A stretch of DNA of 5,623 nucleotides from a virus (taxonomy: Duplodnaviria; Heunggongvirae; Uroviricota; Caudoviricetes), in the IMG/VR virus record IMGVR_UViG_2690316175_000007. One strand, 5' to 3'. The number at the start of each line of letters is the position of its first letter. Within the stretch, counting starts at the first letter, position 1. Of this stretch, positions 1-5,623 are shown piece after piece. The notes beneath the pieces are model-generated. The model did not search any database, was not told the DNA's origin, and was given only the letters and a program-made list of their open reading frames with translations. A program made the translations under genes and the position numbers.

Positions 1-2
1 CC

Positions 3-335
3 ATTCTATTTCAGGAAGGAGTGTCCGTTAAACTCAGGCTACCTCAATTTGCGCTGGGAAGTGGTGCGCAAGTTGCGTCTAGTGGCGATATTTATGGTTC
101 AGTGTGGGAAAACAACTGGTTAAGCACATGGCTGCATAATCATGTCGTTCGGGATATTCGTCTTGGCAGCATTGAATATAAAAACGTATGGCGCGACTAC
201 GGCTTTGGCGATGCGTCAGGTTATGTTTTAACAGCCGCAATTAACAGCAATGCGGATGATATTGTCGACACTGTTGCCAGAAGGCCAATTCAGAAATTGA
301 TTGGGGGAATATGGTACAACGTGGGGAGTGTTTAA
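3..335 (+). CDS. stf: Side tail fibre protein, C-terminal variable domain (5'-partial, expressed orientation of the invertible segment)
   Basis: The frame is open from the window edge (the track's GTG at 21 is not the true start) and stops at TAA 333-335, 1 nt before the tfa start. The C-terminus ([17 protein letters not shown]) is homologous to the end of the - strand cassette ([17 protein letters not shown]). Position immediately upstream of tfa matches stf-tfa operon organisation. Confidence 0.7.
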
Positions 336-336
336 G

Positions 337-864
337 ATGATGCACCTGAAAAATATTAAGGCCGGGAATCCGAAAACACCGGAACAATACCAGCTAACTA
401 AAAAAGCGGGCGTGGTATGGCTCTTTTGCGAAGATGGCAAAAACTGGTATGAGGAACAAAAGAATTTTCAGCCAGACACCATAAAAATTGCTTACGATGA
501 GAACAACATCATCGTTGCTGTCAGTAAAGACGTTTCAACTATTAATCCTGAAGGGCTAAGCATAGTTGAAGTTCCTGATATTACGGCAAATCGTCACGCA
601 GACAATAACGGAAAATGGATGTTTCTGGATGGTAAAGTAGTAAAGAGGGAATATACAGAACAGGAACTGCAACAACAGGCCGAATCACAAAAGGCCGCAT
701 TGCTTTCCGAAGCTGAATCAGTCATCCAGCCGCTGGAACGAGCTGTCAGGCTGAATATGGCAACAGACGAGGAACGCACACGACTGGAAGCATGGGAACG
801 CTACAGTGTTCTGGTCAGCCGTGTGGATACGGCAAATCCTGAATGGCCACAAAAGCCTGAATAA
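337..864 (+). CDS. tfa: Tail fibre assembly protein (Tfa)
   Basis: ATG at 337 (second ATG at 340) preceded by a GGGGAG Shine-Dalgarno. The N-terminus [22 protein letters not shown] and the C-terminus ...[27 protein letters not shown] are typical of the Tfa family (as in Mu U, lambda Tfa). Stop TAA 862-864. Confidence 0.85.
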
Positions 865-870
865 AAATTA

Positions 871-888
871 AGGCCCGATAGCGGGCCT
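871..888. terminator. Bidirectional intrinsic terminator between the convergent tfa genes
   Basis: GC-rich hairpin AGGCCCG-atag-CGGGCCT lying between the + tfa stop (862-864) and the - tfa stop (893-895). It is flanked by an A-run on the left (a U-run for - strand transcripts) and a T-rich stretch on the right. Confidence 0.6.
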
Positions 889-892
889 TCTC

Positions 893-1426
893 TCATTCTG
901 GTTGTTCGGGAAACGTTACTGGCAGGCTGGAGGTGTCTGTGGATTCAACCTTCTGCGCATAGAGCATCCACTCGGTTAATTTTTGTTTATTCTCATCGGA
1001 AATGATGCCCAGCTGTAGCTGAGAGTCCCACAGCTGGGTTTTATCCCTGACGAGCTGCAGCAGGCTCTGCTTTTCATTTTCCGCTTGTTGCCTTTGCTCT
1101 TCCTCGGTATAAGTTCGCTTTATCACCGCACCATCTTTGAACATCCAGTTGCCCGAAATATCAGCCCGGCGATTTGCTGTAATATCAGGCAACTCAACGA
1201 CACTTAAACCTTCTGGATTAATTGCTGATACATCCTTGTCTATAGCAATAATTATTCCCTCAACTGTGTAAGCCAGTTTTATTGTATCCTCCTGAAAGTT
1301 TTTTAATTCCTCATGCCAATTTTTTCCATCTTCGGACCATAACCAGATAACATCAAAATTCTTTGTTAGCTGGTATTGTTCAACGGTTTTTGGATTACCT
1401 GCGACAATGTTTTTTAAATGCTGCAT
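893..1426 (-). CDS. tfa: Tail fibre assembly protein, alternate copy (Tfa') of the invertible segment
   Basis: 177 aa starting [22 protein letters not shown]. The N-terminal two thirds resemble the + strand Tfa and the C-terminal third diverges. It starts 2 nt after the stop of the upstream - strand tail-fibre cassette. Confidence 0.85.
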
Positions 1427-1428
1427 GA

Positions 1429-1578
1429 TTATACCTGCGATACGTTATACCATGTTCCGTTAATTAACTTTTGTATTGGTCTGAATACTGCCGGATCATC
1501 ACCATCGACTTCACCGATAATACCAAGCCCCGTGATTACATGGCCTGATTTTTCATACATCACGCCTTTCTTCATGGT
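1429..1578 (-). pseudogene. Post-amber C-terminal remnant of the stf' cassette
   Basis: The same frame continues after the TAG for 49 codons ([49 protein letters not shown]) and ends at TAA 1429-1431. This tail is conserved with the C-terminus of the + strand stf copy, so the TAG is a recent nonsense change rather than the native stop. Confidence 0.6.
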
Positions 1579-2355
1579 CTAAACAACTCGTGTGCCAAGT
1601 CTGACATCTCTCACATAGCGGGAATCAAAGTTACCGTAATCCGAGGGATTAACACGTCCCGTAATATTTATGGTTTTATTACTTTGAATGCTTCCGGAGA
1701 CAAAGCGCATAACATGGACGTTATTAGCATAAACATCCAGATTACCATCGCCTTTTTGTTTAAAGCCCGTGTCATTATCACCCAATACAATCGAATTACC
1801 GCCAAGAGCACTGGATGTTCCGATACCCAGTGCACCATTCAGTTGACCACCAGATAACGGCAGTGCACCAACATCTCCTGCTGAAGGTTTTCTGGTGGTG
1901 TAAAATTCGGACCAGTCGGCTTCAAAACCATAACCATCACGGGCTGAACGATAAAAAATACCGCCATTTTTATAATTAATCCGAAACTGAGCTGCAGGAC
2001 AACTTCCTTCTCCCATATAAAAATGAATAATTAACGTTGATGCACCACTAATAGTTGCGTTATAGGCTCCGCTACTCCAGTTCCATCCAACTGCTTTATC
2101 ATTCGCAACGGTGCTTCCTGTTTTCCCTAAGGCAAACGCACCAACATGACTTGCTTTTAATGTGATATCGGAGGAACCATCAAAAGCCACATTGCTTATT
2201 TTCCTGGCAGTTTTTAATTTTGCAGCTGTAGAAGCATTGCCGGATAGTTCACCAGAAAGGCCACCGCTGAATGTTTGTCGATTAGTCCAGGTATTCGCTG
2301 TACTGAGTAACGGTATTTTCTCCCCGCTTGTGCCGAGTTCTCGTAAACCGAGGTT
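1579..2355 (-). CDS. stf: Alternate side tail fibre variable cassette (stf'), silent orientation, with no start of its own; interrupted by an in-frame TAG at 1579-1581
   Basis: On the - strand the frame is open from 2355 (just inside the crossover site) down to the TAG at 1579-1581. The translation (...GEKIPLLSTANTWTNRQTFSGGLSGELSGNASTAAKLKTARKISN...VRDVRLGTRVV*) is glycine/serine-rich and tail-fibre-like. The track ORF 1579..2190 is the Met-delimited part of the same frame. Confidence 0.7.
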   Translation of the reverse strand, partial: NLGLRELGTSGEKIPLLSTANTWTNRQTFSGGLSGELSGNASTAAKLKTARKISNVAFDGSSDITLKASHVGAFALGKTGSTVANDKAVGWNWSSGAYNATISGASTLIIHFYMGEGSCPAAQFRINYKNGGIFYRSARDGYGFEADWSEFYTTRKPSAGDVGALPLSGGQLNGALGIGTSSALGGNSIVLGDNDTGFKQKGDGNLDVYANNVHVMRFVSGSIQSNKTINITGRVNPSDYGNFDSRYVRDVRLGTRVV

Positions 2356-2363
2356 TTAGATAA
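2338..2363. other. 26-bp site-specific recombination (crossover) site of the Gin/Pin/Hin invertase family; right boundary of the invertible segment
   Basis: TTCTCGTAAACC-GA-GGTTTTAGATAA: two imperfect inverted 12-bp half-sites around a 2-bp core. About 23 of 26 positions match the Mu gix site as I recall it. It lies inside the stf' reading frame and 55 bp upstream of pin, as in Mu G, P1 C and e14 P segments. Confidence 0.7.
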
Positions 2364-2417
2364 TGGCGGTTTCTGGCCTGCATGGCATGATTTGTGCTTT
2401 TGGACGGGAGATTCAGC

Positions 2418-2744
2418 GTGCTGATTGGCTATGTAAGGGTATCAACAAATGACCAGAATACAGACCTGCAACGAAACGCTCTTGTTTGTGCAGGATATGA
2501 ACAAATATTTGAAGATAAATTAAGCGGAACAAGGACAGGCCGACCTGGATTAAAACGTGCTTTAAAGCGCCTTCAAAAAGGTGACGCACTGGTTGTCTGA
2601 AAACTGGACTGACTGGGGCACTGTATGCGGCATCTTGTCGTGCTGGTGGTGGAAGCCTAGAAAAAGTATCGGGTGTTGCTGAACCGTGTTGATACATCAA
2701 CTGCACCTGATATTGAGTGGCCTGCAAATCCTGTCAGGGAGTAA
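2418..2744 (+). pseudogene. pin: DNA invertase Pin/Gin-family serine recombinase, inactivated: in-frame TGA at 2598-2600 and 2610-2612, then in-frame fusion to a tfa 3' fragment carrying a TAG at 2658-2660
   Basis: GTG start at 2418 with a GGGAG Shine-Dalgarno. MLIGYVRVSTNDQNTDLQRNALVCAGYEQIFEDKLSGTRTGRPGLKRALKRLQKGDALVV* is the serine-recombinase catalytic N-terminus (active-site Ser in YVRVSTNDQ). The stops fall where Pin, as I recall it, has Trp61 and Arg65. After ...LVVLVVE the frame reads [29 protein letters not shown], which is a Tfa C-terminus. The C-terminal helix-turn-helix domain is absent. Confidence 0.8.
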
Positions 2745-2792
2745 TCATTGGGATTATGCCGCAGCACGTCTTAAGCAAGAACGTGCTGCGGT
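2651..2792 (+). repeat. tfa 3'-end remnant copy A plus downstream hairpin; direct repeat of copy C
   Basis: Positions 2664-2764 are identical to 3944-4044 (101 bp). The flanks differ by a few substitutions (for example TAG here versus TGG in copy C) and a 1-nt indel in the hairpin. Confidence 0.85.
2759..2791 (+). terminator. Hairpin after tfa remnant A (putative intrinsic terminator)
   Basis: 11-bp stem CCGCAGCACGT / ACGTGCTGCGG with an 11-nt loop. A T-run (2802-2807) follows about 10 nt later, which is not ideally placed. It lies between the remnant stop and the convergent methyltransferase stop. Confidence 0.4.
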
Positions 2793-2798
2793 TGGATG

Positions 2799-3467
2799 CT
2801 ATTTTTTCCCTGAAGCGGAAAACATTACTACAGTACCTTGAACCTTGGTTTTAACATTCTCGAAATGCTCTGAGAGTATATGTGTTAAGCCTTCTTCGGA
2901 ATCTTTTGTGTTTGAAAAGATGCCTTTCTGATTGTAAATGCGCATCAGTTTTTGACCGAAGCTATTGTGCACAACTCCATCGCCAAGAATTGTGGCTCCG
3001 TATAGAGTTCCATCGTCAGTTAAGGCCTGCGCCGCATTGCGTATTACACAGCTTTTTGTAGATATATTTCCAGGCAGGCAGTGAAGAAGGTAAAACATGG
3101 AAATGGAATCAAATTGACCATGTAACGCCGCGGGATAAGGTTCAAAAACATCATGGCTAATTTTATGTTTAATTTTTGATTCCCCAGCCCTTGTAGATGC
3201 CGCGTTCAGGCTAGCTTCGTTCAAATCCATTAAAGATATCAGACTACTCTCAGGTACGTGAGTAAGGTAAAACCCAGTTCCAACACCAATATCCAGATGG
3301 TTGTTACCTAAATGTTCCAGAAAGTGTGGAAGAAGGTGTTCCTTTGTAGGACATCCCCATGCAAGCCGATTTGATACTCCCAAAACCCACCAGTCATAAA
3401 GCTTTAGGGTAAGTGGTGTGTAAATTTTAGCCCCATCATCTGTGTTTGTTTTCATTGATTTCACCAT
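2799..3467 (-). CDS. Class I SAM-dependent methyltransferase (small-molecule type, UbiE-like fold); probable phage moron
   Basis: 222-aa ORF; a second ATG at 3455 has a better Shine-Dalgarno (GGTGA). Motif I is HLDIGVGTG, with an acidic post-I residue (LMDLNE), motif II around FDSISMFYLLHCLPG, and motif III LTDDGTLYG. The N-terminal YDWWVLGVSNRLAW resembles the UbiE-type YD...S.....W pattern. There is no DPPY/NPPF or PCQ DNA-methyltransferase motif. It may be a homologue of the e14 ymfD product (similar length, same annotated function), but I cannot confirm this from memory. Confidence 0.8.
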   Translation of the reverse strand: MVKSMKTNTDDGAKIYTPLTLKLYDWWVLGVSNRLAWGCPTKEHLLPHFLEHLGNNHLDIGVGTGFYLTHVPESSLISLMDLNEASLNAASTRAGESKIKHKISHDVFEPYPAALHGQFDSISMFYLLHCLPGNISTKSCVIRNAAQALTDDGTLYGATILGDGVVHNSFGQKLMRIYNQKGIFSNTKDSEEGLTHILSEHFENVKTKVQGTVVMFSASGKK

Positions 3468-3486
3468 GTTATAGTTTTATTTGTGA

Positions 3487-3515
3487 ATTAAATCAATTAT
3501 GGCGATGAATTACAA
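3487..3515 (-). promoter_or_regulatory. Putative sigma70 promoter for the methyltransferase
   Basis: On the - strand: -35 TTGTAA (3510-3515), 17-bp spacer, -10 TTTAAT (3487-3492), about 20-30 nt upstream of the start codon. Confidence 0.3.
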
Positions 3516-3559
3516 GGGGTTAAATGCTGCCGCAGCATAGCGATATTGAAATAGCCTAG

Positions 3560-3791
3560 TATGCTTCGATACAGCAGGAGCCGAATGGCTGGAAGACCGT
3601 CACCACACAGTTCTACATCCAGGAATTTAGTGAGTATATTGCGCCACTGCAGGATGCTGTAGATCTGGAAATCGCAACGGAGGAAGAAAGATCGTTGCTG
3701 GAGGCATGGAATAAATATCGGGTATTGTTGAATCGTGTTGATACATCAACTGCACCTGATATTGAGTGGCCGGAAGAACCAGACACAATGT
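3560..3791 (+). pseudogene. tfa 3' fragment B (C-terminal ~77 codons of a tail fibre assembly gene, no start codon)
   Basis: The frame opens after TAG 3557-3559 and reads ...[68 protein letters not shown]. This aligns with the C-terminus of the intact Tfa (...[46 protein letters not shown]). A 38-bp core is identical to copies A and C. Confidence 0.6.
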
Positions 3792-3865
3792 AAGGCAGTA
3801 TGACTTTCCGTGAGACAGATGCTGGCCAACGTGGGATATTTAACGCGGGTTAACATCGTTGTCAG

Positions 3866-3926
3866 NNNNNNNNNNNNNNNNNNNNNNNNNNNNNNNNNNN
3901 NNNNNNNNNNNNNNNNNNNNNNNNNN
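3866..3926. other. Assembly gap (61 N)
   Basis: Run of N characters. The track ORF 3862..4194 (-) with X residues is an artefact of this gap. Confidence 0.95.
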
Positions 3927-3928
3927 TG

Positions 3929-4024
3929 CTGGAAGCCTGGAAGAAGTATCGGGTGTTGCTGAACCGTGTTGATACATCAACTGCACCTGATATTGAGTGG
4001 CCTGCAAATCCTGTCAGGGAGTAA
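3929..4024 (+). pseudogene. tfa 3' fragment C (starts at the gap); direct repeat of copy A
   Basis: Reads [32 protein letters not shown] with TAA at 4022-4024. Positions 3944-4044 are identical to 2664-2764. Unlike copy A, the Trp codon is intact here (TGG). Confidence 0.6.
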
Positions 4025-4038
4025 TCATTGGGATTATG

Positions 4039-4072
4039 CCGCAGACACGTCGTATGCAGGAACGTGCTGCGG
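4039..4072 (+). terminator. Hairpin after tfa remnant C (putative intrinsic terminator, bulged stem)
   Basis: CCGCAGaCACGT ... ACGTGCTGCGG, followed by the T-rich TTAGTTTGTGAGCTTTCG. Confidence 0.35.
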
Positions 4073-4138
4073 TTAGTTTGTGAGCTTTCGATAGTGGTTG
4101 TTATTTTTGCCCTTATTTGTTCCGGAGGCCATGGTTCA

Positions 4139-4309
4139 ATGGTCCGTCTGCCCCCTGTGGTGATGTCAGCAAAATCAGCCACTGCGCGAACCACAATAGC
4201 CCGGGAAGATGCTGAAGATCACCAGGTAAAGCTGTCAGCGCAGAAACTGGAAGAACTGCTCGCATCAATGGTTAAGGATGAGGTTGATCGCAATGATGGG
4301 ATTTATTGA
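4139..4309 (+). CDS. Hypothetical small protein (56 aa from ATG 4139); possibly the N-terminal part of a longer ORF broken by TGA 4307-4309
   Basis: GGAGG at 4124-4128 lies 10 nt upstream of ATG 4139. The protein is charged and helix-prone (…EDAEDHQVKLSAQKLEELLASMVKDEVDRNDGIY). The same frame stays open for 30 more codons after the TGA, to TAA 4397-4399. The track's 4028 start overlaps the hairpin and is unlikely. Confidence 0.3.
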   Translation: MVRLPPVVMSAKSATARTTIAREDAEDHQVKLSAQKLEELLASMVKDEVDRNDGIY

Positions 4310-4435
4310 CGTCAGCGAGAGCAGAAGGAAGAACTGAATAACCTGAATGATTTACGCTCAATCAGAGCGATGGCGATTAGCGGCAATCACGCTCGATAAA
4401 ATTAACCTCGGTGATCATCCGGGGTTTTGCATTCA

Positions 4436-4993
4436 TTAAAACCGCATCAACCTTTCCACCAATTGTTCTTTACGGGCAACGATCCACCCATGTTGCTCCA
4501 GATAAAATTTAAACCGTTCCAGAGTGCATACCATCGCATCGGCGGGGACTTTTTCTGTGAACTCGACCTGACCGTGTTTATCGAAGTGGATCAGTAATGC
4601 GCATCCATTATTTGGGGCGGGGGAGTTTTGTGCTGCAGGAGGACGTTTGTGGAGTTCTTCTTCCATTGCGTTAAATTTTTCAATGTAAGCTTCTTTTAGT
4701 CTGGCTGCTTTTTTGCCAGTAAATCCCATTACGAGGAACATGAAGCCGTCTTTTGTGATCAGGTAGCATCGTGATTCACGTTCTGCGCCGTTGCCAATTT
4801 CGACAGTCTGAACATCGGCCGAAAAGTTGGCTGATGTAAATTCGGGAGAGCAGTCGAGTGTGTCAATCTTAGCTAAAACGTGTTTATGTTGTTTATCGAA
4901 GTAGTCGGCAACAGCTTGAGAGGTGGTAACCAGGCGACCATCTTTGAAAAAGACTTTTGGTGACTCGTTAGAAAAAGTTATAGCTGTATTCAT
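4436..4993 (-). CDS. rha: Rha-family phage regulatory protein
   Basis: ATG at 4993 with GGAG 9 nt upstream; the track's TTG at 5008 is less likely. The N-terminus MNTAITFSNESPKVFFKDGRLVTTSQAVADYFDKQHKHVLAKIDTL matches the Rha N-terminal domain signature (LVT.S..VA..F.K.H..VL..I). The C-terminal half is unassigned. Confidence 0.75.
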   Translation of the reverse strand: MNTAITFSNESPKVFFKDGRLVTTSQAVADYFDKQHKHVLAKIDTLDCSPEFTSANFSADVQTVEIGNGAERESRCYLITKDGFMFLVMGFTGKKAARLKEAYIEKFNAMEEELHKRPPAAQNSPAPNNGCALLIHFDKHGQVEFTEKVPADAMVCTLERFKFYLEQHGWIVARKEQLVERLMRF

Positions 4994-5020
4994 ATGTGAT
5001 GACTCCAATTAATTGGATGA

Positions 5021-5054
5021 TCACCACCTCTGACGCCAATCAGGGAGGTGGTGA
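5021..5054. promoter_or_regulatory. Perfect 10-bp inverted repeat in the rha leader/promoter region (candidate operator or RNA hairpin)
   Basis: TCACCACCTC-(14 nt)-GAGGTGGTGA, 28-61 nt upstream of the rha ATG. It overlaps a TGATCA palindrome at 5017-5022. Confidence 0.4.
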
Positions 5055-5275
5055 GACGTACAGGGTTGGCGTAACCGGTCATCACAAAACCCGGCGCGGA
5101 TTTCTCCGCCCCTGCACGCCCCACCATAATGCGAATGTGGCAATGCTTAACGCAAAAAAAACCGCAAACGCGGCTATGCGTTGTGATGTTATCCGAGACG
5201 CCAATCCCGACAACCGATTTTGCGGTTGTGTGAGGAATATAGCCCCGGAGAACAAAAACTGTCAACGGGCAAAAA

Positions 5276-5284
5276 NNNNNNNNN
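5276..5284. other. Assembly gap (9 N)
   Basis: Run of N characters. Confidence 0.95.
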
Positions 5285-5463
5285 NAAATTTCCGTTATCA
5301 GGAATGTATAAAATTAAAGCGATCGAGCAAAAAATCCTTTCTGCAAAACTAAAAAAGATTTCAATAAAATCAGGCAGTTAAAAACACGGAAAACGGTATA
5401 AAAAAGCGCCTCAAAATCCTGTTTTTTCTTTCAGATACAATGTCTTATTGCATTTTTTAAAAC

Positions 5464-5579
5464 ATGTCAGTGTGGTACATGGATATCGATACCATCGCCA
5501 ATTATAAACTGGGCGGTGCACAGCAACATGATAGCGTACGCCTCGATCCGTGGGTGTTTATGTTCTCAGCAGGATATCG
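5464..5579 (+). CDS. Hypothetical ORF, 5' part only; reading frame runs into the IS1 end (probably disrupted by the insertion)
   Basis: ATG at 5464 directly follows an in-frame TAA. It reads MSVWYMDIDTIANYKLGGAQQHDSVRLDPWVFMFSAGYR and continues into IS1 sequence. The - strand here is closed by stops. An AT-rich promoter-like region lies upstream. No family was recognised. Confidence 0.25.
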
Positions 5580-5623
5580 GGTAATGACTCCAACTTATTG
5601 ATAGTGTTTTATGTTCAGATAAT
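5580..5623 (-). mobile_element. IS1 insertion sequence, terminal 44 bp (right inverted-repeat end; element continues beyond the window, transposase genes on the - strand)
   Basis: GGTAATGACTCCAACTTATTGATAGTGTTTTATGTTCAGATAAT matches the reverse complement of the IS1 right end (…ATTATCTGAACATAAAACACTATCAATAAGTTGGAGTCATTACC) as I recall it. Confidence 0.9.

Follow-up and report, generated by a model that had tools for sequence, protein, structure and literature searches.

Does this stretch of prophage DNA, a window of 5,623 nt, open inside a working tail-fibre host-range switch of the Gin/Pin type, as an earlier note on the sequence had claimed, or does it hold what is left of one? Our analysis led to the second answer. 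Positions 1-2764 very probably make up the distal end of a lambdoid prophage that is cryptic and lies at ompW, beside trpA, in a Shigella sonnei-type genome. They hold what survives of an invertible tail-fibre segment of the Din family (Gin/Pin/Cin/PinB), a device now frozen and non-functional. The source genome appeared to be of the S. sonnei type, as near-identical complete genomes carry that name in papers; an exact search of genome contigs with the IS600-stf junction of the window gave no match. The lambdoid carrier has genes for a phage_tail_N stf, Lom and J. In the strains that have two crossover sites, J was called as two ORFs.

Anatomy of the window

The anatomy of the locus, the identity of its crossover site and the lesions of its decay were seen directly in the window, which contains the following features.

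1-46, minus strand: end of an IS600 copy (IS3 family; its terminal 46 nt) that is inserted in the expressed tail-fibre cassette, at the contig end (identified by sequence matches)
47-335, plus strand: last 96 codons of the tail-fibre variable cassette V-A (stop codon at 333-335)
337-864, plus strand: tfa chaperone gene of V-A, 175 aa (Pfam Caudo_TAP, E 7.9e-37)
870-889, no strand assigned: GC-rich hairpin separating the two convergent tfa genes, with a stem of 8 bp (-14.4 kcal/mol, z -3.8)
893-1426, minus strand: tfa chaperone gene of the silent cassette V2, 177 aa (Pfam Caudo_TAP, E 4.8e-34)
1429-2355, minus strand: silent tail-fibre variable cassette V2, with no start of its own, a Pfam gp37_C match and an amber codon inside
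2338-2363, plus strand: 26-bp Din-family crossover site, bixR-like, TTCTCGTAAACC GA GGTTTTAGATAA, inner half toward the segment, outer half toward the invertase stump
2418-2600, plus strand: 60-codon stump of a serine DNA-invertase gene (pin/gin/pinB type), covering Pfam Resolvase positions 2-69 of 145 only
2439-2502, no strand assigned: candidate Fis-dependent recombinational enhancer within the stump (two G-N13-C 15-mers 49 bp apart)
2647-2764, plus strand: tfa 3' fragment to which the invertase stump is joined (the window has three such copies)

The two convergent stf-tfa modules separated by a hairpin, which the earlier note had described from the letters alone, were recovered in the profile searches: both Tfa proteins matched Caudo_TAP (E 8e-37 and 5e-34), the C-terminus encoded by the minus-strand fibre frame matched gp37_C, and the hairpin obtained a terminator score for the minus strand only. 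The plus-strand module, which had been placed at 3-864, stood except for its beginning; it starts at 47, because bases 1-46 are IS600, and the frame opened at 3 is partly IS sequence. More than 3000 E. coli genomes contain these 46 bases with 100% identity; the bases adjoin a transposase start, and at the same position in locus L006 they run on into a 1270-nt element annotated as IS600. The insertion cuts the expressed cassette V-A 96 codons before its stop, and in the window it stands where the constant part of stf should be. The remaining part of V-A showed 99-99.7% identity to the tail-fibre 3' ends of E. coli prophages, including the Mu-like prophage of E24377A, and in intact relatives it forms the C-terminus of a 918-aa Stf, being continuous with stf in L007.

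As the same note had stated, the minus-strand module has no start of its own: the V2 frame is closed one codon upstream of the crossover site, and its first start is a GTG at 2190. V2 further carries an in-frame amber codon at 1579-1581 (CAG to TAG), which reads CAG in the E. coli locus L001 and TAG in 25 of 25 S. sonnei assemblies. A search of a phage collection gave best isolated-phage matches to the segment of only 80-88%.

The 26-mer TTCTCGTAAACCGAGGTTTTAGATAA has a single copy, at 2338-2363, where 200 shuffles gave an expectation of 0, and it was the only crossover site in the window even when up to 3 mismatches were allowed. It is built as Din sites typically are, with a 2-bp core flanked by imperfect inverted half-sites of 12 bp each. 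The window site, like the sites of L007 and L011, was compared with the published sequences of bixL, bixR, gix, pix and cix (table in PMC3241671); it gave 24/26 matches to bixR and 23/26 to Mu gix, with GA at the centre. What had been called a gix/pix-like site was hence retained as a Din-family site closest to bixR, and it is the breakpoint of natural inversions.

The gene beside the site, which had been taken for the invertase, proved to be a stump of the Resolvase N-terminus. It ends in TGA where the intact genes aligned with it have TGG, has lost the E-helix, the DNA-binding domain and the greater part of the catalytic domain, and is followed by degenerate invertase homology up to about 2645 and, from about 2647, by the fused tfa 3' fragment; no complete serine invertase (about 185-200 aa, with catalytic domain, E-helix and HTH) adjoins the site. 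The pin-tfa fusion is, judging from these alignments, the mark of the deletion that killed the invertase. Its junction is the same in 239 E. coli genomes, including ST131, and is therefore older than S. sonnei. For annotation, caution is advised in that the 60-aa ORF is not a recombinase and the cassettes are not functional fibres. Over its first 121 nt, the stump departs from intact gin- and pin-type genes at 1 position. From the crossover centre to the middle of the first G-N13-C 15-mer the distance is 95.5 bp, the proximal Fis site of Hin being located about 100 bp from hixL. The stump thus appears to keep a candidate Fis enhancer.

Natural inversion in related genomes

Paired inverted sites were found 2.8-3.1 kb apart in E. 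coli lambdoid, P2-like and Mu-like prophages, and two such sites also bracket the segment in 13 other S. sonnei assemblies. In the uninterrupted near-identical relatives L007 (CP032523) and L016 (strain 53G, HE616528), the partner site lies 553-578 nt upstream of the equivalent of the window start, in agreement with the earlier prediction of a partner roughly 0.5-0.6 kb upstream, inside stf. The 918-aa stf of L007 reads in frame through this site as VIEYLGLQE, and in the flipped state the frame carries on as LGLRELGTSGEK; in the relatives, the constant stf is therefore in frame across the site into either C-terminus, each with its own tfa. The site-to-site length is 2942 bp.

Both orientations of the segment of about 3 kb were sought and were found among the two-site S. 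sonnei assemblies, 5 being unflipped and 6 flipped. The paired sites of these relatives and the hybrid sites produced by inversion were seen directly: in the 6 flipped assemblies the breakpoints fall at window 2343-2367, and the half-sites are exactly reciprocal hybrids. The inversion arms in S. sonnei share the 26-bp site only, and within it the point of exchange can be narrowed to a core of 12 bp that includes the GA. Homologous recombination was rejected as the cause of the inversion because such a core, and arms sharing just 26 bp, are too short for it. The segment is a genuine Gin/Pin/PinB-type invertible segment, and the family and geometry assigned in the earlier note were borne out by the Din site, the partner in stf and the two orientations in relatives. 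In the intact element, the long stf reads through the 26-bp site and ends in either of two alternative C-terminal cassettes, behind each of which lies the gene for its own Tfa; a serine invertase cuts both inverted sites at the central GA, rotates them and religates them, and this rotation flips a segment of about 2.94 kb, so that the other cassette is expressed.

Both orientations carry the same stump and the same amber codon, and one IS600 insertion in stf is common to L013 (flipped) and L040 (unflipped). In UGZB01000001.1, an NCTC assembly, the locus is present at both overlapping ends, with flanks that are 100% identical (2 x 2014 nt) and a 2950-bp segment that is inverted between them. 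The copies are offset by 4,933,332 in a record of 4,959,326 bp, at the start of which the trp genes are ridden with frameshifts. From these coordinates and frameshifts, we read the two copies as the overlapping ends of an un-circularised assembly, a reading that rests on 8-kb loci.

Because the stump is common to both orientations and UGZB01000001.1 shows both of them, we infer, with a slight preference over the contrary view, that the two-site S. sonnei strains may still flip this orphan segment through a Din invertase encoded elsewhere. The obvious candidate is PinB, which has been stated to be functional in S. sonnei (PMC3241671). The stump would then be kept as a cis enhancer, not as a gene, and the orientation would be a rapidly changing, culture-level heterogeneity in a cryptic prophage. 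If true, the flipping of an orphan segment in trans would make a small, testable addition to the cross-talk among Din invertases.

The alternative that survives best, which we nevertheless regard as unlikely, is a segment frozen throughout S. sonnei, with no ongoing flipping in trans. The differences in orientation would then go back to one old inversion preceding the decay, to homologous recombination or to assembly error. A single old inversion is difficult to reconcile with the pin-tfa junction of the 239 E. coli genomes, which predates S. sonnei, yet both orientations occur inside S. sonnei; L013 and L040 likewise differ in orientation while having a derived IS600 insertion in common. The 26-bp shared arms and the 12-bp exchange core argue against homologous recombination, and long-read assemblies cannot mis-orient 2.9 kb between 26-bp repeats. 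A true duplication would in principle account for the two copies in UGZB01000001.1, but their constant offset fits an end overlap. What speaks for a segment frozen throughout is that just about 11 two-site assemblies were sampled and that a trans-acting invertase was not found: among the ten protein clusters listed in a search with an intact gin-like protein, none was labelled as an intact invertase of S. sonnei, which is not evidence of absence.

IS600 and the partner site in the window genome

Flipping in trans, as favoured above for the two-site strains, calls for both sites, and on this point the genome of the window very probably departs from its uninterrupted relatives. Twelve assemblies that have the window's IS600 insertion together with its G allele at 2618 contained one site in 20 kb, and no partner site was present within 10 kb upstream in any of these 12 assemblies sharing the SNP profile of the window. 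In all of them, IS600 directly adjoins lysis genes or other rearranged prophage DNA; in 10 of the 12, these neighbours are holin and DUF1327 lysis genes of the same strand. An IS600-associated deletion or rearrangement would most likely have taken the constant part of stf and the partner site with it. Since the window ends inside IS600, we infer the loss of the partner from SNP and IS markers, by which the window's own genome has almost certainly lost it. The predicted position, accurate for the relatives, very probably fails for this genome, and the lack of a partner within about 1.5 kb upstream, named beforehand as the outcome that would speak against a functional switch, refutes such a switch here through the 12 marker-matched assemblies.

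It is improbable, and more so than a segment frozen throughout S. sonnei, that the window genome still has two sites and differs by the IS600 insertion alone. Such a state exists in L023 and L043, which have the same insertion and keep the partner (bixL) 1267 nt further upstream, and the sequence beyond IS600 lies outside the window; a genome of this kind could flip in trans, with no intact fibre either way. The G at 2618, however, is found in the window and in 12/12 one-site assemblies and in 0/2 of the IS-only assemblies, L023 and L043 having T at this position. Loss of the partner is hence the reading that we retain for the window genome.

Intact alternative fibres and a particle-making phage are both absent, because every S. 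sonnei locus has the V2 amber, IS600 interrupts V-A in the window, and the morphogenesis genes are gone from the prophage in the closest assemblies. The frozen state combines the invertase stump, the V2 amber, the IS600 cut of V-A and the most likely removal of the partner site. A working Gin/Pin-type host-range switch, with the adjacent gene as its invertase, a partner 0.5-0.6 kb upstream in stf and a segment that inverts in this genome, has next to no chance of being correct: the architecture and the site are authentic and the partner stands exactly at the predicted place in intact relatives, but the window opens in IS600 (1-46), the invertase is a stump of 60 codons deprived of most of its functional parts, V2 has a nonsense codon, and a partner is absent from the 10 kb examined in each of the 12 closest assemblies. 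The locus is confirmed as the relic of a Gin/Pin-type switch.

IS600, IS1 and the repeated tfa fragments explain why the locus is assembled as an island of 5.6 kb in short-read S. sonnei genomes. The assemblies also form a natural series, from two sites in the unflipped or flipped state through the IS600 insertion to the IS-mediated deletion, which could be used as a lineage marker.

Comparison with known invertible segments

Invertible tail-fibre segments of the Gin/Pin/Cin/PinB type have been textbook matter since the 1980s. The locus adds one further copy of this familiar device, a broken one; it is an ordinary fossil and, being a known device in a broken copy, has little weight for biology at large.

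The B segment of Shigella with pinB (GenBank D00660; Tominaga et al., 1991, as tabulated in PMC3241671) is likewise a segment of about 3 kb beside a pin-type gene, in the same host genus. The outer half-sites of our locus are identical to those of bixL (GGTATTCGATAA) and bixR (GGTTTTAGATAA), the central GA is the same, and one inner half (TTCCTGTAAACC) is identical as well. The other inner half, however, is TTCTCG here as compared with TTCCTG, in both orientation states, and by this comparison via the published table the locus is therefore not D00660. The two also differ in that the invertase here is a stump, and in the site-to-site length, which is 2942 bp here and roughly 3.2 kb in the B segment (D00660 range 600-3788, according to the paper).

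The G segment of Mu with gin follows the same plan (Sc-gix-Sv-U / U'-Sv'-gix-gin), its gix matching at 23/26 positions and having the central GA. The Mu-like prophage of E24377A has a cassette with 99% identity to window 47-335, as well as a gin gene that differs from the stump at a single base over its first 121 nt. In contrast to Mu, the carrier here is a lambdoid prophage, and the element is decayed. The P segment of e14 with pin and the C segment of P1 with cin, in a cryptic prophage and a phage, respectively, are also systems in which Din-family serine invertases flip tail-fibre C-termini together with Tfa; their sites, pix and cix, have AA at the centre instead of the GA found here, and agree with our site at fewer positions.

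P1 has long inverted repeats, whereas the S. sonnei arms share the 26-bp site only; the E. coli locus L001 has inverted repeats of about 770 bp. The possibility that L001 is simply the window in the flipped state was ruled out by per-segment identity, and in addition to its long inverted arms L001 has a different V-A/tfa allele. By its sequence, L001 is a mosaic relative only, and it was the S. sonnei loci that gave the clean comparison.

Fibre cassettes and crossover sites

The locus is a decayed member of a long-known kind of invertible segment, represented by Mu G-gin, P1 C-cin, e14 P-pin, and Shigella B-pinB, and the Gin/Pin-type tail-fibre architecture proposed in the earlier note was borne out by the crossover sites, the partner site in relatives, and the reciprocal hybrid half-sites. 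The proposed physical arrangement, two convergent fibre-tip/tfa modules around a hairpin, also proved largely right upon ORF listing, Pfam searches, and folding:

ends at 335, + strand: 3' end of a tail-fibre reading frame, preceding the 175-aa tfa
337-864, + strand: tfa, Caudo_TAP family, 175 aa (ORF listing and Pfam)
870-889, between the tfa genes: GC-rich hairpin, 8 bp (-14.4 kcal/mol, z -3.8)
893-1426, - strand: tfa, Caudo_TAP family, 177 aa (ORF listing and Pfam), convergent with the + strand tfa
2355 down to 1429, - strand: tail-fibre reading frame with a Pfam gp37_C match, preceding the 177-aa tfa

The claim that the + strand module runs from base 3 held for its tail-fibre/tfa part but not for bases 1-46, which were 100% identical to sequence adjoining a transposase start in over 3000 E. 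coli genomes and which, in near-identical genomes, ran on into a 1270-nt element annotated as IS600. As these bases are an IS600 end, the expressed cassette (V-A, 47-335) is cut 96 codons before its stop. The - strand module was confirmed to lack its own start and to begin inside the crossover site, since its fibre frame, beginning within the 26-mer TTCTCGTAAACCGAGGTTTTAGATAA at 2338-2363, is closed one codon upstream and has its first start codon, a GTG, at 2190. This frame looks like a silent cassette (V2), and its translation revealed an in-frame amber at 1579-1581, which was TAG at every S. sonnei locus examined and CAG in one E. coli relative. V-A was 99% identical to the cassette of a Mu-like prophage and V2-tfa approximately 85% identical to P2-family H-G genes, and the cassettes are, by such sequence matches, mosaically shared with other prophages. 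The 175-aa tfa gene was likewise mosaic relative to E. coli NZ_OZ040035, with bases 337-711 being 69-79% and bases 712-864 99% identical.

The 26-mer occurred once in the window and gave zero matches in 200 shuffles. In the site table of the Din family (Gin/Hin/Cin/Pin/PinB), gix is given as TTCCTGTAAACC GA GGTTTTGGATAA, and the window site equals the bixR of that table save for two inner-half bases (PMC3241671). The bix sites belong to the B segment-pinB system; its GenBank record, D00660, was by the authors' account revised from S. boydii, and they describe PinB as functional in S. sonnei (PMC3241671). A second, inverted site identical to bixL was found within stf in the uninterrupted relatives CP032523 and HE616528, lying 553-578 nt upstream of the equivalent of window base 1, exactly where a partner had been expected (0.5-0.6 kb upstream); the 918-aa stf continues through it in frame, as had also been anticipated, reading VIEYLGLQE. 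Paired inverted sites, 2.8-3.1 kb apart, also bracketed the homologous segments in ST131, in a lambdoid remnant of E. coli, and in two prophages, one P2-like and one Mu-like. Judged by its crossover sites, the locus is closest to B-pinB among known systems, but it is distinct from the D00660 locus: its invertase is dead, and one inner half-site differs whichever way the segment lies. No published description of this particular orphan locus was found in the literature searched.

Inversion of the segment in S. sonnei

In six S. sonnei assemblies (loci L011, L013, L019, L020, L041, and L042), the segment lay opposite to the window between the same flanks, and the breakpoints of the flipped alignments fell at window 2343-2367. 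Their stf-side site (TTCTCG...GGTATTCGATAA) and stump-side site (TTCCTG...GGTTTTAGATAA) were exact reciprocal hybrids. Because the S. sonnei arms have only the 26-bp site in common, the exchange is limited to the 12-bp identical core holding the central GA, the signature of serine-invertase strand exchange. Homologous recombination as the cause of the inversion was rejected on account of this same limit. In contrast, the segment arms of E. coli NZ_OZ040035 (locus L001, 4066-7055) share a near-identical inverted repeat of approximately 770 bp, similar to that of the P1 C segment.

Record UGZB01000001.1 (4,959,326 bp) contained the locus twice, at 11025-19171 and 4945576-4953722 (constant offset 4,933,332). 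Between the copies, the flanks (2 x 2014 nt) were 100% identical and the 2950-bp segment was inverted. At the record start (within 5025-25171, locus L029), the trp genes were split into many small, frameshift-ridden ORFs, suggesting a low-quality contig end. Both the offset and the broken trp genes fit what appears to be an untrimmed overlap of about 26 kb between un-circularised ends and, if so read, a single DNA preparation held the segment in both orientations. Furthermore, L013 (flipped) and L040 (unflipped) had in common one specific IS600 insertion in the N-terminal part of stf.

Invertase remnant and proposed source of catalysis

The gene beside the crossover site, taken in the earlier note for an invertase gene, turned out to be only a 60-codon stump (2418-2600, + strand), matching only positions 2-69 of the 145-position Pfam Resolvase profile. 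It terminates at a TGA where intact genes have TGG, then degenerates and joins a tfa gene 3' end at about 2647. As this junction was found in 239 complete E. coli genomes, ST131 and NCTC86 among them, it is old and predates S. sonnei. The tfa 3' fragment of about 118 nt occurs in three copies (2647-2764, 3696-3813, and 3927-4044), the first joined to the stump, flanking a class I SAM-dependent methyltransferase gene (2799-3467, - strand; Pfam); in one E. coli genome the block lies beside potB, and in ST131 and S. sonnei beside ompW/trpA.

The stump and the V2 amber were common to both orientations. The simplest account is that a Din invertase encoded elsewhere in the genome catalyzes inversion of the two-site segments, and the identical outer half-sites, together with the reported function of PinB in S. 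sonnei (PMC3241671), make PinB the obvious candidate. Among the ten clusters listed by a search with an intact gin-like protein, no full-length member labelled S. sonnei was seen. The stump matches intact gin- and pin-type genes at all but one of its first 121 nt. Within this stretch, two G-N13-C 15-mers lie 49 bp apart, and the centre of the first is 95.5 bp away from the crossover core; in the Hin enhancer, approximately 100 bp separate the proximal Fis site from hixL. On these grounds, the stump may still supply a cis-acting enhancer, with the 15-mers as candidate sites. That an orphan segment may go on flipping in two-site strains is a modest point, possibly new.

State of the switch and the prophage end

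Coverage of bases 1-2700 by complete E. coli genomes reached at most 76%. Approximately 25 complete assemblies retrieved by the exact 175-aa, 48-aa, and 177-aa products were 99.8-99.9% identical to the window. They include CP179990, listed as S. sonnei 830292 of lineage 2.3 (PMC12511311), and CP037997, which a paper on clinical Shigella strains gives as strain FC1653 in a passage without a species name. HE616528 is strain 53G.

Classes of the locus among the complete assemblies
Class A: two sites, window orientation; 5 assemblies
Class B: two sites, flipped; 6 assemblies
Class C: IS600 in V-A, partner site retained, 1267 nt further out; 2 assemblies
Class D: one site; same IS600 directly adjoining the prophage's holin/DUF1327 lysis genes, same strand; 10 assemblies
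Class E: one site; same IS600 adjoining other rearranged early-region DNA; 2 assemblies

In class D, the whole morphogenesis region, and with it the constant part of stf, seems to have been lost through an IS-mediated deletion. The allele 741 A was common to the window and classes C, D, and E, and 2618 G was confined to the window and classes D/E (12/12), both class C assemblies having T. Since 2618 G is shared only with one-site classes, these markers indicate that the genome of the window, which ends inside an IS, has most likely lost the partner site. With IS600 on the left and an IS1 terminus on the right, the 5.6-kb window is what lies between two IS copies, which is typical of a short-read contig.

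The element makes up the distal end of a lambdoid prophage, with the gene order J, Lom, stf, segment, pin stump, methyltransferase, Rha, ash, ompW remnant, and then trpA. The outermost features were:

4436-4993, - strand: Rha (Pfam)
5044-5131, - strand: C4 antisense RNA (Rfam, above gathering score, 75.9 bits)
5155-5229, - strand: isrK (Rfam, above gathering score, 72.2 bits)
5276-5284: 9-N run
about 5464-5623: ompW C-terminal remnant, then the IS1 terminus ending the window

Just upstream of ash and Rha lie the C4 and isrK matches, which give the prophage end an immunity-like module of the P1/P7 type. The ompW remnant marks the prophage attachment side and adjoins trpA in relatives. A 94-nt stretch together with a 61-N run (3772-3926) and base differences at 2724, 2726, 2729, and 2845, which make the first tfa repeat resemble the third, were absent from 25/25 complete S. 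sonnei assemblies; they are probably an artefact of short-read scaffolding or collapse among the tfa repeats rather than biology.

Follow-up and report, generated by a model that had tools for sequence, protein, structure and literature searches.

Does an invertible tail-fibre segment remain switchable when the invertase gene next to it has been destroyed? This question is raised by a stretch of DNA of 5,623 nucleotides (the window; IMG/VR virus record IMGVR_UViG_2690316175_000007, Caudoviricetes), in which a lambdoid prophage comes to its right-hand end. The first-pass annotation, made from the letters of the DNA alone, described the frame at 2418-2744 as a pin invertase gene that is disrupted by two nonsense codons, has lost its DNA-binding domain and is fused to the 3' end of a tfa gene. 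It regarded the switch as probably locked, with the caveat that an invertase supplied in trans might still invert the segment. The analysis described below confirms the loss of the invertase gene and favors the caveat over the main conclusion.

Organization of the locus

The window exhibits the layout of the G/C/P-type switches, with two opposed cassettes, each composed of a C-terminal part of stf and its own tfa. The features to which we refer in the text are as follows:

21-335, + strand: 3' end of the stf variable part, in the expressed orientation; the ORF runs on upstream of the window (ORF list), and in L010, the closest relative found, it closes an intact stf ORF of 918 aa
340-864, + strand: tfa, paired with the expressed stf tip (Pfam Caudo_TAP, PF02413, E=7.8e-37)
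893-1426, - strand: tfa', the alternative gene of the silent cassette (Pfam Caudo_TAP, E=4.8e-34)
1429-2337, - strand: stf', the alternative variable part in the silent orientation, broken by an in-frame TAG at 1579-1581 (translation; Pfam gp37_C)
2338-2363, + strand: 26-bp invertase crossover site TTCTCGTAAACCGAGGTTTTAGATAA, the right end of the invertible segment (matches gix; identical to EC958 Phi4_3prime)
2406-2410, + strand: GGGAG ribosome-binding site, 7 nt ahead of a GTG start (read from the sequence; aligns with the annotated ribosome-binding site and GTG start of Mu gin)
2418-2597, + strand: codons 1-60 of pin', the intact N-terminal part of the serine-recombinase catalytic domain, with YVRVSTNDQ (translation, Pfam, tblastn, alignment with Mu Gin)
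2440-2454 and 2488-2502, no strand assigned: candidate recombinational enhancer, two Fis-consensus 15-mers, TATCAACAAATGACC and GTGCAGGATATGAAC (consensus and position)
2598-2649, + strand: decayed codons 61-78 of pin', e14-pinE-like, with TGA for Trp61, TGA for Arg65, R68H and S69C (alignment)
2650-2744, + strand: last 31 codons of tfa (stop included), joined in frame to pin', with TAG at 2658-2660 inside (repeats; PGAP annotation of orthologues)
2758-2793, no strand assigned: GC-rich hairpin past the tfa stop, with a second copy at 4039-4074 (repeat comparison; fold of 2745-2815, MFE -28.6 kcal/mol)
2799-3467, - strand: class I SAM-dependent methyltransferase (Pfam, annotation of orthologues)

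With the Fis-dependent switches Mu G/Gin, P1 C/Cin, e14 P/Pin and Salmonella H/Hin the window shares the convergent stf/tfa cassettes, the 26-bp site matching gix, an invertase gene that starts about 55 bp outside this site, Fis-type sites at the enhancer position, and 97% nucleotide identity to Mu gin over codons 1-60. In contrast to these switches, the invertase of the window is truncated and carries nonsense codons, and the system is therefore unable to act on itself. The host element differs too: it is a lambdoid prophage, whose tail genes are of the lambda type in L010, rather than Mu, P1 or e14. The TAG in the silent stf', on the minus strand, falls 48 codons before the end of stf', where NCTC86 has CAG, and the ORFs of L010 are split likewise; thus, a flip in the lineage of the window would yield a truncated fibre.

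The crossover site occurs once in the window, with zero copies expected by chance. The left site would lie upstream of the window; in relatives it is present and intact, at 9083-9108 in L010 (where the 918-aa stf ORF is also intact), at 958-983 in EC958 (L002) and at 1075-1100 in L001. The Hin enhancer is 65 bp long, has a Fis site at each end and lies about 100 bp from hix (PMC3798978). At the level of sequence, the two candidate Fis sites of the window, whose starts are 48 bp apart and which lie about 90 bp from the center of the crossover site, agree with this geometry. Mu gin, P88 inv, e14 pinE and Phi4 of EC958 all have such sites at identical positions; site II is one base off Mu, and that base is common to ST131. 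The enhancer position falls within the first 85 nt of the invertase gene, as expected by the first-pass annotation, and the conserved Fis-like 15-mers suggest that the region 2440-2502 may act as an enhancer.

The invertase remnant and its fusion to tfa

The frame 2418-2744 on the plus strand is translated into a product that starts VLIGYVRVSTNDQ. Over codons 1-60 (2418-2597), 57 of the 60 residues are identical to Mu Gin, the differences being C27Y, D41G and T57A, and 175 of the 180 nucleotides agree with Mu gin. With Trp and Arg put back in place of the two TGA codons, codons 1-80 match the Pfam family Resolvase (PF00239, E=9e-22, profile positions 2-86 of 145), while tblastn searches of the window with Gin, PinE and two P2-type invertases return E-values from 3e-36 to 5e-42, the latter for Gin. 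The serine nucleophile motif of serine invertases (YxRVSTxxQ) is retained as YVRVSTNDQ. Hence, the catalytic N-terminus is indeed intact for 60 codons. The first-pass annotation had also considered what would undo its reading, namely that the product of 2418-2600 might not be a serine recombinase; according to the alignment, it is one of the Gin/Pin type.

The remnant does not comprise a complete catalytic domain: the arginines of LDRLGR and helix E are not in the open frame, and the homology stops at codon 78. The predicted loss of the helix-turn-helix (HTH) domain is likewise supported, as tblastn with four intact invertases detected no sequence coding for the invertase C-terminus or HTH in the entire window. 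In these searches the similarity nominally reaches residue 99 via "DTST", a string common to Pin and Tfa; we judged this likeness past the junction to be coincidental, because bona fide tfa 3' ends match the stretch in question at 97% identity. The remnant is unable to yield an active invertase, since it retains neither the catalytic region of Arg65 nor helix E nor the HTH domain. In summary, 2418-2744 is a serine-invertase pseudogene that contains nonsense codons, lacks the HTH and is fused to a tfa 3' end.

At the DNA level, Mu gin, the P88-type invertase and e14 pinE of K-12 have TGG (Trp61) where the remnant has TGA at 2598-2600, and CGC or CGG (Arg65) where it has TGA at 2610-2612, which agrees with the placement of both stops at Trp and Arg positions in the earlier reading. 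A third in-frame stop had been overlooked: TAG at 2658-2660 takes the place of a tfa Trp codon, which is TGG in the third tfa copy of the window (3939-3941) and also in L007 and L008. The pin' part is itself mosaic, with 2330-2608 about 95% identical to genes of the Gin/P88 type and 2609-2649 e14-pinE-like (44/52, versus 31/52 for Mu). From about 2650 onwards the stretch exhibits C-terminal Tfa homology, as a 3' fragment of the Caudo_TAP family (PF02413), and 2647-2764 is 97% identical to the tfa 3' end of the window at 3927-4044 and related to that at 3696-3813. The fusion product consists of GTGCTGGTGG followed by TGGAAGCC, with the switch from pin' to tfa at about 2649/2650. Thus, the fusion of some 78 invertase codons to the last 31 codons of tfa, as originally proposed, holds, but the suggestion that the two genes were joined at a TGCTGG microhomology does not: the join is blunt, with TGG doubled, and there is no crossover within the shared hexamer. 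In the orthologues from NCTC86 and ST131, PGAP annotates the same region as "recombinase family protein, incomplete, missing C-terminus", followed by "tail fiber assembly protein, missing N-terminus". A promoter and terminator scan of 2200-3600 returned nothing above the expectation from shuffled sequences.

All three stops and the junction of the window recur in NCTC86 and EC958. The region 2300-2800 is present over at least 80% of its length in 426 of the 5426 complete E. coli genomes, and the junction stretch 2520-2656 in 536 of the 5426. Among 185,579 species-representative genomes the junction was encountered in one 2.5-kb contig only, which is probably a contaminant, and the three-stop allele was not found in the contig scan of these genomes. 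This contig (JAEWTL010000008.1, L009 1-306, labeled "MAG: Bacillota bacterium") carries a junction with one stop that is 96.7% identical to the window, and it most likely reflects enterobacterial contamination of the bin.

Alleles with the TGA at codon 65 as the sole stop, in which Trp61 and the tfa Trp codon are still TGG, are found in CREC-532, in CFSAN064036 and in the metagenomic contig mentioned above. The Rac allele of CFSAN064036 and that of CREC-532 share the junction VVLVVEAWKKY and the codon-65 TGA with the window, but differ from it in having kept both Trp codons and in residing at other chromosomal sites. The junction therefore occurs in prophages at different chromosomal sites and is older than two of the three stops. 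In CFSAN064036 the allele is located in the Rac prophage between trkG and ompN (L008 3399-4404) and is annotated as the 64-aa protein WP_001378636.1; unlike in the window, an intact convergent pinR follows about 100 nt downstream. An intact ancestor of the mosaic pin was not found: the full-length matches listed for 2520-2656 among the complete E. coli genomes are all annotated as pin'/tfa fragments. This distribution is consistent with a scenario in which an illegitimate join placed the last 31 codons of tfa directly behind codon 78 of the invertase and codon 65 became TGA, whereas the mutations of Trp61 to TGA and of the tfa Trp codon to TAG would have occurred later, in the lineage that comprises the window, NCTC86 and ST131.

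Orientation of the segment and the source of the invertase

The closest known system is Phi4 of the ST131 strain EC958. It occupies the same chromosomal locus as the window (the ompW/trpA end of the prophage), and it has the same pin'::tfa junction with the same three stops, an identical right crossover site, and the same downstream methyltransferase and Rha/ash genes, at 98.6-98.9% nucleotide identity. The window differs from Phi4 in belonging to another strain lineage, in its plus-strand tfa cassette, which is only about 74% identical, and in possessing an additional nonsense codon in stf', an additional 231-nt tfa-remnant unit with a run of N, and an IS1 end at the ompW remnant.

Phi4 was described by Forde et al. 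(2014, PLoS One 9:e104400, PMC4134206) as having a truncated DNA invertase (EC958_1582) and an invertible segment of 3106 bp, and a single preparation of EC958 DNA gave PacBio reads from which they assembled both orientations. The same authors proposed that the invertase of the prophage Phi1 acts on Phi4 in trans, and cited as established (their refs 49-51) that Gin, Cin, Pin and Hin cross-complement. We constructed a synthetic flipped junction of EC958 by exchange at the center of the 26-bp sites, with the dead pin included, and counted the complete E. coli genomes that contain either junction. The native EC958 junction is present in 284 genomes, including EC958, 4/1-1 and 4/4, and the flipped one, over at least 80% of its length, in 143, including JJ1886, JJ1887 and 4/0, with 100.0% identity over 1049 nt among the 40 matches listed. 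The sum of 427 is about the number of genomes that possess the locus. JJ1886 differs from EC958 by a clean inversion of 3119 nt between the 26-bp sites, with flanks of 978 nt and 3927 nt that are 100% identical. The inverted repeat of EC958 is only 32 nt long and contains mismatches, and homologous recombination of the RecA type is therefore implausible there. The Phi1 (P2-like) invertase (WP_000905061.1) is intact, has 199 aa and is 100% identical in ST131 genomes of both orientations; it is the proposed helper at the EC958 locus. Its gene is present over at least 80% of its length in 641 of the 5426 complete E. coli genomes. As regards the products, JJ1886 (L015 1-1995) has a long stf CDS that PGAP considers intact (WP_023363168.1), whereas in the EC958 orientation (L002 1-587) stf is incomplete, so in ST131 just one orientation gives a PGAP-intact long tail-fibre CDS.

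The inference that the switch is probably locked is thus not upheld, as a locus with the same three stops flips. Because both orientations occur at an ST131 locus that carries the dead invertase, inversion in trans, which the first-pass annotation had mentioned as a caveat, is better supported than a locked switch.

In the lineage of the window itself, the picture is less direct. None of the complete E. coli genomes contains window positions 1-2700 in one piece. In the six closest complete genomes, which are NCTC86-like, the segment 312-2367 is opposite to that of the window relative to pin', and loci of the NCTC86 type have inverted repeats of 781 nt with 99% identity that flank the segment. 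Five near-identical assemblies (L010-L014, 99.8%) are all in the orientation of the window. The L010 assembly (GCA_000268005.1, AKND01000032.1) carries at 12004-12396 a perfect inverted copy, 393 nt long, of the constant part of stf at 8711-9103, and the end of the contig is joined via the hybrid crossover site TTCTCGTAAACCGAGGTATTCGATAA. Reads of the flipped form in that culture could produce such a tail, yet we rejected it as a proof of flipping: its 407 nt are also found, at 100% identity, in the Phi1-type stf junction (L006 5562-5968), and a join into a Phi1-like prophage would account for it just as well. Positions 47-2367 of the window match L010 at 99.83%, and positions 1-46 have no match there, so that the variable part of stf contains a mosaic breakpoint.

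We consider it very probable that the window contains an old, vertically inherited Gin/Pin remnant that is unable to make an invertase, but whose cis-acting parts have been kept, such that the segment can be inverted by a foreign enzyme. The remnant sits at the right end of an invertible segment, stf/tfa versus stf'/tfa', of a lambdoid prophage at ompW near trp, and retains the 26-bp crossover site together with the candidate enhancer position inside the gene start. With these parts kept, the segment would be invertible whenever a compatible invertase is present, and would invert if another co-resident prophage supplied one. By analogy to ST131, inversion may also occur in the host of the window, where it would depend on a helper invertase and a complete pair of crossover sites.

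Among the alternatives, the one with the strongest claim is that the switch is locked in this particular genome, where a functional invertase in cis would be missing and, in addition, either a compatible helper would be missing or the left site would be damaged. The dead invertase, the uniform orientation of L010-L014, the decay of the silent cassette by the TAG at 1579-1581 and the presence of the Phi1-type invertase gene in only the minority of complete genomes given above all point in this direction. On the other hand, the crossover site and the candidate enhancer region are intact, the orthologous ST131 locus flips despite the same three stops, the window is oriented opposite to its six closest complete relatives, and E. 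coli harbors other invertases of the Pin family, such as e14 pinE in K-12 and pinR in CFSAN064036. Pin-family invertase genes are common across E. coli prophages. On balance, we regard a locked switch as possible but rather unlikely. Orientation differences could also result from RecA-dependent recombination between long inverted repeats rather than from the action of a serine invertase in trans. The 781-nt repeats lie in exactly those genomes relative to which the window is inverted, so for this pair of orientations the RecA route is conceivable. At the ST131 locus, however, the repeat is short and mismatched, and the flipped junction corresponds to an exact exchange at the center of the 26-bp site, with hybrid half-sites and 100.0% identity, which makes RecA improbable as the general explanation.

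The remaining alternatives concern the remnant rather than the segment. That the stops and the fusion are errors of assembly or consensus, which hide a full-length invertase, might be suspected from the unfinished state of the window, in which runs of N occupy 3866-3926 and 5276-5284. This route is excluded for practical purposes, because the stops are conserved across independent assemblies; the identical stops and junction recur in several drafts and in hundreds of genomes that were finished independently of each other, PGAP calls the orthologues pseudogenes, and the window contains no 3' half of an invertase. It is also hard to believe that the peptide of 60 residues (64 in the one-stop alleles), or a read-through fusion with Tfa, has a function of its own, e.g. 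as a modulator of invertases. The ribosome-binding site and the GTG start have been kept, some genome annotations list the 64-aa ORF as a protein (e.g. WP_001378636.1) and the fusion is in frame; but an in-frame fusion has a one-in-three chance, the peptide is devoid of Arg65/Arg68, of helix E with its dimer and tetramer interface and of the DNA-binding domain, and the stops have accumulated, one and then three, as predicted by neutral decay.

Both the pseudogene and inversion in trans at such a locus have already been annotated and published, and the window is a further instance; its significance beyond annotation is little. Nonetheless, it illustrates that a dead invertase beside an invertible segment does not amount to a frozen switch. 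Cis-acting sites suffice if an invertase comes from elsewhere, so phase-variable loci, those for tail fibres among them, can depend on which other prophages are resident. Such loci give rise to alternative contigs and contig breaks in assemblies, and the stub of 60 to 64 codons should be annotated as a pseudogene and not as a recombinase. It is tempting to speculate that the 5' stub has been kept for the sake of its Fis enhancer, and that the crossover site and the stub together form an "orphan switch" module, insufficient on its own, that spreads among lambdoid prophages, although we give this idea little credence. If it were true, the orphan switch (at the ompW locus, in Rac and elsewhere) would rely on co-resident invertases of the P2, Mu or e14 type, and whether one prophage switches its tail fibres would hinge on another being present.

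Genes and repeats downstream of the remnant

The methyltransferase gene at 2799-3467 is followed, in order along the window, by more tfa 3' remnants, the Rha and ash genes and a 3' remnant of ompW. It is flanked by direct repeats of about 148 nt (2647-2793 and 3927-4074, about 92% identical), each of which consists of a tfa 3' end and the GC-rich hairpin. This arrangement looks like a moron-type insertion or like layered prophage remnants. Compared to EC958 and L011, the window contains an extra unit of 231 nt (3772-4002), which holds a variant of the tfa 3' end (ending in EWPEEPDTM and a stop), a sequence of no known kind and 61 N. The unit may be either ancestral, with the other genomes having suffered a deletion between two 76-nt tfa repeats, or an artefact of a scaffold gap. 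The orthologous loci of NCTC86 and ST131 adjoin trpA, or yciE/F/G and trpA. In the window, the ompW 3' remnant (5464-5623) marks the attR side of the prophage; close to its final codons it is interrupted by the terminal sequence of an IS1 (5580-5623), which is 100% identical to the end that adjoins the IS1 transposase CDS in L008.

What the first reader, a model, noticed from the sequence alone, without database searches (positions are those of the whole stretch)
2651..4074. Three tfa 3'-end remnants; copies A and C are 101-bp identical direct repeats bracketing the methyltransferase and copy B
The last 90-230 bp of a tfa gene occurs three times in the same orientation: copy A (fused to pin, 2651-2744), copy B (3560-3791, diverged, sharing only a 38-bp identical core) and copy C (3929-4024). 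A and C share a perfect 101-bp stretch and similar downstream hairpins. This suggests that tfa 3' ends plus their hairpin act as recombination joints for module exchange, and that the methyltransferase unit was captured between two such joints. The repeats could also mediate precise deletion of the cargo. An N-gap lies between B and C, so the exact spacing is uncertain.
Basis: seen in the sequence. Interest (0 to 1): 0.5.

Follow-up and report, generated by a model that had tools for sequence, protein, structure and literature searches.

The report
Prophage tail-chaperone remnants, one likely scaffolding artefact
The repeats are real in this draft Shigella sonnei scaffold, but finished genomes show two leftover tail-fibre-chaperone gene ends around a phage methyltransferase gene, not three, so the third copy most likely comes from assembling and scaffolding across repeats, and the rest is ordinary prophage mosaicism.

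Summary
The window is the whole 5,623-bp record CXBS01000218.1 of a draft Shigella sonnei assembly. It is the right end of a decayed lambdoid prophage next to trpA, bounded by IS ends and holding two N gaps.

A and C share an exact 101 bp (2664-2764 = 3944-4044). All three copies share a 38-bp core that is identical to phage lambda tfa.

The three-copy layout is probably not genomic.
- Copy B runs straight into the left end of ISSso6, where its contig stops.
- Copy C starts exactly at the N gap.
- Seven finished genomes match both contigs almost perfectly, but B and C map onto the same 76 nt. They have one hybrid remnant and are 231 bp shorter.
- B's tail plus ISSso6, and C's first 38 nt, belong to a second ipaH-methyltransferase-tfa' locus in the same finished genome. 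That locus shares a 1,013-bp repeat with this one.
- The other N gap stands for zero bases.

The general idea survives. At the same trpA site, finished E. coli genomes carry either an empty allele (one full tfa) or a loaded allele. The loaded allele has 1,050 extra bp with the methyltransferase between 216-bp, 90%-identical tfa-end repeats. Flanks switch exactly at the core. This is known tail-fibre mosaicism, so interest is low.

The parts
1..46 (.). End of an IS3-family element (IS600-like) that truncates the tail-fibre gene; left edge of the scaffold
   Evidence: In finished genomes the same sequence directly follows HTH_Tnp_1/rve transposase genes (L024/L026). Window 1-46 differs from the intact stf of L025, which matches only from position 47. 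The name IS600 is from my memory of its terminal repeat, not from a tool.
47..2342 (.). Invertible tail-fibre segment: stf C-terminus (21-335 +), tfa1 (337-864 +), tfa2 (893-1426 -), alternative stf C-terminus (1429-2190 and beyond, -)
   Evidence: ORFs. Pfam gives Caudo_TAP for both tfa genes and gp37_C for the 203-aa ORF. The segment 47-2367 lies in the opposite orientation relative to pin'-A-MT in L009, L010, L017, L020, L029 and L031.
2338..2363 (+). Crossover site of the invertase (pix/gix-like), TTCTCGTAAACCGAGGTTTTAGATAA
   Evidence: L029 carries two such sites in inverted orientation at the borders of the segment. The window's site is a hybrid of their two halves. The inverted and non-inverted alignments overlap by 25 nt, 2343-2367.
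2394..2646 (+). pin (serine invertase) pseudogene: N-terminal ~85 codons with two in-frame stops, truncated
   Evidence: Translation. Pfam Resolvase matches model positions 2-86 of 145 only. Annotated as an incomplete recombinase in EC958.
2647..2744 (+). Copy A: last 31 codons plus stop of a lambda-type tfa, fused in frame to pin'; 38-bp core at 2685-2722
   Evidence: Homology to full-length tfa genes (L004, L005) starts at 2647. The same pin'::tfa' fusion occurs in EC958 and about 410 finished E. coli genomes.
2757..2793 (.). Hairpin between convergent tfa' and the methyltransferase gene (terminator-like, stable on both strands)
   Evidence: -28.6 kcal/mol (z -4.4) on the + strand and -25.4 kcal/mol (z -4.2) on the - strand. 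A homologous hairpin follows lambda tfa.
2799..3467 (-). Class I SAM-dependent methyltransferase, 222 aa (prophage cargo gene, substrate unknown)
   Evidence: Pfam Methyltransf_12/23/25/11. The exact protein is named as from Shigella sonnei. It sits in the same position in viable lambdoid phages such as 2G7b and PhiR26_1.
3560..3793 (+). Copy B: last 77 codons of a second tfa allele (in-frame TAG just upstream at 3557-3559); core at 3734-3771; own end EEPDTM* at 3772-3793
   Evidence: Up to 3771 it is identical to the trp-locus remnant of finished genomes. From 3772 on it matches the paralogous 'locus 2'.
3794..3865 (+). Left end of ISSso6 (IS110 family); the contig stops inside it
   Evidence: Window 3790-3865 is 100% identical to the sequence just upstream of annotated ISSso6 transposase genes at unrelated sites, on chromosomes and plasmids. 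The insertion point is within 1 nt after the tfa' stop, defined against the uninterrupted site in L038.
3866..3926 (.). Scaffold gap (61 N) between two contigs
   Evidence: Finished genomes have no sequence here; they are 231 bp shorter between MT and Rha.
3927..4024 (+). Copy C: first 76 nt (3927-4002) identical to phage lambda tfa and to locus 2; the rest is the true 3' part of the single B/C remnant of finished genomes
   Evidence: All 7 mismatches of this contig against finished genomes fall in 3934-3964. The 76 nt are 100% identical to L045, L010 and L013 and to lambda.
4037..4074 (.). Hairpin downstream of copy C, homologous to the hairpin after A
   Evidence: (family D5, 90% identity).
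4139..4309 (+). Remnant of a DUF4376-type gene (pseudogene)
   Evidence: Annotated as a DUF4376 pseudogene in EC958, EC15 and NMBU-W13E19. The fragment itself gave no Pfam hit.
4436..5265 (-). Rha-family regulator (4436-4993) and Ash-family protein (4990-5265): right end of the prophage
   Evidence: Pfam Phage_pRha and Phage_ASH. Followed by IS1, an ompW fragment and trpA in finished genomes.
5276..5285 (.). Second scaffold gap (10 N) that stands for no missing bases
   Evidence: Finished genomes read GGGCAAAAAAATTTCCG across it, that is 7 A. The window has 5 A + 10 N + 3 A.
5580..5623 (.). IS1 terminal repeat; right edge of the scaffold
   Evidence: IS1 transposase genes (InsA/DDE_Tnp_IS1) follow at this position in finished genomes (L024 15017-15714). 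The end sequence itself I recognised from memory.

Best explanation
The window is the right end of a decayed lambdoid prophage beside trpA in Shigella sonnei. The genome most likely has two tfa 3' remnants here, not three.

1. Copy A is the end of a lambda-type tfa. An illegitimate deletion fused it to a truncated pin invertase gene.
2. The second remnant is one B/C hybrid: B sequence up to the 38-bp core, then C sequence after it.
3. These two imperfect direct repeats (about 90% identical over about 216 bp in relatives with a full tfa) flank a convergent methyltransferase cargo gene.
4. This layout arose by homologous exchange between lambdoid phages within the conserved tfa 3' end (inferred).

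The extra copy in the record comes from short-read assembly.
- The same genome has a second locus (ipaH - methyltransferase - tfa' - ISSso6) sharing a 1,013-bp near-identical repeat with this one. That repeat ends exactly at the core.
- The contig entered the repeat from the trp locus and left it into the other locus's flank (B's own end plus ISSso6), where it stopped.
- The next contig starts 38 nt before the core with lambda-type tfa sequence.
- The scaffolder then joined the two contigs with Ns, so the 76 nt before and including the core appear twice.
For: Shown by tools:
(1) The window is the complete record CXBS01000218.1 of draft assembly GCA_001255195.1 (L057 identical). Its proteins are named as from S. 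sonnei.
(2) Seven finished genomes (L021, L024, L026, L027, L028, L030, L033) match window 1-3771 with 4-5 mismatches and 3927-5623 with 7 mismatches. The two alignments overlap by 76 nt in the finished sequence, so those genomes are 231 bp shorter with a single remnant. EC958 and about 400 finished E. coli genomes have the same two-remnant layout.
(3) All 7 mismatches of the second contig lie in its first 38 nt.
(4) Bases 3790-3865 are the left end of ISSso6, so the first contig ends in a multi-copy element.
(5) Finished genome CP037997.1 contains both the trp locus (L030) and locus 2 (L045). They share a 1,013-bp, 98%-identical repeat equal to window 2759-3771. Locus 2 carries exactly the C-type 38 nt, the EEPDTM end and ISSso6.
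(6) Among about 75 occurrences of the core in 46 loci, each of the window's three up/down flank combinations is a singleton.
(7) The window-type 74-aa remnant protein occurs on only 3 contigs, none longer than 5.6 kb. The trp-type protein occurs on at least 1,000 contigs, including finished chromosomes.
(8) A sister scaffold from the same project (L058) carries the methyltransferase-B region twice around a single N.
(9) The window's other N gap stands for zero bases, so gaps in this scaffold do not measure missing sequence.
(10) A sister draft (L012) assembled B-core-C-down contiguously.

For the biology:
- Empty and loaded alleles exist at the same site.
- The flanking repeats are 216 bp at 90% identity.
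- The methyltransferase sits between a tfa 3' end and a downstream tfa remnant in isolated lambdoid phages; some of these have a full tfa, while 2G7b has only a tfa-end remnant upstream.
- The lambda tfa end is identical over the 76 nt and has a homologous hairpin.
- Lambda is shown experimentally to recombine with defective prophages through stf-tfa homology (PMC3945230).
Against: No reads were available, so the mis-join is inferred from comparison only.

- The junction B-type sequence | core | EEPDTM end | ISSso6 is probably real DNA in some S. sonnei. A 594-bp contig from an unrelated project, seen in 11 samples, is 100% identical to window 3321-3865. This fits a sublineage whose locus 2 carries the B-type allele, but it also leaves room for a real rearrangement.
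- The three C-type bases in copy A (2724, 2726, 2729) occur naturally in finished E. coli genomes (L048, L052, L053). That part of the 101-bp identity may therefore be genuine.
- The origin of the lambda-type 38 nt at the start of the second contig is not pinned down for this strain.
- The finished genomes compared are relatives, not the same isolate.
Confidence: 0.8

Rival explanations
1. Real three-remnant array. In this strain the trp-locus prophage really reads methyltransferase - B (own end) - ISSso6 - further sequence - lambda-type tfa end (C) - Rha. The finished-genome hybrid B/C would then be a later deletion by recombination between the 38-bp cores of B and C.
For: The record as assembled shows this layout. 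The B-type|core|own-end junction with ISSso6 recurs in an independent 594-bp contig seen in 11 samples. B-type sequence with its own end is a natural allele in E. coli (144 contigs; L034). C-type|core|C-down is a natural end of full tfa genes (L036). A core-to-core deletion would give exactly the hybrid seen in finished genomes.
Against: None of the finished loci fetched, Shigella or E. coli, shows this layout. In finished genomes the right flank of ISSso6 at this tfa' is a hairpin, IS1 and dinI, not a tfa end. Copy C starts exactly at the gap. A sister scaffold shows the methyltransferase-B region simply repeated around an N. A scaffolder working with short inserts could hardly link the contigs across a 1.5-kb IS (inference).
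Confidence: 0.09
2. Real reciprocal homologous crossover at the 38-bp core between the two prophage loci, for example an inversion in a lineage where they lie inverted. Both recombinant junctions would be genuine, and only the N-gap join of the two contigs would be false.
For: The window's two junctions (B-type|own end, C-type|C-down) are the reciprocal products of the two parental junctions in finished genomes (B-type|C-down, C-type|own end). S. sonnei genomes are heavily rearranged at repeats (general knowledge).
Against: In CP037997.1 the two loci are direct repeats about 295 kb apart, so a crossover would delete that interval, not invert it. Sister scaffold L058 has B-type sequence on both junctions, which is not reciprocal. 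Only 38 nt support the C-type junction, and they lie at a contig edge.
Confidence: 0.08
3. Recent local tandem duplication of the tfa 3' end by slippage or unequal exchange within this locus.
For: Same orientation and 231-bp spacing of B and C.
Against: B and C differ at 7 of the 38 nt before the core and completely after it. IS sequence and an N gap lie between them. The material is not a copy of neighbouring sequence; it matches another locus.
Confidence: 0.02

Closest known systems
Phage lambda tfa (tail fibre assembly chaperone, Pfam Caudo_TAP PF02413) and tfa remnants in defective lambdoid prophages
   Same: Copies A and C encode the last 31 residues of a Tfa protein and copy B the last 77. 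The 76 nt at 3927-4002 are identical to lambda tfa, and the downstream hairpin is homologous.
   Different: None of the three is a functional gene. A is fused to a pin pseudogene, B lacks a start and follows an in-frame stop, and C is a contig edge. The two intact tfa genes of the window (337-864, 893-1426) belong to a different, Mu/P2-like allele pair.
Mosaic exchange of side-tail-fibre modules among lambdoid phages and defective prophages by relaxed homologous recombination (De Paepe et al. 2014, PMC3945230; Sandmeier 1994 and Haggard-Ljungquist 1992 as cited there)
   Same: Flank switches occur exactly at a short conserved stretch inside tfa. The cargo is present or absent at one site. The repeats are diverged, as expected from two different tfa alleles.
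   Different: No experiment here. The direction of events (insertion by exchange or deletion between repeats) cannot be decided from the sequences.
Cargo ('moron') genes downstream of the tail fibre genes of lambdoid prophages, including type III effector genes such as ipaH in Shigella
   Same: The methyltransferase is a convergent, self-contained gene just past tfa. In locus 2 an ipaH gene sits next to the same methyltransferase. The methyltransferase is also carried by isolated phages.
   Different: The function and substrate of this methyltransferase are unknown. That this region is a cargo hotspot is my background knowledge; my literature search for the term 'exchangeable effector loci' returned nothing usable.
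Invertible tail-fibre segments with a serine invertase (Mu G/Gin, P1 C/Cin, e14 P/Pin)
   Same: Two alternative stf C-termini, each with its own tfa. Inverted 26-bp crossover sites. Both orientations occur among genomes. The invertase gene lies next to the segment.
   Different: The invertase here is a truncated pseudogene, so any current inversion would need an enzyme supplied in trans.
Repeat-induced chimeric contigs and scaffold gaps in short-read assemblies
   Same: One contig ends in an IS. The duplicate starts at the gap edge. The flanks belong to a paralogous locus. Finished genomes lack the duplicate. Another gap in the same scaffold is empty.
   Different: Not verified with reads.

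Membership tests
Tail fibre assembly protein Tfa (Caudo_TAP, PF02413) | Sequence match to the family profile | tested here: met
   B remnant: E 1.6e-25, profile positions 75-130 of 131. tfa1 and tfa2 match full length. The 31-codon C fragment carries a precomputed PF02413 hit. The 76 nt 3927-4002 are identical to lambda tfa; A's corresponding 76 nt differ at 3 positions.
Tail fibre assembly protein Tfa (Caudo_TAP, PF02413) | Complete open reading frame next to a tail fibre gene (functional chaperone) | tested here: not met
   A has 31 codons fused to pin'. B has 77 codons with no start and an upstream TAG. C has 31 codons at a contig edge. They are remnants, not genes.
Repeat-flanked cargo cassette exchanged by homologous recombination | Direct repeats of homologous sequence on both sides of the cargo | tested here: met
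   The repeats are 216 bp at 89.8% identity in the loaded allele L018. In the window they are A (2647-2793) against B and C.
Repeat-flanked cargo cassette exchanged by homologous recombination | Presence/absence polymorphism at the same chromosomal site, with the empty site equal to one repeat copy | tested here: met
   L035 and L036 carry a full tfa followed directly by the DUF4376 remnant, Rha and Ash beside trpA. L018 and L022 carry 1,050 extra bp.
Repeat-flanked cargo cassette exchanged by homologous recombination | Observed recombination events | not testable with these tools
   Only inferred from flank combinations that switch at the 38-bp core. Experimental precedent for lambda with Rac and Qin is in PMC3945230.
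Gin/Pin/Cin-type invertible tail-fibre segment | Serine recombinase gene adjacent to the segment | tested here: inconclusive
   A Resolvase domain is present, but only profile positions 2-86 of 145, with two in-frame stops. It is a pseudogene.
Gin/Pin/Cin-type invertible tail-fibre segment | Inverted crossover sites, and both orientations found in nature | tested here: met
   Two inverted sites in L029, with a hybrid site in the window. The segment is inverted in L009, L010, L017, L020, L029 and L031 relative to the window.
ISSso6 (IS110 family) | Identity to the element's end at independent insertion sites next to its transposase gene | tested here: met
   76-77 nt at 100% identity in 277 E. 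coli genomes. It lies directly upstream of annotated ISSso6 transposase genes in L002 and L003. The full element follows the same tfa' in L040-L045.
Assembly or scaffolding artefact at a repeat | The feature abuts a gap or contig end and is absent from finished genomes of close relatives | tested here: met
   C starts at 3927, the first base after the gap. The first contig ends in an IS. Seven finished genomes with 4-5 mismatches lack the duplicate.
Assembly or scaffolding artefact at a repeat | A source for the misplaced sequence exists elsewhere in the same genome | tested here: met
   CP037997.1 carries both loci, sharing a 1,013-bp repeat.
Assembly or scaffolding artefact at a repeat | Read-level evidence (coverage, spanning reads) | not testable with these tools
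   No reads are available here.

The most novel reading that the evidence does not exclude
In this S. sonnei isolate the 38-bp tfa core has really served as the crossover point of a recent exchange between two prophage remnants about 300 kb apart. Alternatively, ISSso6 really sits between two tfa remnants at the trp locus. Either way the record would capture a live chromosomal rearrangement mediated by a 38-bp phage homology.
Probability: 0.15. Interest if true: 0.3.

Novelty: already known. Interest (0 to 1): 0.12.

Why it matters
It matters mainly as a caution. Short conserved stretches at the ends of phage tail-fibre chaperone genes occur many times per Shigella or E. coli genome. Together with IS elements they break and mis-join short-read assemblies. 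Apparent 'perfect repeats bracketing cargo' next to N gaps should therefore be checked against finished genomes.

The biological residue is ordinary. A methyltransferase cargo gene is flanked by tfa-end repeats, empty and loaded alleles occur at one site, and flanks switch at a 38-bp core. This is a tidy example of the known mosaic evolution of lambdoid tail-fibre regions. The function of the methyltransferase remains unknown, and it is the only open question of any interest here.

Tried and rejected
- An exact scan of species-representative genomes for the tfa-end/ISSso6 stretch found nothing. Shigella is probably not represented separately there, so this was uninformative.
- No E. coli finished genome holds the tfa'::ISSso6 junction.
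- I first took the three C-type bases in copy A (2724, 2726, 2729) for a collapsed-bubble artefact. I withdrew that as a firm claim when the exact 45-aa overlapping ORF turned up in finished E. coli genomes.
- I first took the B-type|own-end junction for a pure chimera at the core. I softened that after finding an identical 594-bp contig in 11 independent samples.
- Pfam found nothing in the DUF4376 remnant or in the 104-aa stf fragment.
- A literature search for 'exchangeable effector loci' and for a described tfa-methyltransferase moron gave no direct hit.
- Local tandem duplication was rejected because B and C differ before and after the core.
- I did not pursue the methyltransferase's function (no structure prediction or profile search), because it is outside the finding.
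Full report
WHAT THE WINDOW IS

The 5,623 bases are the complete record CXBS01000218.1 of draft assembly GCA_001255195.1 (L057 is identical to the window). The sources name its proteins as Shigella sonnei.

The record is a scaffold with two N runs, 3866-3926 and 5276-5285. It starts in the end of an IS3-family element and ends in an IS1 end (the element names are partly from memory). From left to right it contains:
- An invertible tail-fibre segment: stf C-terminus 21-335, tfa1 337-864, tfa2 893-1426 (minus strand), and an alternative stf C-terminus 1429-2190 (minus strand).
- An invertase crossover site at 2338-2363.
- A truncated pin pseudogene, 2394-2646.
- Copy A, then a hairpin.
- A 222-aa class I SAM-dependent methyltransferase on the minus strand, 2799-3467.
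- Copy B, the gap, copy C, and a second hairpin.
- A DUF4376 pseudogene remnant.
- Rha (4436-4993, minus) and Ash (4990-5265, minus).

In finished genomes this is the right end of a lambdoid prophage beside an ompW fragment and trpA.

CHECKING THE OBSERVATION

- A and C share an exact 101 bp, 2664-2764 = 3944-4044.
- B shares a 38-bp exact core with both: 3734-3771 = 2685-2722 = 3965-4002.
- All three copies read as Tfa C-termini in the same orientation.
- B hits the Caudo_TAP profile at positions 75-130 of 131.
- Homologous hairpins follow A and C.

The 76 nt at 3927-4002 (38 nt plus the core) are identical to phage lambda's own tfa, which also has a homologous hairpin after its stop. These are therefore typical lambda-type tfa 3' ends.

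WHY THE THIRD COPY IS PROBABLY NOT IN THE GENOME

First, bases 3790-3865 after B's stop codon are 100% identical to a sequence found in 277 E. coli genomes, often in many copies and on plasmids. That sequence lies directly upstream of annotated ISSso6 (IS110-family) transposase genes. The contig carrying B therefore ends inside a repeated insertion sequence, and copy C begins at the very first base after the gap.

Second, exact-protein look-ups brought in finished chromosomes with the same IS-bounded layout (L021, L024, L026, L027, L028, L030, L033).
- They match window 1-3771 with only 4-5 mismatches and 3927-5623 with 7.
- The two alignments overlap by 76 nt in the finished sequence. The window's 3696-3771 and 3927-4002 are one and the same stretch there.
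- The finished loci are 231 bp shorter between the methyltransferase and Rha.
- EC958 and about 400 other finished E. coli genomes have the same two-remnant layout.
- All seven mismatches of the second contig lie in its first 38 nt.

Third, the misplaced pieces have a source. Finished genome CP037997.1 holds both the trp locus (L030) and a second locus (L045) that reads ipaH - methyltransferase - tfa' - ISSso6 - IS1 - dinI.
- The two loci share a 1,013-bp, 98%-identical repeat that corresponds exactly to window 2759-3771 and ends at the core.
- Locus 2 has precisely the C-type 38 nt before the core, and the EEPDTM end plus ISSso6 after it.

I tabulated the sequence before and after every occurrence of the core in 46 loci. 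The window's three combinations are each unique. The combinations of the finished genomes recur 8 to 26 times.

Fourth, there are internal and sister controls.
- The window's other N gap replaces nothing. Finished genomes read straight through with one A fewer.
- A sister scaffold from the same project (L058) shows the methyltransferase-B region twice around a single N, first exiting into ISSso6 and then into the Rha side.
- Another sister draft (L012) assembled B-core-C-down contiguously.
- The 74-aa protein specific to the window's B junction is on 3 contigs, none longer than 5.6 kb. The trp-type version is on at least 1,000 contigs, including finished chromosomes.

WHAT REMAINS UNCERTAIN

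Without reads the mis-join is an inference.
- A 594-bp contig from an unrelated project, present in 11 samples, is identical to window 3321-3865. B-type sequence followed by the EEPDTM end and ISSso6 therefore probably exists in some S. sonnei. The most economical reading is a locus 2 that carries the B-type allele. The 1-kb repeat would then be perfect, and an assembler would be free to walk from one locus into the other.
- The three C-type bases in copy A (2724, 2726, 2729) differ in all Shigella-type loci examined, but they occur in finished E. coli genomes. That part of the A/C identity may be real. With a B-type remnant, the exact A-to-remnant repeat would then be 80 bp (as in L048) rather than 101.
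- A real B-ISSso6-C array, or a real reciprocal exchange between the two loci, is not excluded. I give these together about 0.15-0.2.

WHAT THE REAL STRUCTURE MEANS

- At the same trpA/ompW prophage site, E. coli EC15 and NMBU-W13E19 have stf - full tfa - DUF4376 remnant - Rha - Ash, with no methyltransferase and no second tfa remnant.
- Other genomes have 1,050 extra bp there: the A-type end and hairpin, the methyltransferase, and a second tfa 3' end. In these the cargo lies between 216-bp direct repeats that are 89.8% identical.
- The empty allele equals what a crossover between the two repeats of the loaded allele would leave. Equally, the loaded allele equals what a homologous exchange with a methyltransferase-carrying phage would create. 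The direction cannot be told from sequence.
- The methyltransferase sits just past a tfa 3' end and before a tfa remnant in isolated lambdoid phages (PhiR26_1, ev243 and others). In 2G7b only a tfa-end remnant, not a full tfa, lies upstream. The module also occurs in a prophage at another attachment site, with B keeping its own end (L034).
- Upstream and downstream flanks of the core occur in many combinations that switch exactly at the core. This is the expected trace of homologous recombination within a short conserved stretch.
- Such exchange between lambda and defective prophages through stf-tfa homology has been shown experimentally (PMC3945230).
- Copy A's left boundary is different in kind. 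Resolvase homology stops at about 2648 and tfa homology begins at 2647, which indicates an illegitimate deletion joining pin to the tfa end. It is old and widespread, since it occurs in EC958 and about 410 finished genomes.

VERDICT

The three-copy array and the A/C bracket are most likely products of assembling and scaffolding across a 1-kb two-copy repeat and an IS. The underlying two-remnant methyltransferase cassette is real but is an ordinary, already annotated example of lambdoid tail-fibre mosaicism. Interest is low.

Noticed in passing
window 47-2367, with crossover site 2338-2363: A Mu G / e14 P-like invertible tail-fibre segment. It has two alternative stf C-termini, each with its own tfa. 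It lies in the opposite orientation in L009, L010, L017, L020, L029 and L031. The window's crossover site is a hybrid of the two sites seen in L029, as expected from site-specific inversion. The adjacent pin gene is a truncated pseudogene, so inversion would need an invertase supplied in trans.
   Followed up: partly
window 5276-5285: The 10-N gap stands for no missing sequence. Finished genomes read GGGCAAAAAAATTTCCG (7 A) where the window has 5 A + 10 N + 3 A. The two contigs actually overlap in a poly-A run.
   Followed up: yes
window 3789-3865; L038 10260-10300 vs L040 10260-11800: ISSso6 (IS110 family, about 1.5 kb) is inserted within 1 nt after the stop codon of the tfa remnant. The uninterrupted site reads ACAATGTAAG^CGAAAAAG. 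Three independent insertion sites share GTAAG on the left. Two of them (L002, L003) also have similar right flanks, ATC(A/G)GCG..AACGG, which suggests target preference. This was not analysed further.
   Followed up: partly
L045, L040-L044 (locus 2); L008, L009: A second copy of the same methyltransferase-tfa' module lies next to an ipaH (LRR plus NEL E3 ligase) effector gene in a prophage remnant near dinI. The methyltransferase therefore travels with different cargo neighbours.
   Followed up: partly
window 3557-3559: An in-frame TAG precedes the B remnant in the window and in most of the Shigella-type finished genomes (L021, L026, L028, L030). L024 and the E. coli relatives have TGG there and an 89-codon ORF. 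This is further decay of an already dead gene fragment.
   Followed up: yes
window 1-46 and 5580-5623: Both ends of the record are ends of insertion sequences (IS3-family/IS600-like and IS1). This explains why the scaffold is only 5.6 kb long.
   Followed up: partly
L025, L029, L031 (position equivalent to window 4035-4044): In some finished Shigella-type genomes an IS1 is inserted right at the hairpin after the B/C remnant. This is another break point at the same spot.
   Followed up: no
window 2717-2854 (+): A 45-codon ORF overlaps the end of tfa' and the end of the methyltransferase gene. It is annotated as a hypothetical protein in RefSeq (WP_001309429.1 is the variant form in EC958) and is probably not a gene. 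It was useful here only as an exact-match probe.
   Followed up: partly
L060 (phage 2G7b) about 3603: In phage 2G7b the second tfa remnant diverges in the middle of the 38-bp core (CGTGTTGATACATCA then unrelated sequence). Joints are therefore not confined to the core's edges.
   Followed up: no

What the first reader, a model, noticed from the sequence alone, without database searches (positions are those of the whole stretch)
2799..3515. SAM-dependent methyltransferase moron at the position where Mu carries mom and e14 carries mcrA
Immediately downstream of the invertase locus, on the opposite strand, is a 222-aa class I methyltransferase with a plausible sigma70 promoter (-35 TTGTAA, -10 TTTAAT) and a hairpin after its stop. 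In Mu the gene downstream of gin is the DNA-modification gene mom, and in e14 the gene after pinE is the restriction gene mcrA. This junction is therefore a recurrent site for nucleic-acid modification or restriction cargo. This protein has no DNA-methyltransferase motif (DPPY/NPPF or PCQ), so its substrate is open: a small molecule, a protein or an unusual nucleic-acid modification.
Basis: partly seen in the sequence, partly recalled or inferred. Interest (0 to 1): 0.6.

Follow-up and report, generated by a model that had tools for sequence, protein, structure and literature searches.

The report
Intact ybcY methyltransferase prophage cargo gene
The gene is real but already catalogued: it is the intact form of the E. 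coli K-12 pseudogene ybcY, a small-molecule-type methyltransferase of unknown substrate that lambdoid prophages carry beside a tail-fibre-assembly gene remnant, and its position next to a dead invertase here is incidental.

Summary
The ORF at 2799-3467 (-) is a genuine 222-aa class I SAM methyltransferase (the true start is probably M5 at 3455). It is not related to e14 YmfD. It is the intact allele of K-12 ybcY (DLP12 pseudogene), 99% identical across the whole tfaD-3'end/ybcY/tfaX module. About 70% of complete E. coli genomes and some inducible lambdoid phages carry it. Its constant neighbour is a tail-fibre-assembly (tfa) 3' end, not an invertase. The pin gene here is a decayed 5' fragment, and the pin/ybcY junction occurs in only about 11% of carriers. 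Outside Escherichia/Shigella, homologues (50-90% identity) lie in ordinary chromosomal sites, islands, IS-flanked spots and plasmids, including Klebsiella hypervirulence plasmids. None of these has tail-fibre linkage or a conserved partner gene. There are no DNA-methyltransferase motifs. All nearest structures are small-molecule or lipid methyltransferases. Profile comparison places the family's invariant His129-Cys130 on the two metal-binding histidines of the carboxyl O-methyltransferases BelI/CysG. dN/dS of 0.1-0.2 shows purifying selection. Best reading: a self-expressed cargo gene encoding a probably metal-assisted small-molecule methyltransferase of unknown substrate. The mom/mcrA "nucleic-acid modification slot" analogy is not supported. 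This is a known gene of unknown function, of modest interest.

The parts
2799..3467 (-). ybcY coding sequence (class I SAM-dependent methyltransferase), annotated 222 aa; probable true start is the ATG at 3455 (M5), giving 218 aa; TAG stop at 2801->2799
   Evidence: ORF; Pfam; PHROG 2132; 99% identical to WP_000240999.1; 99% DNA identity to K-12 ybcY; M5 invariant in homologues; AF2 pLDDT 90
3468..3523 (-). AT-rich upstream spacer with three overlapping sigma70-like candidates: TTGTAA-17-TTTAAT (3515->3487), TTAACC-16-CATAAT (3523->3496), TTGATT-17-TATAAC (3496->3468)
   Evidence: Sequence; scan (not above chance); RpoD SELEX site with H-NS in the near-identical K-12 spacer
2759..2791 (.). Strong hairpin 8 nt after the ybcY stop, lying between the convergent tfa remnant and ybcY; no U-run on the ybcY strand; T-run 10 nt downstream on the + strand
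   Evidence: Fold dG -23.9, z -5.3; repeated at 4046-4074 as part of the tfa-3' module
2647..2744 (+). tfa (tail-fibre assembly) 3'-end remnant, copy 1 of a direct repeat that brackets the ybcY cassette
   Evidence: Repeat family D1 2647-2764 / 3927-4044 (97%) / 3696-3813 (70%); annotated as partial tfa in ST131 genomes
3617..3793 (+). tfaX-like tfa 3' remnant transcribed divergently from ybcY; overlaps the Rfam IS009 match (3547-3750)
   Evidence: Annotation in L003 and K-12; Rfam IS009 110.8 bits, just under the gathering score of 117
3927..4074 (+). Third tfa 3' end plus hairpin copy, closing the direct-repeat bracket around ybcY-tfaX
2418..2651 (+). pin invertase pseudogene: 5' fragment with GTG start, in-frame stops at 2598-2600 and 2610-2612, fused by microhomology to the tfa 3' remnant
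   Evidence: Pfam Resolvase N-terminal domain only; alignment with K-12 pinE; annotated 'recombinase, missing C-terminus'
2338..2363 (+). 26-bp gix/hix-type crossover site of the now frozen invertible tail-fibre segment
   Evidence: Unique match, 0 expected by chance; resemblance to Gin/Pin sites is from my own knowledge

Best explanation
The feature is the intact allele of ybcY, a stand-alone class I SAM-dependent methyltransferase. It rides as a cargo gene (moron) in a small cassette, tfa-3'end / hairpin / ybcY(-) / AT-rich promoter spacer / tfaX, at the right end of the late region of lambdoid (pro)phages. Direct repeats of the tfa 3' end bracket the cassette, so it can move between phages by homologous recombination within tail-fibre-assembly genes. 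In this window a deletion has additionally fused a decaying pin invertase fragment to the left repeat. Shown: identity with ybcY, the SAM-binding motifs and fold, the cassette structure, the distribution, purifying selection, and absence of DNA-methyltransferase motifs. Inferred: the enzyme methylates a small, probably anionic molecule (a carboxylate, enolate or similar oxyanion) rather than DNA. It would hold a divalent metal on the invariant His129-Cys130 pair just after strand beta4. This is the position of the two metal-ligand histidines of the carboxyl O-methyltransferases BelI/CysG; invariant Asp189/Asn186, His57 and Cys39 are possible further ligands, and an aromatic N-terminal lid (Tyr16, Tyr24, Trp37) would close over the substrate. 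In the lysogen it would be expressed from its own H-NS-silenced sigma70 promoter, independently of late transcription, and change host chemistry (detoxification or tailoring of a metabolite). The substrate is unknown.
Confidence: 0.55

Rival explanations
1. DNA modification or anti-restriction enzyme occupying a 'mom/mcrA slot' downstream of the invertase. YbcY would methylate phage or host DNA to evade or impose restriction.
For: Physical position after a pin fragment in this window. e14 does have pinE followed by mcrA. The family pI is basic.
Confidence: 0.04
2. RNA (tRNA/rRNA) or protein methyltransferase that tunes host translation or a host or phage protein in the lysogen.
Against: No RNA-binding extension is present. 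Profile searches pick small-molecule enzymes first: JHAMT, UbiG and BelI/CysG. The His-Cys pair aligns with a metal site used for small oxyanion substrates. One relative is fused to a P450 in an operon with a second P450. Occurrence is patchy and on accessory elements (plasmids, islands, IS-flanked), rather than the core-genome pattern of translation-apparatus modifiers.
Confidence: 0.15
3. Functionless passenger. ybcY is kept only because it lies inside a recombination-prone tfa-flanked cassette that hitch-hikes between prophages, with no role for phage or host.
For: K-12 carries it as a pseudogene without known consequence. A ybcY mutant showed no distinct phenotype in the single assay found (Hha toxicity). 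The surroundings are full of decayed remnants: pin, tfa copies and a DUF4376 fragment.
Against: dN/dS is 0.11-0.22 across copies from phage, plasmid, island and chromosome. All SAM-binding and family-invariant residues are retained. The K-12 lesion is confined to 391 mostly lab-lineage records. The main 222-aa cluster has 6589 member sequences. The family has been captured independently by unrelated mobile elements.
Confidence: 0.12

Closest known systems
E. coli K-12 ybcY (b0562), DLP12 cryptic prophage pseudogene; RefSeq WP_000240999.1 'class I SAM-dependent methyltransferase'; PHROG 2132
   Same: Same gene. DNA is 99% identical across the entire tfaD-3'end / ybcY / tfaX module. The protein is 99% identical to WP_000240999.1 and matches PHROG 2132 at E=4e-156. 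It has the same position after the tail-fibre assembly gene of lambdoid prophages.
   Different: The window copy is intact, whereas K-12 has a 2-bp deletion and an ATG->ATA change at M5. Here the cassette lies at an ompW-side prophage end and abuts a pin fragment, instead of sitting beside appY/ompT. The window allele has Thr7 where the close relatives shown have Lys; no complete E. coli genome matched the 51-nt 5' segment at 99% or better.
BelI / CysG, metal-dependent carboxyl O-methyltransferases of belactosin/cystargolide biosynthesis (PDB 9FCE, 9FCL; PMC11408123)
   Different: The second ligand is Cys, not His, which would suggest a softer metal than Ca2+. The third ligand (D191) and the carboxylate-binding Arg22 are not demonstrably conserved. 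Identity is about 18%. There is no beta-lactone gene-cluster context. The substrate is unknown.
Juvenile hormone acid O-methyltransferase (JHAMT, PDB 7EBS/7EC0) and UbiG
   Same: Best sequence and profile matches among solved structures (E=2.4e-5 and 2e-3), and Foldseek rank 2. Both are small-molecule O-methyltransferases.
   Different: Similarity is restricted to the SAM-binding core (about 100 residues). The YbcY lid and the His-Cys dyad are family-specific.
   Same: All are accessory genes near the invertase/tail-fibre end of a prophage (for e14).
   Different: ymfD shows no sequence similarity (E=14). mcrA is an HNH-type restriction enzyme and Mom is not a SAM methyltransferase (my own knowledge). 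ybcY is linked to tfa, not to the invertase.

Membership tests
Class I (Rossmann-fold) SAM-dependent methyltransferases | Motif I GxGxG after beta1 | tested here: met
   L58-D59-I-G61-V-G63-T-G65 is invariant in the family; Pfam Methyltransf_12/23/25/11 are above cut-off
Class I (Rossmann-fold) SAM-dependent methyltransferases | Acidic residue at the end of beta2 (ribose) and motif III acid (adenine); seven-stranded alpha/beta fold | tested here: met
YbcY / PHROG 2132 (lambdoid prophage methyltransferase) | Near-identity to K-12 ybcY and WP_000240999.1 | tested here: met
   99% DNA identity over 907 nt; 220 of 222 aa identical; PHROG E=4e-156
YbcY / PHROG 2132 (lambdoid prophage methyltransferase) | Synteny: tfa 3' end - ybcY (opposite strand) - tfaX remnant | tested here: met
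e14 YmfD | Detectable sequence similarity | tested here: not met
   BLASTP 11.5 bits, E=14
DNA methyltransferases (N6A/N4C and C5) | Motif IV (D/N/S)PP(Y/F/W), or PCQ together with ENV in context | tested here: not met
   Regex finds no DPPY-type or PCQ motif; the only 'ENV' is in the C-terminal FENVKT, out of context
DNA methyltransferases (N6A/N4C and C5) | Target-recognition domain; structural similarity to DNA methyltransferases | tested here: not met
BelI/CysG-type metal-dependent carboxyl O-methyltransferases | First metal ligand His (H122) directly after beta4 | tested here: met
   H129 aligns with it and is 100% conserved
BelI/CysG-type metal-dependent carboxyl O-methyltransferases | Second metal ligand His (H123) | tested here: not met
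   The aligned residue is Cys130, 97% conserved
BelI/CysG-type metal-dependent carboxyl O-methyltransferases | Third ligand Asp191 and carboxylate-binding Arg22 in the N-terminal lid | tested here: inconclusive
   BelI has a roughly 20-residue insertion, so D191 and R22 fall opposite gaps. Invariant D189/N186 and K22 are only candidates
BelI/CysG-type metal-dependent carboxyl O-methyltransferases | Bound divalent metal needed for activity; carboxyl methylation of a malate-type acid | not testable with these tools
   Needs biochemistry; model coordinates could not be inspected
Phage moron (lysogenic-conversion cargo) | Present in some but absent from other closely related phages; not a structural or replication gene | tested here: met
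   Found in only 15 of 50,697 phage records, all Escherichia lambdoid phages; homologues are mostly non-phage
Phage moron (lysogenic-conversion cargo) | Own promoter and terminator, transcribed independently of the flanking operon | tested here: inconclusive
   Opposite strand to the late genes. Promoter-like hexamers are not above chance, but an RpoD SELEX site is reported in K-12. Strong hairpin without a U-tract. No transcript data

The most novel reading that the evidence does not exclude
YbcY may define an uncharacterised family of metal-dependent small-molecule methyltransferases with a His-Cys(-Asp) site. The family spans bacteria and fungi, with intronless fungal copies about 45-50% identical. 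Unrelated mobile elements have captured it repeatedly: lambdoid prophages in about 70% of E. coli, Klebsiella hypervirulence plasmids beside rmp/peg-344/iro, Erwinia plasmids, islands and IS-flanked spots. On this reading it neutralises or tailors one specific anionic metabolite or toxin, for example a host- or competitor-derived carboxylic or keto acid, and so would be a new lysogenic-conversion trait.
Probability: 0.2. Interest if true: 0.6.

Novelty: already known. Interest (0 to 1): 0.3.

Why it matters
As a sequence feature it is ordinary: an annotated gene present in thousands of genomes, and its adjacency to an invertase is an accident of prophage decay. Its value is as a well-defined 'known unknown'. 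It is an intact, selectively maintained enzyme in most E. coli, with homologues on Klebsiella hypervirulence plasmids and plant-pathogen plasmids, and no function has been assigned anywhere in the family. The alignment of its invariant His-Cys pair with the metal site of BelI/CysG gives a concrete, cheap hypothesis: metal-assisted methylation of a small oxyanion. Substrate panels and point mutants can test it.

Tried and rejected
- e14 YmfD as a relative: rejected, BLASTP E=14.
- Defence-system membership: PADLOC gives only mad2 at E=0.0034 over the generic methyltransferase core, with no partner genes nearby. Rejected.
- NCBIfam: only sub-threshold hits to CpaM and RquA, about 17 bits against cut-offs of 175-180. 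Not members.
- AFDB50 fold search for named relatives: library unavailable. The BFVD viral library gave only generic methyltransferases.
- Curated names in the deep family: two cluster look-ups and a second homologue search from the fungal member gave only 'SAM-dependent methyltransferase', 'UbiE' or 'hypothetical'.
- Guilt by association: no neighbour is conserved across genera. Alpha/beta-hydrolase or esterase neighbours occur in about 5 independent contexts among 165 neighbour clusters. That is too few to claim, and I ran no formal statistic.
- Counting the K-12 lesion with a 51-nt query failed because the low-complexity filter masked the T-run. A 131-nt query solved it.
- D189 as the equivalent of BelI D191, and K22 as the equivalent of R22: not supported by the alignment and kept only as candidates.
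- Ideas from memory not pursued for lack of any tool evidence: an ArsM-like metalloid site, a Cys nucleophile as in C5-pyrimidine methyltransferases, and aklanonic-acid or pyrone O-methyltransferase relatives (note).

Full report
OBSERVATION. The window has an ORF at 2799..3467 on the minus strand encoding 222 aa. It matches Pfam Methyltransf_12, _23, _25 and _11 above their curated cut-offs and PHROG 2132, 'unknown function', at E=4e-156. They are weak, because the -10 lacks the conserved A at position 2. A consensus scan chose an overlapping candidate instead (TTAACC-16-CATAAT, 3523->3496) and found no more promoter-like sites than shuffles give. Independent experimental support exists for K-12, whose spacer differs by one base. 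A genomic-SELEX study lists an RpoD-holoenzyme site with H-NS between ybcY and tfaX and proposes TTGATT-17-TATAAC, which is 3496->3468 here (PMC3946193). The hairpin after the stop is real (2759-2791; dG -23.9 kcal/mol; z -5.3) but has no U-run on the gene's strand. Every homologue starts at the residue equivalent to M5, which is invariant in the alignment, so the real start is probably the ATG at 3455. No DPPY-type or PCQ motif is present.

WHAT THE GENE IS. The 921-bp stretch 2700-3620 matches 3797 of 5426 complete E. coli genomes over at least 80% of its length, annotated 'class I SAM-dependent methyltransferase' flanked by two 'tail fiber assembly protein' features. The protein is 220/222 identical to WP_000240999.1. 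In K-12 the same module is tfaD / ybcY (b0562, pseudogene) / tfaX in the DLP12 cryptic prophage. The alignment is 99% identical across gene and flanks, and K-12 has a 2-bp deletion plus an ATG->ATA change at M5. The K-12 lesion is confined to 391 records, while about 3436 records carry the undeleted form. The gene also occurs, at least 98% identical, in 15 phage records, all Escherichia. One of them, ev243, is a lambda-type phage. The literature mentions ybcY only in passing and reports no function. A search for the RefSeq accession found nothing.

CONTEXT IN THE WINDOW. Comparison with annotated ST131-type genomes and with a prophage lacking any invertase shows the window is the right end of a lambdoid prophage inserted at ompW, next to trp. 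Its order is:
- an invertible tail-fibre segment: alternative fibre C-termini at 21-335 (+) and 1429-2190 (-), and convergent tfa genes at 301-864 (+) and 893-1426 (-);
- a 26-bp crossover site at 2338-2363;
- a pin fragment;
- a tfa 3' remnant, then ybcY (-), then a tfaX-like remnant;
- a masked gap, then another tfa 3' remnant and a DUF4376 remnant;
- rha and ash genes (-), and an ompW 3' fragment.
The pin gene is dead. Homology to K-12 pinE runs only from 2418 to about 2651, with in-frame stops at 2598 and 2610, and then switches by microhomology into the last ~35 codons of a tfa gene. The ybcY-tfaX segment is bracketed by direct repeats of 'tfa 3' end + hairpin' (2647-2793 and 3927-4074, 97%/90% identical), with a weaker third copy at 3696-3813.

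IS THE INVERTASE ADJACENCY MEANINGFUL? The pin-fragment/tfa-remnant/ybcY junction (2394-2860) is covered at 80% or more in only 427 genomes, against 3797 for the ybcY module. That is about 11% of carriers. In JE86-ST05, phage ev243 and K-12 DLP12 the order is tail fibre - tfa - ybcY(-) - tfa remnant, with no invertase. The constant partner is the tfa 3' end, so the analogy with gin-mom and pinE-mcrA is not supported for this gene. e14 does have pinE followed by mcrA.

THE WIDER FAMILY. There are 2296 homologues at E<=1e-3 in the word-indexed search. There are 1320 representatives at 50% clustering, of which 196 have E<1e-30. At 50-75% identity the family spans many Enterobacterales, Pasteurellaceae, Pseudomonas, Xanthomonadales and Oxalobacteraceae. 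At about 45-50% identity it spans many ascomycete fungi. The Aspergillus copy is intronless and sits among tailoring-type enzymes. Contexts vary widely:
- Salmonella, Enterobacter, Erwinia and Yersinia copies are solitary genes among ordinary chromosomal genes.
- Others lie in an integrase island beside mutS, are IS-flanked, or sit on a CcdAB/KfrA plasmid.
- Others lie in a PerC/autotransporter island or a Citrobacter islet with DinI and a CdiI immunity gene.
- One lineage is on 603 Klebsiella plasmids, in the one examined (a liver-abscess isolate) next to rmpC/peg-344/iroN and an IS. Others are on Erwinia plasmids and, more distantly, Prescottella equi plasmids.
In 80 species-representative loci, tfa or tail-fibre sequence was found next to the gene only for the copies at least 98% identical (7 loci, all Escherichia/Shigella apart from one mislabelled MAG); one further locus had only resolvase-like hits. 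No neighbour is conserved across genera. The phage-borne clade is thus a narrow, recent branch of a promiscuously mobile family. dN/dS between the window copy and plasmid, island and chromosomal copies is 0.11-0.22, so the protein is under purifying selection.

A MECHANISTIC LEAD. BelI and CysG methylate the C1 carboxylate of 3-sec-butylmalate and 3-isopropylmalate. They use a His122-His123-Asp191 motif to hold a catalytic divalent metal, and Arg22 to bind the carboxylate (PMC11408123). I rebuilt their sequences from the paper's supplement. hhalign of the YbcY alignment against BelI+CysG gives 95% probability (E=3e-8). It places H129 on H122, C130 on H123, K138 on K129, D81 on D77 (ribose) and D106 on D102 (adenine). 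A global alignment agrees. The third ligand and Arg22 cannot be matched, because BelI has a ~20-residue insertion there. SgvM is a second precedent: two His in its Rossmann domain hold Zn2+ as a Lewis acid for an alpha-keto acid (PMC10502145). I therefore infer, but have not shown, that YbcY binds a metal at His129/Cys130 and methylates a small oxyanionic substrate. The Cys would suggest Zn or Fe rather than Ca. I could not inspect model coordinates, so the geometry is untested. The family's basic pI (median 8.6-8.9, though 6.9 for the window copy) fits anionic ligands but also keeps an RNA target possible.

VERDICT. The feature is real and functional-looking, but it is an already catalogued gene: ybcY / WP_000240999.1 / PHROG 2132. 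It is a cargo gene of lambdoid prophages tied to the tfa 3' end. Its adjacency to a decayed invertase is a minority, accidental arrangement, and nothing supports a role in nucleic-acid modification. The most likely mechanism is metal-assisted methylation of a small molecule of unknown identity (confidence about 0.55). The rivals are an RNA or protein target (0.15), a functionless passenger (0.12) and DNA modification (0.04). Interest is modest. The main value is a testable hypothesis for a very widespread 'known unknown' that also sits on Klebsiella hypervirulence plasmids.

Noticed in passing
window 5044-5242 (-), upstream of ash (4990-5265) and rha (4436-5008): Rfam matches above the gathering score to C4 antisense RNA (5044-5131, 75.9 bits) and isrK (5155-5229, 72.2 bits), plus the c4 a1/b1 target element (5190-5242, 43.8 bits, just under its gathering score of 46.7). 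They sit in front of an ash/Rha-family gene pair. I read this as a P1 immI-like antisense-RNA module controlling an antirepressor-type operon at the very end of the prophage; the P1 comparison is from my own knowledge.
   Followed up: partly
window 2338-2363 and 2418-2651: An intact 26-bp gix/hix-type crossover site lies next to a pin gene reduced to a 5' fragment with two in-frame stops and fused to a tfa 3' end. The invertible tail-fibre switch is therefore frozen. No partner site is in the window.
   Followed up: yes
window 1576-1581 (-): In the inverted-orientation tail-fibre C-terminus, an in-frame TAG separates ORF 1579-2190 from the 48-aa ORF 1429-1575. The + orientation copy (21-335) reads through the equivalent region as one ORF.
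   Followed up: no
window 3547-3750 (+), also 2622-2701 and 3860-3981: Rfam IS009, a predicted E. coli intergenic sRNA family, matches the tfaX-like remnant at 110.8 bits, just under the gathering score of 117. It matches the other tfa 3' repeats more weakly. The 'sRNA family' appears to be built on tfa 3'-end remnant sequence, transcribed divergently from ybcY.
   Followed up: no
window 3866-3926 and 5276-5284: Runs of N (masked sequence). The first hides the left edge of the third tfa 3' repeat, so the exact repeat boundaries there cannot be read.
   Followed up: no
L108 (Klebsiella plasmid phvKP4_1) 7001-7714; 603 Klebsiella plasmids in all: A homologue about 65% identical is carried, often in two places per plasmid, on large Klebsiella plasmids. 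In the one examined it lies beside rmpC, peg-344 and iroN and next to ISKpn2. No function is annotated.
   Followed up: partly
L111 (Aspergillus wentii) 10001-10669; many ascomycetes: Fungal homologues are 45-53% identical to bacterial ones. The Aspergillus copy is intronless (669 nt for 222 aa), which suggests inter-kingdom transfer. Its neighbours are hydrolase, beta-lactamase-fold, FAD-monooxygenase and BAHD-acyltransferase genes.
   Followed up: partly
window 5461-5601 (+): A displaced 3' fragment of ompW marks the prophage/chromosome junction (attR side), as annotated in ST131-type genomes. A 20-nt imperfect repeat (4996-5015 / 5581-5600) may be chance or related to the attachment site.
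   Followed up: no
window 3432-3482: The window allele encodes MKTNT (Thr7) where the close relatives shown encode Lys. No complete E. coli genome matches this 51-nt stretch at 99% or better, so the source strain is not among the 5426 complete genomes.
   Followed up: no
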